Part shown: piece after piece, positions 1-64,000 of the stretch
Layout of the letters: every line of letters begins with the position of its first letter
Numbering within the stretch: position 1 is the stretch's first letter
Assembly: GCA_021513695.1 (NCBI GenBank)
Contig: CP084166.1
Location: 608,001 to 672,000, forward strand
DNA length: 64,000 nucleotides
Direction of reading: 5' to 3'
Origin: Candidatus Heimdallarchaeum aukensis
GTDB lineage: Archaea > Asgardarchaeota > Heimdallarchaeia > Heimdallarchaeales > Heimdallarchaeaceae
Position numbers and translations under genes: made by a program
The notes under the pieces: generated by a model
What the model was told of the DNA's origin: nothing
Seen by the model: the letters and a program-made list of their open reading frames with translations, nothing else
The model's database searches: none

Positions 1-547
1 TATTTTCAAAATTGTACTTATTGGTGATGGCGCAGTAGGAAAAACTTCTATTAGAATGCAATATATGGGATACGGATTCAATACCAGTCATCTTATGACC
101 CTGGGAGCAGATTTTTCATCTATTGATAAAGAAATTATTCCTAACGAAAAATGGAAATTTCAAATTTGGGATTTAGCAGGACAACAAATGTTTGAACAAG
201 TTCGAGCTCGTTTTTACAAAGGAGCTCAGGGTGCCTTACTTGTCTTTGATATCACTCGCCCTTCCTCTTTTCAAAACCTTCCCATGTGGTTAAACGAATT
301 GTATAAATTCAACGGATCAGGAGTTGTCCCTGTTGTAGTCCTTGCTAATAAGAGTGATTTGAGAGATAGAAAAAGTGTTAAATTCAAACATGTAGAAAAA
401 TATGTTTCTGAATTAAATCTGCGTACCCAACGCTATGGTGTAACTAATTATTGTTTAGAAACAAGTGCCAAGACTGGATTAAACATCGATAGAGCTTTTG
501 AAATTCTCGGGAGAAGCATTCGAGATAAATCAAGCAAAAAAACATAA
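1..547 (+). CDS. Ras/Rab-like small GTPase; 5' end runs off the window (ORF-track ATG at 56 is internal)
   Basis: Reading frame 2 from position 2 gives IFKIVLIGDGAVGKTSI (P-loop GxxxxGKT) in frame with the listed ORF. The ORF has G3 WDLAGQQ, G4 NKSD and G5 ETSAKT, the canonical Ras-superfamily order. Confidence 0.85.
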   Translation, partial: IFKIVLIGDGAVGKTSIRMQYMGYGFNTSHLMTLGADFSSIDKEIIPNEKWKFQIWDLAGQQMFEQVRARFYKGAQGALLVFDITRPSSFQNLPMWLNELYKFNGSGVVPVVVLANKSDLRDRKSVKFKHVEKYVSELNLRTQRYGVTNYCLETSAKTGLNIDRAFEILGRSIRDKSSKKT

Positions 548-628
548 TACCCAATACATTAATTTTTTATACTTTAAGTGATTCTTTTAAGTATATACTA
601 ATAAACGAAAGATTCTGAGGAAAAACCA

Positions 629-1195
629 ATGCTCACATTTAAGATCCTTTTTATAGGCGATAATAGCGTAGGTAAAACTACTTTATTTAAAAAAATTGTT
701 CAAAATGAAAAAAATAAAGAAAAGATCCCTTCTCTAAAAGCAGAAATAGTAAAAGTTTATCGTACAATCCAAGGAGAAGAAGTAGCTTTTGAACTATATG
801 ATTTACCTGCGAGAGAACTTTTATCATCTCCTCAAAGAACAAAATGGTATTTAGGGACTGATGGAGCGTTTATAGTTTTTGACATTACAAAAGCAGAAAC
901 GTTCAGAAGAGTAACATTCTGGCTAGAACAATTAATAAATTATAACAGAAAAGGGAAGATACCTATAGTATTAGTAGGTAATAAAATAGATATGAGAGAC
1001 AATCCTAATGTGAGAAATAGGACACTAAACCCTATAGATGCTCAAGCTTTCTGTCTTCGACTAAATCGTACATCAGCTAGAGAAGGAATTAATAATGAAT
1101 TCTTCGAAGTCTCAGCAATCTCAGGGAAAGGTTTAACTCAATTACTTGATGCATTAGCTAAAAATATTTATAACCATCACAAAAAAATAAAATAG
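629..1195 (+). CDS. Ras-superfamily small GTPase with a non-canonical G3 motif
   Basis: P-loop GDNSVGKTT, G4 GNKID and G5 SAISGKG are present. The G3 position reads YDLPARE instead of DxxGQ, so the conserved Gly and catalytic Gln are replaced. It lies in tandem 81 bp downstream of the first GTPase on the same strand. Confidence 0.8.
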   Translation: MLTFKILFIGDNSVGKTTLFKKIVQNEKNKEKIPSLKAEIVKVYRTIQGEEVAFELYDLPARELLSSPQRTKWYLGTDGAFIVFDITKAETFRRVTFWLEQLINYNRKGKIPIVLVGNKIDMRDNPNVRNRTLNPIDAQAFCLRLNRTSAREGINNEFFEVSAISGKGLTQLLDALAKNIYNHHKKIK

Positions 1196-1227
1196 GAAAC
1201 ATAGCTCTACTCGGAGATAAGATTTGA

Positions 1228-1773
1228 ATGTTTTTAGTCGCTCACATTGGATATACTTTATTAACTGCTGAAATACTCGCACACCTATATTATTGGTTGT
1301 TCTTAAAGAAAAAGAATTTGGAGCCTACAGATAGTTGGGGAATAGTTCATTTTGCTTTTCTACCCCTCATAATAGGTGCTCTTGGTCCAGACATTATTGA
1401 TAAATTAATTTCAGAACCTATAACAGGTTATGGCAGGTATATTGGACATTCTATTCCGTTCGCTATATTGATATTTATTTTATTTATAGCCATTTTTTGG
1501 AAGAAACCAACAGTTTATTCAGCTTTGATTCTTGGGTGGATAATGCACATCATTCTGGATACAGCAGGTTTTATTCCCTGGTTTTTCCCTTTTGTAGAAT
1601 ACAACTTTCAATCAAAAACTCAAACATATATTGAGCTTCTTTTTCAACCATATGTTTACAATAACGAAATTGGAGGATTCCTGTGCATACTTTTTCTCGC
1701 AGTTCTTTACTTTAGAAGAGGTTTTACTCTCAGATCTTTTATTCAACATATCTTTACTTTCTCTCCTAAATAA
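1228..1773 (+). CDS. polytopic membrane protein, YdjM/DUF457-like membrane-bound metal-dependent hydrolase (tentative)
   Basis: Multiple hydrophobic helices with conserved His positions (HIGYTLL, GHSIPF, HIILDTAGF) reminiscent of the DUF457 family. Assigned by pattern memory only. Confidence 0.4.
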   Translation: MFLVAHIGYTLLTAEILAHLYYWLFLKKKNLEPTDSWGIVHFAFLPLIIGALGPDIIDKLISEPITGYGRYIGHSIPFAILIFILFIAIFWKKPTVYSALILGWIMHIILDTAGFIPWFFPFVEYNFQSKTQTYIELLFQPYVYNNEIGGFLCILFLAVLYFRRGFTLRSFIQHIFTFSPK

Positions 1774-1798
1774 TTTGAATAGATTTAAATAGTAGTCC

Positions 1799-1818
1799 AT
1801 TACTACTATAGTAGTAAT
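1799..1818. promoter_or_regulatory. 20-bp perfect palindrome ATTACTACTATAGTAGTAAT immediately upstream of the next CDS, with a third TAGTAGT half-site at 1792-1798
   Basis: Read directly: the reverse complement of 1799-1808 equals 1809-1818. Located 14 nt upstream of the ATG at 1832. Confidence 0.3.
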
Positions 1819-1831
1819 AGGGCGATTGAGT

Positions 1832-3067
1832 ATGAAATATTGCACAAAATGTGGAACAAAAACACCAGAAGATGCAGTTTTTTGTTATGTATGTGGAACA
1901 AAAATTGATGATCTATCTGTTGATTTACAAAAATCAACAAAGGACAAAGTAAGCGATCACAGACATTACTATCCTCACTCTTCACAACAAATAGATGATA
2001 AATACTACAAAGATTATACCCACAAAGAACACGTTTTTCTTAAAATCTTAGCTATTGTCTTTATAATTGGAATGATCACTGCTTCTATTTCTTTATTTGC
2101 TGTTTTCAGCTCTTTCAGAATGGATGTCATTGGTACTCAAAATTACTATTTAGAAGAAGCAAACTCTAATGAAGTTTTTCTAAATATTTACAACGGTATT
2201 GGAGACATAGACATTATCTTTACTGATGATACAGACATAATGGTCGAAATAAATGTAATCGTATTAGGCAGAAAAAATGTTGATGAGTCAGAATTTGCGG
2301 AATTTAAAATAAATGATTATGAGAAAAATCTTACCATTGAGTTTGATTCTGGAGAACAAATCTTTTCTTTCTTTAATAAGAAAATTCTTGAATATGATAT
2401 TAGCATTACTTTAAACTCTAAACTAGTTCTATATGCAGATGTTCAGATGGAAACGGGAGACTTTTACTTGGACATCAATTGCCAAACAGCTAATATAAAC
2501 AATTTAAATATTGTAACAAAGACAGGTGATGTTAGCATTTATGCATATTCCACGGAAAATGTAACAATCAACAACGTATATCTAGTTTCCACAACTGGAC
2601 AAATTCAGTTTAGTTTAAGTGATGAAGGAGCAAATTACATCAGCAATGTATTTGCAACCACAACCACAGGAAAAATATTTTTCGATTTTGGTAGGAATAG
2701 TATATACAATGGAAATGAAATAGAACTTACAACAACTACAGGAAAAATAGTCCTATACTGCACTAACATGCAATATTTAGAAAATGTTACTTGGTTAATT
2801 TCTACAAGTACAGGTTCGGTTTATGCAAATATCACTCAAGATTTTATCATTGAAAAACAATTACAAATTTCTTTCTTTATTACAGTTAATACTGGGTCAA
2901 TAGAAATTCTTGCTGAATTCCACGATGATATTGGTTACCTTTTCGAAGCAACAACTGATACTGGAACAATTACAATTCCTGAACAATCTCCAAATTATGA
3001 TACTGCTTTAAACAAGTATTATTTTTCCTTAAGCACTGACACTGGAAACATAATGGCAGAATTGTAA
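1832..3067 (+). CDS. zinc-ribbon / single TM / DUF4097-like beta-strand repeat (putative adhesin-fold) protein
   Basis: N-terminal CTKCG...CYVCG zinc ribbon, a hydrophobic helix (ILAIVFIIGMITASISLFAVF), then repeated TTTGKI / TSTGSV / VNTGSI / TDTGTI beta-strand units. The ORF track begins at TTG 1826; ATG at 1832 is preferred. Confidence 0.5.
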   Translation: MKYCTKCGTKTPEDAVFCYVCGTKIDDLSVDLQKSTKDKVSDHRHYYPHSSQQIDDKYYKDYTHKEHVFLKILAIVFIIGMITASISLFAVFSSFRMDVIGTQNYYLEEANSNEVFLNIYNGIGDIDIIFTDDTDIMVEINVIVLGRKNVDESEFAEFKINDYEKNLTIEFDSGEQIFSFFNKKILEYDISITLNSKLVLYADVQMETGDFYLDINCQTANINNLNIVTKTGDVSIYAYSTENVTINNVYLVSTTGQIQFSLSDEGANYISNVFATTTTGKIFFDFGRNSIYNGNEIELTTTTGKIVLYCTNMQYLENVTWLISTSTGSVYANITQDFIIEKQLQISFFITVNTGSIEILAEFHDDIGYLFEATTDTGTITIPEQSPNYDTALNKYYFSLSTDTGNIMAEL

Positions 3068-3136
3068 TCTTATGCAGCATTTTTTTCTTTTTTTTGATTA
3101 CAATAAATTAAAAAATGTTCAAAATTAGTTTTTCAT

Positions 3137-4282
3137 ATGACCGATAAATACATTGAACAAATTAGAGAAGATTCTCCTACTTTGAACCAAGTAGCTTTTT
3201 TGAATCATGCGAGCACAGCTCCTTTACATGGAAGAACACAGCAAGCTTTCTATGATTATTTGAATCAATGGTCTAAATACAATTTTACTGAATCAAGAGA
3301 AAAAAGTCAACTCGCTCGTGAAGAATTTGCTAAATTAATTGGAGCTTCAAAAGAAGAAATTCTTTTTACTTCTGATGTTACTCAAGGAACTAATTTAGCA
3401 GTTCACATGTTAGATTATGATGAAAAAAGCAATATTGTCTGCTATTGGAATGATTATGCAGGACAAGTACATAGTGCCCTTTTCTTGCAAAAAAAGAAAA
3501 ATATAGAGTATAGACCTGTTCCAGATCGAGATGGATACATTTATCCTGAGGACTTTGCAGAAAAAATAGACAAAAACACTAAAATTGTTCTTTTGTCTCA
3601 TGTTCAATGGATTACTGGATTTAAGTCTGATATCAAGGAGATAGCTAAAATCGCTCACGAAAACGGTGCAATGATTTTAGTCGATGTAATTCAAAGTTCG
3701 GGTGTTCTCAAGATCGATGTTAGAGATTGGGATATTGATTTTCTTACTTCGGGTGTAGCTAAATGGCTTTTAGGACCTAATCAAACAGGTTTTTTCTATA
3801 TGAGAAAAAGATTCATTGATGAATACGATCCTCCTTTTCCAGGTTACCAAGGAGCAGATTATGGCTCTATTGAGTCTCCTTATTGGAATGTTAAAAAAAT
3901 ACAATACAGAGAAGGGATAGATAAGTTTCAAATTGCAAACATAGGTCCAATGATGTATCAAATTGCCTACGAAGGAATGAAAATAATCACTGATTATGGA
4001 ATAGAAAAAGTAGAGAAAAGAGTTTTAGAACTAACTGCTTATCTTATTAAGAGAATCCAAAATTTAGGCAATTATGAGCTTTTAAGTCCTGTTGAAGATA
4101 AGTATAGAGCTGGGATTGTTAATTTCAAAGTTGATAAAAACATTGAGATAGCCAAAAAACTTGCAGAAGAAAAGATAGTTGTTTCTCCAAGATATGGAGG
4201 AATCAGGATTAGTCCTCATTTCTATAATACAAAGGAAGACTTAGACAAATTTATTGAAAAATTCAAATCTATAAAGAAATAG
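3137..4282 (+). CDS. class V aminotransferase-fold PLP-dependent enzyme (cysteine desulfurase / selenocysteine lyase-like)
   Basis: 381 aa. LTSGVAKWLLGPNQTGFFY matches the SxHKxxGP PLP-lysine region of class V enzymes, within an overall fold-type I layout. Confidence 0.7.
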   Translation: MTDKYIEQIREDSPTLNQVAFLNHASTAPLHGRTQQAFYDYLNQWSKYNFTESREKSQLAREEFAKLIGASKEEILFTSDVTQGTNLAVHMLDYDEKSNIVCYWNDYAGQVHSALFLQKKKNIEYRPVPDRDGYIYPEDFAEKIDKNTKIVLLSHVQWITGFKSDIKEIAKIAHENGAMILVDVIQSSGVLKIDVRDWDIDFLTSGVAKWLLGPNQTGFFYMRKRFIDEYDPPFPGYQGADYGSIESPYWNVKKIQYREGIDKFQIANIGPMMYQIAYEGMKIITDYGIEKVEKRVLELTAYLIKRIQNLGNYELLSPVEDKYRAGIVNFKVDKNIEIAKKLAEEKIVVSPRYGGIRISPHFYNTKEDLDKFIEKFKSIKK

Positions 4283-4380
4283 AAGTAGATTATCTCTATC
4301 TTACTTTTTTTGATGCTTACTAATTTTTCTGCCTAAATTTTATATAGTAGTACCATTTTATCCTCTTAATACAAATACAT

Positions 4381-7275
4381 ATGACCAATACGGGTGATTT
4401 AAAAGTGAAAAAAAAGAAACTTGAAGAGCCTGAGGAAGTAAAAGAAGAAGTTTATTGGCATGCGTTAAAAAAAGAAGAAGTCTTTAAGCGCTTGAATACT
4501 TCTGAAAATGGACTTAGCTCTGAAGAAGTCTCAAAAAGACACGAAATATACGGTTTAAACAAGATTGTAATTAAAGAACGTTTTAAAATTCTAAAAATGA
4601 TTATTGAACAATTTCAAGATTTCCTTGTACTCTTACTAGTTGTAGCTGGCACCATAAGTTTAGGTGTAGGTATTTCATATTCTTCTCCTGGAAATATTTC
4701 TACAGAGATCTATGATGCTATTGCCATTTTTGCAATAGTATTACTTAATGCTAGTATAGGATTTGTTCAAGATTACAAGTCTAATCAAGCTTTAGAAAAA
4801 CTAAAAGAGTATTTCGAGCAAGATGTGGTTACTATAAGGAACGGAAAAGAGTTCATTGTTCCTTCTTCAGATCTTGTTCCTGGAGATATAATTGTAATAG
4901 AGGCAGGAGACAAAATCCCAGCAGATTGTAGAATTTTACAATTAAACAATTTAAAAATAGATGAAGCCCCCCTTACTGGAGAATCAAAATCTATAACCAA
5001 GAGCCTAGATCTTGTAGACAAAGATGCAAGAATACACGATAGAAAAAATATGGTTTTTATGGGTACGACTTGTGTTTATGGAAGAGCTAAACTTGTAGTA
5101 GTAAAAACTGGAATGGAAACAGAGATGGGTGAGATCGCCAAACTTACACAAGTTAAAACAGAGATGACTCCTTTACAGAAATCTCTTGATAGGTTTGGTA
5201 AAAGTTTAGGTGCGATAATTCTAGCTTTATCTGCTGTTATTATGATTGTTGAAATTATTTCTGAGATTCATTTTTATGGTTCAGAGAAAACAATCTTCGA
5301 GATTATATTTGAGAGCTTTGAAACCGCTATTGCTTTAGCTATTTCTGCTGTTCCTGAAGGTTTGGCCGCAGCGATAGTTATTACCTTAGCAATAGGAGTT
5401 TCACGTATGGCTAAAAAACGTACAATAGTTTCTAGATTACCAGCGGTTGAAACTTTAGGAAGCGTTAACTACATTTGCTCTGATAAAACAGGAACATTAA
5501 CCAGAAATGAGATGACTGTTAAAGAGATATGGACACCAGATGACAAATATATTGAAGTGGAAGGAAGCGGATATCTAAAAGAAGGAAGATTTATGCAAGA
5601 AGATAAAGTCTTCGATCCTTCAAAATCACCATCGCTAATGAAAGTGTTAGAAATTTCTTATCATTGCAACAATTCTTCTTTGATAAGAAACGGTAATTCT
5701 ATCCAAGTCAGAGGTGACCCTACCGAAGCTGCTCTTCTAGTTGTTGCTGAAAAAGGAGGATTGACTGAAGCTGATAAAAAAGAGAGAATTCATGAACTAT
5801 TTTTTGACAGTGACAGAAAAAGAATGACTACAATCCACAAAGATGGCGAAAAGAATATTGCACTCATGAAAGGTTCTCCACCCATTGTTTTACAAAGATG
5901 TAAATATATTTTAATTAATGGTAAAGTTGAACCTTTAACCGCAGAAATACAAAAGTCTATAGAAGAAGCTAACGTTAACATGTCATCTAAAGCTCTTCGA
6001 GTTTTGGCAATGGCTTACCGCGAGGTTCCTGATGACTTTGACAGAGATGATTATGACTCTATAGAAGTAGATATGATTTTTGTAGGATTAACAGGAATGA
6101 TTGACCCAGCAAGACCAAACGTAAAAGAAGCTATACAAGAGTGCAAAGAAGCTGGTATAACTACAATCATGATTACTGGAGATCAAAAAGAAACTGCTGT
6201 AGCTGTAGCCAAAGAAATAGGAATACTAACTTCTGAAGATGAACTAGTTGTAAATGGAGAAGAATTAGACCTAATGACTGAAGAAGAGTTAGTAGAGAAA
6301 ATAGAGAAAATAAAAGTCTATAGTAGAATGAGTCCCAAAGATAAATACAGAGTGGTCGAGACCTTACAAAAATTAGACAATTTTGTTGCTGTAACTGGAG
6401 ATGGAGTAAATGATGCTCCTGCACTAAAGAAAGCTGATATCGGTGTTGCTATGGGAATCACTGGAACTGATGTAACTAAAGAAGTTGCAGATATGGTTAT
6501 TACAGACGATGCTTTTAACACAATAGTTGATGCAGTAGAAGAAGGAAGAAATATCTTTGCTAACATGAAGCGATTTATAAGATACACTTTAAGTAGTAAT
6601 TTTGATGAATTGTTTGCAGTGTTACTTATTACTTCTTGGTTAGGAGTTTTACCCTTTACCCCCTTACAAATTCTGTTCCTTAACTTATTAACTGATGCCT
6701 TACCAGCTTTAAGTTTATCCTTTGAACCATATGATCCAAAGTTGATGAAGAGACCTCCAAGAGGAAAACATGATTCATTCCTTCGAGAAATGTATTCTTT
6801 CGCAGTTATTTCAGGTATAGTTGCTTTCTTTGCATCTGTTTCAATGTTCTTACTAGTATATTTCCACATGGGTCCTCAAAAGTTCGGTTCAATAGACATC
6901 CCAGAGAACAAGGACCAAATAGTAGCTTATGCCCAATTTATGGCTTTCATTGTAACCCTTACATTTGAATTAGTTTTCGTGTTCATAGCTAGAAATGACA
7001 ACGATGTCAAAGTCTATGAGACTAATCCTTTCAAGAACAAGATGCTCATCTGGGCAGTTATTAGCTCTGTTGTGTTACTTGCCTTAGTAATTTTCATTCC
7101 TGTGCTTCAAAGTATTTTCACTTCGTTCGACAACTATTACTATGTTCCTGATCTGGTAGACTGGGCATGGATAGCTCTCTTCACTGTCGGATTCAATATT
7201 ATTATTGAACTCTTCAGAGAACTTATGATGACAAAGAAGATGAGTAAAATCGCTCACAAAATTGGTTTTGCCTAA
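4381..7275 (+). CDS. P-type cation-transporting ATPase, P2 (Ca2+-ATPase-like)
   Basis: 964 aa. CSDKTGTLT phosphorylation motif, TGDGVNDAPALKKADIGVAMG hinge motif, about 10 TM segments, and an N-terminal cation-ATPase-N-like region. Confidence 0.9.
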   Translation: MTNTGDLKVKKKKLEEPEEVKEEVYWHALKKEEVFKRLNTSENGLSSEEVSKRHEIYGLNKIVIKERFKILKMIIEQFQDFLVLLLVVAGTISLGVGISYSSPGNISTEIYDAIAIFAIVLLNASIGFVQDYKSNQALEKLKEYFEQDVVTIRNGKEFIVPSSDLVPGDIIVIEAGDKIPADCRILQLNNLKIDEAPLTGESKSITKSLDLVDKDARIHDRKNMVFMGTTCVYGRAKLVVVKTGMETEMGEIAKLTQVKTEMTPLQKSLDRFGKSLGAIILALSAVIMIVEIISEIHFYGSEKTIFEIIFESFETAIALAISAVPEGLAAAIVITLAIGVSRMAKKRTIVSRLPAVETLGSVNYICSDKTGTLTRNEMTVKEIWTPDDKYIEVEGSGYLKEGRFMQEDKVFDPSKSPSLMKVLEISYHCNNSSLIRNGNSIQVRGDPTEAALLVVAEKGGLTEADKKERIHELFFDSDRKRMTTIHKDGEKNIALMKGSPPIVLQRCKYILINGKVEPLTAEIQKSIEEANVNMSSKALRVLAMAYREVPDDFDRDDYDSIEVDMIFVGLTGMIDPARPNVKEAIQECKEAGITTIMITGDQKETAVAVAKEIGILTSEDELVVNGEELDLMTEEELVEKIEKIKVYSRMSPKDKYRVVETLQKLDNFVAVTGDGVNDAPALKKADIGVAMGITGTDVTKEVADMVITDDAFNTIVDAVEEGRNIFANMKRFIRYTLSSNFDELFAVLLITSWLGVLPFTPLQILFLNLLTDALPALSLSFEPYDPKLMKRPPRGKHDSFLREMYSFAVISGIVAFFASVSMFLLVYFHMGPQKFGSIDIPENKDQIVAYAQFMAFIVTLTFELVFVFIARNDNDVKVYETNPFKNKMLIWAVISSVVLLALVIFIPVLQSIFTSFDNYYYVPDLVDWAWIALFTVGFNIIIELFRELMMTKKMSKIAHKIGFA

Positions 7276-7469
7276 ATTCTTTTTTCTTTTAATTTTCTTT
7301 AATTTTCTTTAACTTTACTATCTAAAAGATCTTGAAATTCAAAATTCTGCAATTTAATTATTTGAAATGAACTGTTTAACGTTTAAATTAAATAATAAAA
7401 GGGTTTAACCGAATCTATTTATTAACTCTTATATAATAGATGATTCCTTAATTTTCAAGGTATTAAACA

Positions 7470-8513
7470 ATGAATCCTGTCATTGAAATAGAAAATATTG
7501 AGAAAATATATCGTAAAAAAAGTAGAAAAGGTCTATTTAAGCGTGAATTAATAGAAGTTAGGGCTCTTGATAATATTAGTTTTAACGTTGAAGAAGGGAT
7601 TATTTTTTCTCTTCTTGGTCCTAATGGTGCAGGAAAAACTACTTTAATTAAAATTCTTACTACTTTGCTCTTACCCACAGCAGGAAAAGCAAGAATTTTG
7701 GGTTATGATGTTGTTAAAGAGGGAGGAAAAATTAGGAAGCACATTAATGCTATGCTGATGGGAGAGAGAAGTATTTACTGGAAGTTAACAGGTTATCAGA
7801 ATTTAGAGTATTTTGCTTCATTGTATCACATACCTAGAAAAGTTGCAAAAGTTAAAATCGATAAACTATCTGAAAAGTTAGATCTTAGCGATTTTATTAA
7901 TAGAAAAGTGGAAACTTACTCAAGTGGTCAAAAATTTAAGATAGCTTTTGCTAAATCGCTATTAAATGATCCTAAGCTCATTTTTCTAGATGAACCAACT
8001 GCTACTTTAGACCCAAGAGCAGCAAGAGAAGTCAGAGAAATCATTAAACAACTAAATGACGAAGGAACTACTATTTTTCTTACTACACATAATATGAATG
8101 AAGCAGATGAATTATCAGATGAAGTAGCAATTTTGGATTTAGGAAAAATAATCGAAATCGATACCCCTGAGAATCTAAAAGAACAGATTCATACTTCAGA
8201 GAGTATAGTAATCGATGTTCCTTTTATTGAACTAAGAAGTAAAGATAAATTGTTATCTGATATCAGGAGTCTTTCTTTTGTTAGTGATATTGCCTATAGT
8301 CAAGTGGTCAACGGAAACGGGAATAAAGGAGAAGAAAAAACAAAAATAAGGATAACCACTTCAAAAGAGATTAATTTGTCAAATATTGTAAATCTCTTTG
8401 AAAAAAATTCTATTCCTATCTTATCAATTAATCAAGAGAAAATAAGTCTAGAAGATGTATTTCTATCAAAAACAGGAAGATTACTATCAGAGGATACTAG
8501 TAAAAGGGTGTGA
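7470..8513 (+). CDS. ABC transporter ATP-binding protein (ABC-2/DrrA-like) with C-terminal extension
   Basis: Walker A LLGPNGAGKTT, signature YSSGQKFKIAF, Walker B LIFLDEPTATLD, H-loop TTHNM. Confidence 0.9.
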   Translation: MNPVIEIENIEKIYRKKSRKGLFKRELIEVRALDNISFNVEEGIIFSLLGPNGAGKTTLIKILTTLLLPTAGKARILGYDVVKEGGKIRKHINAMLMGERSIYWKLTGYQNLEYFASLYHIPRKVAKVKIDKLSEKLDLSDFINRKVETYSSGQKFKIAFAKSLLNDPKLIFLDEPTATLDPRAAREVREIIKQLNDEGTTIFLTTHNMNEADELSDEVAILDLGKIIEIDTPENLKEQIHTSESIVIDVPFIELRSKDKLLSDIRSLSFVSDIAYSQVVNGNGNKGEEKTKIRITTSKEINLSNIVNLFEKNSIPILSINQEKISLEDVFLSKTGRLLSEDTSKRV

Positions 8514-9421
8514 TTCAAATTATTGAGAAACAAGAATCTTTTTCTTATTTTTTCAAGAAAAATCTTATTGTCGTTAAAGGAGTATTTAGACAACAATGGC
8601 AAATAGCAAAGTCTTATCTCTCAAATACTAGTATTGCATTCATTGTACCAATTGTAATGACTGCACTTCCTTTATTACTTATAAGAGCAGTAGGAGTAGA
8701 TGAACAACTTATTGCAGCTAACTTTTTTGGAGGGCATTCTGGGTCTATAAGTGGTTTTATTGCTATCGGGTCTAATATCTGGATGTTAATGCTTGCTATT
8801 CTCTGGGATTTTTCAACTTATTTACGTGATGAGCAAATGACAGGAACACTAGAAACACTACTTATGAGTCCGGCTAAAAGATATTCTATCATCGCTGGAA
8901 GAGCAAGTTTTTCTATCCTTTTTAATGTAATAATAAGCTTTTTTGCAACTATCATCAGTTTATTGATCTTTGCGAGAGATATGCTTTTTGAAATTGGACT
9001 ATTACCATTGTTTTTACTCTTGGTTCTCACTGTGATTGGTTGCTTACCTATGATTGGCCTTTCTTACTTCATTGGTGCATTAGTCCTGAAGTTTAAAGAA
9101 GTTTATTCTTTAGTTAATCTTCTTCAATGGTTTTTTGGTCTTATAATGGGGGTGTATGTTCCAATTACTAGCCTACCTTTGATAGTGAGAGTATTTAGCA
9201 TAATGTTCCCAGCTACATGGAGTGTATCTGATATTAGAGCTATTACTGCAGGTTCTCCACCTATGTTGTTATTATTGGGAATAAAAAATGCAGGATTCCC
9301 TATATTGATAAGCACATTAATAGTTATAGGATTTGCAATCTTTTGGGGAATAATAGGTTTTGTAGTATTTTCAAAATACGAGCTTAAAATCAAGAGAAAT
9401 GAAGGTTTAAGTAAATATTAG
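8510..9421 (+). CDS. ABC-2 type transporter permease
   Basis: Six predicted hydrophobic segments. GTG start overlaps the upstream ATPase stop by 4 nt (GTGA), consistent with translational coupling. Confidence 0.65.
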   Translation: MIQIIEKQESFSYFFKKNLIVVKGVFRQQWQIAKSYLSNTSIAFIVPIVMTALPLLLIRAVGVDEQLIAANFFGGHSGSISGFIAIGSNIWMLMLAILWDFSTYLRDEQMTGTLETLLMSPAKRYSIIAGRASFSILFNVIISFFATIISLLIFARDMLFEIGLLPLFLLLVLTVIGCLPMIGLSYFIGALVLKFKEVYSLVNLLQWFFGLIMGVYVPITSLPLIVRVFSIMFPATWSVSDIRAITAGSPPMLLLLGIKNAGFPILISTLIVIGFAIFWGIIGFVVFSKYELKIKRNEGLSKY

Positions 9422-9432
9422 GAGTTGAAGTT

Positions 9433-10287
9433 ATGGAAAGTTTAGCAAATAAATTCAAGAAAATTAACAATAATATTAATGTTTTAATCAGTCAAATTAA
9501 AAAAGTTATAATTATCCAACTTAACTATCCAATAGACTTTGTTACACAAATATTCACAGCAGTTTTTGTTGGTTTATGGTTCGTCTTTCTTTTCCAGTCA
9601 TTATCTAGTGGAAATGTTTCTGAATCAAGTGATTTTGGAGCTTTTATGGTTTGGGGTTTAGTCGCCTTCTTCTTCTACAGTACAGCTTTATGGTCTATAG
9701 GTAGATTCGTAAGAAGAGAACAATTAACAGGAACTTTGGAATCTATTTGGATTACACCAAATAATAAAAATTGGGTAATTATTTCGAATGGAGTGGGAGA
9801 ATACTTCATTTTTGCTGCTGCAAACCTATTTATAATTACAGCTTTCTCACTTTTTGTTAAAATACCTTTTAACAATCTTGGAATGGGAATAATTATCTTA
9901 TTTTTAGAGTTTGTTCAATCTATTGGATACGGTCTATTTTATGGAGCTCTTGTCTTCAAAATAAAAAATGCTAATGCAATAAGTAACTTAGTACAGTTTG
10001 GTTCTATAATAATATGTGCAGTTTTCTTTCCCTTTAGCGTTTTCCCAGATTGGATGATATGGATATCTCGACTTCATCCTTTTAGTTGGGTAGTTGATTC
10101 TTTAAGATCTAATATGATGGGTAAAGAGCCTGAACTCATAAATAAAGGTATATGGGGACTAACAGCTTTGCAAACAGAGATTGTTATTCAAATTCTGATA
10201 AATATGGCACTTTTAGCTATTGGTCTGCTACTATTCAATTGTGTAAAAAAGAAAGCTTTAGTTGATGGAACTTTATCTCATTATTAG
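9433..10287 (+). CDS. ABC-2 type transporter permease (second subunit)
   Basis: Polytopic membrane protein immediately downstream in the same operon. Shares the (R/G)(R)EQLTGTLE motif with the first permease. Confidence 0.65.
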   Translation: MESLANKFKKINNNINVLISQIKKVIIIQLNYPIDFVTQIFTAVFVGLWFVFLFQSLSSGNVSESSDFGAFMVWGLVAFFFYSTALWSIGRFVRREQLTGTLESIWITPNNKNWVIISNGVGEYFIFAAANLFIITAFSLFVKIPFNNLGMGIIILFLEFVQSIGYGLFYGALVFKIKNANAISNLVQFGSIIICAVFFPFSVFPDWMIWISRLHPFSWVVDSLRSNMMGKEPELINKGIWGLTALQTEIVIQILINMALLAIGLLLFNCVKKKALVDGTLSHY

Positions 10288-10298
10288 TTCCATCTCAA

Positions 10299-10883
10299 CT
10301 ATTTTCCAAACAACAATCTAATTTTAGTTTCTATTTCTTTAACCTCTTGCTCTTTTCCCTCTTGTGATAAAACTTTTGCGAGAAGTGATAAAATATCCTT
10401 TGAACCAGGGTTTATTTCTATTGCTTTTTTAAGCAAAGTTTCTGCTTTTGCTAGTTCTTTTTTTTCAACTTTTAGTTTAGCTAATTCAAAAAGCGCAGAA
10501 CTGTTTGTACTATCACTTTCTACTGCTTTTGCAAAAGCATTCTCTGCTTCTTCAACATTTTCAAGTTTTAAATAACAGATACCCAAGTTAAACCAAGTTA
10601 TAGTATCGGAATTGTTAATACTGAGAGCCTTGTTATAAAGTTCTAAAGCTTTTTCAAGATCTCCTTTCTTTTCAGTCAAAACTCCTAAGTTAGTTAAACA
10701 TTGAACATAGCTTGGTTCATACTCTAAAGCAGTTTTATAAGCATGAATGGCTTCATCTATTTCTCCTTTTGACTCGAGAATTGCTCCTAGATTAAACCAC
10801 CCAAAAGGATCTGATGGATTTTCTCTTATATATTCCTTAAGATCTTCTATTATTTCGGACATTTCTTCATCCATTTTTATCAC
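10299..10883 (-). CDS. TPR repeat protein
   Basis: Repeated WFNLG / NLGVL / WFNLGICY ... AxxxYxKALE 34-aa TPR units. Confidence 0.8.
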   Translation of the reverse strand: MIKMDEEMSEIIEDLKEYIRENPSDPFGWFNLGAILESKGEIDEAIHAYKTALEYEPSYVQCLTNLGVLTEKKGDLEKALELYNKALSINNSDTITWFNLGICYLKLENVEEAENAFAKAVESDSTNSSALFELAKLKVEKKELAKAETLLKKAIEINPGSKDILSLLAKVLSQEGKEQEVKEIETKIRLLFGK

Positions 10884-11000
10884 TGAACTATTGAACTAGG
10901 AGCTTTTCTCTTTTTCTTTTATATATTTTGCCTATATAAATTTAGGTAGTGTCTAGTTTTCTTCCGACAAAAATATTTGTGGGGACTCTAATAGTAAGAT

Positions 11001-11195
11001 ATGAAAACACAAAAACTATCTGCTCTTTTTAAGAGATGCAGAGTCCCCAAAAAAATAATAATAAAAGCTATTTATGAATATATTGGTTCAAAGAATGGTT
11101 TGAAGACAGTAGCATGGAAGAATGGTTTAACGCATCAAACATTATGCTATTGGGTAAAGAAGTTCAGGCTCTTTAGGGAACGTTTAAAAAAATAA
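11001..11195 (+). pseudogene. solitary IS3/IS911-type transposase OrfA helix-turn-helix fragment
   Basis: The 64-aa ORF ends GLKTVAWKNGLTHQTLCYWVKKF, matching the OrfA HTH pattern (..GIS..TLY.WVK.Y). No leucine-zipper or OrfB/DDE part follows. Flanked by 9-bp inverted repeats GGGGACTCT (10982-10990) / AGAGTCCCC (11040-11048). Confidence 0.4.
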
Positions 11196-11312
11196 CTTTT
11201 TGATTCCAATAAACATTTAATACATTACCTTTTTTATTAATGTACAATTAGATTACAACAACAATTAAATATTAGTCATGCATCTAGTTTATTTGGTAAA
11301 AAAGGGGTAGAA

Positions 11313-13883
11313 ATGTCTTCTAAAGATAAAAAACAATCTTCAGAACTAGAAAAAGCGATATTAGAAGCAAAATCAAGATTACAAAAAGTTGTTTCAAAGA
11401 AAGAAGGAAAATATATAAGAAAAAACGAATTAGAAAATGCGATTAATGAAGCTATTAGGAGTTTAAAACCTGTTTCTGAAGAATTAATTAATAAAAAAAT
11501 GAAAAACAGTGCTTTTAAAGAAGAACTATTAAAAGCAAAGTCTGAACTAAAACAAGTAAAACAAGCAAAGAAGAGAGTAACAAAGAACGAAATGGAATTA
11601 GCTATTAAAGAGGCTATTAAAAATCTAAAACCAATAACTGAAAAAGGAAAAAAACAAATGACTTCAAAAGGAGAACTAGAATTAGCCATTTTAGACGCTT
11701 TTTCTAAACTCATAGAAGTTTCAGAAGAAGAGAAAAACTATGCATTAACTAAAAAAGAACTGGAAATAATAATAAGAGATGCAAAGAGTAAATTGAAAAA
11801 AGTGCCAGGAAAAGAACTTAGGCACGCATTATCTAAAAAAGAGATTGAGCACGAACTAAGAGACCTAAAAAGAAAATTAAAACCTGTTCCAGAACAAGTA
11901 AAAGTTCCAGAACTCTCAGTTAAACAACTTAGAACAGCAATTAAAGAAGCAAAAGTAAGATTAAAACCAGTTCCAGAGAATTTAAAAAGCATAAGTTCTA
12001 TCTCAGTGGGAAGATCAATCAAGAAAGAAGGAGAGAAAATAAAAAGGAAACTTCTTCCAATTCCAGGAGACGCAAAAACTTTTGAAATACAAAATATCGA
12101 ACATATTAAACTCTTTTCTGCAGAAAGATTGGATTTCAAGAAGTTCTTAATAAAACTAGAAAAACAGAAACAACAACCACTACTAAAAATAATAATCAAT
12201 CCAAAAACAAAGTTCTGTAAGATAGAATTAATGAACAAAGATAACCCCACTTCTCCATACAACATTACGGCGGGAGGAGATATTTTAGAATTCACATATA
12301 CTTATCGTTTCTTATTTAAACACGGTTACATAAAAATAGAGAATAACTACCCTCTACTCCTTTCAGATAAACAATGGATTGTGTGGTATCTGAGAGAAAA
12401 AATAGAATTAACTTTCGTGGATATAGCCTTTGCAATGGACGAAACAGTAAGAAACGTGAGAAACTTGTTCAATCAAGCAGAAAAAAGAATAAATCAAATA
12501 CTAGACTTCGTTGTAAATGAAGAGCATTACCAGCTAGTTGCAGCACATGCAATGAAAAGAAAAGGAGTAAGAATACAACAGATTGGAGATACAATAATAG
12601 AGCCAAAAATTACAGAAAAATATCTGATTGAACAACAACAACTAGAAGAGCTAACACATATTGAAGAACTTGAAAAGAAAGTAGAAATACCAAGAGAGTG
12701 GGTAATAAAAACAGCTTATAAAATAGAAACACTAAAGGGAGGATATTATCTGTGGAAAGAGTTTCTAGGAGCACTAAACAAAGATTCCCTGTTGATGATA
12801 GAGAACGACAGCTTACCCCACGAAGAAGAATACTTGATAAACGCAATAGGTTTAGGAGGAGAGATAATTCCTGACATCAAGAGCAACTTCAAAAAACTCA
12901 TAGACATATTCTCAGAAGCTCCAGATGAACTAGTAAAAATAGGAGATACAGCCTTTTTCATGGGTTATATGGATAACATTTATTCTAGCCAATTTTGGAA
13001 TATAAGAAACTTCGTTAAAGGAAACAGGAAAAATTGGAAAAAAGATTTCGTAAAAATAGCAATAAAAGCATATTCAAAAGCTCTAGAAAAAATTAACCCA
13101 GCAGTTTATCCTATAAAGTACGGAGTGCTAAAAAACGATTTAGGAGTGTTCTACTTTTTTCTATCAGAACTAGAGCAAACTAAAAAGAATACTCTAGAAG
13201 CAATCAAAAATATGCAAGAAGCAAAAAATGCATTACCTTTAGAATTCTTTAAAACAAAACATAGCGATATATGCTACAATTTAGGACTAGCCCACTTATT
13301 AATTTCAAAAATAGAAAACAAAGAAGAGAACATAAAACAGGCAATTCTAAATTTCAATTTTGCCCTACAAGGAAGAACATTAAGAATGTACCCTCTAAAA
13401 TACGCGATAACGGAAGTAAATCTAGGAATAGTCTACCAAAAACTGGCAGAAATAGAAGAAACGTCATTAAACTGCACACTAAGTATAGAATCTTATAACA
13501 ACGCTCTACGATCAAACACACTAGACATAATGCCCACAGAAGCAGCAATGATATACAACAACATAGGACTAGCTTATTGCACATTATCAAAAGAACAAGA
13601 AACAGAATACAATATTTCACAAGCATTAATAGTACTAAACGATGCTTTAACAATAAGAAATGAAGCACAGTTCCCAGTTGAATACGCAATAACAACAAGT
13701 ATTTTAGGAAAAGCTTACACAATTTTAGCTACAGTCAAAGAAACAAAAAAGAATTACGAAAAAGCTATATCTGCATTTAACAAAGCAATTAGAATATTTA
13801 TCAAGAAATACGAAGATTTCTATCAAGCTATAATTCATGAAAAGGAGAAAATTGAAGAAAAACTAATAGATATTTCACAATAG
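11313..13883 (+). CDS. repeat protein: eight N-terminal ~28-aa helical tandem repeats and a C-terminal TPR-like domain
   Basis: Repeats ELEKAILEAKSRLQKV / ELENAINEAIRSLKPV / EMELAIKEAIKNLKPI / ELELAILDAFSKLIEV / ELEIIIRDAKSKLKKVP / IEHELRDLKRKLKPVPE / LRTAIKEAKVRLKPVPE. C-terminal NLGLAHLL, NLGIVYQKLAEIEE, NNIGLAYCTL and SILGKAYTIL units are TPR-like. Confidence 0.6.
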   Translation: MSSKDKKQSSELEKAILEAKSRLQKVVSKKEGKYIRKNELENAINEAIRSLKPVSEELINKKMKNSAFKEELLKAKSELKQVKQAKKRVTKNEMELAIKEAIKNLKPITEKGKKQMTSKGELELAILDAFSKLIEVSEEEKNYALTKKELEIIIRDAKSKLKKVPGKELRHALSKKEIEHELRDLKRKLKPVPEQVKVPELSVKQLRTAIKEAKVRLKPVPENLKSISSISVGRSIKKEGEKIKRKLLPIPGDAKTFEIQNIEHIKLFSAERLDFKKFLIKLEKQKQQPLLKIIINPKTKFCKIELMNKDNPTSPYNITAGGDILEFTYTYRFLFKHGYIKIENNYPLLLSDKQWIVWYLREKIELTFVDIAFAMDETVRNVRNLFNQAEKRINQILDFVVNEEHYQLVAAHAMKRKGVRIQQIGDTIIEPKITEKYLIEQQQLEELTHIEELEKKVEIPREWVIKTAYKIETLKGGYYLWKEFLGALNKDSLLMIENDSLPHEEEYLINAIGLGGEIIPDIKSNFKKLIDIFSEAPDELVKIGDTAFFMGYMDNIYSSQFWNIRNFVKGNRKNWKKDFVKIAIKAYSKALEKINPAVYPIKYGVLKNDLGVFYFFLSELEQTKKNTLEAIKNMQEAKNALPLEFFKTKHSDICYNLGLAHLLISKIENKEENIKQAILNFNFALQGRTLRMYPLKYAITEVNLGIVYQKLAEIEETSLNCTLSIESYNNALRSNTLDIMPTEAAMIYNNIGLAYCTLSKEQETEYNISQALIVLNDALTIRNEAQFPVEYAITTSILGKAYTILATVKETKKNYEKAISAFNKAIRIFIKKYEDFYQAIIHEKEKIEEKLIDISQ
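11340..11990 (+). repeat. coding tandem repeats (~84-nt period, degenerate) encoding the ELExAIxEAxxxLKPV units
   Basis: Seen in the translation. DNA copies are diverged (e.g. gaattagaaaatgcgattaatgaagctatt vs gaaatggaattagctattaaagaggctatt). Confidence 0.5.
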
Positions 13884-14017
13884 TTTTTTCTTTCTTCTAT
13901 TTTCAATTTGCTAAATGTTTAATTAGTATACTGAGACAAATTTTAGGTATTTACTTGATTTATTGGTAGTATTTTTACTTATGTTTATAAATAAAAAATA
14001 CTATATTTTATTGCAAA

Positions 14018-16018
14018 ATGAAAAGTTTTTTACCTAAATTTCTGCTTAATGAAATCGATCTTTATTTAGATGATTCTCAGAAGTCTATTTTTGAAGAGAA
14101 GGTTAAAAGTATTGTAAGTAATGCTTCTGACTATGATACGATTTCCAAGGACATTACTGCCTTTCTTTTGAATGAAGATTTTACTGATTTAACGACTTAT
14201 GATCAAATGCTTATTCTTGTTTCAATTCTTCTAAATTACTGGAAAAAGGATTATTCTCTTATTTTTAGCATCTATGACAAATTTCATTCTTTTGATTTAC
14301 CTCTTAGCGTTATGATTTGTTTTCTTCTATTTTTTCAAGAATCTTTTGATTTAACCACTTTTAACCTTTGGAGAGAGAAGATAGAAGAGTACATTACAAA
14401 CATTTCTGATTCTACTGAAAAAGAATTTCTTAAAACTGCTATTGAGCAATTTGCTTCTAAGCTTGAGCAAAGGCCTGAGGTTGGTTATCGTTCTATGAAT
14501 CAGCTTATTCGTTCTCTTGAGGAGAATGAGCATATTTCTTATCGATATCCTTTTGTTTTCGAGGCTTTAGAGATTGATCTTATTCAGTACTCTAACATTT
14601 TAGCTGATGAAGTTTTTTCTGAAATCTGGATTGAGTCCGCTAGAAGAAGAGCTGAAGTTATGGAAAACTATGGCATGTTAGTTCAAGTTAACAGCCTTCT
14701 TGCTAGTATTTTAGTTAAAGAGTATCATCTTGAAAAAGCTAAAGAGAAAATTGAGGAGGGGTTAGAGATTGCTAAGAGGATCAATTCTCCTATTTTAGCT
14801 GCTCAAATTGAGTTGAACAAGGCCTTGTTATTGAAGATGCAAGGTAAGTTGGACGAAGCTTTGAAGTTATATGAAAAAATTGCTAAAGTTAAGAATCTTC
14901 CTCAAACTTTTCAATTGGATATTTACAGTAAAATAGGTGAAATTTATCTCAACAAGGACGAGATAGTTAAAGCTGAAGAATACTACCTTAAAGCTCACGA
15001 GATTAATAAGAAACTTAATTTTATCAATCCTCTTGTTGAAATAGTTATAGGTTACATTAACCTGATTTTAGAGAAAGATAAGGGGGAAGCTTTAGATGAG
15101 GGGTTGAAGATTGCTGAAGAACAGTTTGATTTTTCTTCTATTCCTTACTACTACTTCTACAAAGGTATTTATGAGCAACAAAGGGTTAACTTATCCTTAT
15201 CTATTGAATACCTTGAACAAGCTTTGAACTCTTTTGAGCACCAAAAGAACTTTGAGGGTATTGTTTATACTAACGGTGCATTGGCAGAGTCTTATCTTCA
15301 GATTTACAAGCTTCTTCACGATAACAAATATTCTTCTCGGTTCCTCTATTATATTGACAATCTTATTGAAATACTAAAGGAGTTAAACAATCCTTTGTAT
15401 GTTGAAGCAATAAAGACTAAAGCAGGTTACTATTTAGATAAAGGTTTAATTAAAAATGCTGAAGATCTGTTTATTGATGGAATAGAATTTGCTAGGACAC
15501 GAGGATTAAAAGAGGAAGAAATATATCTTAAGGAATCGCTTACTAACAAGAAGAATTTAACAAAAATAACTTTAGAAGGTACTCAAATACTCTTTAGAAA
15601 AATAAGGATGTTCAGCTTTGGTAAGCATAAAACTGTTCCCACCAAATTATACTTACTTTTAGCCATTAATGAAGCTGGAATTCCTTTAGTTTCTCACTCT
15701 TTTACTGAAGAAGAGATGGTAGATGATCTTTTAGTTTCAGGGTTAATTTCAGCTATAATTAATTTCTCTTCTGAAGTTCTAGGAAAAGGAGGAGAAACCT
15801 TACGATCAATAAATCATGAGGGCAAAGCTGTTATAGTAGAGAAAAAGGACAATGTGATGGGTATCTTAGTTGCTGAAGATGAGAATTTCGAGATGAGACT
15901 GGAACTTAGACAGTTTTTGCAGAAAGCGCTTGATAAGTTAGTTTCTGGACTTCCTATTGTCAGAGAAAACGACAGTGAGATTTTTTCTATTATAGAAGAA
16001 GTTTTTGAGAGAAAATAA
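14018..16018 (+). CDS. TPR protein with C-terminal roadblock/longin-like domain
   Basis: N-terminal and central TPR-like helical repeats. The C-terminal ~100 aa (LYLLLAINEAGIPLVSHSF...LVSGLISAIINFSSEVLG...AVIVEKKDNVMGILVAED) has a beta-alpha-beta-beta pattern and aligns by eye with the C-termini of the 25494-27419 and 33434-36667 proteins. Confidence 0.6.
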   Translation: MKSFLPKFLLNEIDLYLDDSQKSIFEEKVKSIVSNASDYDTISKDITAFLLNEDFTDLTTYDQMLILVSILLNYWKKDYSLIFSIYDKFHSFDLPLSVMICFLLFFQESFDLTTFNLWREKIEEYITNISDSTEKEFLKTAIEQFASKLEQRPEVGYRSMNQLIRSLEENEHISYRYPFVFEALEIDLIQYSNILADEVFSEIWIESARRRAEVMENYGMLVQVNSLLASILVKEYHLEKAKEKIEEGLEIAKRINSPILAAQIELNKALLLKMQGKLDEALKLYEKIAKVKNLPQTFQLDIYSKIGEIYLNKDEIVKAEEYYLKAHEINKKLNFINPLVEIVIGYINLILEKDKGEALDEGLKIAEEQFDFSSIPYYYFYKGIYEQQRVNLSLSIEYLEQALNSFEHQKNFEGIVYTNGALAESYLQIYKLLHDNKYSSRFLYYIDNLIEILKELNNPLYVEAIKTKAGYYLDKGLIKNAEDLFIDGIEFARTRGLKEEEIYLKESLTNKKNLTKITLEGTQILFRKIRMFSFGKHKTVPTKLYLLLAINEAGIPLVSHSFTEEEMVDDLLVSGLISAIINFSSEVLGKGGETLRSINHEGKAVIVEKKDNVMGILVAEDENFEMRLELRQFLQKALDKLVSGLPIVRENDSEIFSIIEEVFERK

Positions 16019-16101
16019 AACTAAAATTAAAACTAAAATTGAAATTAAAAGCAAAATTGAAATTATAAAATCAAAGAAGGTAAAAATTAGGAAAAAAGAG
16101 A

Positions 16102-18084
16102 TTAGGAAACTAAAGGTCTAACTTGATACTTTAGTCCTATAATTTTCATTATATCTACTGCATCTTCAATGGTGTTTGCTGATACTTCTAGTTCTTCAAT
16201 TATTTGATCTATATAGAGTATTTCTACTGTACTCATCTTTTCTGTCTCTGGAAGAAGTTTTTCTAGAGCTTTATGATTATTTATGTCTAATTCATGTTCT
16301 ATAGCATGTACATCGTTAAATATTGGATGAGAAGCAAGTGGTTGAATGCATACTACTTCTAATACTTCTACTGCTTTGTCGATCAAGTCGCATAGTAAAT
16401 CACACTCTTTTCTCAAGTATTGGGCAAAATAATCTTCTATTTTCTCTCTTGGAATATAGAGTATTTTCCTTAGAGAGCGTAAGATGTAACCTATCGCTTT
16501 ATCGAGTGTTGTTGTAAGTTTGTAAAAGTGGTAGTCATCTGGAGCAGGTCTAACACTGCTGTACATTACTTGAGTAACCTTAAATACAAGATCATCTGCA
16601 CGCCTTTCTTCTTCTTTTGCTTCCCTCATAAGTTTAATGGCTTGTTCTTTATCGCCATCCAAATATTTCTTAAATGACTGAGCTAGTAAATGAATTGTTT
16701 TCTGTACTTTTTCTGCGTGTTTTATTGAATGAGAGGCTTGCACCCATCCTGGTCTTGTTTCTATTGCTAATATTAAGAATGATAAGCCAAGAATGATTAA
16801 TAGTATTCCACTTACTAAGAAAGGAAATTTGAAGACATTACTAACTACACTATTGCCTAGAAACTGTAATGATTCAAAATTTACTACTAGTCCTGCTAAA
16901 CCGAGTACAAGTAAAGGTCCAGTGAAGTAGCCTGAATCTAAAGATGAGCGATAAACACCTATACTTTTTTCTCTTTTTATTATAGGAACAACATCCTTTG
17001 TTATACTTGGAAGAGAAGGATAATACAGAGAAGTACCTAGTCCAGCAAGCAAAGTTAATAATACTACAACTCCAAAAACATCAGTGAATATAATCAGTAT
17101 AATACTAGATCCAGCAAGAATAAATCCAAGTATCATAGGTGTTTTTCTTCCAATTCTATCGCTTAATTTACCCGTGAAAGGCATACTTATTGACCAAGCT
17201 AAAGTGAAAACTGAGGTGGCTATACCAATTTGTACATTAGAAAAACCGTAAACAGTTGATAATAGGAGCGGAAAAATCAAAACTAGAATACTATCTGTTA
17301 TTCTAGAAATGTGTCCTCCCAAATTTGCTAAGATTAGTGTTGGAACTCTAAAAATATTTTTTGTACTCCATCTACTTTCCACTTTTGTTGCATCCAACAG
17401 TACTGAATCTTTTGTTCCTGCAACCAGATCTGTAGTTTCTACATTCTTAATAAATACAAAACCAAAAGCTAGAGCTGTTCCTGCAATTATTAAAGCAAAG
17501 ATGAAAGTTTCAGCAAAACCTAAGTTATTTGCTATCACACCTGCTAAGAATGAACCTAAACTTGAGCCTAAGTACACTGAAAATTCCATTGAACCCACTG
17601 AAAAAGCTGCTCCTTCGTAACCTGCAATATCAGTGAGTGCTGACATAGTCGAAGTAAAGAGTAAACCTAATCCCCCTCCGATGAAAGCGTTACCTAAAGG
17701 TAAAGCCCATAAGTTTCTTGAAAATGCTAAAGCGAATGAACCACAAAGAAGCAATATTAGTCCTATTCTAATAGTCCATTTTCGTTGATATTTGTCACTA
17801 ATAGATGAGCTAAAGAATCCTGCTATACCTTTAAATAGCCCATAAGCTATTACAGCAGAAGATATTTGGAGAAAAACTATGAAACTTTTTTGGAAATTTT
17901 CTTTTGATTCAAAGAGAGGAAAATCGGTAAATGATTCACCAAAGAGAGAAAGAGAGGTTCTTTGAACACCATAAGCTATACCTGCAAAAAGTAGTACAGT
18001 AATTATTGGTCCCCACTTGGAGATAGACTTTAAAAATGAGAAACTTTCCAGCTTTTTTTCTTTCATTTCCATACAATTATTCAA
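16102..18084 (-). CDS. MFS transporter fused to a C-terminal cytoplasmic helical PhoU/DUF47-like domain
   Basis: The first ~440 aa have about 12 hydrophobic helices with an MFS layout. The final ~210 aa are soluble and helical (MREAKEEERRADDLVFKV...), resembling DUF47/PhoU-like regulators. The DUF47 assignment is tentative. Confidence 0.55.
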   Translation of the reverse strand: MNNCMEMKEKKLESFSFLKSISKWGPIITVLLFAGIAYGVQRTSLSLFGESFTDFPLFESKENFQKSFIVFLQISSAVIAYGLFKGIAGFFSSSISDKYQRKWTIRIGLILLLCGSFALAFSRNLWALPLGNAFIGGGLGLLFTSTMSALTDIAGYEGAAFSVGSMEFSVYLGSSLGSFLAGVIANNLGFAETFIFALIIAGTALAFGFVFIKNVETTDLVAGTKDSVLLDATKVESRWSTKNIFRVPTLILANLGGHISRITDSILVLIFPLLLSTVYGFSNVQIGIATSVFTLAWSISMPFTGKLSDRIGRKTPMILGFILAGSSIILIIFTDVFGVVVLLTLLAGLGTSLYYPSLPSITKDVVPIIKREKSIGVYRSSLDSGYFTGPLLVLGLAGLVVNFESLQFLGNSVVSNVFKFPFLVSGILLIILGLSFLILAIETRPGWVQASHSIKHAEKVQKTIHLLAQSFKKYLDGDKEQAIKLMREAKEEERRADDLVFKVTQVMYSSVRPAPDDYHFYKLTTTLDKAIGYILRSLRKILYIPREKIEDYFAQYLRKECDLLCDLIDKAVEVLEVVCIQPLASHPIFNDVHAIEHELDINNHKALEKLLPETEKMSTVEILYIDQIIEELEVSANTIEDAVDIMKIIGLKYQVRPLVS

Positions 18085-18179
18085 AAAAAATAAATAATAA
18101 AGGTTGTTATCTGAATAAAAAGAAAAATCAAAGAAAATGCAATAAATTTAAATTAAAAAATGAGTTTGCCAAATCGGAA

Positions 18180-19007
18180 ATGACGAGACAAAAAAAGAAA
18201 AAGGATTATTTTGTAAAGAAATTCTCTGTTAGCAGACAAATTTTAGCAGATTATAACGATGTCGCAGCTACTTTCCCCAGAGTAAGAGGACATTTAGAAT
18301 ACGACATTACAAATGCAAAGAAAAGAATAGAAGAGATAAAAAAAGTAGATAAGTACGACATTTCTTATACTGCTTGGATTGCAAAATGTATTAGTCGAGC
18401 AGTTAAAGAAGATTTAAGATTCAACTCCTATAGAAAAGGCAGAAAAATCATTGTCTTTGAAAAAATTGATATTAGTATAATCGTGGAAATTACAACTAAA
18501 GAAGGAAAGAAAGTGCCTTTTAACTATGTTATTAGAGATGTAGAGAGTAAAAGTGTAAAGGAGATAACAGAGGAAATACGTGCAGTTCAAAAGAGAAAAA
18601 TAGAAGAGACAGAACAGCTCACAAGAGATAACTCGAGTAAATTTTCTTCTCTTTACTTGCTTATTCCACGCTTTATAAGAAAAATGGTCATAAAATCAAT
18701 TTTGAAGAACCCATTTAAATTAAAGAAACTAATAGGTACAGTAGGTATAACTTCTCTTGGAATGTTCGTTCAAAACTTTGCAGGATGGGCTATTCCTTTT
18801 GCTGACAAAACCTTAAATGTAGCAGTTGGGGGAATGAAAAAAACTGTAGGTCTAGAAAATGGAGAATTAAAAGAAAAAACATTATTGTGTATAACCTTTT
18901 TAGTAGATCATAACCTTATAGATGGAGCGCCAATAGCTAGATTTGTTGCTAGAGTTGGTGATTTAATGAAAGAAGCAACTTTTCTTGAGGATATAAGCAA
19001 ACCTTAA
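18180..19007 (+). CDS. stand-alone 2-oxoacid dehydrogenase E2-type acyltransferase catalytic-domain-like protein (CAT fold)
   Basis: C-terminal DHNLIDGAPIARF matches the E2 catalytic DHRxxDG motif. No lipoyl or E1/E3-binding domains. The ORF-track start 18036 overlaps the convergent MFS gene; ATG 18180 is preferred. Confidence 0.55.
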   Translation: MTRQKKKKDYFVKKFSVSRQILADYNDVAATFPRVRGHLEYDITNAKKRIEEIKKVDKYDISYTAWIAKCISRAVKEDLRFNSYRKGRKIIVFEKIDISIIVEITTKEGKKVPFNYVIRDVESKSVKEITEEIRAVQKRKIEETEQLTRDNSSKFSSLYLLIPRFIRKMVIKSILKNPFKLKKLIGTVGITSLGMFVQNFAGWAIPFADKTLNVAVGGMKKTVGLENGELKEKTLLCITFLVDHNLIDGAPIARFVARVGDLMKEATFLEDISKP

Positions 19008-19493
19008 TCACCTTCACAACTCTTTTTTTCGAAAATAACAAAACAAATTTTTTTTCTCAATTTCTGAAATTAGCAATCTATACAAAAATTAAAAGAAAAA
19101 GTTATTAAAACAGAAATAAGGTTACAGGTTCTGATAGGAAAATAGAAAAAGACTCTACGTTATTGGAATATTTTCTGTTTAACAAAAATCTACTTTTGAA
19201 AAATAAAGTGTAGTTTTCAAGAAAAACAAAGAGAAGCCTTACAAGAGAACTTTGAATAAAGAACTTCTAAAAATTGTAATCAACTCAAAAAAATCTAATT
19301 CTTTTATTATTTTCTTCAATTTTTATCCTTTTTCTTCATATTCTTAGAGTATATCTCTTCTATCTTGTAAACAATTTTCTTAAAATCTAAGAATTCTATC
19401 TTTCTATTTTAACCATAAGTATTTGTAAAAAAGAAACTTTAATATAAGGATTACCAGATAGAGTAACAGTAACAAACTTGTTAGTGGAGCAGA

Positions 19494-20171
19494 ATGAACA
19501 AACAATATGAAGATGTATTACATTTTAATCAGAAGCAAATATTGGTTCTAAATGAAAAACAAACAGAATTAATTCGTGACCCCCAATACTCTCCTATAAC
19601 AAGAGTTCTTCGTTCTGGTCCTTTAACAGTTCAAGAAATAACTGAAGAATATAACAAACTAATACTCATGAATTGCCAAATTGATAACGAAAATAATGGT
19701 AATTTTGAAAAATTAAAAAGATCAGAGAAATCTATCTATAGATATCTTCGAGATCTTGAGGAATCAGGATTAGTTACTGTAGCTGGTCAAAGAGTCATTT
19801 TTGGTCAAACAGCTACACAAAAGCTATGGTCGAGAACAGCAAAAATTTTTGTTTTTAAAACACAAACTGTTAATTTTTGGAAAACAGAAGAAGGTTTGAA
19901 ATACGCAGAGAAAATTAATGATTTACTGCATATTATTTTTGAAGATTATGACAAAGAGTGTAAATACACCCAGGAGTTATTAATTCGCTTAAATAAAATC
20001 GCTGAAGAATCAATTTTAAATATTTTTACAAAAAATCCCAAGAAAATTGATGAAATAATTGGGGGGTGTGATTTCGAAGATCTAAATCACATTCTTAAAG
20101 AACTTCATCTTTTAATTTTATTACTAAAAAAGGATGAAGTTGAAGCTTTACTACAAAGTTGTTTTGACTAA
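19494..20171 (+). CDS. putative winged-helix DNA-binding protein
   Basis: SIYRYLRDLEESGLVTV is wHTH recognition-helix/wing-like. Paralogous at the N-terminus to the 52247-53026 protein (DPxxxxIxxxLxxGxL...RYLxxLxxxGxV). Confidence 0.4.
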   Translation: MNKQYEDVLHFNQKQILVLNEKQTELIRDPQYSPITRVLRSGPLTVQEITEEYNKLILMNCQIDNENNGNFEKLKRSEKSIYRYLRDLEESGLVTVAGQRVIFGQTATQKLWSRTAKIFVFKTQTVNFWKTEEGLKYAEKINDLLHIIFEDYDKECKYTQELLIRLNKIAEESILNIFTKNPKKIDEIIGGCDFEDLNHILKELHLLILLLKKDEVEALLQSCFD

Positions 20172-20182
20172 TTTGAATTTAT

Positions 20183-22399
20183 TTACCCTAATACTAGTTC
20201 TTTTTCTGGTTTTGACTTCTGTTTAGTCTTTTTTGTATCTATTGTTTTTTTCTCTATTTCTGTATCTTTTTTCTTAACTATATCATCTTTCTGTTGATCT
20301 AGGGATGTTTCTACTTTCTCTTTCTTTTCTTTAATATACTTAGCTTCTTCTACACTTACTTCTTCTGTCTCTTTTGTATCATTTTGTTGTTTTTTCTCTT
20401 TGATTTCTTCTTTAGAAGGAACAACTTTTTTTGAAATCCTCTCTTTTCTAGTATCTTTTGCTTCTTGTCTCGTTTCTTTTTTTACCTTTGTCATTATTTT
20501 AGGTTCTGACTTTTGTTCTTTCTCTTTTTCTAGTTCTTCAACTATTTTAATTTGCATTTCTTTTTTGACTCTTTCATATAAATTGACTGACCAAGGTAAA
20601 TTCTCTTGAATTGAAATATTAGAGAGAGAACGAAGAATCTCTATAACAAATTTTTTCTGTGTTTCCTTGTTACTTGAAAGCTTGTTATATGCATTTGACA
20701 AAATAGAATAAACTTTTTCTTCCTCAGTGTAAAGAAACAACATATTTCTGATTACTGTTGAAAGATCTCTATTTTTCTCAAATTGGAAAATGTTCTTGCA
20801 TATTATATCTTCAAATACTTTTTTAAGGGTAGAATCATTTTTTTCTACTGTTTTTAGATCAAAACAAGTTTGAATACTTTCAATAGTTAAGTTTTGTAAA
20901 GAGTTAGAAATGAAACCCTTTTTTTGATTTAATGTTGTGATTACTCCATTTAGGAAGTTTGTGCTCAAGGTTTCTGCGCAAATAGATAACAGTTCATTTT
21001 TTTGATTAGTAAAAACTAATTCACTCTTTAGATTTTGTAAAATGACTACAACTTCTTCTACATCAAAGTCTCCTGAAATCTTGTTTTTTATTGATTCCTC
21101 TGAAAAGAATACTGAATAATAATAGAATTTTTCACTTAACTCTGATAACGTAGGATCTTTACTTTTATTCATATCTTTTATATTCATTGAAAGTGCAACT
21201 AACAACCCTCGAATAATTTTTTCAAAATCTCTTTTTTCTTCTTCTTTTGAAACTTGGAGTTTAAATAACATTATAATTAGTTTATTGATTTGTAAAAGAA
21301 CTAGTTCTTTTTCTTTTAATGTTAAATCTGATAACTCGGTATCTATTGCAATTACTGATTTATCTAATAAAAAGTTTAGATTTTCTCTTGTCTTTGAATT
21401 AAGTTTGCTTTCTTTACCTAAAGCATGAAAATAAGCAAAAGTGCTAATAGCAAATAAATTAATTCTCTCTTCTAGTCTATTTAAAAAAACTTCAAAGTTT
21501 CTAACTATTTTATCTAATTTTTCTTCAGGTTTATCTTGCTGCTCTAAACCTATTTTAAAGCTATTTAGGTAGTCTATTGAACATTTTGAAGAAAAGATGT
21601 ACAATATTGTTGGATAAAAAGTTAGATATTCAAGGAGCTCTTTCTTAATCAAATTAATGTCAAAGAAATAGTTAGATGCTCCCATTAAAAGTGCAAAATC
21701 AGTAAGAAATTGTGCTTTCTCAATAGGTAAAAATTTTAACAAATCGTTTTCTAAATACTCAAATCGAATGAGTTTTCTTCCGCAAGAAGGGCAAGACTCT
21801 TCATTAACTATTTTTTGTCCACATATTGAGCATAAAACAGTCTTTTTTCTTATTTGTATTCCACATTGATTACAATAATTGCTGTCAGGGTGATTAGAAG
21901 AATCACAGTTTAAACATTTAACAACCTTAAAAGAAGGTTTTTCTTTTCTTTCAAAGTATTCTTCTTTTTGTTCTTGTTCGATACTTGTCTCTTTCTGGTG
22001 AATGTCAAATTTTAAACCACAATATTTACAAAAACGAGCGTTTGGAGGATTAACAGTTTGACAGTTTGAACAAATCAAAATGTTTGGTTCACTTTTTTTC
22101 TCTGTAAATCTTGCACCACATTGGGTACAAAATTTTGCATCAATTTTTTGCATAGATCTACAAAAAGGACAAGCTTTTGTCTGTGAGCTACTTTTATTTT
22201 TCTTGTTTCTTTCATTAGCAAAGTTGTATCCACATTTAGAACAAAACAGAGCTTCATTTCGAACATATTTCTGACAAACAGGACATTGTTTAAGAAGTGT
22301 ATATTCAGTAGGAGTATCGATTTTATTTCCACAGTGAGTACAATAAGAAACTTCTTTTTTATTCAGAAGACCACATCTATTGCACATCTTTTGTATCAT
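20183..22399 (-). CDS. multi-zinc-ribbon protein (six CxxC...CxxC ribbons) with helical middle domain and K/E-rich C-terminal tail
   Basis: N-terminal 200 aa: CNRC..CTHC, CPVC..CSKC, CPFC..CTQC, CSNC..CKYC, CLNC..CNQC, CSIC..CPSC. The last ~110 aa are low-complexity and K/E-rich. Confidence 0.6.
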   Translation of the reverse strand: MIQKMCNRCGLLNKKEVSYCTHCGNKIDTPTEYTLLKQCPVCQKYVRNEALFCSKCGYNFANERNKKNKSSSQTKACPFCRSMQKIDAKFCTQCGARFTEKKSEPNILICSNCQTVNPPNARFCKYCGLKFDIHQKETSIEQEQKEEYFERKEKPSFKVVKCLNCDSSNHPDSNYCNQCGIQIRKKTVLCSICGQKIVNEESCPSCGRKLIRFEYLENDLLKFLPIEKAQFLTDFALLMGASNYFFDINLIKKELLEYLTFYPTILYIFSSKCSIDYLNSFKIGLEQQDKPEEKLDKIVRNFEVFLNRLEERINLFAISTFAYFHALGKESKLNSKTRENLNFLLDKSVIAIDTELSDLTLKEKELVLLQINKLIIMLFKLQVSKEEEKRDFEKIIRGLLVALSMNIKDMNKSKDPTLSELSEKFYYYSVFFSEESIKNKISGDFDVEEVVVILQNLKSELVFTNQKNELLSICAETLSTNFLNGVITTLNQKKGFISNSLQNLTIESIQTCFDLKTVEKNDSTLKKVFEDIICKNIFQFEKNRDLSTVIRNMLFLYTEEEKVYSILSNAYNKLSSNKETQKKFVIEILRSLSNISIQENLPWSVNLYERVKKEMQIKIVEELEKEKEQKSEPKIMTKVKKETRQEAKDTRKERISKKVVPSKEEIKEKKQQNDTKETEEVSVEEAKYIKEKKEKVETSLDQQKDDIVKKKDTEIEKKTIDTKKTKQKSKPEKELVLG

Positions 22400-22497
22400 A
22401 GAACCCCAGCGCTAACTTCTATTTAGAAAGTACCATACAAGTATATATAACTAGTTTTTTAAGATTGGATTTAGAATTAGATTTATCACAATTTTTG

Positions 22498-22539
22498 TTG
22501 TACAATCACTTGTACAAACTATTAATCACGATGTACAAA
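22498..22539. promoter_or_regulatory. three TGTACAA sites (two perfect TTGTACAA palindromes at 22498-22505 and 22510-22517; a third at 22532-22538) in the divergent intergenic region
   Basis: Read directly. Includes direct repeat AATCAC(T/G)(T/A)TGTACAAA x2. Lies between the minus-strand start at 22399 and the plus-strand start at 22577. Confidence 0.3.
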
Positions 22540-22576
22540 GTCTTTATATAAATAGAATGAAATTTCAAAGTAATAT

Positions 22577-24934
22577 ATGAAAAAACGAACGAACATTAAA
22601 AAAATAAATTTCATATTGTTCTTAATTTTTGTTCTTTTTGCAAGTTTTGCAATTGAACATGTTACAATAAAAGCTTCAGATAGCACCAACATAGGAAACC
22701 AGAAACATTTCGTTGATGACAACGCTGAGATCTTAATTATTTCAGATAATGATTTTGTTAAATATGGTTTTCCAGGGGATGGTTCTGTAGATAATCCATA
22801 TATTATCAGCAACCTAGATTTAAATACATCGAAAATGTTTGGTATATTTATTTCTAATGTAAGTTCATATTTTGTAATAGAAAACTGTTTTATTAGATCT
22901 TCTTATTACGGAATATCAGTTAGTGGTCTTGAAGAAAACAGAGCTACTATAAGAAACAATACCTTTTACAAAAGTATTGTAGCTGTTGAAATTAGCCATT
23001 CTCCAGGAATAACAATAATTAACAATAATTTCACTGAAAACAGAGATTATGGGATTTTTATTGAATATTCACCTGATTCCGTTTTGAACTCAAATTACTT
23101 TTTCAAGAATGGCGTGGGTTATTCCGGAAATGGTCTAATTATTAAAGAATCTGAAAATTCAACAATTACCAATAACTCTTTTGTTAGGGATGGTTTAGCT
23201 ATAGAGCCCTCAAATTTTGACATTAAATTGAGCTTATTTAATAATACAGTTAATAATAAACTAATTGGCTACTTCACTAAACAGAACAATATAGTAGTAG
23301 ATCAGTCTATTTATGGTCAAATACTTATCATTGAATGCTCAAATGTTTTTATTTCAAATCAAACGATTTCAGAAACTAATGTTGCTATTTCTGTTTATAA
23401 CTCAAATAGTATACTTATTTCAAATAATACTCTTATGAGCAATGATAAAGGGATTTTCTTATTTCAAACCTATGACTTTGCAATAGAGAGAAACTTTCTA
23501 GAAAATAATTCATTGAATGGATTAGAAATCAACGATTGTACTAAATTCAACATCGTAGATAATGAGATAATCAACAACAGGAAAGGGATTGAGTTATTTA
23601 TTGTCGATGGTTACTCAATTTCTAACATTAATAAGAACACAATTAAGGAGAATTTAGAAGAAGGACTTTCATTAAACACTGTAAATAATTTAAACATAAG
23701 CGAGAATTTCATATACAAAAATTTAGTAGGAATATATGCTTATTATTCTTCTAATGTCTATATAGTTGCTAATTCATTTGAAGTTAATTACCTTTATGCT
23801 ATAACTTTAATGGAAAGTGTAAACAACTTCTATATTTATTATAATCTCTTTGCAACCAATAATCTTGAAAACAAAAACGAATCCCAGTGTTTAGATAATG
23901 GAGTAAATAATCTATGGTACAATCCAGATACAGAAAAAGGAAATTATTGGACAGATCTTAATGACCAAAAGGTTTACTCAATAGGAGGTTCTGCAGGAAG
24001 TATTGATGCATATCCTATGGACCCATTTATAGTCGATTATCCTCCTTTATTTAATTGGCAACTTTACCTGATTCTTCCACTTACTTTAACAACCCTTTTA
24101 TCTGCAGGAGCTTATTTCTTGATCAAAAAAAGAGAAAGAAGAAATTCCAATCTTTCTGATTACAAGAAAGAGCTGAAAAAAGAGAAAGAGTGGGCTAGTG
24201 CTATTACAGAGAAAAAAGATAAAGTAGGTTCTCCAATTAGTAATCTAAACAAACAGATTAGAAAACATTTGGTAAAGAACTTTTCTAAATGGTTTATAGT
24301 AGGTTCAATTTCAGTACTTGTTATTAGCTCTGGATTTTTAGCTTACAAACTTTCGGTCTCTCCTGATAATACTAACCAAAACGGTGCAATGGTAAAATAT
24401 GCCCAAGCTCTTCAACAATCTATTCCTGAAGCTGTCTATATAGAGATTATAGGTAATGCTACATCGGCAATACATGAGAGTTTAATGGATGCACATATTT
24501 ATCGTATAAGCCCCTATCCAGATTTGACTTGGGAAGTTACAGCTAATATTCTCAAATTTGATGATGAAGGAAGAGCTTACCTTGAAGAAATTTCTTTCAC
24601 TCTCGACAGTTATGTAATTGATGAAATCGGACAAAATCTCTTCGAATCTCTCAACAACACCGTGATTTTAGGACATTACGGAGAAAAACCCTACAACGAT
24701 GAAGATACTTACAACATAAATATTAAATGGGGTTTAAGATTTTTCTTGGAAAATACTACAATAATTGAGTTGATTGTACTAGAGAATGGTCTTGTAGTAT
24801 ATGCAAAAGGCTACTGGGTAACTTTTTCTAATTATTCAACAAACATGATCGGAGCTTTAATTATTGGACCAGAATCTGCTTTTGACAATACTATTCGAAT
24901 TCTAAGAGAGATTTTTGAGGAAAATATAAATTAG
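22577..24934 (+). CDS. surface protein: signal/anchor, right-handed parallel beta-helix repeats, two TM helices, C-terminal domain
   Basis: N-terminal hydrophobic leader. Repeated ~22-aa units with NN(T/S)F, ISN and GI(F/S)I motifs typical of PbH1 beta-helix repeats. TM helices LYLILPLTLTTLLSAGAYFLI and FSKWFIVGSISVLVISSGFLAY. Confidence 0.6.
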   Translation: MKKRTNIKKINFILFLIFVLFASFAIEHVTIKASDSTNIGNQKHFVDDNAEILIISDNDFVKYGFPGDGSVDNPYIISNLDLNTSKMFGIFISNVSSYFVIENCFIRSSYYGISVSGLEENRATIRNNTFYKSIVAVEISHSPGITIINNNFTENRDYGIFIEYSPDSVLNSNYFFKNGVGYSGNGLIIKESENSTITNNSFVRDGLAIEPSNFDIKLSLFNNTVNNKLIGYFTKQNNIVVDQSIYGQILIIECSNVFISNQTISETNVAISVYNSNSILISNNTLMSNDKGIFLFQTYDFAIERNFLENNSLNGLEINDCTKFNIVDNEIINNRKGIELFIVDGYSISNINKNTIKENLEEGLSLNTVNNLNISENFIYKNLVGIYAYYSSNVYIVANSFEVNYLYAITLMESVNNFYIYYNLFATNNLENKNESQCLDNGVNNLWYNPDTEKGNYWTDLNDQKVYSIGGSAGSIDAYPMDPFIVDYPPLFNWQLYLILPLTLTTLLSAGAYFLIKKRERRNSNLSDYKKELKKEKEWASAITEKKDKVGSPISNLNKQIRKHLVKNFSKWFIVGSISVLVISSGFLAYKLSVSPDNTNQNGAMVKYAQALQQSIPEAVYIEIIGNATSAIHESLMDAHIYRISPYPDLTWEVTANILKFDDEGRAYLEEISFTLDSYVIDEIGQNLFESLNNTVILGHYGEKPYNDEDTYNINIKWGLRFFLENTTIIELIVLENGLVVYAKGYWVTFSNYSTNMIGALIIGPESAFDNTIRILREIFEENIN

Positions 24935-24937
24935 AAG

Positions 24938-25423
24938 GTGCGTATAATGAATATTGTGGCAAAAGAGAAACAAGATATCATCGCTGAACTTAACGGAACA
25001 GCGCTACGTATTTTCCTTTTTCTTTTAAAAAACAATGAAATAGGAATACGAGACGCTCAAAGAAAATTAGGCCTTAAGAGTGCTAGCCATGTACAGTACC
25101 ATCTACAAAGATTTGAGCATTTAGGTATAGTGGAAAAGATGCCTAATAGCAGATATTGTCTTACAGAAAAATATTCTGAACTTCGAAGCATAAAACTAGG
25201 TCTTTTAACTGAAATATACATCTACAAAGGTGTTATAATTCCTTCTATTGGTTTTTTTTCTGGTGCTCTATTTACAACATTAATTATTTCTTTAATTTTT
25301 TACTTTCAAGTAAACAAGCTTTCAGGATTTCTAATTAGTATAATCGGAGTCTTTGCTACAGCAGTATATTTTCTAATCCAAGCTATTCAAATACTTAAAA
25401 ACTTTAGAGAGAATGAAAAATAA
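24938..25423 (+). CDS. membrane-anchored winged-helix transcriptional regulator
   Basis: N-terminal wHTH (LRIFLFLLKNNEIGIRDAQRKLGLKSASHVQYHLQRFEHLGIVEK) followed by two hydrophobic helices. Starts 4 nt after the beta-helix protein stop. Confidence 0.5.
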   Translation: MRIMNIVAKEKQDIIAELNGTALRIFLFLLKNNEIGIRDAQRKLGLKSASHVQYHLQRFEHLGIVEKMPNSRYCLTEKYSELRSIKLGLLTEIYIYKGVIIPSIGFFSGALFTTLIISLIFYFQVNKLSGFLISIIGVFATAVYFLIQAIQILKNFRENEK

Positions 25424-25493
25424 CCACAATATTTGAATTGACCAAACGATAAAAAAATACAAAAAAGAATGAGAAACTTTCTCTTTTTTTGAA

Positions 25494-27419
25494 TTAATTA
25501 ATATATGTTAGAATGAAAGAATCTTGTATAAGATCTTCTATTTTCTTTTCTTCTATTTTGTCAAAAAACTTACCTGTTTTTGGAATGGAAGTTAGTTTAT
25601 GCCATAATTCCTCGAATTTTCCAATGTTATTAACAAAGTTATCTATCTTTTTATTGGCAGTGAAAGAAGAGCCTTTGAACACATAACAAAAGATTATTCC
25701 TTCCTTGTTTTTGAACGTCAAAAAGTAGTCATGATATTCTACTTGCTTGATTGAACCTTCTGTTGCTAAAACCTCTTTTAATATGTTATTTAAAGCAGAA
25801 AGGAATCCTGAAAATAGAATACTGTCATATTTCTCCTCACTAAAGTTATAACTGTAAAGTGGTATTCCATGTTCATTTAGAATAAGCAACATAACTGGAG
25901 TGTCTTTTTCTATTACTTCGAGTTCGTAGCTAACCCTTTGTATCATCTGCGAAACTAAAGTGTCAACTTGTGTTTTTTCTATTCTTTTCTTTATACTCAC
26001 ATCAGAATTAAGAATTGCTTTCCATTTATTATGTTCTCTTACAATTGAATCATATTCTAAACTTATTTTTTGAGCTAAATTGTCTAATCCTTGAGAAAAA
26101 GCTATCTCCTGCGCTTTTAATAAATCCTCTTGAGCTTCATCAAGATTTAGTTGAATTAGATTAATCTTTCCTTTTAACCAGTAAGCTTCTGCTAAGAGAG
26201 ACCTAGATATTTGCATTTCTGCAATTTTTAATAGCTGAATGTTTATATCCTTTAGTTCATCTATAATTTCGCTTTCATTAAAAATAGTAAGCTCTTCTAG
26301 CAATATTTCAGTAAGGTTTAACATCGCATGAATATTTATCTCATTGTAAATTTCATTCGTTCTAATAATAGAATGAAGAAGAGAGATAGCTTTCGCTTGT
26401 GAAACAAATCTTTTTCGCTCTTTTAATACACTTGCTTCTGTTAGTTTAGCATAAAAACTCAAAAACTTGTTTTTTTCCTTTCTAGATAATTTTTTTAATT
26501 CTTTCAAGTATTCCTGAGCTTTCGATATTTGCCCTAGTAAAATGTGTAACTTAGTCAAATAATAGGTGGATTCAGCTATAATATAGTTAAATTTAACTAA
26601 TTTTGCATAATTTATACTTTTATCGAAAAAATCTAAAGCTAGATTAAACTCTCCTTTACTGAAATAAACGATGCCTATATTATTGAAAACTTGTGAAATT
26701 CCAAAAATATTTTCTTTTTCTTGATAGTTAATTAAAGCATCGTTATATAGTTCAACCGCTTTATTTAGATTTCCTTTTAATCTATAAATCTCACCTATAG
26801 AAATTAAAGTATTGTTAATTATTTGCTTCGAGTTTAAAAATTCACCATAAACAAGACACTCTTCAAAACAAGCAAGGCTTTGATTTAGATTTCCTTTTTG
26901 GGCATTTATTTTTCCTTCTCTATATTTTAAAAAAGCATAAATTTTGGTCTCATTCTTCTCTTTAACTAATTGTAAAGATTTTTTTACTAAATTCAGTGCT
27001 CGTGGTAGATCTTTATAGATAACCAGTAAAGCTTGGCAGAGATTGAAAATGGCATTAACTTCATTTTTATCTTTCTTAATTACCTTTGATTTTGTTTTTT
27101 TGAAGTGTAATAAAATTTCTTCACTTTTTTTGTTTTGTGATAAAAGGAGAGAAAAAACCTCTATCAAATAATAGTAAACATAGAAATCATTAGCCATAAG
27201 TTCTTTCTCATTTTCAAGGTAACTTAAAAGTTGAAGGCCAAATACTTTGCAATCCTCTACTTTACCAAACTCATAAGCTGTTTCAACTTTGTGATTTAAT
27301 AAACTTCTTTTTTCAATTGAAGGTTGTTTTCTCTCTTCTTCATGGTTATTTATTTGGGTAATAATTTCAGAATATTTGGTTGAATCTAGAATTTTTTCGT
27401 TTTCTATGAAATCTATCAC
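25494..27419 (-). CDS. TPR protein with C-terminal roadblock/longin-like domain (paralogue of 14018-16018)
   Basis: Multiple TPR units (NIGIVYFSKGEFNLALDFFDKSI etc.). C-terminus MLLILNEHGIPLYSYNF...LFSGFLSALNNILKEVL...GIIFCYVFKG has the same pattern as the other two copies. Confidence 0.6.
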   Translation of the reverse strand: MIDFIENEKILDSTKYSEIITQINNHEEERKQPSIEKRSLLNHKVETAYEFGKVEDCKVFGLQLLSYLENEKELMANDFYVYYYLIEVFSLLLSQNKKSEEILLHFKKTKSKVIKKDKNEVNAIFNLCQALLVIYKDLPRALNLVKKSLQLVKEKNETKIYAFLKYREGKINAQKGNLNQSLACFEECLVYGEFLNSKQIINNTLISIGEIYRLKGNLNKAVELYNDALINYQEKENIFGISQVFNNIGIVYFSKGEFNLALDFFDKSINYAKLVKFNYIIAESTYYLTKLHILLGQISKAQEYLKELKKLSRKEKNKFLSFYAKLTEASVLKERKRFVSQAKAISLLHSIIRTNEIYNEINIHAMLNLTEILLEELTIFNESEIIDELKDINIQLLKIAEMQISRSLLAEAYWLKGKINLIQLNLDEAQEDLLKAQEIAFSQGLDNLAQKISLEYDSIVREHNKWKAILNSDVSIKKRIEKTQVDTLVSQMIQRVSYELEVIEKDTPVMLLILNEHGIPLYSYNFSEEKYDSILFSGFLSALNNILKEVLATEGSIKQVEYHDYFLTFKNKEGIIFCYVFKGSSFTANKKIDNFVNNIGKFEELWHKLTSIPKTGKFFDKIEEKKIEDLIQDSFILTYIN

Positions 27420-27679
27420 CTTAACAAAGAATTTAATAAATTCGCTTCCTTCAACTTAAAGAATATTTCTATTTACGTGCGTGATTTGTATTATAATGAA
27501 ATTATTGATTTTTAAACCTATAACTAAATTATTCTTAAGCTTCTACTTCTCTTTTTTTAATTTGAAAGATTTAAATAGATTCAAGTCACAAAATTACCAA
27601 TAAATTGGAAAAAATAAATAAATGCATCTAAAAATTGGATTTTATTCAGTTAAAAATAGAATTTTAAAGAGTTGATAAG

Positions 27680-30600
27680 ATGAAAAAGAAGACAATAACT
27701 TTGATCTTTATACTGTTAATAATGATTCAAGTATCTTCTTTATTTATAGAAACAGAAGCTTCAAATTACATATATACTCAACTTAAGTGGAGAAAAATAT
27801 CAAGCTACAATTATGGAGAAGCTTCTTTCTTTGACTATGATAAAGACGGAAAATTAGATGTTTTTTTTAAAACAGCAGAAGGCATAGAAATTTACAATCA
27901 TAAAGGAAATCTATTAAAGAAAATTCATGGTTATTTCCAATATACCCCCACAATTACAGACCTAGAAAAAGATGGAGATTTAGAGTTTATTACTCAAAAC
28001 TACTATGGAATAGAAATATACGATTCTACCGGACAATTAAAAGAACAGAACTTAACTTTATATAGTGCCTACGCGAGAATTGTGGTTGCAGACATTAACA
28101 ATGACGGGATACAAGAAATAATTTATCATTCCACAGGTGATATAATATGCTTCAACAATCAATTAGAAGAAATTTGGAGCTATAAATTTGAAAATCCAGA
28201 CTATTATGGAAGTATTTATGATCTCGTAGTTAATTCAGATGCAGATTCTGAAAAAGAAATTGTAGTTTATTATGACAACTCGATTTATCTATTTAATACA
28301 GATGGTGAAAAAAAATGGTCAAAATCCTTACCTTCTGAAGGAATTGTCGCTTATGATTTTAATGATGATGGTATAGATGAAATAATTGGAACCAAATCAT
28401 CAGATTACACAATTTACTCTTTAAACAGTCAAGATGGTTCTGAATTGTGGATTAATGAAATGGCTGTAAACTTAAACCCTTTGCCTATTGACCTTGATCA
28501 AGATGGAATTGTAGAATTAATAGCTCTTTCTACTGATAATGACAAGTCTGAATCTTATATTAATTATATCAATGGAAAAACAGGAGAAGTAGAAGAACAG
28601 GTAACTGTAGATCAAAGATTCTTTACTAATTCATATTACGAATTCTTTCCTGAAACTCCAGCTGTAGGAGATTTTGATGGTAATGGGGTGTTGGACCTTA
28701 TCTTTCTTGCTTTTTCATATGCTTATAGTGTTGCTACACTGATTTATTCTGCAGATGGGTATAGAATAGCAGAATTTGACGAGGGTTCACTAACAACTCC
28801 AACAATTGTTGACCTGGATGGTAATGGAAGAACAGAAATAATGATACGTGATTATTCAGGAATATTCTGCTATGAGGTTACTGGATCAACTTCTGGAAAA
28901 AATATCTGGTATAAAGAAAGAGGAAATATAGCTAATACAATGGTAGTAGATACAGATGGAGACTTGCTAGATGATATAAGCGAAGAATTTTATGGTTCAG
29001 ATAAAGGAAAAGAAGATACTGACGGTGATACCCTTTTAGACGGAATAGAGATAATTGGTTCTGGTTCTTCACCTATAAAACAAGACACTGATGGAGATGG
29101 TTTAACAGATGATGTTGAATATGAATTAGGTTTCAACCCAAGATTAAATGACTTAGATTTGGATTATGATGATGATAGTTTAACCAATTATGATGAAGTA
29201 TTTGTTTATTCAACAAATCCTATGTCTAATGATACAGATAACGATTTACTACTTGATAATGAAGAAATTAATACTTATGGAACGTCTCCAACAAACAACG
29301 ACACAGATGCAGATGGTGTTATTGATGGAGAAGAAGTACATACTTACGGAACATCACCATTAGATAATGATTCAGATGACGATGGAATGGAAGACGGATA
29401 TGAAGTCTTATACAACTTAGATCCTCTTGTAAATGATAGTTATGGAGATATTGACTCAGATGGTTTGTTAAATATTGAAGAGTTTACATACAATTCAAAC
29501 AGTTCAAATGTAGACACAGATAATGACACAATTTCAGATGGTGATGAAGTTCATACTTATGGAACGTCTCCAACAAACAATGATTCTGATGGAGATAATC
29601 TCACAGATAATGAAGAAATTTATACTTATGGAACGTCTCCAACAAACAACGACACAGACGCAGATATTATGTGGGATGGTTGGGAGATTGAATATGGATT
29701 TAATCCCTTAATCGACGATGGAGATGAAGATTTAGATTCTGACGGTCTTTCCAATGCTGAAGAATTTATTTATTCAACAGAGCCTAACAATACTGACTCA
29801 GATTCTGACCAACTCCTTGATGGAGAAGAAGTACATACTTATGGAACAGACCCTGCTAAAATTGATAGTGACGAGGATGAGCTTACTGATTATGAAGAAG
29901 TTATAGTTTATACAACAAATCCTGTGTCTAACGATACTGATAATGACTTAATGGGTGATTATTATGAGGTTAATCATGGTTTAAACCCCCTTGTAAACGA
30001 TACTTTAGGCGATCTTGACAATGATACTCTAACAAATTATGAAGAATTTTTACTTGGTACTTTACCTAATAACAATGATACTGATGGAGATGGAATGAGT
30101 GATGGTTTTGAGTATCAATATGGACTAATTTTAACTGACAATGATTCTTCATTGGACAAGGATAAGGATGGTTTATCTAACCTTGACGAATTTTTACATA
30201 ATACCAACCCTCTCTCTAATGATACTGATGGAGATGGAATGTTTGATGGTTTTGAAGTGCAATATAACCTTAACCCAAATTTAAATGATTCTGCAGGAGA
30301 CCCTGATGCTGATGGAATATCAAATATTGATGAAATGAAATATGGTTCATCACCAATTAGCTCTGATACAGACAGTGACCGTCTAACCGATCCTGAAGAG
30401 ATATTCATCTATCACTCTAATCCTGCAATAAAAGATACAGATGGAGATGGTTTAGAAGATGGAGAAGAAGTACTTGATTTTGGTACAAGCCCAACTAACG
30501 AGGATACAGACGGGGACACTCTTAGTGACTATGTAGAGATTTATGTTTTCCTCACTGACCCAACAGACCCTGATACAGATAACGATGGAATGAATGATGG

Positions 30601-39051: not shown

Positions 39052-39930
39052 CTATAATTTACGAACAGTATTTTTTGTTATCTTTTCTTCTATGAAATTT
39101 ACAAGCAATTTTTCTAACTCTTTTCTTTTTTTTGCCAAAACAAAAACTCCGTTTCCTAGCATTATCTGACCTACATATAATTCAGAATAATCTTTGGATT
39201 GTTCTACTATCTCTTTTACTTTTGCTGTTTCCAAACCACATTTTTCAGTAAAGAATTGTATGTTCTTGGCAAAGACTGAAACAGAAGGATTTGCATATAA
39301 TTTGGACAGAACTTTTTTTCCAGCATTGATAATATTTTTCTTTTTTTCAGCATTTCGTATTATATCTTTAGTTTTTAGAGGACCAAAAGCTTTAGTAGCA
39401 ATAATATATTTCTCATCTTCAATCAAAGGTTCTGTTATTCCTATTCCCGGAGCTCCTTCTTTTCTTCGTAGCTCCCACCCAGCTTGATAAAGACCTATTA
39501 TATCTCCCAACCCTCCTCCTTCTTCTACTTCTGCAATGTGAGCTATCTGGAATATTTTTTCTTTAGATAAACCTAGATCGAAGAAATCATTTAAACAAAA
39601 AGATAAACTTAAAGCTCCTGCTGCACTTGCTCCAAATCCAGAAGAAAGGGGAACTTCAAAGGTATGAAACACATTTATATCTAGAAACTGTTTTTCTACT
39701 TTTAATAACTTGGCGAACTGAGTAAGTACATTTTCACTTACTTTTGCATCTTTTTTTTCAACTTCATCAAAATAAACATGATTTCCATCTTCTGAATGCT
39801 CAACTTCAGTTATTATTCCACGATTTATTGAAAAACCTGCTCCCTTCGACCCTACATATAAAGGGTTAGTTTGTTCATCACATATTTCAAATATTCCCGT
39901 AATATGTCCAGCTACCCAGTATTTTACCAA
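39052..39930 (-). CDS. GHMP-family kinase, archaeal pantoate kinase-like
   Basis: PLSSGFGASAAGALSLS matches the GHMP PxGSGLGSSAA ATP-binding motif. About 290 aa. Immediately downstream of ketopantoate reductase, as in archaeal CoA clusters. Confidence 0.55.
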   Translation of the reverse strand: MVKYWVAGHITGIFEICDEQTNPLYVGSKGAGFSINRGIITEVEHSEDGNHVYFDEVEKKDAKVSENVLTQFAKLLKVEKQFLDINVFHTFEVPLSSGFGASAAGALSLSFCLNDFFDLGLSKEKIFQIAHIAEVEEGGGLGDIIGLYQAGWELRRKEGAPGIGITEPLIEDEKYIIATKAFGPLKTKDIIRNAEKKKNIINAGKKVLSKLYANPSVSVFAKNIQFFTEKCGLETAKVKEIVEQSKDYSELYVGQIMLGNGVFVLAKKRKELEKLLVNFIEEKITKNTVRKL

Positions 39931-39969
39931 ATCCTATCAGTCCCTAATTATTGTATTTTCTTTAATTGC

Positions 39970-40977
39970 TTATAATTTTACTACCGATTGAATAGCCTTC
40001 AATTCTATAGTTGCTTGTTCTCTTGTTGTTTTCTTCGATTCCAGCTCAATTATTAAGTTTACTAAATAGTTATTCAGAGGTAAAGTTAATCCTAGATTTT
40101 GTCCTAAACGAATTATTGCCCCATTTATACTATCAATCTCTGTTTTTACCCCCTTATTGATATCTTGAAGCATACTGCAATAGTTTGCAGAAGTTACATT
40201 AATTACTTCAAGAACTTTCTTGTAAGCTTCTTCGAAAGATATTTCAACAAATTCTTGTGCGACAGGAAGAATCTCTTTTATTAACCCTTTAACAACCTTT
40301 AACAAAAATTCATTTTCTTTTATTTTTCCATTTCTAATTCCTAAAATTGCTCCAATGGGGTTTATACATGAATTAACAATAGCTTTCATCCATACATCTT
40401 TTTGGATATTTTTTGATATTTCACATTCTAACCCTGATTTGCTTAATATCTCTTTCCAAAGAAGTATATTTGTTTGATCAGAATGATTAACAGGTCCAAT
40501 AAAAGTTTGACCTTTGGCTGTTTCTTCAATTATATTACCATCTTTTCTGTTTGAACCTATAGAAGAAACGGCTCTAGTAATTTTCCATTTAGGATTAGCT
40601 TTAACGTAAAATTTTTCATTTTCTAGTCCATTTTGAAAAATAAGAATAGAAGCATTTTCTAACAATACTTCTGCTAAATATGGAGCAAGAATTTTATTAT
40701 TATAACTTTTTGTGGCTACAATACACTTTGAAATTTTTCCTTTAAACTTTTCAGGCAAATTAGAAAAAACAGTAGGATAATAACGTTTTGGTGCAATGTT
40801 TTCTGATAGTTTCACTGATATTCCTTTTTCTAGTGCAAGTTGAGTTCCTCTTTCTGAAGTTAGACTAATACATTTGAAAATACCTAAAGAATCAATCCGT
40901 ACATAAAGAACGCTTCCGATTGCTCCAAGTCCTGCAACTAAAAGTAAAGGTTTGTTACTCACAGATATATAATTCAA
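39970..40977 (-). CDS. panE: 2-dehydropantoate 2-reductase (ketopantoate reductase, PanE/ApbA family)
   Basis: N-terminal Rossmann LLVAGLGAIGS (GxGxxG). C-terminal SMLQDINKGVKTEIDSINGAI matches the PanE SMxQDxxxGRxTEID motif. Confidence 0.8.
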   Translation of the reverse strand: MNYISVSNKPLLLVAGLGAIGSVLYVRIDSLGIFKCISLTSERGTQLALEKGISVKLSENIAPKRYYPTVFSNLPEKFKGKISKCIVATKSYNNKILAPYLAEVLLENASILIFQNGLENEKFYVKANPKWKITRAVSSIGSNRKDGNIIEETAKGQTFIGPVNHSDQTNILLWKEILSKSGLECEISKNIQKDVWMKAIVNSCINPIGAILGIRNGKIKENEFLLKVVKGLIKEILPVAQEFVEISFEEAYKKVLEVINVTSANYCSMLQDINKGVKTEIDSINGAIIRLGQNLGLTLPLNNYLVNLIIELESKKTTREQATIELKAIQSVVKL

Positions 40978-41023
40978 TACATAATAAAAAATTTTTATTT
41001 AGATACTAAATATTAGTGAGAGA

Positions 41024-43123
41024 ATGAGTAATACTGACAAAAAAATAGAGATTTTTAATAATCTTTTTTTAAAAATCAAAAAACAGATAATAGATAACCA
41101 GAGCAGTTCTAAACTTAAATTTGATGAAAGAGAAGTATTACTCAACTCATTTATTGTCTCAATAAAAACTCTTCTTATCAAAGAAATGTTTCTTAAGGAA
41201 GAAAAAGTTGAGATAGAAAAAAAAATTAATTTGAATTACTTTTTCATAGAATTAGATAATATCTTTAGAGAAATATTTACCGATGGCTCTTTCCGAAAAG
41301 CTGATTTAGAAATCATTAGAGAAAAATCAATACAACAACTGATTTTACAATACTTAGAAAGCAAAGACTCGATAATTATTGATTTAGCAGGAAAGGATTT
41401 ATTCTCTCAAATATATGAAACTGCCCTCAACAAAAATGAAAAAGATCAACTAGGCTTATTTTATACTCCTGAAATTATCGTTAATTATATCCTAAATTTA
41501 GTAAATTATAAGACTGATTCAGAAATTGTAAACAAAAAGATACTTGATCCAAGCTGTGGTTCAGGAAGTTTTCTAGTCAAATCTGTAAATAGGTTATTAC
41601 AAGCGTTAAAGAAAGAAAATTTAGAAGAAAGTGAAATTCTATACAAGATAAGAAATGCTGTTTTTGGTATAGACATTGATCCTATAGCTGTTTTTCTTTC
41701 TAAAACTAATATCCTATTCCAGATTTTTCCTTTATTTATCACCCTCTACAAAAAAAGAACTTTGACACAATTTCCTCCTTTGCATGTTTATTGTTTTGAT
41801 TCTCTAAACAAAAAAAGTAGAAATAAAGATACAACTTCTTTTAAGATTATTAATAGAGAAAAAGAGTTTACCTCAGGTTTTGATTTTATTGTTGGAAATC
41901 CTCCTTATATTGAATCTAAAAAAATGGATATTGAAACAAAGAAAAAATGTATAGAGAACTTTCCTGAAATTTGTAAAGGAGCTTTTGATATATACATCTG
42001 TTTTATTCAACTTGGTTTAGACTTACTTAGTGTAAATGGAAAGTTAGGTTTTATTATTCCAAACAAATTTCTTTCTGCTAACTATTCTAAAGCACTAAGA
42101 AAGAAGATTATCTATGAATTTGACATTCTACATCTAGTAGACCTTTCTTCTTCAAATATTTTTAAAAATGCAAGTGTTTATCCTATAATTATTTCAATTA
42201 AAAAAAGGAAATCTAAATCCGAAGGCATAAAAAATAACTTTTTGATAAGTAAAGTAGAAGGACAAATTACGAATATTGAGGAAATCAAAGGAATACCAAT
42301 AAATCAATCTTTTTTCAAAAAAACTGTTAATAACTTTATTTTTTCTTTTCCAAATGATTTAGACGAAGCAGAACTTGTAAAACGTTTAATTATGACTAGC
42401 CCTTTTAAACTTGGAGAATTCCTTAAGATTAGCTGGTCAGTTTCTTTCCATAGAAAAGGATTAAGAGAACAATTTGTTTTTACTAAAAATGTTGATGGTA
42501 ACTTTAGAAAAATTTTAGGTGGAAAGAAGTTTGGAGGAAATTCTGAAGTCAAAAGATATTTGATACAATGGGATGGTCATTGGATTGACTACAATAGAGA
42601 AAAAGCAAAAAGACTGAATAATCCCTTTCCTCCATTAAGTTTATTTAACAATGAAAAAATAATCATCTGTCAAAATAGCAAAAGAATTCGAGCTGTTCTA
42701 GACAAAGAAGGTTTCATTTGCAAAGATATTTTCTTTGTAGCTAAAATTACTCCAAAGACGCTAAATACAAGTCTAAATTATGAAGTGATATTATCTGTAA
42801 TTAATAGTAAACTAATGAGCTATTTATACGATAGAATTTTTTCTAGTACTCACGTTTCAGGAAGATATTTACACTATTTACCAACTTATTTACATTCACT
42901 TCCTTTTCCTAAACTGTCTGAAATAGAAAAAAAACAGTTACATGAGCTCACGAAGAAAATAATGAAAAAAGAGATAACAGAAAAGGATTTTATTAAAATA
43001 GATAAAGAAATTGATAAGATAATTTACAATGCATTTGGATTAGAAAATCATGAAATAGAAATAGTAGAAAAATATGTTTCATCGTATATGTCTTTAAAAA
43101 AATTAAAGGATATAAGAAAATAA
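41024..43123 (+). CDS. N6-adenine DNA methyltransferase, gamma-class (Eco57I/TaqI-like) with C-terminal target-recognition region
   Basis: Motif X LGLFYTPEIIV, motif I ILDPSCGSGSFLV and motif IV FDFIVGNPPYI in gamma-class order. No recognisable endonuclease domain. Confidence 0.85.
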   Translation: MSNTDKKIEIFNNLFLKIKKQIIDNQSSSKLKFDEREVLLNSFIVSIKTLLIKEMFLKEEKVEIEKKINLNYFFIELDNIFREIFTDGSFRKADLEIIREKSIQQLILQYLESKDSIIIDLAGKDLFSQIYETALNKNEKDQLGLFYTPEIIVNYILNLVNYKTDSEIVNKKILDPSCGSGSFLVKSVNRLLQALKKENLEESEILYKIRNAVFGIDIDPIAVFLSKTNILFQIFPLFITLYKKRTLTQFPPLHVYCFDSLNKKSRNKDTTSFKIINREKEFTSGFDFIVGNPPYIESKKMDIETKKKCIENFPEICKGAFDIYICFIQLGLDLLSVNGKLGFIIPNKFLSANYSKALRKKIIYEFDILHLVDLSSSNIFKNASVYPIIISIKKRKSKSEGIKNNFLISKVEGQITNIEEIKGIPINQSFFKKTVNNFIFSFPNDLDEAELVKRLIMTSPFKLGEFLKISWSVSFHRKGLREQFVFTKNVDGNFRKILGGKKFGGNSEVKRYLIQWDGHWIDYNREKAKRLNNPFPPLSLFNNEKIIICQNSKRIRAVLDKEGFICKDIFFVAKITPKTLNTSLNYEVILSVINSKLMSYLYDRIFSSTHVSGRYLHYLPTYLHSLPFPKLSEIEKKQLHELTKKIMKKEITEKDFIKIDKEIDKIIYNAFGLENHEIEIVEKYVSSYMSLKKLKDIRK

Positions 43124-43287
43124 CAGTTAACTGTTGTATAAGCTAATTTCTGCTTATAATGCAAAAATTCTATCTGATTATTTTTCAATGTCCTATCGTT
43201 ACTTATAATTTAAAAAGGTAAAAAATTAAAGGATTAAATGATTATTTCTCAAAATTAAAAAAAAGAGAAATAAATTATAAAAGAGTA

Positions 43288-43817
43288 TTAACTCATATCT
43301 TTGTTTACTTTCTCTGTAACTTTATCTAAAACTCCTACCTATTAGTTTATCTTTATTATATAGCTCTATTTCTTCTTTGACAGTAAGTGGGCTTTCTTGT
43401 GATAAATCTTGTTTATTTATAAGAATTAACAATGGTTTTCTGCTATCCACTATTAAAAACATGTAATCCAAAGAAAAAACGAGAAACTTCAAACGCATCA
43501 CTTTCAGATGAAGGTTTTATTGTTCCATCAATAACATAAATAACTGCATCGGCTTGAGTTACTCCTAAAGCCAACAGACTTTCCCGATAAAGTTCTTGTC
43601 CTCCTACATCGATAGCTGATAACTCCCAATCAGCAATTTTTATAGGTTGTTACCTAATATCTATCCCAAGAGTAGTACGTGGATCATCTAACACTGATTT
43701 TCCCGTCTCTAACTATCTAACAAGAGTAGTTTTTCCCGCACCAAAAGCTCATAATAATACAATATTTGCTTCTTTAGAAATATTTTTCTTTAAAAAAATG
43801 CTTCCTAACCAACTCAT
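43288..43817 (-). pseudogene. decayed Arf/Arl-family small GTPase gene (three in-frame stops and at least two frameshifts)
   Basis: Hand translation of the minus strand gives MSWLGSIFLKKNISKEANIVLL*AFGAGKTTLVR*LETGKSVLDDPRTTLGIDIR*QPIKIADWELSAIDVGGQELYRESLLALGVTQADAVIYVIDGT.... A frameshift then continues as ...LIVDSRKPLLILINKQDLSQESPLTVKEEIELYNKDKL. The segments include an Arf-like N-terminal amphipathic helix, a P-loop, DVGGQ and NKQD. Confidence 0.6.
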
Positions 43818-43939
43818 TAAGCTCAGCTAAAAATTTAATCACTATTTTAAAAACATTCTTTCTTTCCAAATCACTAGTTTATCTGTTGTTTCATTTATTT
43901 CGGAAAAAGTTAAAATCATAAAAATATAAATTGTAATTA

Positions 43940-45670
43940 ATGTCAAAAAACCAAAGTAACTTAGATACTAATCTTAAACAAAAGAAAGAGCTGAATAGCG
44001 AAAAAAAGAAATCTACAAAAAAGAATAGTAAAAACAAAGAAAAATGGTATATTAGATGGTCATTCAACATTTTATCAGTTTTTTTTGCAATTATCTCATT
44101 GATTGGTAGTTTTATTTTACTAATTTACGACATTTTTGTTCCTCGAACATTAAGAGAACTAGTTCCGATTTTGAATATGTTTAGAAAATATATCTTAATT
44201 GCAGCAGAACTTTTTTCGGGTAAAAAAAGCAAAGAAGTAGCAGAAGTTGTTTCAGAGCTAGAAGAGATAAAAATGAAAGAAGAAAAAATAATGAAGAACT
44301 ATCCTATTCGTCGAGGAATAGGAGAGGCTATTAACCTTGGTCTTCATCCCGTAATCATTTTTGCTATTCCAACAGCAATATGGGGAAAAAATCTTCATCA
44401 ATTGTTTGAAAGTTGGGGAATACCTGTTTCATTAGGCATATTATTGTTTGGAACAGGTCTATTATGTATTTCTTGGATAGCTACCATATTTGGGCCTATT
44501 TACGCATTATTTCATGAGTGCAGTATCTTTATGCTCAAAAGAGGGTCTTATCGTTGGGCAGAATTTTTTCAAGATTTAGAGAACCTTTTTGCTTTACCTT
44601 ATTACACTGCGAGGTCTAGTTTCAGCATTCTTGATGCTCCACCTATCTCTGCTGAAACTCTTGAAGAATTCAAGCTTGATATAATGGATGACATCGGACA
44701 AATAAAAAATAGAATTGCAGATATTCTTTCTCTTGATGCCACTCAAGTTCCAGAAAGATCAAAACAAATGTTACAAGAATTGCTAATCGAAACTCAACAA
44801 TCACTAGGTTCTATTAACATATCTGAAATAAAAGAAGTAACAGCAAGACAATTTGCACTCCTTATTTGGAATAAAGAAGGATCAATGTTCCCATGGAGGA
44901 GAAATGAAGCTCTAGAAGAATTTGCGAAGAAAAACAACATGTCTGTAAAGGAAGCAAAAAAAACTATTCAACTCATTGCAAAGAAAGCAGTTGAAGGATT
45001 TACTTCTAAAGACTTGTATTTTAGTATAATGATAACTGGAGCTTTAAAAGGAATTGCTGAACTAGAAGAAAAATATAAACAATTCATGAGTGATATAGAA
45101 TATACTTCTACTGCACTTTCACTTTCTTTAGGGGCACAACAATACATCATAGATACTTTTACAGAAAAACCATTCTACAAGAAATTACTTAAGGTTCTTG
45201 TAGATAGTTTTATAGCACTATTCTTACCTTATATAATGTTACTTGTTGTTATTTTCAAATACTTTAAACATGTAGTAGGCCAAACGATAAGAAATATTGT
45301 TAGCATTAAAGACTTAAAAAAGAAGAAAATATTTAGGAACAAGATAAAAGAAATTAAAGAAACACTTTACAGTTCTTATCATTCAATAGGAGATTCAAAA
45401 TTTAGCCTAAAAGAGACCTTTGACATAGATTTTGGAGAATTTTTCAAAAAACTCGGTAAATTTTTCGTAAAAGTTCTACTTTTAGTTCCTCTCCTATTTT
45501 GGAGTCTAATAAAGGCTATCTACATAAGAATACAAAAGTTGTTGAGAAGAAGAACGGAAGAGGAAAAGAACAAGAGAAAGTTTGAGAAAGAATTAGCAAC
45601 AAAAACTTTAGTAGCAATGTACGAAGAACTCTATGAAAAAATTGTTTTAAGCAACTTGTACTATACATAG
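43940..45670 (+). CDS. hypothetical polytopic membrane protein with K-rich N-terminus
   Basis: 576-aa ORF with several hydrophobic helices. No recognised motifs. Confidence 0.45.
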   Translation: MSKNQSNLDTNLKQKKELNSEKKKSTKKNSKNKEKWYIRWSFNILSVFFAIISLIGSFILLIYDIFVPRTLRELVPILNMFRKYILIAAELFSGKKSKEVAEVVSELEEIKMKEEKIMKNYPIRRGIGEAINLGLHPVIIFAIPTAIWGKNLHQLFESWGIPVSLGILLFGTGLLCISWIATIFGPIYALFHECSIFMLKRGSYRWAEFFQDLENLFALPYYTARSSFSILDAPPISAETLEEFKLDIMDDIGQIKNRIADILSLDATQVPERSKQMLQELLIETQQSLGSINISEIKEVTARQFALLIWNKEGSMFPWRRNEALEEFAKKNNMSVKEAKKTIQLIAKKAVEGFTSKDLYFSIMITGALKGIAELEEKYKQFMSDIEYTSTALSLSLGAQQYIIDTFTEKPFYKKLLKVLVDSFIALFLPYIMLLVVIFKYFKHVVGQTIRNIVSIKDLKKKKIFRNKIKEIKETLYSSYHSIGDSKFSLKETFDIDFGEFFKKLGKFFVKVLLLVPLLFWSLIKAIYIRIQKLLRRRTEEEKNKRKFEKELATKTLVAMYEELYEKIVLSNLYYT

Positions 45671-45676
45671 GATTTA

Positions 45677-46645
45677 CTAATCTGGAAGAAAGTCAGGGTG
45701 ATAAACAAGTTTATCCAGATCTCTAGGTGGAGCGTGAGCTAAAAATCCATCTTGATAAGCCAGAGGGTAAAAAGTTCGTACTCTAGAATAAAGTGTAGGA
45801 TAATCAATTATCATTACAATTTTGTTCTCTTGTGTAAGTAATTTTAGCAATGAAGTAACTTCTTCAATCACATTTTTAGGTCGTTTGATATTATTTAGAA
45901 AATAGACATCTTCTCTACCTATCCCATCTATTGCTTGCCTGTATTCATCGCTTTCAAGCAGAACTTCACCATTTTGAGGAATAACTAAAAAGCTTGGTTT
46001 CTTTGATTTTGCGTATTTACTGATTGAAATAACAAAATCAATCATTTCTTCTTTAGCTGTTGGTCTTTCATCTTCATAATACTCAAAAGCGTCTATAATG
46101 TCTAAATAACAACCGTCAAAACCTGCTGCAATAATTCTATCTAAATAACTTTCATTTGTTCCAAAAATAATCCTCTGCCATTCAGGATTCCAATATTTAA
46201 CTTTATAATTGCCCTCCCAATCAGGATTCTCAACATCTAGCCATTCAGGAGCATTATCATCAGGTATTCCATCATTATCTACATCCCAGCTATTATCCCA
46301 ATAAAAACGGTATGTTTCAGCTTCTCCTATACTCATATAACTGAGAAGTATTTTCTTTTCATTTCCTTCTCTCATGTATGAAACTTGACTATTATTATAT
46401 TCTAGTTCTTCACTTCCGTCTGCAGAGTAATCAATGATAATAAGGTCGTACTTGGAATTTGAAATTTCTTCAATGTCAATATTTTGAAGCTGATAGGCAA
46501 AATCATTAACAATAAATCCATTAACATTAAATTGTGGGGGGTTTTGAGTTTCCATATTGGGAAAATAGAAGAAATAAAAGTACAAACTTGTAATTATTAA
46601 AGAAAAAACAATTAAAAATATTAAAAATATGAAACGTTTTTTCAC
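45677..46645 (-). CDS. membrane-anchored glycoside hydrolase family 114-like (endo-alpha-1,4-polygalactosaminidase-like TIM barrel)
   Basis: N-terminal TM. LSYMSIGEAETYRFYWDNSWD resembles the GH114 SIGEAExYRxYW signature. Family call is from memory of the motif. Confidence 0.45.
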   Translation of the reverse strand: MKKRFIFLIFLIVFSLIITSLYFYFFYFPNMETQNPPQFNVNGFIVNDFAYQLQNIDIEEISNSKYDLIIIDYSADGSEELEYNNSQVSYMREGNEKKILLSYMSIGEAETYRFYWDNSWDVDNDGIPDDNAPEWLDVENPDWEGNYKVKYWNPEWQRIIFGTNESYLDRIIAAGFDGCYLDIIDAFEYYEDERPTAKEEMIDFVISISKYAKSKKPSFLVIPQNGEVLLESDEYRQAIDGIGREDVYFLNNIKRPKNVIEEVTSLLKLLTQENKIVMIIDYPTLYSRVRTFYPLAYQDGFLAHAPPRDLDKLVYHPDFLPD

Positions 46646-46720
46646 ATGTGTGATATAGCTATTATCCTTTATTAGTTTTGAGAATGATTTTTATAGATTA
46701 ATTAATCCTCCAGTTAAAAG

Positions 46721-48052
46721 CTACTCCTCCGTCCTCAGATTCTCAACTTCTTCTGTCTCATAATTTCCTTCTTTTATAAATAGAAGAAAGAATGTACCTA
46801 TAAAATAGATAGATCCTGTAATGTAAAAAGCTAATTGGAAATTGAAGGGTTTATCGTATTTGTTTAGAATAACTCCTCCAATAGGTTGACTAATACTGTT
46901 AAAGGCTGTAAAAGCTAAAGCGTCAATAGCACTAAAAGTTGCTCTTTGACTAGAAGGTAAGAGATCCATTACTATAGCATTAATTAAAGGCCACCCAGCA
47001 TTCATAAAAGCCTGTCTAAGAATGTAGATAACAAGTACAACAGAGAAGGGAGGAATAAAAGCAAATCCAAAAATAAGAACTACAGCAATAAACTCTAAAA
47101 AGAAAACTGCTTTAGCACGACCAAATTTCTTAGCAAATCTTAAAGCAATGGCTGAAAGAATAGCAGTTATTAATGGAGCTAAAGAGAATATAAGTGTAAG
47201 TTCAGAAATTGTTCGACCATAAATTGCTTCAAAAAAGCGTGGAAGAAAAGGAATAGATATACCAGCTCCAAAAGCAATTAGAAAATCTGCTAGTACGATT
47301 ATTAAAGGAGTTCTATAGAATGATAATTTTTCTCTAAAGGTTTTACAGTTTTTATATTTAGATAAAATTAAAGCGTCTTTTTTCTTTTCTTCCAATATCT
47401 CTTTAGTCTCAATTTGACCTTTAGAGTGAATAGACCTTTTATCGTGAATAAAGAAACCTAAAAATGCTGCAAAGATTATTACTGAAGCATAGATTTTAAT
47501 CACAGGAAGAATAACTTCTTCAGAATAAAGATCACCTAAATACCTGTAGATAAAGAAACCTACAACACCACCAATAGCTGTACATAACTGTTGAATAATA
47601 GACATAATCGTAAAAATCTTTGTTCGTGTACCTTTAGTTGTACAATCAGCAACTAAAGCTGACCCTGCAGGCATCATTAAAGAATTAGCTAAAGCAAAAA
47701 GGAATTGAATTACATATAGATAGGTCAAAGAATTAGCAAAAAAGTAGATTATCATCCCAGCTATGAAAAGAAAATTTGAAATCCAGATGAAGGCATCTCT
47801 TCTCCATCTATCAGAAAGAATACCAGAGACAATTAATCCTATAATTCCTACTAAACTAGTTGTTCCAAAAATCAATCCTACATCTATGTCTGTACCTCCC
47901 CATACATACACTAAAAAGAGCGTAGCTATATAGAAAGGAGTTTGAACTAATGAATAAATTGCAAATGCTCCAAAATATAGTTTCAAATTCAGGTTTAAGT
48001 TCTTTAATAATGAGATTTGTGCTCTGATATTCGCCCCTATCATAGTCTCCAA
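46721..48052 (-). CDS. MFS transporter
   Basis: 443 aa, about 12 TM helices, and an MFS-like D-R-x-x-R-R loop (LSDRWRRD) between TM2 and TM3. Confidence 0.75.
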   Translation of the reverse strand: METMIGANIRAQISLLKNLNLNLKLYFGAFAIYSLVQTPFYIATLFLVYVWGGTDIDVGLIFGTTSLVGIIGLIVSGILSDRWRRDAFIWISNFLFIAGMIIYFFANSLTYLYVIQFLFALANSLMMPAGSALVADCTTKGTRTKIFTIMSIIQQLCTAIGGVVGFFIYRYLGDLYSEEVILPVIKIYASVIIFAAFLGFFIHDKRSIHSKGQIETKEILEEKKKDALILSKYKNCKTFREKLSFYRTPLIIVLADFLIAFGAGISIPFLPRFFEAIYGRTISELTLIFSLAPLITAILSAIALRFAKKFGRAKAVFFLEFIAVVLIFGFAFIPPFSVVLVIYILRQAFMNAGWPLINAIVMDLLPSSQRATFSAIDALAFTAFNSISQPIGGVILNKYDKPFNFQLAFYITGSIYFIGTFFLLFIKEGNYETEEVENLRTEE

Positions 48053-48170
48053 CTCTTCGTTTATATAAATTTTTTAATGAATATAAAAACGTGTGTTAAT
48101 ACGAATAGTTTGACTATTAAACCAATCAATTAAAGCTAACAATTAAAAATATACAAATTTCAAAAAAATT

Positions 48171-48329
48171 CTACCTCTCTAACCAAATTTCTAAAGCTTC
48201 ACGTATCGTATCAAGAGCATCCTCAATATTTTCTGCGACTAGATCTCTTCTTTCTAAAAATGGACTGCTAATAAATAGAATATTATCTTCATCTTTTGAT
48301 ATCAGAATTGGTAATTCTTTTAATTGCAT
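48171..48329 (-). CDS. small UPF0150/HicB-N-like protein (52 aa; below the ORF-track length cutoff)
   Basis: Hand translation gives MQLKELPILISKDEDNILFISSPFLERRDLVAENIEDALDTIREALEIWLER. It resembles the HicB N-terminal/UPF0150 pattern (..v.ededg.y.a.vP.l.....G.t.eEAl.n.kEAl..wle). Confidence 0.35.
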   Translation of the reverse strand: MQLKELPILISKDEDNILFISSPFLERRDLVAENIEDALDTIREALEIWLER

Positions 48330-48436
48330 AACATTTGTATTGTATGAAGATATTTAAACCTAAAACCAGTTACTCTTTTTCGGATAACCAAACTTAAATA
48401 TTGTTACCGTTTTTGCTGAATTGACGAGGAATTAAA

Positions 48437-49525
48437 ATGGATTCAAGAAAAGGAGATAAAATTTATGGACCTATAATTGTTTCTGCAGCAAATGCAGCAA
48501 GATCTTTTGATGCACCAGTAAGATATCCTCTATTGTTCAACTCTCCAGACGTCTTTGTAAAACCAATGGCTATGCCCAGAGCTTCTTCTTTCATTACTTT
48601 AATTGAGCATTTTCTAGGATTGTTAATTTTATTACCAATTCTTCTAATAAAAAGAGGAACAAAGCAAGTTTTTGGTGTTTTCAAGGAGTTTGATAGAAGA
48701 GACTGGATTTCTTTAATTTTCATTTCTGCTGGTGGTTCAGCTTTAGGGTTATTTTTCTTCCTAATTTCATTGGGATTAGGAAACCCTACAGTAGCGATAT
48801 TAATTCAAAAATCTCAACCACTCATAACACTGATTTTTGCAATTTTTATATTAAAAGAGAAACCAAGTCTACGTTTCTACGTTGTTCTTCTATTAGCAAT
48901 AACTGGTATTGGTCTGATAGCTTGGCCAGATATTTCAAAAAGTGTTCAAACTCTAGAGTTTACAGGACTAATTGCCATTCTTTGCTCACTTTTAGCAGCT
49001 GTTTTTTGGGGTGGTAGCACAGTTTTTGGAAGAATATTAACAAAAAAAGTTGATTATTGGAATTTAACCCTATTTAGGTATATTGGAGGATTTTTCTTTT
49101 TATTGGTCTTCAATATTTTTACTTTCACCTATAACTCAACCTATTTTGGGCTGCTTACACAAAAAATAAATGTTTTTGGACATTATGTGGATGGGTCATT
49201 TGTTCCTTTAGATTGGCAGTGGATAGGAATCCTTTGTATTCTCTACGCAGCTATACTTACTGGAGGAGTGCTTCCTTTAGCTCTCTATTATTTTGGTCTC
49301 ACAAGGTCCAAAGCTTCAGTAGCAGGGCTGGCAGAACTAGCTTTCCCTATTCTATCGATATTTATTAATTATTATTTCTTGGGATTTGGGTTAGAACCAA
49401 TACAAATTGTAGGAGCAATAATATTATTAGCAAGCGTTTCAACACTATCTTACATTAATGCTAAAGAGTTTGAACGAGATCAACAAATTCTTTTAGAAAA
49501 AGATAGAATGAAAGAAAAAAATTAA
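48437..49525 (+). CDS. EamA/DMT-superfamily permease
   Basis: About 10 hydrophobic helices in a two-half duplicated layout. The true start may be the internal Met at 48566 (MAMPRASSF). Confidence 0.6.
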   Translation: MDSRKGDKIYGPIIVSAANAARSFDAPVRYPLLFNSPDVFVKPMAMPRASSFITLIEHFLGLLILLPILLIKRGTKQVFGVFKEFDRRDWISLIFISAGGSALGLFFFLISLGLGNPTVAILIQKSQPLITLIFAIFILKEKPSLRFYVVLLLAITGIGLIAWPDISKSVQTLEFTGLIAILCSLLAAVFWGGSTVFGRILTKKVDYWNLTLFRYIGGFFFLLVFNIFTFTYNSTYFGLLTQKINVFGHYVDGSFVPLDWQWIGILCILYAAILTGGVLPLALYYFGLTRSKASVAGLAELAFPILSIFINYYFLGFGLEPIQIVGAIILLASVSTLSYINAKEFERDQQILLEKDRMKEKN

Positions 49526-49582
49526 ACTATTTCTTCTCTCTTTTTCCCTTAACTTTTTTTAGGAGAACATTATTGGAAAAGT

Positions 49583-50578
49583 ATGGAAATAATTCCGTTG
49601 GCATGTGAATCATTAGGAACTAGATCTTTTTCTCATTTAGTCATAACAGAAGATGTGAAAATATTAATTGACCCTTCAGTTTCTCTTGCACCTAGAAGAT
49701 TTAGACTCAACCCTCACCCTTTAGAGATAGCAGCATCGTGGATTTCGAGAGAAACAATCCTGAAAGCAGTATCTTTGAGTGAAATAATTATACAAACACA
49801 TTATCATGCAGATCATTTTACTCTACCAGAACGCAGAATCTATGAGTTTACTAACAAAAATGTTTTTGAAAAGATTTATTCTAAAGAAAAGACAATTTAT
49901 GCTAAAGATCCAGAAAATAATATTAATTATAATCAAAAAAGAAGAGCAAAATATCTTTGGAAAACAAAAAAGAGAAAATTGTTCGAAGCTGAAGGGATTT
50001 CTTTCCAAATCGGAAATACGAGAATAAAGTTTTCTGAAGCTGTTCCACATAATATTGATGAAAGATTAGGTTTTGTTTTTGAAACAGTAATTGACGATGG
50101 AAAAACAAAGTATCTCTACACTTCAGATGTTAGTGGGCCTGTTTCAGAAAAAGCAACAGAGTTTATATTAAACGAAGAACCAGATATTTTAGTTCTAGAT
50201 GGCCCCACATATTATCATCCTAGGGTTTCTAAAAAAGAAAAAGAGATAGCATTCAAAAACCTAAATATAATAGTAGAATCAATAGAAGAAATTTATATCG
50301 AACATCACTTTTTAAGGAAAAAAAATTGGAAAGAAAAACTAGAAAAAGAAGTTGAAACCAAGCTTCCTGCTTTTAGCCAAATAATCAATTTAGAACCAAT
50401 TATATTAGAAGCTATGAGAAAAGAACTTTTTAAAGAAATAGAAGTTCAAGAAGAATTTTATTCTTTACTTGAACAAGGATTAGTTAATACTGATTTTTAT
50501 CTTAAAATACTAAAAGAGAACAACATAGATACTTATTGGCAAAAAATTAGAAAAAAAATAGAGAAATATTGTTGTTAA
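49583..50578 (+). CDS. metallo-beta-lactamase-fold protein (archaeal UPF0282-like)
   Basis: THYHADHFT (HxHxDH) near the N-terminal third, about 330 aa. Confidence 0.5.
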   Translation: MEIIPLACESLGTRSFSHLVITEDVKILIDPSVSLAPRRFRLNPHPLEIAASWISRETILKAVSLSEIIIQTHYHADHFTLPERRIYEFTNKNVFEKIYSKEKTIYAKDPENNINYNQKRRAKYLWKTKKRKLFEAEGISFQIGNTRIKFSEAVPHNIDERLGFVFETVIDDGKTKYLYTSDVSGPVSEKATEFILNEEPDILVLDGPTYYHPRVSKKEKEIAFKNLNIIVESIEEIYIEHHFLRKKNWKEKLEKEVETKLPAFSQIINLEPIILEAMRKELFKEIEVQEEFYSLLEQGLVNTDFYLKILKENNIDTYWQKIRKKIEKYCC

Positions 50579-50583
50579 AAAGG

Positions 50584-52170
50584 TTAAATTTTAGGCTCTA
50601 ATATTTCTCCTTTCGGATATTTTATGATATAGGAAATATTGATCTTTTCTTCTTTTCCTGGTTCAATAGATATTTTCCACTCCAACACTCCTTGATTCTG
50701 CTTTCTAGGTTCTGGAGAGATTTCCTTAGTGATTACCTCAATATTTGGATCTTGGGGATATGGAATTCGCTCTATTACTTTTAGTTCAGCTTTTTCTTCA
50801 ATTTGATTCTTAATTTTTATTTGATAGTGGAAGTCTATTTGTTCTTTTCCTTTAGTAATTCCTGCTTTTGCTACTTCTCGTTTGAGCAACTTTCTTTCTA
50901 TCTTCAAATCATAGCTTTCAATTAAACCAACAGTAAATTCATCTTTAGGATGGATTAAATCCAAGTGACTCTGACTAATAAATTCTCCATCAATGAAAAC
51001 TTTAGCATCTCCTTCCAATAAAAATTGATCTTCATTCTTTAATTTGTGAGTTAGAATAAGCTTTTCATCGAGAGAGCTCCAATAATACTGCTTTTCTACT
51101 TTTACTTTAAAGCTATCCAAGTACAAAGTTTTAGGTGTTTTTCCTGAAGGAATGTCATGCTTTCCACTAAGTTCAAACCTTTGGTGTCCTACTACACTTG
51201 TACTCTTAGCAGTTTCAACATAAAGATCGTCTAATTCTGCTTCAGGTACAGGAGCTGGAGCTGGCTTCATCAATTCTTTTTCAGCAATAGCCATAGCTTT
51301 AGGTCTCATAGCTCTTTTAACGCCATAATCTTGTTTCTTTACTCTAGATGCACTTACAGGATATACAGGTTCATATAAATAGAGGTATAAAGGATCAACT
51401 TCTTCAATTGAGATGGGTTTCCGATTAGCAGTAGAAATTGTAACTTTGGTCTTATCCCAATCAATTCTAGTCCTATTATAGACTTTAGCTAATCGTTGTA
51501 TTAGTGCTTCACCTTTAGTTAGTTCAATCATGTAAACAGGAGTCCATGAAGCTTGAGACACAGTATAGCTTAATTCTAATTCTATTTCACAATCTTCTTG
51601 AGCATCTAAAATAATATTTATCTCGTAAAACTCATTTTCAAGATATTGCATCTGATTCTTTTTTTCTTTTAGAGAATTAAGCAACTTATTTAATTCTATA
51701 ATTTCGTGCTCTAATTGAATTTTTTTAGCATTCTCAGCCTCTATTTGACTTTGATAGAAAGAATAATACTCTCGAAAATCATCAACAGTTTTATTCTTAA
51801 TCATTCCATAGCGACCAAATCCTTCTGCAATACTCTTAATGGTAGTTGTAAGGGCGTTAATTGAAACCTTCAAAGATTCTAACCTTAAGTTCCTCTGTTC
51901 GATTTCTTTTTCTGTCTTCAAGATTTCTTTCTCAATTTCAATTAAATTTTCTTCATCTCTATAGATGTGCTGGAGAACAGGAGAAATATCAACAAGTTTA
52001 ACTTTACCAGTCCCTCTAACTTTTATAGAATCCTCATCTAAAAACTCAGATAATTCAGTAACAGTTAAAGTTTGCTCGCCTTTTACTAATTTAACCTTTT
52101 TCTGTCTTGTAATTAAAGCTCCATCAGTTAAAACAGTTACTTCTTTGATTGGAAGAGTTATTTTCTTCAT
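50584..52170 (-). CDS. DUF4140/DUF4139-family protein (coiled-coil centre)
   Basis: N-terminal IKEVTVLTDGALITRQKKVKLVKGEQTLTVTELSEFLDEDSIKVRGTG matches the DUF4140 N-domain pattern. About 528 aa with a central coiled-coil. Confidence 0.5.
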   Translation of the reverse strand: MKKITLPIKEVTVLTDGALITRQKKVKLVKGEQTLTVTELSEFLDEDSIKVRGTGKVKLVDISPVLQHIYRDEENLIEIEKEILKTEKEIEQRNLRLESLKVSINALTTTIKSIAEGFGRYGMIKNKTVDDFREYYSFYQSQIEAENAKKIQLEHEIIELNKLLNSLKEKKNQMQYLENEFYEINIILDAQEDCEIELELSYTVSQASWTPVYMIELTKGEALIQRLAKVYNRTRIDWDKTKVTISTANRKPISIEEVDPLYLYLYEPVYPVSASRVKKQDYGVKRAMRPKAMAIAEKELMKPAPAPVPEAELDDLYVETAKSTSVVGHQRFELSGKHDIPSGKTPKTLYLDSFKVKVEKQYYWSSLDEKLILTHKLKNEDQFLLEGDAKVFIDGEFISQSHLDLIHPKDEFTVGLIESYDLKIERKLLKREVAKAGITKGKEQIDFHYQIKIKNQIEEKAELKVIERIPYPQDPNIEVITKEISPEPRKQNQGVLEWKISIEPGKEEKINISYIIKYPKGEILEPKI

Positions 52171-52246
52171 AAATTAAACTTTAATTCAAAGTAAATAAAA
52201 GTATTGTAGAGAGAAAGAAAAAATCAATTAATTCTTTCTTTAATTC

Positions 52247-53026
52247 CTATTCTTCTGTTGTTGAAAGACCACCTAAGAAAGTAGAAATAAACTGAATAAA
52301 TCTTTCTTCTTCAGGAACACCCTCTTCATCCATCTCTTTCAAGAACTCTTTTTGTAGTTCTGTAACTTTCCTGTAAAAGTCTCTAACTGTTTCTGCTAAT
52401 TTTATTACATGTGCAAATTTAGATAGTTTAATTGTTCTAACAATCAAAGATGTCTCTGAACGTGGATATTTGAAATGCTCTTTCAAGTAATCCAACCCTT
52501 TTTTCTCTAGAGTTTCTTTTACTTTGAATTCAATATCAATTAGTTCATTTGCTATAGATGTCTCAATATTATGAATAAAAGAAAGATATTGCTTAAACGA
52601 TTGTGAAAATGATTTTTCTCCTTCACTTTTTAACAACTTTTCCAATATTTCTTTTTCTATTTCTCTTTCAGATAATTCTTTGTATTTTTTCAATTTCTTG
52701 TCAAAATCACTTTCTTCTTTTACATAATCTTCAATATTCTTTCGATATAAAGAAGCAATGTTTTCTTCTAATCTGTAAAATTTGCCCCATGATGAAGCAG
52801 TTTTTTCAGCATCTACTTCAACCATATTATCATCAAGTAACTGTTTTAAATACCTTAATGTAGTCGTTTCAGGTTTTCCTATCAAAGTGCTTAACTTCTT
52901 TAGATTCAAAGATCCATACCAACTTAAAGCTGTAATTATCGCAAATTTGTTTGGATCATCGACCCACAATTTTTCGTATTTTTCTTCAATTTCCTTGATT
53001 TTTTCTTCTTCAGCCATTCTTTTCAA
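52247..53026 (-). CDS. putative winged-helix DNA-binding protein (paralogue of 19494-20171)
   Basis: DPNKFAIITALSWYGSLNLKKLSTLIGKPETTTLRYLKQLLDDNMVEV. Confidence 0.4.
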   Translation of the reverse strand: MKRMAEEEKIKEIEEKYEKLWVDDPNKFAIITALSWYGSLNLKKLSTLIGKPETTTLRYLKQLLDDNMVEVDAEKTASSWGKFYRLEENIASLYRKNIEDYVKEESDFDKKLKKYKELSEREIEKEILEKLLKSEGEKSFSQSFKQYLSFIHNIETSIANELIDIEFKVKETLEKKGLDYLKEHFKYPRSETSLIVRTIKLSKFAHVIKLAETVRDFYRKVTELQKEFLKEMDEEGVPEEERFIQFISTFLGGLSTTEE

Positions 53027-53297
53027 TTAAATGTTTGTTCAAACATATATAATTTTTTCCATTGTGAAATTATTTCCATTATAACAATATATTTATATAC
53101 CAGTTTGGCATAATTATCACAACAGAAAAAATTCCAATTTGGAATTAATTCATAGGTGGTGAGAAAAAAATGAAAGAAAGAAGGAAAAGAGAAAACAGAA
53201 TTAGAGAGACAAATAACACAATATGGACATTTAATGGTCACTTTTGTTCAGTAAGTTCTTCAAGAGTGAACAATCAAAGAATAAATAGGGATCAACG

Positions 53298-54710
53298 ATG
53301 AGTCTAGAGGAAGAAAATATAACTAAAAAACCTAGAGCAATATCATTGCTGAAAAGTTGGGACTTTTCAGCTCTCTTTTTTGGTGGCTTTATAAATAATG
53401 TTGGGTCATATTTTACTTTCATTGGAATAGTCTTCTTTGCATTGGAATTAACAAAAGATCTTCCAAAAGAAGTAGCTACACAGGAAGTAGCACTCATATC
53501 TACTTTTACCTTGATTCCGATGCTTTTACTTGGCCCTATTGGCGGAGCAATAGCTGACAGAATTGATAGAAAGAAAATATTGTATTTAGCTGATTTACTT
53601 GGAGGATTGGCAGCATTTAGTCTATTTTTTTCAAATAAGATATGGCATCTCTATATCTTTAGTATAGTTAATGCTGCAGTAAGGCAATTTTTCTACCCTG
53701 CTAAACAAGCTTCATTGCCAAAAATCGTGAAACGAGAACAATTACTGAGTGCAAATGGCTTTATACAGTCTACTCAACAATTATCGAGAATTATAGGGCC
53801 ATTAGCTGCAGGATTTACAGTAGCTGCTTTTGGGCTAAAGATCGCCTTCCTTGTTGATGGAGTTTCTTATCTGATTTCAAGTATAATGATTATGACAATC
53901 CGTACTGACTTAAGACCTAAAAAGAATGGAGAAAGTATTACTATCAGCAACGTTTTCACTGACCTTAAAGACGGTTTTAAAATGGTAATAACCGACAATA
54001 TTCTTCGATTTATAATAATAATATTCTTCTTCACAATACTAGCAATTGGGTTCTTGGATCCATTATTTGTTCCTTATATTGACTTTGAATTTGGATTGGG
54101 TGAAAGAGACTTTGGTATATTAATGAGTTTTTCAGCAGTAAGTGGAATAATATCAGCTTTGCTTATTTCAGCCAAAAAACAGATGAAACGAAAGATTATG
54201 TTTATGCTTGTTACAATCGTGATACTTGGAACAATGACGACAATTATTGGTATAGCACCTTATATACCTGGAAGCATAATATGGCTATTTGCAGGATTTT
54301 CATTAATTGGGATGATTAATGTAGGTTTCAATGTTCCTTTCAGCACTTTACTTCAAAAAATCGTAAGAAATGAACATTTAGGAAAAATAAGCGGAATCAT
54401 CGACACTGTACTAACTATTGCATCACTACTAGCGAGTGTTTTTGCAGTCATTCTAGCTAGATATATTTCGATAAGTACAATATTTATGATTGTTTCTGCA
54501 GTAATAATCGCTGCAGGAATTCTAGGATTGTTCCTTAATAAGGTAAATCAATATGACAAAATTGCAATGAAGAGAGAAAAACAGATGACTGAAGAATTAG
54601 CTAAAGAAGAAAGAGAAATTTCAGATAGTCAAATAACCAATAAGATAGAAGAAGGTTATTCAGATAATGTTAATCCTTATCCAATAACAGAGCCAGCTCA
54701 TTATGATTGA
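53298..54710 (+). CDS. MFS transporter
   Basis: 470 aa, 12 predicted TM helices, an MFS-like loop ADRIDRKK after TM2, and a charged C-terminal tail. Confidence 0.75.
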   Translation: MSLEEENITKKPRAISLLKSWDFSALFFGGFINNVGSYFTFIGIVFFALELTKDLPKEVATQEVALISTFTLIPMLLLGPIGGAIADRIDRKKILYLADLLGGLAAFSLFFSNKIWHLYIFSIVNAAVRQFFYPAKQASLPKIVKREQLLSANGFIQSTQQLSRIIGPLAAGFTVAAFGLKIAFLVDGVSYLISSIMIMTIRTDLRPKKNGESITISNVFTDLKDGFKMVITDNILRFIIIIFFFTILAIGFLDPLFVPYIDFEFGLGERDFGILMSFSAVSGIISALLISAKKQMKRKIMFMLVTIVILGTMTTIIGIAPYIPGSIIWLFAGFSLIGMINVGFNVPFSTLLQKIVRNEHLGKISGIIDTVLTIASLLASVFAVILARYISISTIFMIVSAVIIAAGILGLFLNKVNQYDKIAMKREKQMTEELAKEEREISDSQITNKIEEGYSDNVNPYPITEPAHYD

Positions 54711-54750
54711 GAATTCTTCATTAAATTTTTTACCCTTTTTTTGCTCTTTA

Positions 54751-55980
54751 TATAGTACTTCCGCAATAACTTAGACTCTCTCACCTCCATACAAACTTGA
54801 ACGTAAACACCTCAAGGTGAAATAGAGAGTAACAGGTCTTGAGCGTTTCAAGAGCGGTTTGTCAGACGGGGGAGTGAAAAAAGGAGGGATAACAGAAGAG
54901 CGAAAACAGACATATAAAGCGAGGACGAGAAGAGAAAAACAAAGATACAAGAACCTGACGGTGGCATTATTCGTAGTTGTAGAAACACTAATACTCTTGA
55001 GAAGACGGTAGGACGTCTCTATACCCCACCGATGACAATAATCGTAGATCTGTTGCTCTGAAGAGATATGCCAACTGATACAAACAAACCAGTCTTTCCG
55101 CTTTGGGAGCCAATAAGCATGCAACATAACTTCTGTAGTTAGTTTCACCTTGTCCACTTTTCATAGTGTAAGGAACAGAAGTTATTTTACCTGTTTTAGG
55201 AAAGGTTTCCAGGTATGACCTAATCTTCTTATTTTTCCGTGCCCCAATGACGAAAGGAATAGTGTATTCTTGTAGTAGTTTCACTACTTCAACAGAATAA
55301 AAACCTCTATCTGCATACAACACCTTTATGCTCCTGTTTTTAAGACTAAACTTGTTGAAGAGCGATTCTAATAGTCCCTCTTTAGAATCAAAAGTTGACA
55401 CGGTAAATGCACCTAAAGGAAGAGCACCATAAGATGATTTAACTGTTGACACCGTGATATATCGATAAAATCATTCATTTTTATACTGGTGAATATACTC
55501 ATCTCTTCTTTTCCCATAATATCGTATGTCCATCGTGTCTACTGCTAGTATTAATGGACTCTTTATTTTCTTCTTTCTTTTCAATAGTTCCCCACACTGC
55601 TGAAATGAAGAGATGAAAACCTCTGATATGCCGTTTATATCCAATTTGTTCAAGTGATAACGTATTGTATCTCCGTCTTTAGTCGAAAATTGTTCAGCTG
55701 ACTGCTCGATAGATGTTTGTTCCACCACTGCTCCCAAGACGGTCTTCTTAACCTCTTCTTTTGTTTCCCCTCTTTTCCTCTGTCCTTTGTGTGGAAAATC
55801 CATCTTTCTTATCCAGTGACAAACTTTTATACTTGTTTTCCTATCTTCTCTTGTGGGTTGAAAGCGTTTTTCTAAAAAACTTTTGACCGATTTTAATAAG
55901 CTGAAGTTAGAATTGTTCATATTATTATTGTCGGGCTTTCAACCCATAACTTTTACGATAATTCGGAAGTACTATTATAT
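54751..55980 (-). mobile_element. IS4-family insertion sequence with imperfect terminal inverted repeats and a disrupted transposase
   Basis: Left end TATAGTACTTCCGCAAT (54751-54767). The reverse complement of the right end (55961-55980) is ATATAATAGTACTTCCGAAT, sharing a 12-bp perfect core ATAGTACTTCCG. The interior is visibly G+C-richer than its flanks. Confidence 0.65.
54771..55920 (-). pseudogene. IS4-family DDE transposase split over three overlapping frames
   Basis: N-terminal part LILAVDTMDIRYYG (D1), middle VLYADRGFYS (D2), C-terminal part YDYCHRWGIETSYRLLK = Y-(2)-R-(3)-E-(6)-K IS4 signature. The three ORFs overlap (54771-55157, 54988-55452, 55471-55920). Confidence 0.7.
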
Positions 55981-56019
55981 AAAAAAAATTTAAATATTAA
56001 ATATTTAAAATATTGTAGA

Positions 56020-57513
56020 TTGCTTTCGCCATATACTAAAGAATTCCTGAAACAGTTTAGAGATTCTCCAAAAAAAACTATTAACAAATTAAAGTCTAAA
56101 TTATCAAAAACAGAAAATGCAATAGATAAAATAAATATTCTCTTAACTTTATCCTTTTTTTGTATATCACAGGGTAATTTTCTCGAATCTTTAGAATATG
56201 CTAAAAAAGCTTTAGATCTCTCAAGGAAAGAGAAGGATGTATTTTTAGAAATACAATCTTTTTTGTTAATTGCAGAAGCTTATTTCTTCCTTGGTAAGCT
56301 AGATATAGCTTCTCAAAATATTGAATTAATTGAAATCTTACTGCATGAAGATGCCTTTAAAGACGAGAAAAACCTTTATACTGAACTTCTTGCTCATTTA
56401 TGTAAAATTAAGGGGAACATTTCTTTTAGCAAGAGAGAATATAGTAATGCACTTGATTTGTATAAAAAATGTAGTAAATTGTACAAAAAAATAGATAATA
56501 AAGAAGCTGAAGCAAAAATACTTTCTAATCTAGGTGTAGTAAACCAAAATATAGGGAAATATGATCAAGCAATCAGCTATCTTAACCAAGCAAAAGAAAT
56601 TTATGAAGAAGTTGATGATCATAGAGGAATTGGAATCTGTTTAAACAACATTGCAGAAGTTTATAGAATTCAACATAAATATAAAAAAGCTATTGAATAC
56701 TATAAACAATCTTTAGAAATTGGTACAAATAGAAATAGCAATTTTATTAGTTTTCTTGCTTATTTTAACCTAGGTTTAACTTACATGACTATACAAGATT
56801 ACAATAAAGCAAAAATGTATTTTGAAAATAGTGTGAAATTGTGTAATGAAATAGGAAATACTAGTTATCTAGCAATGTCATATTTTTATTTAGGAAGAAT
56901 AATGGTTAATCTATTAGATTCAAAAAATGTATCTAACTTCATTTTAGAATTAGAGGAACAAGTGTCTATCCACAATTCATCTGAACTAAAATATGTTCAT
57001 AAGATTTTACTAGCTTTACTCAAATTAAATTCTGGAAAGAGGATAGAAAGATGTAAAGCAATAAAAATATTTGATGACTTACTCAATACTGAAACAAATA
57101 TCCAAGAATTCTATTTCTACACAGGAATACAACTTTGTAATTTTTTCTTTGATGAATTATATGCTTTTGAAAAAGAAGAAATATTGGATGAGTTAAACAG
57201 TTTCTTCAATCAAATTTTAGAAAAAATTAATGAACATGAGGATTTCATTCTGGGATTACAAATTGTCCTATTATACATCCATTTTCTAGCTTTGGTAGAT
57301 GAGAGAACAACGATGAATAATTATTACAATAGGACAAGAAAGATGCTTAATAATAAGAATTTAACAAATTTCGAGAAAATAATGGAAGAATATTGGAAAA
57401 TTATTCAAGAAGCAATTGAAGATATAAATTGGAGAGATTACACAATTAAAGAGAGAATGGAATTACTTGGTATTAAAGAACTATTAGAAAACATAATAGA
57501 AAGATTTGTTTAG
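56020..57513 (+). CDS. TPR repeat protein
   Basis: Multiple 34-aa units (NLGVVNQNIGKYDQAISYLNQAKEIY, NNIAEVYRIQHKYKKAIEYYKQSLEI, etc.). No C-terminal roadblock-like domain. Confidence 0.7.
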   Translation: MLSPYTKEFLKQFRDSPKKTINKLKSKLSKTENAIDKINILLTLSFFCISQGNFLESLEYAKKALDLSRKEKDVFLEIQSFLLIAEAYFFLGKLDIASQNIELIEILLHEDAFKDEKNLYTELLAHLCKIKGNISFSKREYSNALDLYKKCSKLYKKIDNKEAEAKILSNLGVVNQNIGKYDQAISYLNQAKEIYEEVDDHRGIGICLNNIAEVYRIQHKYKKAIEYYKQSLEIGTNRNSNFISFLAYFNLGLTYMTIQDYNKAKMYFENSVKLCNEIGNTSYLAMSYFYLGRIMVNLLDSKNVSNFILELEEQVSIHNSSELKYVHKILLALLKLNSGKRIERCKAIKIFDDLLNTETNIQEFYFYTGIQLCNFFFDELYAFEKEEILDELNSFFNQILEKINEHEDFILGLQIVLLYIHFLALVDERTTMNNYYNRTRKMLNNKNLTNFEKIMEEYWKIIQEAIEDINWRDYTIKERMELLGIKELLENIIERFV

Positions 57514-57564
57514 CTTATCTACTATTTTTTGGCAAATATATTAATGAAAAAGAATTTATCTTTA

Positions 57565-58395
57565 TTATTTGAGTTTTTTGCTCAATAGCCAGTAATTATT
57601 CAGTAATTGAATCAGTTCTTCATAAACTTCCTGCATTTCTTTATTAGCTCCAATAATAGGTAATTCAATATTTAGTTGATGCTTATCTGAAAAATAGTTA
57701 AAGTATAAATCGTCAAATATTGAAATATCCATTCTAAAATACTCAAAATCTATTAAAGAAACTTGATTTCCATTCACAATTATATTCAAAGGCACTAAGT
57801 CCCCGTGTATATAACTAACTTTCAATCCTTCAATCTGTAAATTCTCATATAAATTCTTCAATTTATTTTCTAATTTTGGAATTTTTGCAGACATATACTC
57901 AGGAACATTTAGATTCATTTTTTCATAATTATCAAAAACTCTAAAATAAAAGGATTGTAACTTTGAAAATTGTTTTTTAGCTTTCTTAATTTTTTTGTTA
58001 GTATAACCATGAATAAAATCAATAGTCTTTCGAAGTTCTTCTTCTATGTTCTTTCTTTCTTCATTTGTTAGGTTTGTTATTTCCTTTCCTATAATGTAAT
58101 TATAACAAAGAATTTTAGAATTATCAGTCCAAATTAATTTTGGAGCAATTTTTCCTCCAAAGAGCTCTAAAGCTCTTTTTTCGTTTTGAAGTCTTTTTTC
58201 AGCAGGAATAGCTTGATCTTTTTCATAAATCTTACAAACTGCAATGGGAGAATTATCTTTTGATTCTATCAAAAACTTTGTATTAGATAGACCTTTTTCC
58301 ATTTTCTGCCATTTTAGCTTTACTGAAGAACTGAGATGAAAATAATTTCTGATTCTTTTATTTATTTTTTCTATTTGTTTTTCTGATAAAATCAT
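57565..58395 (-). CDS. APH/choline-kinase-family small-molecule kinase (thiamine-kinase/MTR-kinase-like fold)
   Basis: YIHGDLVPLNIIV (HGDxxxxN catalytic loop) and LIDFEY (DxE metal-binding) motifs. Overlaps the upstream ABC ATPase gene by 4 nt. Confidence 0.7.
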   Translation of the reverse strand: MILSEKQIEKINKRIRNYFHLSSSVKLKWQKMEKGLSNTKFLIESKDNSPIAVCKIYEKDQAIPAEKRLQNEKRALELFGGKIAPKLIWTDNSKILCYNYIIGKEITNLTNEERKNIEEELRKTIDFIHGYTNKKIKKAKKQFSKLQSFYFRVFDNYEKMNLNVPEYMSAKIPKLENKLKNLYENLQIEGLKVSYIHGDLVPLNIIVNGNQVSLIDFEYFRMDISIFDDLYFNYFSDKHQLNIELPIIGANKEMQEVYEELIQLLNNYWLLSKKLK

Positions 58396-59489
58396 AGCAA
58401 AACCACTTTTTCTGAAGCAATTTCAAGGGTTACATTTTGATTCGTTTTTAGATAGTTAACAAGTTCTTTATTTTCTGTGTCTACTTTTAGATATTCTATA
58501 TTTTCTCCTTGTATTTCAACCACTATTCTAAAAAGACTTTTTCCTATTTCAATTACTGATTTTATTATTCCTTTCTTAATTACACTTTCTTTTTCTTCAC
58601 TTAACTTCTTTTCTATTGTTGATATTTTAATTTCAGTGGGAGGAATTTTTATTCCAGTAATCTTTTTCCTTCTCTGCGTATCTGATAACGGTATTTTCAT
58701 TTGCCCAATTGTTGTATCTACTATAACAAAATTATCATTCTCTTTATTAATAGAATAGAATGAAACAGGAAATACGTTTAGACTCCCCATTATTTTTGCA
58801 GTGAGATAATTTAATGGCTTTCTATCTACTTCTATTATTTTTCCTATTTGTTGTACTTTTCCATCATACATTATCGCTACTCTATCTCCAATTAATCTTG
58901 CTTCTTCTTGGTTATGGGTAACATACAGTGTAGTAGTTTCTGTTTCTTTCTGGATTCTTCTAATTGTTAAAGCAAGAGCTTCTCTTCCTGAAGCATCGAT
59001 ACTCGAGAGGGGTTCATCTAAAAGAAGTATTTTGGGGTTAGTTACCATGCTTCTTGCTAAAGCCACTCTTTGTTTCTGCCCTCCACTTATTTCATGGGGA
59101 TATCGATCTAGTAAATCTTTAATTTCTGTAAGGTTCACTATCCACTCTAATTTCTCTTTAATCTGTTCTCTAGGTAGCTTTTTTGCTTTTAAACCAAAAA
59201 TAACATTATCTTTTACTTTCATATGAGGAAAGAGTATTTGTCCTTGAGGAACATAACCGATATTTCTTTTCTGAGGTGAAAGGTTTGAAATATCAACACC
59301 ATCAACAAAAATGCGCCCTGTTTCATGTTCTAAGATTCCAGCTATAACTTTCAACAATGATGTTTTTCCACAGCCAGATTCACCTAAAATGACTACTAAT
59401 TCTCCTGATTCTACTTCGAGACATAGATTGTCCAATATGTATTTTCTCTGATATCGCATTGAAAGATCTTTGATTTCTAACTTTGTCAT
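58392..59489 (-). CDS. ABC transporter ATP-binding protein with C-terminal TOBE-like domain (PotA/ThiQ/FbpC type)
   Basis: Walker A GESGCGKTS, signature ISGGQKQRV, Walker B LLLDEPLSSID, H-loop VTHNQ, and a ~130-aa C-terminal beta-rich extension. Confidence 0.85.
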   Translation of the reverse strand: MTKLEIKDLSMRYQRKYILDNLCLEVESGELVVILGESGCGKTSLLKVIAGILEHETGRIFVDGVDISNLSPQKRNIGYVPQGQILFPHMKVKDNVIFGLKAKKLPREQIKEKLEWIVNLTEIKDLLDRYPHEISGGQKQRVALARSMVTNPKILLLDEPLSSIDASGREALALTIRRIQKETETTTLYVTHNQEEARLIGDRVAIMYDGKVQQIGKIIEVDRKPLNYLTAKIMGSLNVFPVSFYSINKENDNFVIVDTTIGQMKIPLSDTQRRKKITGIKIPPTEIKISTIEKKLSEEKESVIKKGIIKSVIEIGKSLFRIVVEIQGENIEYLKVDTENKELVNYLKTNQNVTLEIASEKVVLL

Positions 59490-59495
59490 TTATTT

Positions 59496-61265
59496 CTACA
59501 CCTTCAACTCTATATCACCAAGTTTCTGAATTATGAGAAACGATAGCACAGTAAGAATTATCAATATAGTTGCCATTGTAGCAGGGAGTTGTATCGTCTG
59601 TGATATAATAAGCTTGTAAATTGCAATAGACAATGTACCAAAACTTCCACGAACTAAAAAGTTTGTTGCTCCAAATTCTCCTAAACTTATAGCAAAAGAG
59701 AATATTCCTCCAACAATTAAACTCTTCCCAATTAGAGGAAATTCAATTTTTTTGAAAATGAAGAATCTTGAAGCTCCTAAAGTAGAAGCAACGTTTAACA
59801 TTTCCACATCGATTCTATTATAAGCTGCAAGAATAGAACGAGTGGCAAAGGGTATGCTAATTAACACATGAGAGAGTATAATCAAAATCCATACATAGTT
59901 TAGATAAACTTCTGTTGTCCTATACTTCAAAAATAGCCCTAAAGCTAGTGTGATTGAAGAAGTGGCCATAGGTAAAATTATCAAGTAAGAAATGAAGTTT
60001 TCAACTATTGATTGTTTATAATTTCTCAATTTATTATATCGAATTCGCAGAATTAGAACTATCAATAACGAAAAGAATAGAGTTATTATTGTTGCTGAAA
60101 AAGAAAAGATAATCGTATTAATAAACATTCTAAATGGAGAATTTCCGAGAATGGCCATATATTCTGAAGAAAGAAGAGTAAGATATCCCCATAGAGGAGA
60201 AATACCTTTAGTGTATGGAATGAAAGATTCAATGATTACTGCGATCATTGGAGAAAAACTAAAAAGCATTACAAATAGTGTAATTAAACTCAAAAAAATA
60301 AAACTAATTTTTTCCTTTAAGGGGGTGTTTTTTAATTTAATAGGTTTAGGTTTTATTCCTTTTTCTTTTCCTCTAGCCATTTGTCTTGTTTTATTTTCAA
60401 AAAATAGGTAAATAATTATTATCAGGGTATTGATTAATAGTTGTATTATAGCTAGCGAAGAACCTTCTGTGAATTTTAGAGAATTCTTTATCAGTTTATA
60501 GATTCTTACTTCAAGAGTTTGGTATTTTACTTCTCCCAGATATAATACTATAGCAAAACTATTGAAACAATATATAAAAACTAGTAGAGCAGCAGAAACA
60601 ATAAAATTGATTAGTTGAGGAAAAACTATTTTTCTAAAGATTGTAAAGTTTTTTACACCTAAAGTCTTAGAAACTTCAACTTGTTCATAATCTAGGTTCA
60701 TCCAAGCAGGAATCATTAATCTAATTATTACTGATAAGTTATAGAAAACATGAGCTGCAATAATTCCTTCTACTGTTCCAAAAATTTTAAACAATGATCT
60801 ATCAGTCTGAAAGACTGTCTTCCATACACTATTCAACCAGCCGTTTTCTCCATAGGTTATTATAAAACCCAAAAGAACAACTATTGGTGGTAAAACAAAA
60901 GGAACTGTTAATAAGTTTATAACTAGATCTTTTCCTTTAAACTTATATTGTGCAAAAAAATAGCTCACTGGAAGTCCAAAAACTAAACAAATAATTGTTG
61001 AAATTAATGCTTGATTAAAACTAAAAGATAAAAATCTGATATTACTTGATTGAGTAACTGTGCTCCAAAAAACAGAAAAAACACTTTCGTCTCCTATTTC
61101 TCCATTTTTTTGAAAAGCATAAGAAAGAATTTTAAATAAAGGTAAATAAAAGAAAGAAAGAAGAAAAGAGAACAAAGCAATAAGAGCTAGTACCATGACC
61201 GCTCTTTCAACTTGTTTGTCAATATTTCTTTCCATTCTTCTTCTAAATGACAGTAAAATAATCAC
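59496..61265 (-). CDS. fused two-domain ABC permease (ThiP/FbpB-type, two tandem transmembrane domains)
   Basis: 589 aa with two sets of about six hydrophobic helices, each followed by an EAA-like loop (KTLGVKNFTIFRKIVFP and STLGASRFFIFKKIEFP). Confidence 0.75.
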   Translation of the reverse strand: MIILLSFRRRMERNIDKQVERAVMVLALIALFSFLLSFFYLPLFKILSYAFQKNGEIGDESVFSVFWSTVTQSSNIRFLSFSFNQALISTIICLVFGLPVSYFFAQYKFKGKDLVINLLTVPFVLPPIVVLLGFIITYGENGWLNSVWKTVFQTDRSLFKIFGTVEGIIAAHVFYNLSVIIRLMIPAWMNLDYEQVEVSKTLGVKNFTIFRKIVFPQLINFIVSAALLVFIYCFNSFAIVLYLGEVKYQTLEVRIYKLIKNSLKFTEGSSLAIIQLLINTLIIIIYLFFENKTRQMARGKEKGIKPKPIKLKNTPLKEKISFIFLSLITLFVMLFSFSPMIAVIIESFIPYTKGISPLWGYLTLLSSEYMAILGNSPFRMFINTIIFSFSATIITLFFSLLIVLILRIRYNKLRNYKQSIVENFISYLIILPMATSSITLALGLFLKYRTTEVYLNYVWILIILSHVLISIPFATRSILAAYNRIDVEMLNVASTLGASRFFIFKKIEFPLIGKSLIVGGIFSFAISLGEFGATNFLVRGSFGTLSIAIYKLIISQTIQLPATMATILIILTVLSFLIIQKLGDIELKV

Positions 61266-61266
61266 C

Positions 61267-62514
61267 TTATCTATTTTTCTTCTTTGTGATAATGTATGCT
61301 AGTGAAACGAAGCTCAAAGACAATATAATGAAACTAAATGTAGTGTAATCAGTTTTCTTCGTGCCTTCGATTATCACTGTTTCCCAATCAGTTTTCCACA
61401 TATCTAAGTTGTCATGCATAACAGTGGGTGAGATTATATCATTCAGTATATCCACATCATCAGGGTTTATAGCTGCATTTAGGAAACATTCAGGAACATT
61501 AGCATTTTTATTCGCAGGATACATCCATTGATTAAGAGGAATTTGATCTTGTAATTCTGTACTTAAAAACCAATCTATGAACTTCTTAGCGTTTTCTTCA
61601 TGAGGAGCATTATTAACAAGCCCTATCCCCTCAATTTGTAACCATGCGTTATTCTTTCCTTGTTCATGTGTAACAATAGCCTTAGAAGGTTGCTCTACTC
61701 CTGGTCCTACTCCCCATTGAGGGTGACAAACATCATAAGCAGGACTTGTTCCATAGCTTATCATAATCGGCCTATCCTCTGATTCAGAATAATAGATGTC
61801 AAAAGCTGCCCCCCAACTAGGAGCAATTCGAAGATCATCAGAAGTCATTCTCCACCAATCTCTCCAATCTTGATCTAACAAACCATTTAGATTTATTTTT
61901 GGGTCTCCATAAACAGCTATCGTCCATAGAAGAAAACCTAACCCAGGAGAGCTTAGTGTTGGATCCTCAACTACAAGTTTCTTATCCAAGTCATTTTCAA
62001 TTATTCCTTCTAATGTTAAGTCTTCAAGAGCAGGTGTAGAAGTTGTGTTTATTCTACTTCTGTCATACCATAAAGCAATAATTCCGTAATCATAAGGTAA
62101 AACATATTTTTCTGGATCTAAATTTTGAACGAGTTCAGAAGATATATTTACTAAAGTAGGTGATTCATAAGATTGCAATATTCCTTCATCTTTTGCAGTG
62201 TGAATTAGTACATTGTCGATTCCTATTAAAACATCAGCAACAGGATTCTCTTTTTCGAGAGAAGCTTGAGTTACAATTGTATTTGCATCCTCCAATAAAA
62301 CTAGCTTTATCTTCTCTTTTGGGATACCACTATAATTTGCAAAAGCTCCTATATAGTCAAAACCAGGGTCAGCAAGCAAGGACTCGTAAGTATAAATGAT
62401 CAGATCATAATCTTCAGCATTAATATTAGTATGTCCATCAACTAAACTACCGTTATAAAACAAAGTAAAAACTAACATTATACAAATTACCAAATTCTTA
62501 TTTTTTAGTTTCAT
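61267..62514 (-). CDS. ABC transporter substrate-binding protein (thiamine/Fe3+ TbpA/FbpA-like), N-terminal lipobox/anchor-like leader and C-terminal hydrophobic segment
   Basis: First gene of the operon. Signal-like MKLKNKNLVICIMLVFTLFYNGS. About 415 aa in a two-lobe periplasmic-binding-protein layout. The C-terminal FSFIILSLSFVSLAYIITKKKNR suggests an archaeal-type C-terminal anchor. Confidence 0.55.
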   Translation of the reverse strand: MKLKNKNLVICIMLVFTLFYNGSLVDGHTNINAEDYDLIIYTYESLLADPGFDYIGAFANYSGIPKEKIKLVLLEDANTIVTQASLEKENPVADVLIGIDNVLIHTAKDEGILQSYESPTLVNISSELVQNLDPEKYVLPYDYGIIALWYDRSRINTTSTPALEDLTLEGIIENDLDKKLVVEDPTLSSPGLGFLLWTIAVYGDPKINLNGLLDQDWRDWWRMTSDDLRIAPSWGAAFDIYYSESEDRPIMISYGTSPAYDVCHPQWGVGPGVEQPSKAIVTHEQGKNNAWLQIEGIGLVNNAPHEENAKKFIDWFLSTELQDQIPLNQWMYPANKNANVPECFLNAAINPDDVDILNDIISPTVMHDNLDMWKTDWETVIIEGTKKTDYTTFSFIILSLSFVSLAYIITKKKNR

Positions 62515-62630
62515 GTTTTAACCTTCTGATCTCTATTTAAAAAATATATGCTCCCTCTATATATCCCCTATATGAGATTGTTCGACAAAAAGCGGAAAAA
62601 TATAAATAATTAGTCAAAGAATAAAAATCT

Positions 62631-62921
62631 ATGTCAAAATCGTTTAAACTTCCTCCATATAAAAAAGAAGCAAGTTGTACGCAATTTTGCCTAGTAAGAC
62701 CAATAATGAATATTGTATACGGTATAGTTGCATTTTTCGTTTTGGCCATTTATGGGATAATAATAGGAATCACTTCTTTCATAAACTGTTTCACAGTAGT
62801 ATGTACAAAATCGAGATGGGAAACTCATTACAACGTTGTGGCTAAATTAGCTTATTGGTCAGCTCACTTTAGTATGTATTTATCAAACGCTACAGATGAT
62901 ACTCCACCTTTATGCCCATAA
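62631..62921 (+). CDS. small hypothetical membrane protein
   Basis: 96-aa ORF with two hydrophobic helices. Weak support. Confidence 0.25.
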   Translation: MSKSFKLPPYKKEASCTQFCLVRPIMNIVYGIVAFFVLAIYGIIIGITSFINCFTVVCTKSRWETHYNVVAKLAYWSAHFSMYLSNATDDTPPLCP

Positions 62922-62964
62922 ACCTTTTTTTATTTTTTCTAAATATTTAAAATAGATAGTTATA

Positions 62965-63666
62965 GTGTATCTTATGCGAGATTTAATCAAAGAAGAAATT
63001 GAAAGCCCCTATCTTGATGATGAAATTCATTTAAACAAACTCACTCCTTTACATGTATATTGGGAGCTAATTAAAATTTCAGCTTGGAAAAACTTTGCTC
63101 ATCATCCGACTTGTAGTGTATATAAAAATCATTATTTTAATATTGGGGGTTTAAAACTCTGCGTTGGTTGTACAAGTCTATACTCTGCTTTAATAATAGA
63201 AATAATTCTTTATTTTGTTTATAGTAGCTTTTTTGTCAACTACATTGTTTATGTAACAATCATTGGCTTAATTGGATTTAGTGTTGCAGTAATTCAATAT
63301 TTCATTAAACCAGAAAATAAATGGATAAAAGCGATGTTTAGGTTTATTTTGGGAATAGGAATAGGTAGTTATTTAATAATTGTTCTTATAACACCAAGAT
63401 GGTGGTTACAACTAATTCTGGGTTCAATTCTTATTTTAAGTGGAGCATTATATAACATTATGAGAGGAAAAGCAAATGTTCAATACTGTGACATATGTCC
63501 TTTACACAATGCAGAGCCTTACTGTGATCCATTTGAAAATACCAGGATAAAAGCAGAAAAAATACATAAAATTGTTGACGATCAAATCAGAATAATTCAA
63601 GAAAAAAAGGCAGAAAAGTGGCGAATGAAACAGGAAAAAAAGATTGAAAAAGATAAAGAAGAATAA
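62965..63666 (+). CDS. hypothetical polytopic membrane protein with Cys/His cluster
   Basis: HHPTCSVY...CVGCTS followed by about five hydrophobic helices and a K/E-rich tail. Confidence 0.45.
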   Translation: MYLMRDLIKEEIESPYLDDEIHLNKLTPLHVYWELIKISAWKNFAHHPTCSVYKNHYFNIGGLKLCVGCTSLYSALIIEIILYFVYSSFFVNYIVYVTIIGLIGFSVAVIQYFIKPENKWIKAMFRFILGIGIGSYLIIVLITPRWWLQLILGSILILSGALYNIMRGKANVQYCDICPLHNAEPYCDPFENTRIKAEKIHKIVDDQIRIIQEKKAEKWRMKQEKKIEKDKEE

Positions 63667-63687
63667 ATTTACTTATTTCACTTTTTC

Positions 63688-64000
63688 CTAATCACTCATT
63701 CGATCTTTAACTGTTATCAATGCTAATACAAAGAAAATTATTATCATTCCTGTTAGGATAACAAAATCTAACCATAGCTCTTTAAATCCCCAACCTTTCA
63801 GCATTATTCCCTTTATGATATTTACTCCATAAGTTAGAGGAAAGACGAATGAAAGGGGTTCAAGCCAATCAGGAAGACTGTAAATGGGTATTAACATTCC
63901 ACTAACTGCCATTCCAGGAATGACAATAATAGGCGTAAATTGAATTGCTTGGAACTCATTTTCTGCATAGTTAGAGAGAAATAGAGATAAAAAGATATGA
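63688..64000 (-). CDS. ABC-2 type transporter permease, C-terminal part (5' end beyond the window)
   Basis: C-terminal GMLIPIYSLPDWLEPLSFVFPLTYGVNIIKG is ABC-2 permease-like. The reading frame stays open upstream of the listed Met through to position 64000. Confidence 0.45.
   Translation of the reverse strand, partial: HIFLSLFLSNYAENEFQAIQFTPIIVIPGMAVSGMLIPIYSLPDWLEPLSFVFPLTYGVNIIKGIMLKGWGFKELWLDFVILTGMIIIFFVLALITVKDRMSD

What the first reader, a model, noticed from the sequence alone, without database searches (positions are those of the whole stretch)
629..1195. Small GTPase with catalytic G3 motif replaced (YDLPARE instead of DxxGQ)
Both the invariant G3 Gly and the Gln that positions the hydrolytic water are substituted (Gly to Ala, Gln to Arg). 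The other G motifs are intact. By analogy with GTPase-deficient Ras-family members this predicts a constitutively GTP-bound protein, or one needing an Arg-finger-independent GAP. It sits in tandem with a canonical paralogue (1-547, WDLAGQQ), suggesting subfunctionalisation.
Basis: partly seen in the sequence, partly recalled or inferred. Interest (0 to 1): 0.5.

Follow-up and report, generated by a model that had tools for sequence, protein, structure and literature searches.

The report
Atypical Ras-like GTPase paired with normal twin
An archaeon closely related to eukaryotes carries, next to a normal Ras/Rab-like GTPase gene, a conserved sister gene that keeps its nucleotide-binding pocket but has replaced the residues that normally sense and hydrolyse GTP, so it probably does not cycle on and off as ordinary GTPases do.

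Summary
Window 629-1195 (+) encodes a 188-aa Ras/Rab-fold protein, UJG41324.1 of Ca. Heimdallarchaeum aukensis. Its switch-II motif is YDLPARE where Rabs have WDTAGQE. Three independent alignments and an AlphaFold model agree on the placement, and the protein contains no DxxG anywhere.

The protein belongs to a discrete family found only in Heimdallarchaeota, about 46 clusters. All members lack the catalytic Gln (Arg or Lys in 44 of 47) and the G2 Thr (Ser or Ala). All have Pro at Ras position 59, and most have Tyr at Ras position 12. G1, G4 and G5 are kept.

The G3 Gly is labile. Most members read DIPGRE; Gly is Ala here and in DIPAKE and DLPAGE lineages, and Arg in DFPRRE.

The gene is under strong purifying selection (dN/dS 0.03). 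It almost always follows a highly conserved canonical paralogue (DLAGQ).

The best reading is a nucleotide-binding, hydrolysis-poor GTPase without a canonical switch that works with its neighbour. The main rival is an LRRK2-ROC-like mechanism in which the Arg senses the gamma-phosphate. No biochemistry exists. It is an undescribed variant of a known kind (atypical or pseudo-GTPases), of moderate interest.

The parts
629..1195 (+). Gene B: atypical Ras/Rab-fold GTPase, 188 aa (UJG41324.1, Ca. Heimdallarchaeum aukensis)
   Evidence: ORF. Pfam Ras 6e-26. AlphaFold pLDDT 93.3, pTM 0.90. Foldseek best hits are Rab10, Rab8, Rab2, Rab11 and Rab7. Exact match to UJG41324.1.
656..679 (+). G1 / P-loop, GDNSVGKT (residues 10-17). 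Intact. The residue at Ras position 12 is Asn here and Tyr in 35 of 46 family clusters.
731..733 (+). G2 position: Ser35 in place of the invariant switch-I Thr (PSLKAEI versus Rab TIGVDF)
   Evidence: Alignments. Across the family: Ser 34, Ala 12, Thr 0.
800..817 (+). G3 / switch II, D58-L-P-A-R-E63. Pro replaces Ras A59, Ala replaces G60 and Arg replaces Q61.
   Evidence: Sequence; alignments.
980..991 (+). G4, N118-K-I-D121 (guanine specificity). Intact.
1112..1120 (+). G5, S162-A-I164 (SAK in most family members)
1019..1072 (+). Family signature R131-TLNPIDA...RLNRT148, lying on and before a lengthened helix alpha4. With helix alpha3 (F92, R93, F97, W98, E100, N104, Y105) it forms the most B-specific conserved surface and is a candidate protein-protein interface.
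   Evidence: Conservation analysis; secondary structure of the model.
2..547 (+). Gene A: canonical paralogue (UJG41323.1), cut at its 5' end by the window. GDGAVGKT, MTLGADF, WDLAGQQ, NKSD, SAK.
   Evidence: Pfam Ras 3.7e-40. 100% identical to P0211. 72-85% identical among orthologues, always directly upstream of B.
1228..1773 (+). YdjM-family (PF04307) integral membrane protein, 32 nt downstream of B. It accompanies the pair in the early-branching B lineages only.
   Evidence: Pfam 3.4e-12; synteny; alignment with invariant His and Asp residues.

Best explanation
Gene B encodes a Ras-like paralogue that still binds guanine nucleotide but no longer works as a canonical GTP/GDP switch.

Shown: the fold and the G1, G4 and G5 motifs are retained. 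All three elements that normally contact the gamma-phosphate or the attacking water are replaced: Thr35 to Ser, Gly60 to Ala (preceded by Pro), and Gln61 to Arg.

Inferred:
- Without the Gly60 amide/hinge and the Gln, intrinsic hydrolysis is very slow.
- With its own Arg62 and a non-Gly residue at Ras position 12, the active site has no room or need for a GAP arginine finger.
- The protein is therefore expected to stay nucleotide-bound, most likely GTP-bound, with Arg62 clamping the gamma-phosphate, and to cycle little or not at all.
- It acts as a constitutive partner or regulator of the canonical GTPase A encoded directly upstream, probably through its strongly conserved alpha3/alpha4 surface. 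This would resemble the way degenerate paralogues serve in other GTPase pairs and oligomers.

In relatives that keep Gly (DIPGRE), a residual slow cycle is more likely. The Heimdallarchaeum lineage has gone one step further.
For: - Motif placement and fold.
- Discrete family: 46 clusters at 213 bits or more, then a gap to 119 bits. Only two 50%-identity clusters appear among 1.84 billion representatives.
- Family-wide pattern: Gln absent in 47 of 47 (Arg/Lys in 44), Thr35 absent in all 46 clusters where the position is present (Ser 34, Ala 12), Pro59 in 47 of 47. G1, G4 and G5 are kept.
- Gly60 changes state at least four times on a neighbour-joining tree. This indicates relaxed constraint on the canonical gamma-phosphate contact.
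- Purifying selection: dN/dS 0.034 for window versus L006, and about 0.15-0.24 in the deeper comparisons that were not saturated.
- AlphaFold contrast: B has a confident, structured switch I with an extra strand (residues 30-33) and a low-confidence switch II (pLDDT 62). The canonical A shows the opposite.
- B-specific conserved residues cluster on alpha3 and alpha4.
- Literature: Ras Y32F, T35S and G60A adopt state 1 with drastically impaired GTPase (PMC4867591). RabA1a Q72K was crystallised with GTP (5xr7).
- From general knowledge, not checked here: NRAS Q61R and Q61K are strongly GTPase-deficient oncogenic alleles.
Against: - There is no biochemical or structural measurement for any family member.
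- Conservation of a basic residue at position 61 is equally compatible with a working cis-arginine mechanism, as proposed for LRRK2 R1398, which contributes to kcat.
- Ser can still coordinate Mg2+.
- An Ala at the Gly60 position still has a backbone amide, so the effect is inferred from Ras mutants only.
- A physical A-B interaction rests solely on conserved gene order. That order sits inside a wider conserved block (MFS transporter, A, B, YdjM where present, class-V aminotransferase) and could reflect vertical inheritance alone.
- A co-folding prediction could not be run.
- pLDDT is not a measure of dynamics.
Confidence: 0.5

Rival explanations
1. LRRK2-ROC-like active switch. The Arg or Lys at the Gln61 position directly contacts the gamma-phosphate in cis. 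It replaces the Thr35 and Gly60 contacts as the nucleotide-state sensor and also neutralises charge during hydrolysis. B would then still cycle between GTP and GDP states, slowly and possibly through dimerisation, and remain a true switch with rewired chemistry.
For: - A basic residue at position 61 is kept in 44 of 47 clusters, while Gly60 and Thr35 are free to vary. That pattern suggests selection for the charge rather than neglect.
- The majority motif D-I-P-G-R-E closely resembles LRRK2's DFAGRE.
- B scores 2e-17 against Pfam Roc.
Against: - The window protein, unlike LRRK2 and most of its own family, has also lost Gly60 (Pro-Ala). In Ras that change alone impairs the GTP-induced transition and hydrolysis.
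- Q-to-K or Q-to-R changes in Rab and Ras preserve GTP rather than hydrolyse it (5xr7; NRAS from general knowledge).
- The LRRK2 Arg-phosphate contact is itself inferred from modelling.
- B has no COR domain.
Confidence: 0.28
2. Ordinary working small GTPase. The substitutions are tolerated variants, and hydrolysis is supplied entirely in trans by a dedicated GAP that provides the catalytic residue (as RapGAP's Asn thumb does for Rap, which lacks Gln61). B would then be a normal switch with a private GAP.
For: - Natural GTPases without Gln61 do cycle with specialised GAPs (Rap/RapGAP, general knowledge).
- Non-canonical G3 residues are not rare among Ras-like domains. In 215 domains nearest to the B profile, 17% lack Gly60 and 40% lack Gln61.
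- Asgard genomes encode many roadblock and longin proteins.
Against: - No candidate GAP lies in the conserved neighbourhood.
- The simultaneous loss of Thr35, Gly60 and Gln61 removes the sensing elements as well as the catalytic residue, and a GAP does not restore those.
- The repeated changes at position 60 argue that the canonical contact is dispensable.
Confidence: 0.12
3. Nucleotide-free scaffold (class i pseudoGTPase). B has lost nucleotide binding altogether and serves only as a protein-binding module.
For: Class i pseudoGTPases with a GTPase fold exist, for example AAGAB. Switch-region degeneration in B is extensive.
Against: G1 GxxxxGK[ST], G4 NKxD and the G5 Ser are invariant or nearly so in all 47 clusters. 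That is not expected if nucleotide binding were lost.
Confidence: 0.06
4. Decaying duplicate or annotation artefact with no function.
For: B evolves about twice as fast as A at non-synonymous sites.
Against: dN/dS is 0.034 over 27 synonymous versus 4 non-synonymous differences. The ORFs are intact in every one of the 22 loci examined that carry a family member (excluding L022) and in 46 protein clusters. 49 positions are invariant across 39-64% identical members.
Confidence: 0.02

Closest known systems
Asgard 'RasL' / Rab-like small GTPases (e.g. Thor-Rab, PDB 7EZB; Klinger 2016 and Vargova 2024 nomenclature)
   Same: Single-domain Ras/Rab fold of about 185 aa. The best sequence and structure matches are Rab11, Rab35, Rab2, Rab7 and Rab10. 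There is no C-terminal prenylation Cys, as reported for Asgard Rabs. The neighbouring gene A is a typical member.
   Different: B lacks the G2 Thr, the G3 Gly and the catalytic Gln that characterised Asgard Rabs keep. It forms a separate, tight family restricted to Heimdallarchaeota. It was not found in the literature searched.
LRRK2 ROC domain (switch II DFAGRE, Arg1398 at the Gln61-equivalent position)
   Same: A natural Arg at the catalytic-Gln position, followed by Glu. The majority family motif DIPGRE has the same pattern. In LRRK2 the Arg is proposed to sense the gamma-phosphate and aid hydrolysis.
   Different: B has no COR, kinase or other domain, and Pfam Ras scores better than Roc. 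The window protein additionally lacks the G3 Gly and the G2 Thr. The two cases arose independently. The LRRK2 paper states Arg was seen only in LRRK2 among the Roco proteins it examined.
Nucleotide-binding atypical or pseudo-GTPases of the Ras superfamily (Rnd1-3, RhoH, RGK proteins Rad/Gem/Rem with DxWE in place of DxxG)
   Same: The fold and nucleotide pocket are retained, the catalytic and switch residues are replaced, and function is thought to be regulated by means other than GTP hydrolysis. This comparison rests on general knowledge; the pseudoGTPase concept appears.
   Different: The residues differ (Pro-Ala-Arg here). B is archaeal, a single domain, and genetically paired with a canonical paralogue. 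No activity data exist for B.
Engineered or oncogenic Ras and Rab mutants T35S, G60A and Q61R/K (and RabA1a Q72K, PDB 5xr7)
   Same: B naturally combines the equivalents of T35S, G60A and Q61R. Singly, these give state-1, GTPase-impaired Ras or GTP-retaining Rab.
   Different: Those are single substitutions in an otherwise canonical background. B has co-evolved with its changes for a long time, so their effects may be compensated.
Heteromeric GTPase pairs with one degenerate subunit (RagA/B-RagC/D, septin pseudoGTPase subunits)
   Same: Two paralogous G domains are encoded or assembled together, one conventional and one divergent. A pair of Rag-like genes in an operon has been noted in an Asgard genome. 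Septin degeneration within a hetero-oligomer is described in PMC10731463.
   Different: A and B lack the C-terminal roadblock domains that hold Rag dimers together. No A-B interaction has been shown.

Membership tests
Ras superfamily small GTPase (Pfam PF00071 / TIGR00231) | G-domain alpha/beta fold | tested here: met
   AlphaFold pLDDT 93.3, pTM 0.90. Foldseek hits to Rabs, TM 0.7-0.8, probability 1.00. Pfam Ras 91 bits against a cut-off of 21.6.
Ras superfamily small GTPase (Pfam PF00071 / TIGR00231) | G1 P-loop GxxxxGK[ST] | tested here: met
   GDNSVGKT, residues 10-17. G10, G15 and K16 are invariant in the family.
Ras superfamily small GTPase (Pfam PF00071 / TIGR00231) | G2 invariant switch-I Thr (Ras T35) | tested here: not met
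   Ser35. Family: Ser 34, Ala 12, Thr 0.
Ras superfamily small GTPase (Pfam PF00071 / TIGR00231) | G3 DxxG, with Gly contacting the gamma-phosphate | tested here: not met
   DLPA. There is no DxxG anywhere in the protein. Gly is kept in 29 of 47 family clusters.
Ras superfamily small GTPase (Pfam PF00071 / TIGR00231) | Catalytic Gln after G3 (Ras Q61) | tested here: not met
   Arg62. Family: Arg 31, Lys 13, Gly 2, Thr 1, Gln 0.
Ras superfamily small GTPase (Pfam PF00071 / TIGR00231) | G4 NKxD and G5 SAx guanine-recognition motifs | tested here: met
   NKID (118-121) and SAI (162-164). N118, K119, D121 and S162 are invariant.
Ras superfamily small GTPase (Pfam PF00071 / TIGR00231) | GTP binding and hydrolysis | not testable with these tools
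   Requires purified protein.
Eukaryotic Rab family in the strict sense (the NCBI name for relatives is 'Rab family GTPase') | C-terminal Cys prenylation motif | tested here: not met
   The C-terminus is ...NIYNHHKKIK, with no Cys. This matches what is reported for Asgard Rabs.
Eukaryotic Rab family in the strict sense (the NCBI name for relatives is 'Rab family GTPase') | RabF1 (IGVDF) and RabF2 (KLQIWDTAGQE) motifs | tested here: not met
   LKAEI and AFELYDLPARE occupy the aligned positions.
ROCO / LRRK2-type ROC domain | ROC followed by a COR domain | tested here: not met
   A 188-aa single domain. The Pfam Roc match (63.9 bits) is weaker than the Ras match (91.3 bits).
ROCO / LRRK2-type ROC domain | Arg at the Gln61-equivalent position (specific to LRRK2) | tested here: met
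   Arg62 by alignment.
Rag/Gtr heterodimeric GTPases | C-terminal roadblock dimerisation domain | tested here: not met
   Neither A (187 aa) nor B (188 aa) has a C-terminal domain. A gives only a secondary Gtr1_RagA hit of 30.9 bits.
PseudoGTPase (catalytically inactive GTPase-fold protein) | Absence of catalytic residues at sequence level | tested here: met
   Gln61, Gly60 and Thr35 equivalents are all replaced.
PseudoGTPase (catalytically inactive GTPase-fold protein) | Demonstrated lack of GTPase activity, with nucleotide-binding class assigned | not testable with these tools
Intact G1, G4 and G5 predict a nucleotide-binding class rather than class i.

The most novel reading that the evidence does not exclude
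The A-B pair may be an obligate two-GTPase module specific to Heimdallarchaeota. In it B, through a cis Arg/Lys gamma-phosphate clamp convergent with LRRK2 R1398, holds GTP quasi-permanently and gates or localises the canonical switch A. In early-branching lineages this might happen at the membrane, with the co-encoded YdjM-like protein. That would make it a prokaryotic, roadblock-independent counterpart of asymmetric GTPase heterodimers such as Rag, in the archaeal lineage closest to eukaryotes.
Probability: 0.15. Interest if true: 0.65.

Novelty: new variant of a known kind. Interest (0 to 1): 0.4.

Why it matters
Asgard archaea carry large repertoires of Ras-like GTPases, and almost none has an assigned function.

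This work defines a compact, easily expressed family (about 185 aa, single domain). In it the three canonical gamma-phosphate and water contacts are naturally replaced while nucleotide-binding motifs stay under selection. The family is genetically paired with a canonical twin.

If B is GTP-locked, it is a prokaryotic example of the atypical or pseudo-GTPase strategy known from Rnd, RGK and septins. If instead its Arg/Lys senses the gamma-phosphate, it is a second, independent and far simpler natural model for the disputed LRRK2 R1398 mechanism.

Natural variation within the family (DIPGRE, DIPAKE, DLPARE, DFPRRE, DLPAGE) offers a ready-made mutational series for either test. The practical value is as a biochemical model and as a marker family for Heimdallarchaeaceae. 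It does not by itself change views on eukaryogenesis.

Tried and rejected
1. A-B complex prediction. An unpaired alignment (A7) was useless, because MAFFT laid the B homologues onto the A half.

2. Model coordinates are not exposed, so distances from Arg62 to the P-loop could not be measured.

3. Literature searches found nothing on this family:
- 'Heimdallarchaeota + Rab + catalytic glutamine': 0 papers.
- 'pseudoGTPase + Asgard': 0 papers.
- The protein accessions: 0 papers.
- The supplements held for the Asgard Arf preprint: 0 hits.
The Heimdallarchaeum genome paper treats all small GTPases as one family.

4. Rup3, the Heimdallarchaeia-specific GTPase group of Vargova et al., was considered and rejected. 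It is defined by unusual insertions in the G domain. B has none beyond a lengthened alpha4, which it shares with A.

5. Pseudogene or chance ORF: rejected by dN/dS and conservation.

6. A misplaced G3 motif: rejected.

7. A search for further Ras-like genes in the 64-kb window found nothing beyond A and B. Roadblock and longin genes were not searched for.

8. dS is saturated for all but the closest pair. Deep dN/dS values are therefore unreliable and were not used.
Full report
**1. What is at the coordinates**

Window 629-1195 (+) is an intact 188-codon ORF with an ATG start and a GAGG ribosome-binding site. The product matches Pfam Ras (E = 6e-26, full length) and TIGR00231 small_GTP. An exact-sequence look-up identifies it as UJG41324.1, annotated 'GTP-binding protein', of Candidatus Heimdallarchaeum aukensis. 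The cut ORF upstream (window 2-547) is UJG41323.1. The window is 30% G+C.

**2.

Several lines place YDLPARE where Rabs have WDTAGQE:
- BLASTP against the upstream paralogue aligns DLPAR with DLAGQ (29% identity, E = 7e-31).
- phmmer against all PDB chains aligns 'ydlpare' with 'wdtagqe' of Rab35, RabA1a and Rab11.
- All family alignments agree.
- The AlphaFold model (pLDDT 93.3, pTM 0.90) ends strand beta3 at D58, as Ras does at D57.

By alignment, Ras A59, G60 and Q61 correspond to Pro60, Ala61 and Arg62. G1 (GDNSVGKT), G4 (NKID) and G5 (SAI) are present.

G2 is not intact, because the switch-I Thr is Ser35 (PSLKAEI versus TIGVDF).

**3. It is a family**

A profile of the first four relatives was searched against 1.84 billion cluster representatives. 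Only two 50%-identity clusters belong with it (339 and 227 bits). Everything below is ordinary or multi-domain Ras-like protein.

In the 5.8-billion-sequence collection the family comprises 46 clusters at 90% identity, scoring 213-335 bits. There is then a sharp gap to 119 bits. Every member that carries a source name is named Heimdallarchaeota or Heimdallarchaeaceae.

A scan of one genome per GTDB species found orthologues in 13 Heimdallarchaeota genomes (L009-L021, 41-96% identical) plus a more distant relative, L022 (35%), which scores below the family gap. The closest match (96%) is in the complete genome of Ca. H. endolithica.

**4. Family-wide motif pattern (47 sequences including the window)**

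| Position | States observed |
|---|---|
| G3 motif | DIPGRE 24, DIPAKE 9, DLPARE 4, DIPGKE 4, DFPRRE 2, DLPAGE 2, DIPGTE 1, DLPSRE 1 |
| Ras Q61 equivalent | Never Gln; basic (Arg 31, Lys 13) in 44 of 47 |
| Ras A59 equivalent | Always Pro |
| G2 Thr equivalent | Never Thr; Ser 34, Ala 12 (position missing in one partial cluster) |
| Ras G12 equivalent | Tyr in 35 of 46; Asn in the window |
| G1, G4, G5 Ser | Invariant or nearly so |

Gly is kept in 29 clusters and replaced by Ala, Arg or Ser in 18.

A neighbour-joining tree was built without the motif columns. On it, the state at position 60 changes at least four times. The tree has no support values, so the direction of change is uncertain.

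Of the 12 clusters with Ala at G2, 11 also have Ala at G3. The two canonical gamma-phosphate contacts thus tend to be lost together, although this may reflect only two or three evolutionary events.

For comparison, 215 other Ras-like domains nearest to the B profile were examined. Among them 83% keep Gly60, 60% Gln61 and 80% Thr35, and 7% have Arg or Lys at position 61. This is a biased sample, but it shows that such departures occur elsewhere and are in the minority.

**5. The gene is functional**

- Against a 98%-identical relative (L006) the gene has 27 synonymous and 4 non-synonymous differences, giving dN/dS = 0.034. That is comparable to the canonical neighbour (0.025) and lower than the downstream YdjM gene (0.106).
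- 49 positions are invariant among members that are only 39-64% identical.
- B accumulates non-synonymous change about twice as fast as A (dN 0.25 versus 0.15, and 0.46 versus 0.20, for the same genome pairs). This indicates asymmetric divergence after an old duplication.

**6. Genomic context**

In all loci with enough upstream sequence except two, B lies directly downstream of an orthologue of A on the same strand. Spacers range from about 50 to about 210 nt. A is canonical (GDGAVGKT, MTLGADF, WDLAGQ, NKSD, SAK) and 72-85% identical across the same genomes. They include the DIPAKE and DLPAGE lineages.

In the P0008 lineage (L020, L021) the upstream gene is instead a 303-324-aa Arf-like GTPase with a C-terminal extension.

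A YdjM-family membrane protein follows B within 17-120 nt in the early-branching lineages. It is absent at that position in the large DIPGRE clade.

The pair sits in a wider conserved block: MFS transporter, A, B, YdjM where present, then class-V aminotransferase. Synteny alone therefore does not prove a functional link. The window contains no other Ras-like ORF; roadblock and longin genes were not searched for.

A and B share a lengthened helix alpha4 that other Rabs lack. This supports the view that they are each other's closest paralogues.

**7. Structure**

Foldseek places the B model among Rabs (Rab10, Rab8, Rab2, Rab11, Rab7; TM 0.70-0.79).

AlphaFold is very confident about B's switch I (pLDDT 93-96) and gives it an extra short strand at residues 30-33. 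It is unsure about switch II (residues 61-70, pLDDT 62). The canonical A gives the reverse: switch I at 50-70, and a confident switch-II helix. This fits a fixed rather than mobile switch I in B, but pLDDT is not a measure of dynamics.

B-specific conserved residues cluster at P60 and E63, on helix alpha3 (F92, R93, H94, F97, E100, N104, Y105), and on the alpha4 region (R131, L133-A138, R144, R147). This surface is a candidate interaction site. That is an inference.

**8. Mechanism**

Established knowledge: in Ras-like switches the Thr35 and Gly60 main-chain contacts to the gamma-phosphate drive the GTP-dependent 'loaded spring', and Gln61 positions the attacking water.

Published evidence:
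- Ras T35S and G60A mutants sit in the inactive 'state 1', with drastically impaired intrinsic GTPase (PMC4867591).
- The best PDB sequence match to B is RabA1a Q72K. This Rab has Lys at the catalytic position and was crystallised with GTP (5xr7).
- From general knowledge, NRAS Q61R and Q61K are strongly GTPase-deficient.

B combines the equivalents of T35S, G60A and Q61R. It also has Pro before the former hinge Gly and a non-Gly residue at Ras position 12, which in Ras obstructs an external arginine finger.

The best-supported reading (confidence about 0.5) has three parts:
- B binds nucleotide.
- B hydrolyses it very slowly and does not undergo the canonical switch.
- B works as a largely constitutive partner of A.

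The first part is shown only at the level of conserved motifs. The other two are inferred.

**9. Main rival**

A basic residue kept in 44 of 47 clusters, while the neighbouring Gly is free to change, looks like selection for that side chain. In LRRK2 ROC (DFAGRE), Arg1398 occupies the same position. [quoted passage not shown] The authors note that the Arg-phosphate contact is modelled rather than observed.

The family's majority motif DIPGRE is strikingly similar. B could therefore be a rewired but still cycling switch (confidence about 0.28). This is more likely for the Gly-retaining members than for the window protein.

Lesser rivals:
- A private trans-acting GAP (0.12).
- A nucleotide-free scaffold (0.06), which the conserved G1, G4 and G5 motifs argue against.
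- A decaying duplicate (0.02), effectively refuted.

**10. Comparison with what is known**

B works like nucleotide-binding atypical or pseudo-GTPases (Rnd, RhoH, RGK) or like LRRK2 ROC. It is a member of none of them:
- It has no COR domain.
- It has no roadblock domain, so it is not Rag-like.
- It has no Rab prenylation Cys or RabF1/F2 motifs, so the database name 'Rab family GTPase' is loose.
- It has no Rup3-type insertions.

It belongs to the Ras superfamily by fold and by G1, G4 and G5. It fails three of the superfamily's canonical motif criteria.

No paper in the searchable library mentions the protein or an Asgard GTPase family with these features. The Asgard GTPase survey explicitly left divergent, taxon-specific groups uninvestigated.

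**11. Verdict**

- The feature is a previously undescribed, lineage-specific variant of a well-known phenomenon.
- Interest is moderate (0.4). It offers a tractable natural model for non-canonical switch chemistry and for paired GTPases in the archaeal relatives of eukaryotes, but nothing here overturns current understanding and all functional statements remain untested.

Noticed in passing
window 1228-1773 (+); also L001 2690-3889 (two tandem copies), L003 8648-9208, L005 8558-9124, L008 770-1201, L021 4561-5127: A YdjM-family (PF04307) multi-pass membrane protein with invariant His and Asp residues (H6, D55, D58, H74, H107, D111) lies 17-120 nt downstream of the atypical GTPase in the early-branching lineages. 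It is missing at that position in the large DIPGRE clade (L010-L019). This may be a lineage-specific third component or simply synteny.
   Followed up: partly
L020 496-1467 and L021 2986-3897: In the P0008 lineage, the gene upstream of the atypical GTPase is not the canonical paralogue A. It is a 303-324-aa Arf-like GTPase (DIGGQ; Pfam Arf 5e-33) with a C-terminal extension of about 130 aa that has no Pfam match. The extension may be a roadblock- or longin-like domain.
   Followed up: partly
window 1826-3067 (+): A 413-aa protein with an N-terminal zinc ribbon, one predicted hydrophobic segment, and a long repetitive Thr/Asn/Ile-rich C-terminal region with no Pfam match. It is inserted between YdjM and the aminotransferase here and in the close relative L006. 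L001 and L005 have no such gene between YdjM and the aminotransferase.
   Followed up: no
window 629-1195, residue 12; family alignment: The P-loop residue equivalent to Ras Gly12 is Tyr in 35 of 46 family clusters (GDYGVGKT) and Trp in 2. The window lineage has Asn. A bulky aromatic residue at this site is unusual and would occupy the space used by a GAP arginine finger.
   Followed up: partly
P0010 (1706 aa): A large multi-GTPase-domain protein, eukaryote-like with low-complexity linkers, has several Ras-like domains that read YDLAGRE or NDVAGRE. Arg at the catalytic-Gln position therefore also occurs naturally outside LRRK2 and outside this archaeal family.
   Followed up: no
window 1-7275 and L001, L005, L006, L015, L021: The gene order MFS transporter, GTPase A, GTPase B, YdjM (where present), class-V aminotransferase, and in some genomes a P-type cation ATPase, is conserved across Heimdallarchaeota genomes whose B proteins are only 40-50% identical. 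This is unusually stable synteny for such divergence.
   Followed up: partly
window 2-547 (+): The canonical paralogue A belongs to a much larger Heimdallarchaeia family that includes Kariarchaeaceae and Hodarchaeales. Many of its members are about 230-aa forms with a C-terminal extension. Only the 183-192-aa subgroup is paired with B.
   Followed up: partly

Follow-up and report, generated by a model that had tools for sequence, protein, structure and literature searches.

A candidate self-regulated membrane signalling module in Heimdallarchaeia: a hairpin-anchored winged helix-turn-helix protein, its co-encoded ecto-domain partner and a three-box promoter element

Heimdallarchaeia are the closest archaeal relatives of eukaryotes, and to our knowledge no experimentally defined transcription factor–operator pair is known in Asgard archaea. 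The window analysed here, a 64,000-nucleotide stretch of Heimdallarchaeaceae DNA whose protein identity to Ca. Heimdallarchaeum endolithica PR6 is ~90%, contains a locus in which a minus-strand gene for a zinc-ribbon-array protein diverges from two plus-strand genes, one for a surface protein with a beta-helix and one for a winged helix-turn-helix (wHTH) protein with two transmembrane (TM) helices, and TGTACA repeats lie between them. A sequence-only reading of this DNA had taken the three genes as a unit and had proposed that the wHTH protein acts on the repeats. The three genes and the repeats were all confirmed as real by the ORF listing and a sequence scan of the window, and the locus raises the question of which of these elements belong together and what the repeats are for. 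Comparison across loci indicates that the conserved unit is a two-gene operon, encoding a membrane partner and the wHTH-2TM regulator, together with its operator, and not the gene trio.

The regulator gene (24947..25423, + strand), delimited by its ORF, the alignment of its orthologues and a Shine-Dalgarno-like motif, encodes a protein of 158 residues. The two TM helices described earlier are present, but the start previously assigned, GTG 24938, 4 nt after the upstream gene, is probably wrong and falls within a Shine-Dalgarno-like GGTG motif (24937..24940, + strand). The most likely start is the ATG at 24947, 12 nt past the upstream stop, because GGTG precedes it by 6 nt and the orthologues align from that Met. 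The 12-nt gap and the motif before the second gene support the proposal that the beta-helix and wHTH genes form one operon. The wHTH domain spans residues 17–73 (24995..25165, + strand), with the recognition helix at residues 46–58 (ASHVQYHLQRFEH). On modelling, it is predicted to adopt an ArsR/SmtB-like fold, and the best structural matches in a fold search are DNA-binding ArsR/SmtB repressors, supporting a genuine DNA-binding fold of this type on a two-helix membrane anchor. This anchor is a TM hairpin at residues 100–150 (25244..25396, + strand; hydrophobicity and AF2) with an external loop of at most 7 residues; its helices cover residues ~100–122 and 124–150 (100–122 and 124–157 in the AF2 model), show Kyte–Doolittle peaks of 2.06 and 2.25, and are both conserved across the 258 representative clusters of the family. 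A beta-rich linker of 26 residues (74–99) is the only stretch between the wing and TM1, and the protein ends in a short basic tail. Pairwise conservation among orthologues is highest in the recognition helix (0.96), followed by the juxtamembrane linker (0.82), the N-terminus (0.57) and TM2 (0.50). An exact-sequence look-up of the window protein returned no record.

The ArsR-type wHTH fold is common to this protein and the ArsR/SmtB repressors CzrA, ArsR, SmtB, CadC of pI258 and archaeal Phr. In contrast to these repressors, the wHTH-2TM protein has no α5 dimerisation helix and no Cys/His metal motif; it contains a single Cys, without a CVC-like or α5 His/Asp motif, and beta strands and the membrane hairpin follow the wing in place of the soluble dimer interface. 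Transmembrane transcription regulators (TTRs) are defined by a predicted DNA-binding domain and at least one predicted TM region (PMC10269533), and the wHTH-2TM protein is predicted to have both. Control of transcription from the membrane, a further attribute of TTRs, is a putative property of this protein that the co-conserved operator suggests.

The first gene of the operon (22577..24934, + strand; ORF, Pfam and hydrophobicity) encodes a 785-residue membrane protein with the predicted order signal/anchor, PbH1/NosD-like beta-helix ecto-domain, TM helix, basic cytoplasmic loop, TM helix and C-terminal ecto-domain. Its description as a beta-helix surface protein holds, as residues ~60–480 (22754..24016, + strand) form a right-handed beta-helix region that matches Pfam Beta_helix (E 2.5e-31) and NosD (E 5.6e-30) well above the cut-offs; three hydrophobic segments were found where two had been counted (signal/anchor at residues 13–31, TM helices at 498–516 and 572–590). 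The resemblance to NosD-like/PbH1 surface proteins lies in this N-terminal ecto-domain, but most orthologues lack the beta-helix, which is here an optional fusion on a conserved partner. Orthology to NosD itself was rejected, with a TIGR04247 score of 65 bits against a cut-off of 300 and only the generic beta-helix repeats matching. The two TM helices and the K/R-rich cytoplasmic loop between them (residues 517–571) occupy 24068..24346 (+ strand), the TM helices are bordered by basic residues on their cytoplasmic side, and a junction homologous to this region, with a GAYF motif, is seen in locus L011.

The C-terminal ecto-domain, termed C-dom (residues 591–785, ~195 residues; 24347..24931, + strand; alignment A5), had not been flagged before, and it is the conserved part of the protein. 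It carries conserved N-x-S/T sequons and had no family match in Pfam, NCBIfam or PDB sequences; C-dom is a predicted new ecto-domain family of ~195 residues. A PDB profile match to a designed LRR protein was discarded as spurious, being the sum of hits of one short motif.

The relationship between the two genes was followed into more distant loci, which were found with an alignment of 10 closer wHTH-2TM sequences. In all 13 of the other Heimdallarchaeota loci with upstream DNA, the regulator orthologue (41–48% identity) directly follows, with gaps of 3–35 nt, a gene matching residues ~557–785 of the beta-helix protein, so that C-dom is encoded immediately upstream of the wHTH gene in 13/13 cases; the other neighbours of the pair vary (NMNAT, aminopeptidase, NUDIX). 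The conserved part of the partner is its last ~230 residues, comprising the TM helix and the ~195-residue ecto-domain, and most partners are stand-alone proteins of 232–241 residues. The beta-helix is fused in L008 and L011, is a separate gene in L017, and was not found in the recovered upstream flanks (0.5–10 kb) of the other nine loci. It is the TM helix and C-terminal ecto-domain, and not the beta-helix, that make up the conserved partner, and the beta-helix appears to be a lineage-specific N-terminal fusion, an add-on to a conserved putative receptor. The separate beta-helix gene of L017 has no boxes upstream, and nothing suggests that it belongs to the same regulon.

The repeats upstream of the operon form a highly constrained element. 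Box 1 (TGTACA, 22499..22504; pairwise identity 0.85) reads TGTTCA in most of the distant orthologous promoters; box 2 (TGTACA, 22511..22516), 12 bp from box 1 start-to-start, is invariant in 13 promoters (identity 1.00); and box 3 (TGTACA, 22532..22537; identity 0.94), 21 bp from box 2, reads CGTACA in three loci. An almost invariant AA(A/G) directly after box 3 probably overlaps the BRE, and the TATA box of the operon, TTTATATAAA (22543..22552, + strand; identity 0.85), follows box 3 after 5 nt at a position fixed in all 13 loci. This TATA box lies only 34 nt before the ATG, and the mRNA is therefore probably leaderless or nearly so. The resulting pattern, TGT(A/T)CA-N6-TGTACA-N15-TGTACA, then 5 nt, then the TATA box, aligns without gaps over its full length, box 1 through TATA box, in 13/13 alignable promoters, with pairwise identities across the 13 loci of 85–100% in the boxes, 48–58% in the spacers and 0.35 further upstream. 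For pairs of TGTACA boxes within 4–16 nt, the number expected in the window is 0.03, and the only one observed is at the operon promoter; in the 372 kb of DNA retrieved, box pairs spaced by N5–6 occur only at promoters adjoining wHTH-2TM-family genes. Every orthologous Heimdallarchaeota promoter that was recovered combines the three-box operator with the gene pair, and the invariant operator matches the near-invariant recognition helix of the wHTH-2TM protein (0.96). These comparisons lend strong support to the proposal that the TGTACA repeats are the site of action of this protein, and they yield a precise candidate pair of a 158-residue protein and a 40-bp three-box site; the sole target identified for the protein is the operon itself. 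Across the window, Rfam and tRNA scans gave no matches, no paralogues of the wHTH, C-dom, beta-helix or zinc-ribbon helical domain were found, and a sigma-70/terminator scan, whose models are bacterial and not relevant to an archaeal host, showed no enrichment.

From the conserved pair and operator, the wHTH fold and the topology, we infer that the wHTH-2TM protein binds the boxes and is modulated by its partner, the two genes forming a self-regulated membrane signalling module conserved in Heimdallarchaeia; we regard this explanation as moderately probable. The first gene would supply, as its conserved part, a short cytoplasmic stretch of basic character, a single TM helix and a ~195-residue glycosylatable ecto-domain, ahead of which a signal peptide, an ecto-domain with a PbH1 beta-helix and a further TM helix would have been fused in this lineage, and the second gene would be translated from its own Shine-Dalgarno motif 12 nt downstream. 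The wHTH domain would be held at the inner membrane face by the C-terminal hairpin, which has no external domain, and the protein, probably as two dimers, would occupy the three boxes at their 12-bp and 21-bp spacing to control its own promoter. Because the regulator exposes nothing outside the cell, its activity would depend on contacts that it makes with the partner's TM helix and juxtamembrane segment, and the ecto-domain of the partner, extended here by the beta-helix, would report an envelope or extracellular cue. If so, the module is a candidate pathway by which Heimdallarchaeia could sense envelope or extracellular conditions. The sensor role of the ecto-domain is a guess, and the domain could equally be a regulated product, because C-dom has no recognisable fold or ligand site. 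With regard to the sign of regulation, we slightly favour repression, in which the BRE/TATA region would be occluded and for which the near-consensus TATA box and the ArsR/SmtB-type fold speak, and an ArnR-like activator geometry, suggested by the position of every box ahead of the TATA box at constant distances, is almost equally likely.

The characterised membrane-tethered regulators with partner proteins that appear in Table 1 of PMC10269533 are all bacterial. In these co-component transmembrane regulators, such as ToxR–ToxS, TcpP–TcpH, VtrA–VtrC and CadC–LysP, the extracytoplasmic domain of the partner controls the regulator, and repeats beside the core promoter are bound while the regulator is membrane-bound (PMC10269533). 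The archaeal pair resembles ToxRS, TcpPH and VtrAC in that a membrane-anchored wHTH regulator and a single-pass membrane partner with an ecto-domain share one operon (13/13 distant loci). However, the bacterial regulators carry an OmpR/PhoB-type wHTH and one TM helix, whereas an ArsR/SmtB-like wHTH is joined here to a hairpin; they also possess a periplasmic domain of their own that pairs with the partner, whereas the wHTH-2TM protein has none, its loop being at most 7 residues, and any coupling would therefore have to involve the membrane or the juxtamembrane region on its cytoplasmic side. In addition, the partner gene comes first here, and the promoter is of the archaeal BRE/TATA type. If the regulator–partner relationship is real, this signalling logic would have arisen independently on an ArsR-type scaffold.

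The closest archaeal likeness by architecture is to ArnR and ArnR1, membrane-bound one-component regulators that activate the archaellum promoter in Sulfolobus acidocaldarius. They have an HTH at the N-terminus and a pair of TM helices at the C-terminus, and ArnR acts through boxes at −43 to −84, both of which are required for binding (PMC6396743). The N-terminal cytoplasmic HTH and the two C-terminal TM helices are common to these proteins and the wHTH-2TM protein, as are short box repeats that lie directly ahead of the BRE/TATA region, here at about −37 to −75. In ArnR a HAMP-like domain and a sensor domain separate the HTH from the TM helices (PMC6396743), in place of which the 158-residue wHTH-2TM protein has only its ~26-residue beta-rich linker. 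ArnR, the only archaeal entry in the same Table 1, is listed with no associated protein (PMC10269533), whereas the partner is strictly co-encoded here, and the apparent target is the regulator's own operon, in contrast to the archaellum promoter.

The ArnR precedent bears on the alternative that survives best, in which the wHTH-2TM protein binds the boxes and the surface protein is merely its regulated cargo, the input being a membrane state (lipid state or crowding) read by the TM hairpin, or a cytoplasmic modification such as phosphorylation. ArnR, for which no associated protein is listed, is phosphorylated by ArnC (PMC10269533, PMC6396743). Members of the wHTH-2TM family are paired with unrelated surface proteins (DUF3160 at four loci, DUF4382, a 269-residue protein without a known family, and C-dom), C-dom showing no relationship to the partner at L030 by hhalign (probability 1%), and some family members have no partner at all. 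However, the C-dom partner has been kept in 13/13 orthologous loci despite the 41–48% identity of the regulators and the changes in context, three residues of its juxtamembrane cytoplasmic segment (F20, K22 and G27; alignment A5) are nearly invariant, which is unexpected for mere cargo, and the juxtamembrane linker of the regulator is also highly conserved (0.82). We consider the cargo explanation unlikely on this evidence. Returning to modulation by the partner, its most far-reaching form is that the locus represents the first archaeal "co-component" transmembrane transcription system, in which a cognate single-pass ecto-receptor, by contacts within the membrane or in the juxtamembrane region, would switch a hairpin-anchored ArsR-like regulator that lacks a sensor of its own; the receptors would be exchangeable (C-dom, beta-helix fusions, DUF3160 or DUF4382 in paralogues), and a family-wide TGT(A/T)CA array that adjoins the BRE/TATA region and keeps a fixed 12/21-bp geometry would be conserved across Heimdallarchaeia. 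This extended proposal is tentative, and we would sooner doubt it than rely on it.

The divergent gene (20183..22399, − strand; ORF, Pfam DZR E 9e-23) encodes the 738-residue zinc-ribbon-array protein. The six tandem ribbons and the K/E-rich tail reported for it were borne out: residues 6–206 (21782..22384, − strand) contain 12 CxxC motifs arranged as six C-x2-C-x9/10-C-x2-C ribbons and match DZR, Zn_Ribbon_1 and Zn_ribbon_3, with scores above the Pfam gathering thresholds (DZR 80.6 vs 27.3 bits; Zn_Ribbon_1 61.6 vs 25), and the low-complexity tail at residues 601–738 (20186..20599, − strand) has a K+E content of 41–50% per 50-residue block. The DZR match is a domain name only and indicates no function. 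Residues ~210–630, described as a ~400-residue helical domain, are indeed predicted to be all-alpha, but the AF2 model, from a 3-sequence alignment, is poor (pLDDT 47). A hydrophobicity scan of all 738 residues revealed no hydrophobic segment or TM helix, and the protein is predicted to be cytoplasmic. On the + strand its TATA-like element reads GTATATATAA (22441..22450; the gene lies on the − strand), the block CAAGTATATATAACTAGTTTTTT being identical in all four sequences covering it, and a palindrome in the leader/promoter, TTCTA-TT-TAGAA (22417..22428), is conserved within the genus (window, L001, L005 and L002).

The phyletic distribution of this protein was traced by word-index searches, one with the full-length sequence and one limited to the helical domain, which recovered near relatives only: homologues are confined to close Heimdallarchaeum-like contigs (98%, 77% and 70% identity), and the helical domain had no homologue outside the genus among 5.8 billion proteins. 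A match in Eremiobacterota was set aside, as it rests on the zinc ribbons only. A wider unit, in which the divergent promoter region common to both would tie the zinc-ribbon protein functionally to the operon, perhaps as an adaptor that serves the envelope pathway from the cytoplasm, would draw on the divergent layout, the TATA element and the leader palindrome, which are kept in all Heimdallarchaeum-like contigs (L001, L002, L005 and L007), on the boxes lying just ~48 bp upstream of the zinc-ribbon gene TATA box, and on a local theme of zinc-ribbon modules, as a nearby surface protein (27680–31624) has zinc-ribbon/RING-like fingers on its cytoplasmic tail. This adjacency is nevertheless found among close relatives only, where synteny is uninformative, and none of the 13 distant loci in which pair and operator are retained has the zinc-ribbon gene in its flanks (up to 10 kb), which together with the genus-bound helical domain makes the wider unit improbable. 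Conservation as neighbours extends to the pair and not to the divergent gene, which appears to be a genus-restricted orphan and lineage-specific bystander, probably outside the conserved module.

A second wHTH gene in the window (19494–20171) encodes an ArsR-like protein of 225 residues. A different, soluble factor, either this protein or a global regulator, might be supposed to act on the boxes, leaving the wHTH-2TM protein a non-transcriptional role at the membrane such as scaffold or assembly factor for the partner, and the second gene is indeed close by and the wHTH-2TM protein is linked to the boxes indirectly, by sequence comparison, but this alternative is very improbable, since the 225-residue gene was not found in any distant box-carrying locus, the wHTH-2TM protein alone among the regulators accompanies the boxes at every locus, L023 and L030 with their different partners included, its recognition helix is its best-conserved segment, and its top structural matches are DNA-binding ArsR/SmtB repressors.

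The partner-plus-operator arrangement is specific to one subfamily of the wHTH-2TM family, because the more distant members L032–L035 have neither an ecto-partner nor boxes, and no TGTWCA boxes were seen at the four DUF3160-paired loci. The short-linker relatives P0014, P0025, P0032 and P0046 likewise showed no partner and no boxes, on contigs that are short or in a housekeeping context. Distant paralogues with different partners retain TGTTCA/TGAACA boxes: at L030 the spacings are 11 and 20, and L023 carries four boxes on the strand of the partner gene, spaced by 12, 21 and 21 bp and followed after 5 nt by an A/T-rich element.

The three open reading frames proposed by the sequence-only reading are present as claimed: a zinc-ribbon gene (20183–22399, minus strand) and, divergent from it, a beta-helix gene (22577–24934, plus strand) followed by a regulator gene (24947–25423, plus strand). 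These observations are confirmed, and the interpretation placed on them is supported in part. The window is archaeal, with a G+C content of ~30%, and its proteins share 98–100% identity with a 'Candidatus Heimdallarchaeaceae' metagenome contig (L001) and 68–95% with Ca. Heimdallarchaeum endolithica PR6 (L007). The gene order MFS, acyltransferase-like, ArsR-like, zinc ribbon, beta-helix, winged helix-turn-helix (wHTH), TPR, and FG-GAP/TSP3 is retained in the related loci L001 and L003–L007; synteny in such close relatives says little, because identity is 70–98%.

A scan of GTDB species representatives identified 15 further Heimdallarchaeota loci encoding regulator orthologues with 41–50% identity, 13 of which include upstream DNA. 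In all 13, a same-strand gene 3–35 nt upstream of the regulator matches residues ~557–785 of the beta-helix protein at 30–48% identity, and a profile of this segment matches these upstream genes with E values of 1e-87 to 1e-119. None of the 13 carries the zinc-ribbon, TPR, or FG-GAP gene. The conserved unit therefore consists of a partner (a transmembrane (TM) helix plus a C-terminal domain, C-dom) and the wHTH regulator, to which the beta-helix is an accessory. The earlier proposal of three neighbouring genes holds among close relatives, whereas in distant loci only the C-dom partner and the regulator stay together; the unit has to be redefined to leave out the zinc-ribbon gene. The distant loci are flanked by a conserved NUDIX-like gene and by ORFs resembling, by sequence only, NMNAT, aminopeptidase, and DUF1028 proteins. 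One of them, L012 (JBHLQZ010000027.1), is labelled Thorarchaeota, and its operon, promoter, and flanks are near-identical to those of the Heimdallarchaeota MAGs L013 and L014, which may reflect mis-binning of the contig or an incorrect taxon label.

The Beta_helix/NosD-type protein (Pfam-type match, E ~1e-31) has an N-terminal signal/anchor and, by hydrophobicity, internal TM helices at residues 498–516 and 572–590, separated by a very basic loop. Its initial description as a surface beta-helix with two TM helices omitted the ~195-aa C-dom, which has no match in Pfam, NCBIfam, or PDB sequences. Aligned partners conserve a juxtamembrane cytoplasmic segment and, in C-dom, N-x-S/T sequons (GNAT, NVT, NNT, and ENxT), which fit a location outside the cell. 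In ten distant loci, the partner is a stand-alone protein of 232–241 aa made up of a short, basic N-terminal stretch, a single TM helix, and the ecto-domain. L011 (856 aa) and L008 (partial) resemble the window in having a beta-helix fused in front of the partner. L011 and the window share a homologous junction, with a GAYF motif in the TM helix, which suggests a single fusion event; in L017, a separate beta-helix gene lies 1.8 kb away.

The regulator is small, comprising a wHTH domain and two C-terminal hydrophobic helices, and exposes at most seven residues outside the cell. Its most likely start is ATG 24947, because a GGTG Shine–Dalgarno-like motif precedes this codon in the intergenic sequence TAG-aa-GGTG-cgtata-ATG; the alignment of all orthologues begins at this Met. 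HMMER, run in full against 1.84 billion representatives, returned 258 family clusters at E ≤ 1e-3, nearly all of 140–170 aa, with most alignments running from the wHTH into or through both TM helices. The window protein itself falls just under Pfam cut-offs, 60 relatives include matches to LexA_DNA_bind (40), HTH_20 (34), and HTH_5/ArsR (24), and no NCBIfam model covers the family; neither regulator nor partner has a curated family. The recognition helix, ASH(A/V)QYHLQR(L/F)E, is the best-conserved segment (0.96); the linker scores 0.82 and TM2 0.50.

Three TGTACA hexamers start at 22499, 22511, and 22532 (boxes 1–3). Clustering of this kind has an expected count of 0.03 for the window and is seen nowhere else in it. 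The architecture [TGTTCA or TGTACA]-N6-TGTACA-N15-(T/C)GTACA-AA(A/G)-N2-TTT(T)AT(T)A(T/A)AA precedes the partner gene in the window and in 12 of 12 other aligned loci, and the alignment of these 13 promoters is gap-free between box 1 and the TATA box, both included. Boxes 1, 2, and 3 have mean pairwise identities of 0.85, 1.00, and 0.94 and the TATA box 0.85, whereas the spacers reach 0.58 and 0.48 and the DNA farther upstream 0.35. In the 372 kb of DNA fetched, every instance of the closely spaced box pair lies at a promoter adjoining a gene of the wHTH family. Related boxes also accompany two much more distant members with unrelated partners: in L030, the partner promoter carries TGTTCA-N5-TGAACA, with a further TGTTCA 20 nt along, next to the TATA box, and in L023 (regulator 28% identical, divergent from a DUF4382 partner), four boxes at 12, 21, and 21 bp lie on the partner-gene strand, with an A/T-rich element 5 nt after the last box and 57 nt before the partner ATG. 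Since the wHTH-2TM gene is the sole gene common to all box-bearing loci, its product is, by a wide margin, the strongest candidate for a box-binding protein. The comparative data lend strong support to the earlier suggestions that the wHTH protein binds the TGTACA repeats and that gene control is envelope-linked.

The partner-plus-boxes arrangement is not universal across the wider family. A short-linker subfamily resides in housekeeping contexts without a partner. In L025, L026, L027, and L029, a paralogous subfamily lies beside (up- or downstream) N-terminally anchored DUF3160 proteins of 673–768 aa (Pfam E 1e-160 to 1e-175); no TGTWCA boxes were found in these four loci, so the operator there must differ.

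A near-consensus TATA box (22543–22552, plus strand) lies about 30 nt before the ATG of the beta-helix gene, so the operon mRNA is probably leaderless. Most of the distant orthologous operons (L010, L012–L015, and L017–L020) have a 5' leader of ~50–60 nt with an element ~15–45 nt upstream of the partner start (9262–9290 in L010), consisting of a GAAGT-loop(5–7)-ACTTC hairpin, with a retained stem and variable loop length, and then GGTG/GGCGG. L016 retains only the first hairpin arm, and the window lineage, which looks leaderless, lacks the hairpin.

In the proposed mechanism, the regulator would bind the box array at the inner membrane face, with a dimer on boxes 1 and 2, 12 bp apart, and a second unit on box 3, at a distance of two helical turns and in contact with the BRE. 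In most genomes, boxes 1 and 2 read as an inverted repeat, TGTTCA...TGTACA, and the 12/21-bp spacing places the sites on one DNA face. Because so little of the regulator is exposed, any external input would have to come via the partner. The operon would be transcribed from its TATA box, and the regulator translated from its own Shine–Dalgarno motif. Repression is the slightly preferred sign of control, favoured by a fold of ArsR/SmtB type, by the strength of the TATA box, and by box 3 overlapping the BRE. Activation is almost as likely: every box lies upstream of the TATA box, the spacing is strictly fixed, and this layout resembles that of activator sites in archaea, for example the ArnR boxes (−43 to −84; PMC6396743).

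ArnR/ArnR1 likewise combine an N-terminal HTH with two C-terminal TM helices (PMC6396743), but also contain HAMP and sensor domains, and they have no known partner (PMC6396743; PMC10269533, Table 1). The bacterial co-component regulators ToxRS, TcpPH, VtrAC, and CadC–LysP share the regulator-plus-partner logic, but their regulators use OmpR-type domains and one TM helix and have a periplasmic domain of their own (PMC10269533). The module would be a variant of such transmembrane regulators, with a scaffold that is ArsR-like and a hairpin anchor that lacks a sensor.

The zinc-ribbon protein (738 aa, minus strand) contains 12 CxxC motifs forming six ribbons (residues 6–206) and a tail with 41–50% K+E, as originally described, and has no hydrophobic segment; its AF2 model is unusable. 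Homologues, at 98%, 77–78%, and 70% identity, were found only in Heimdallarchaeum-like contigs, always divergent from the operon, and the helical domain alone retrieved no others. The phyletic distribution called for earlier is therefore genus-restricted, and the protein is a fast-evolving cytoplasmic orphan. A functional link to the operon could be argued from the boxes, ~48 bp from the zinc-ribbon gene's TATA box, but its sole support is adjacency in close relatives. Rates relative to PR6 are uneven, with the beta-helix protein at 68% and the zinc-ribbon protein at 70% identity, compared with 90% for the regulator, 95% for the ArsR-like 225-aa protein, and 93% for the MFS protein; the former two are the region's fast-evolving genes.

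A perfect palindrome, TTCTA-TT-TAGAA (22417–22428), lies between the zinc-ribbon TATA-like element (22441–22450) and start codon, is kept in L001, L005, and L002 though nearby bases differ, and may serve a different factor as its operator. In L002 (an ENA contig), the beta-helix gene (5291–5599) breaks off at ~101 aa, giving way to glycosyltransferase genes, and an unrelated convergent ORF truncates the zinc-ribbon gene (5768–7390) at 540 aa; either chimeric assembly or local rearrangement is the probable cause.

Farther along, an FG-GAP/thrombospondin-type-3-repeat surface protein (27680–31624; 1314 aa) has one C-terminal TM helix and a cytoplasmic tail of ~300 aa (30722–31624), at the end of which lie zinc-ribbon/RING-like fingers (matches below the cut-offs to DZR, E 7e-6, and zf-RING_2, E 7e-4). 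Within the genus, its gene is kept beside the TPR gene. The MalT-like TPR proteins at 25494–27419 (minus strand) and 14018–16018 (plus strand) share a C-terminal region of ~90 aa (30% identity over 89 aa), within a 143-aa C-terminal segment that weakly resembles longin domains (Fuz_longin_1 at E 0.004, under the cut-off), and a similar TPR protein is found in L009.

Follow-up and report, generated by a model that had tools for sequence, protein, structure and literature searches.

The DNA analysed here (the window) is a stretch of 64,000 nucleotides of the chromosome of Candidatus Heimdallarchaeum aukensis (3,081,793 bp; CP084166.1, positions 608,001–672,000), and it carries, between two genes on the plus strand, a minus-strand segment with the hallmarks of an Arf-family GTPase gene. 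The gene convergent with this segment encodes a solitary Type II N6-adenine DNA methyltransferase of 699 aa (UJG41351.1, 41024–43123, plus strand; Pfam Eco57I/N6_Mtase/TaqI_C), which occupies the same position in the sister species Ca. H. endolithica. It is a full-length match to MTase_II in PADLOC (308 bits) and has no restriction partner beside it, so that the adjoining methyltransferase was rightly called an orphan in the original prediction for this locus. The divergent gene on the other side encodes a conserved 576-aa protein belonging to no Pfam family (UJG41352.1, K9W45_02555, 43940–45670, plus strand) and was our synteny anchor in all three lineages of the Heimdallarchaeum clade. Both flanking proteins match their deposited entries exactly, and the two accessions are consecutive, hence no protein has been deposited for the interval between them. 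Gene callers report micro-ORFs of 58, 39, and 47 aa here, the first being a spurious 59-aa ORF (43322–43501, minus strand; called as a 58-aa gene) that includes the NKQD segment of the GTPase. A structured RNA was rejected as an occupant of the locus, there being no Rfam match in 42900–44200 at E ≤ 1.

The body of the Arf-like gene, as delimited by tblastn and Pfam, spans positions 43328–43817 of the minus strand and corresponds to codons 1–163 of the 188 codons in P0001, an intact homologue. In tblastn of P0001 against the window, residues 1–116 align at 85% identity and residues 114–163 at 76% identity in another frame. The frame-joined, stop-masked translation matches Pfam Arf (PF00025) with 49.6 bits (E 4e-13; gathering cut-off 22.3 bits). 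The best of its 212 homologues is P0001 itself (80% identity, E 4e-80), and more than 100 Heimdallarchaeota Arf-like proteins align at 52–69% identity, with dozens of entries titled [quoted passage not shown] The corrected 163-codon frame contains three stops, against the ~13 expected for a random frame of the same composition. The homology to Arf is far above chance, and the alignment to Arf-family proteins on which the prediction depended is overwhelming in Pfam, in the homologue search, and in tblastn.

The ATG lies at 43817–43815 and opens the N-terminus MSWLGSIFLKK, a hydrophobic and then basic stretch that is conserved in the family. A hydrophobic-moment test did not confirm the amphipathic helix predicted for this stretch, its best muH (0.38) being no better than that of shuffled sequences. 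From 43817 the minus strand reads MSWLGSIFLKKNISKEANIVLL, a stop, AFGAGKTTLVR, a stop, LETGKSVLDDPRTTLGIDIR, a stop, and QPIKIADWELSAIDVGGQELYRESLLALGV...SRFF, followed in a second frame by ...DYMFLIVDSRKPLLILINKQDLSQESPLTVKEEIELYNKDKLIGRSF. The P-loop GAGKTT (43742–43725), the G3 motif DVGGQ (43610–43596), and the G4 motif NKQD (43417–43406) were all found within the coordinates given in the prediction; DVGGQ is still recognisable, as is NKQD, but the frame of the latter is shifted by one base. The G1 motif GxxxxGK[ST] can still be recognised but is broken, as its first glycine has become TGA and the invariant Ser25 has become phenylalanine. The window copy lacks the G5 motif (SAK) and the C-terminal helix, both of which P0001 and the H. 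endolithica relic described below have retained.

ArfR GTPases of Asgard archaea are the proposed ancestor of the eukaryotic Arf GTPases. They have been described by Vargova et al. (bioRxiv 10.1101/2024.02.28.582541), with HodArfR1 structures 8OUL/8OUK and 8OUM/8OUN, and, under the name AArfs, by Zhu et al. (PMC11914678), and are reported to be nearly ubiquitous in Heimdallarchaeia (bioRxiv 10.1101/2024.02.28.582541; PMC11914678). The solved structures that P0001 matches best are Asgard HodArfR1 (8OUL/8OUK) and eukaryotic Arl1 (E 3e-18). The intact orthologue resembles ArfR in its length of ~190 aa, its short hydrophobic-basic N-terminal extension, its DVGGQ and NKQD motifs, and its Pfam Arf match; unlike the described ArfR proteins, the window copy is dead. 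Descent from the Arf/Asgard ArfR family is thereby indicated at the sequence level, the assignment to ArfR being one of best match, and the modest identity to HodArfR1 (69 bits) points to a distinct ArfR subfamily.

Disabling lesions and their occurrence in related strains

Lesions were mapped against the intact P0001 gene (contigs L003/L004) and 29 aligned homologues. The in-frame TGA, TAG, and TAA that had been predicted are all present on the minus strand. TGA at codon 23 (43749–43751; GGN to TGA, here GGA to TGA) replaces the first P-loop glycine, which is invariant in the 29 homologues; TAG at codon 35 (43713–43715; TAY to TAG) replaces a position that is Tyr or Phe in homologues and is TAA in strain L033; and TAA at codon 56 (43650–43652; CAA to TAA) replaces a position that is Gln in the closest homologues. 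At least two frameshifts had also been proposed. One of these stands, a T6 run (43474–43479, minus strand) that in DNA alignments is T5 in L003/L004 and in H. endolithica; this insertion causes a +1 frameshift at codons 114–115 and is the reason that NKQD lies in another frame. The second, placed near 43328, was rejected, as the site is the junction of a ~1.1-kb deletion, and it is at 43328 that homology to Arf ends, after codon 163 (...GRSF).

Missense changes have altered three columns that are invariant among the 29 homologues (S25F, W82L, and L120F). W82L (TGG to TTG; 43572–43574, minus strand) affects a tryptophan retained in every homologue and in three sister strains, and is a late change of the window genome only. 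Also private to the window genome is F116L (TTT to TTG; 43470–43468, minus strand), which belongs to the favoured repair of the frame; the alternative repair, in which the G at 43469 is removed to give RFFFDYM, was ruled out by the strain alignment, where T6 occurs with TTTT-GAT. A functional ArfR gene has an uninterrupted ORF with all G motifs, whereas this locus is broken by three stops and one frameshift and cut short by a deletion at its 3' end. At most it encodes a 22-aa N-terminal peptide and some micro-ORFs, and no downstream ORF has the complete set of G motifs; judging by its reading frames, a protein with a complete nucleotide-binding site could not be made from this locus.

The H. 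aukensis genome was reported, together with that of H. endolithica (88% ANI), by Wu et al. 2022 (PMC8813620) as an Illumina SPAdes assembly with Nanopore scaffolding. The use of Nanopore reads in that scaffolding, and the location of the sole true frameshift in a homopolymer (T5/T6), a classic site of error, might lead one to suspect that the gene is in fact intact and that errors of sequencing or assembly have produced its stops and frameshift. We give this explanation practically no credence. The bases themselves come from the Illumina assembly, and an independent Logan assembly (SRR15988954) agrees with the window at every base along 13,731 bp. In addition, three JGI contigs from separate metagenomes (L032–L034), which are 97.7% identical to the window over 10–12 kb and thus represent strains ~2.3% diverged, share with it the TGA, the TAA, the T6 run, and the deletion junction. 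Three nonsense codons of substitution type and a 1.1-kb deletion would also be atypical as errors. The lesions are real and fixed in the population, as observed in four assemblies. Since they are common to the window and L032–L034, inactivation is older than the ~2.3% divergence of the strains, with decay continuing: W82L and F116L arose in the window genome only, and L034 has lost one more nucleotide within the first 10 codons, the first 22 codons being intact in three of the four strains.

Lesions that are real could still be read through, either by programmed recoding (selenocysteine at TGA, pyrrolysine at TAG, and +1 frameshifting) or by assembly of a split protein, and it is true that some Asgard archaea use Sec or Pyl and that the frame is otherwise well preserved. 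Nevertheless, all three types of stop are present, including TAA, without a recoding system, and the TGA replaces a glycine that is invariant in the P-loop. The occurrence of TAA in one strain at the position of the window's TAG argues against a conserved TAG-specific decoding. The G5 motif and C-terminal helix have been physically deleted and invariant residues are mutated. Finally, the neighbouring long ORFs are all intact with standard stops, from which we conclude that the genetic code is standard. A functional product obtained by such means is exceedingly improbable.

A role unrelated to GTPase function is a different matter. An archaeal TATA-box-like element, TTTTTAAAA (43845–43853, minus strand), lies 28–36 nt upstream of the ATG. 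A four-way alignment shows this element to be conserved both in the lineage whose gene is intact and in H. aukensis and H. endolithica, so that the relic may still be transcribed. For the convergent methyltransferase the dead gene could, for instance, supply an antisense RNA or a transcribed spacer, or it could encode a 22-aa hydrophobic-basic peptide, and the conservation of both the TATA-like element and the start region across lineages, with the first 22 codons intact in most strains, would fit with this. Against such a role are the deletion inside the first 10 codons of L034, the lack of a match in Rfam, the scatter of the strain substitutions with no protected sub-segment, and a conservation of the promoter that is no greater than expected given the short time since inactivation. 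We consider the chance of a secondary function of this kind to be slim, and favor a pseudogene without function.

The deletion junction and the lost partner gene

The deletion junction, AGGAGTTTT (43328–43336, minus strand), was defined by local alignments to contig L002 (8450–8471 and 9573–9643). Its upstream side aligns to the H. endolithica Arf gene and its downstream side to the 3' end of the next gene, ~1.1 kb further on, and it is this ~1.1 kb that is missing relative to H. endolithica. In H. endolithica, AGAATTTTT is found at both edges of the deleted segment as 9-nt direct repeats, which identifies the deletion as one of the microhomology type, by slippage or illegitimate recombination. 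Lost were Arf codons 164–188, including SAK (G5), and nearly the whole of the following (partner) gene, of which the last 13–14 codons and the stop are left (43288–43327, minus strand; VLDKVTEKVNKDMS and stop, vs. FLDKITEKVKKEMG and stop in H. endolithica; 75% identity in tblastn of P0126 residues 267–278). As a result, Arf codon 163 runs directly into the final 14 codons of the partner gene, and position 43288, which had been taken for the end of the Arf gene, is instead the stop codon of its deleted neighbor's tail.

The partner belongs to an unannotated family of ~349-aa proteins whose full-length relatives are confined to Heimdallarchaeia and other Asgard MAGs, with about 30–40 full-length representatives in an exhaustive profile search. 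The family has no Pfam match better than E 0.01. Its predicted fold consists of an N-terminal longin domain, the model matching a longin fold, and, C-terminal to it, a domain that resembles a GTPase but has no P-loop; no GxxxxGK[ST] occurs in the alignment of the family, whose invariant elements are GPLP and DxR. Sequence homology of the C-terminal domain to Arf was ruled out by comparison with the Arf profile (hhalign probability 0.3%), and its likeness to a GTPase is structural only. The N-terminal domain by itself also occupies terminal positions in proteins with TPR, WD40, PAS, and receiver domains, a distribution suggestive of a signaling module.

On five contigs the partner gene starts 19–29 nt after the Arf stop, and both families occur on at least eight contigs. 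Neither the partner nor a relic of it is present downstream of the intact Arf genes of L003/L004 and L005, which means that adjacency of the two genes is not obligatory. The H. endolithica partner is interrupted by a TAA at codon 21, which is also seen in the 95% identical L035, and by two homopolymer frameshifts within the first 68 codons; the deposited 300-aa ORF of this gene is probably a relic too. The operon linkage and the predicted fold suggest that the partner may act as a regulator or effector platform of ArfR.

Decay in the sister species and an intact lineage

The order of genes in H. endolithica is the same (576-aa gene, Arf, partner, methyltransferase, ApbA), and the Arf gene there is also dead. 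Its lesions are a TGA at codon 5, G26V in the P-loop, DVGGQ changed to DVDGQ, the loss of one nucleotide near codon 126, and a TAA at codon 147. The H. endolithica assembly is built on Nanopore reads, so that homopolymer frameshifts in it could be errors left uncorrected; for the nonsense and missense changes this is unlikely. Sequence comparison of the H. aukensis and H. endolithica copies found no lesion common to both. The longest ORF of the H. endolithica gene has been deposited as a 123-aa "50S ribosome-binding GTPase" (P0102) and, together with the micro-ORFs called in H. aukensis, bears out the warning that the locus is a trap for annotation. A third lineage of the Heimdallarchaeum clade (L003/L004) has an intact and slow-evolving Arf gene. 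The comparison of related loci proposed with the original prediction found an intact copy in this lineage and, in H. endolithica, a syntenic gene that is dead by different lesions.

Amino acid or stop changes private to one sequence, counted where the other four sequences agree, number 12 in the window copy (binomial p 0.003), 11 in H. endolithica (p 0.006), and one in the intact L003 copy, and in a neighbor-joining tree both dead copies are on long branches. Selection on the gene is relaxed relative to its functional orthologs, as seen in this excess and in the altered invariant residues, and the relaxation may well extend to the whole module in the genus. Synonymous divergence among the three lineages is saturated (dS ~0.9–1.3; 0.6–1.1 in neighboring genes). 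The pairwise dN/dS of the dead copies, which was computed with the G at 43469 removed (a choice affecting two codons only), is still low at 0.07–0.13 because most of the divergence predates inactivation, and so the case for relaxation is carried by the private changes. Between strains, pN/pS is 0.52, compared to 0.10–0.45 in neighboring genes; with ~6–10 substitutions per strain this value is consistent with neutrality and underpowered.

The original prediction spoke of a recent loss. This is apt in that the lack of a shared lesion would place inactivation after the split from H. endolithica, and is too strong in that the lesions common to the strains would place it before their ~2.3% divergence. 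The approximately 11 excess changes, spread over ~370 non-synonymous sites, amount to 0.03; compared with the branch dS, which is roughly 0.5, this suggests as a rough estimate that inactivation occurred in the last few percent of the separate history of the lineage.

It is feasible that there was a single ancestral relaxation, with the visible lesions being later, secondary decay, as opposed to two independent losses. Dead copies of both genes are found in both species, and in L004 the intact Arf gene, too, has no partner downstream of it. This does not sit easily with the complete absence of lesions common to the two species, with the retention by the L003/L004 lineage of an intact and slow Arf gene having a single private change, or with the small fraction of the branch (dS about 1) that the private change represents. 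We regard a single ancestral relaxation as unlikely, and favor independent losses in the two species.

No intact close copy of this Arf orthogroup from either closed genome was seen among the best 120 of the 212 homologs, where the only protein from a contig of >1 Mb is the H. endolithica fragment P0102, and a pattern scan of CP084167 (H. endolithica) gave a single locus. Neither of the closed Heimdallarchaeum genomes thus appears to keep an intact close copy, "loss of ArfR" being used here for this orthogroup as distinct from more distant ArfR paralogs. Counts of eukaryotic signature proteins in these two genomes should exclude both dead copies, and the fragment named "50S ribosome-binding GTPase" sits in NCBI and UniRef. 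The wider point is that one conserved ArfR orthogroup has been dispensable, and has decayed twice via non-shared lesions, in the clade that has the only circularised Heimdallarchaeum genomes.

Reconstruction of the locus and the ArfR-longin pair

We are highly confident that what remains in the H. aukensis chromosome is a pseudogene, without function, of an ArfR-type small GTPase, and it appears to be a unitary one. What has been observed is the homology to Arf, the set of lesions and its fixation in several strains, the deletion, and the independent decay in the sister species; from this we infer the order of events. The ancestral state would have been a two-gene unit, with ArfR followed, only a few bases on, by the gene for the ~349-aa protein of longin and P-loop-less GTPase-like domains. 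In the H. aukensis lineage, three single-base nonsense mutations, a slippage insertion in a T run, and missense changes at invariant residues would have accumulated, and a ~1.1-kb deletion between short direct repeats would then have fused Arf codon 163 to the tail of the partner. The present locus has no GTPase role, as translation from the conserved start stops after 22 codons.

For the intact unit, the most likely arrangement would be one in which ArfR is the switch and a co-translated longin platform reads or sets its nucleotide state. We propose this because of the operon linkage and the predicted fold, by analogy with MglB-MglA, SRX-SRbeta, FLCN-Rag, and SMCR8/C9orf72-Arf. The pseudogene may then be the visible end of the collapse of an undescribed Heimdallarchaeia module, in which ArfR was translationally coupled to its cognate longin regulator or effector platform and which was lost repeatedly; we put this forward tentatively, as a possibility that falls well short of an even chance. 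The whole Arf-partner cluster appears deleted in MAG 12F4_9. In the texts of the two ArfR studies (bioRxiv 10.1101/2024.02.28.582541; PMC11914678) gene-neighborhood terms do not occur, and pseudogenes are mentioned only in passing, as possible.

The systems with which the partner can be compared are the GAP complexes FLCN-FNIP, Lst4, Nprl2/3, and SMCR8-C9orf72, the longin-GTPase fusions of Asgard archaea (PMC10933270), and SRbeta-SRalpha (SRX). Like the longin and roadblock platforms, the partner is coupled genetically to an Arf-family GTPase; unlike them, it has no Pfam or Arf-profile match and no P-loop, and it is known here from its genes and a predicted fold. Its order of domains (longin, then G-like) is the reverse of that in Rag GTPases. 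A GP motif/arginine finger has been published for the GAP longins (PMC12290439). In MK-D1, genes for small GTPases do not as a rule share an operon with a roadblock or longin gene, and partners are hard to assign for this reason (Tran et al., PMC10933270), and it has been asked whether ArfR or Rag are the partners of the FLCN/SMCR8-type longins of Heimdallarchaeia (PMC12290439). As a genomic inference, the pairing of ArfR with a longin/GTPase-like protein bears on which GTPases partner which Asgard longins (PMC12290439, PMC10933270). If the module is real, it would be a rare Asgard case in which the gene layout matches one particular small GTPase to one particular longin protein, and the decayed loci would be natural knock-outs with which to ask where ArfR signaling is needed.

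As an object, the locus is a pseudogene of known kind in a known family, and what makes it of interest is the gene family concerned, the recurrence of the loss, and the ArfR-longin pair brought to light by the deletion. Compared to ordinary unitary pseudogenes of prokaryotes, it has the same spectrum of fixed lesions (nonsense changes, a homopolymer frameshift, and a deletion between 9-nt repeats), with none different in kind, and it is only the gene family and the parallel decay in the sister species that stand out. Three of the four point changes identified are from G/C to A/T, in a genome of 30% GC.

Probable damage to Arf and its partner in related genomes

In the sister species Ca. Heimdallarchaeum endolithica (CP084167.1), the Arf orthologue and the downstream partner gene, at 7983-8548 and 8569-9622 respectively, both contain nonsense codons and frameshifts. 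The frameshifts in homopolymers may be Nanopore errors and the nonsense codons are probably real; one nonsense codon of the pair is also present in L035, a contig 95% identical to that of H. endolithica. Despite their lesions, both genes were deposited as proteins, the Arf orthologue as a 123-residue "50S ribosome-binding GTPase" (P0102) and the partner as a 300-residue hypothetical protein.

An Arf paralogue of MAG 12F4_9 (L028, JAHLVW010000062.1, 6001-6240) ends after codon 77, where it is fused directly to sequence that lies 3' of the partner gene in L008 and L012, two contigs with Arf and partner. The next gene encodes an M20 peptidase that is 84% identical to the M20 peptidase of L008. 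This junction, which was seen in one assembly only, implies either a deletion of ~5 kb that removed the entire Arf-a…Arf-b-partner cluster or a mis-assembly.

Other small GTPases are kept nearby in the H. aukensis genome, as evidenced by two adjacent intact Ras-family genes at 56-547 and 629-1195 of the window (Pfam Ras, E = 4e-31 and 6e-26, respectively). The profile match of the first ORF begins only at position 18, and its true start may therefore be farther upstream.

The longin-like domain beyond the partner family

The N-terminal longin-like domain of the partner family is not confined to that family: TPR, WD40, receiver-PAS and PAS-PAS proteins (P0212, P0220, P0261, P0219, and P0242) have it at their C-terminus, in no case with a Pfam annotation. 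This distribution gives it the appearance of an adaptor or output domain of signaling proteins that has not been catalogued.

Conservation and divergence of neighboring genes

A stretch of ~45 nt, TAATTACAWTTTAYWTTTTTAYRATTTTAACYTTTTCYGA (43890-43939), immediately 5' of the divergently transcribed 576-residue gene, is near-identical in H. aukensis, H. endolithica and L003, a lineage with intact Arf, and is conserved above the level of the flanking intergenic DNA. It is probably the promoter or 5' leader of the 576-residue gene.

The solitary Type II N6-adenine methyltransferase (41024-43123) also occupies this position in H. endolithica; in the more distant MAG L005 it is close to a homologue of the 576-residue gene. 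Of the proteins in this neighborhood, the methyltransferase and the GHMP kinase differ most between H. aukensis and H. endolithica (78% amino acid identity vs. 85-92% for most neighbors); the dN/dS of the methyltransferase is 0.13.

Relative to the ~97.7%-identical strains, the genes for a 301-residue protein (38048-38953) and an MFS transporter (46721-48052) have 44 and 34 synonymous differences per strain, respectively, far above the 4-17 of their neighbors. This pattern points to DNA imported by recombination or to divergence that is patchy across the locus.
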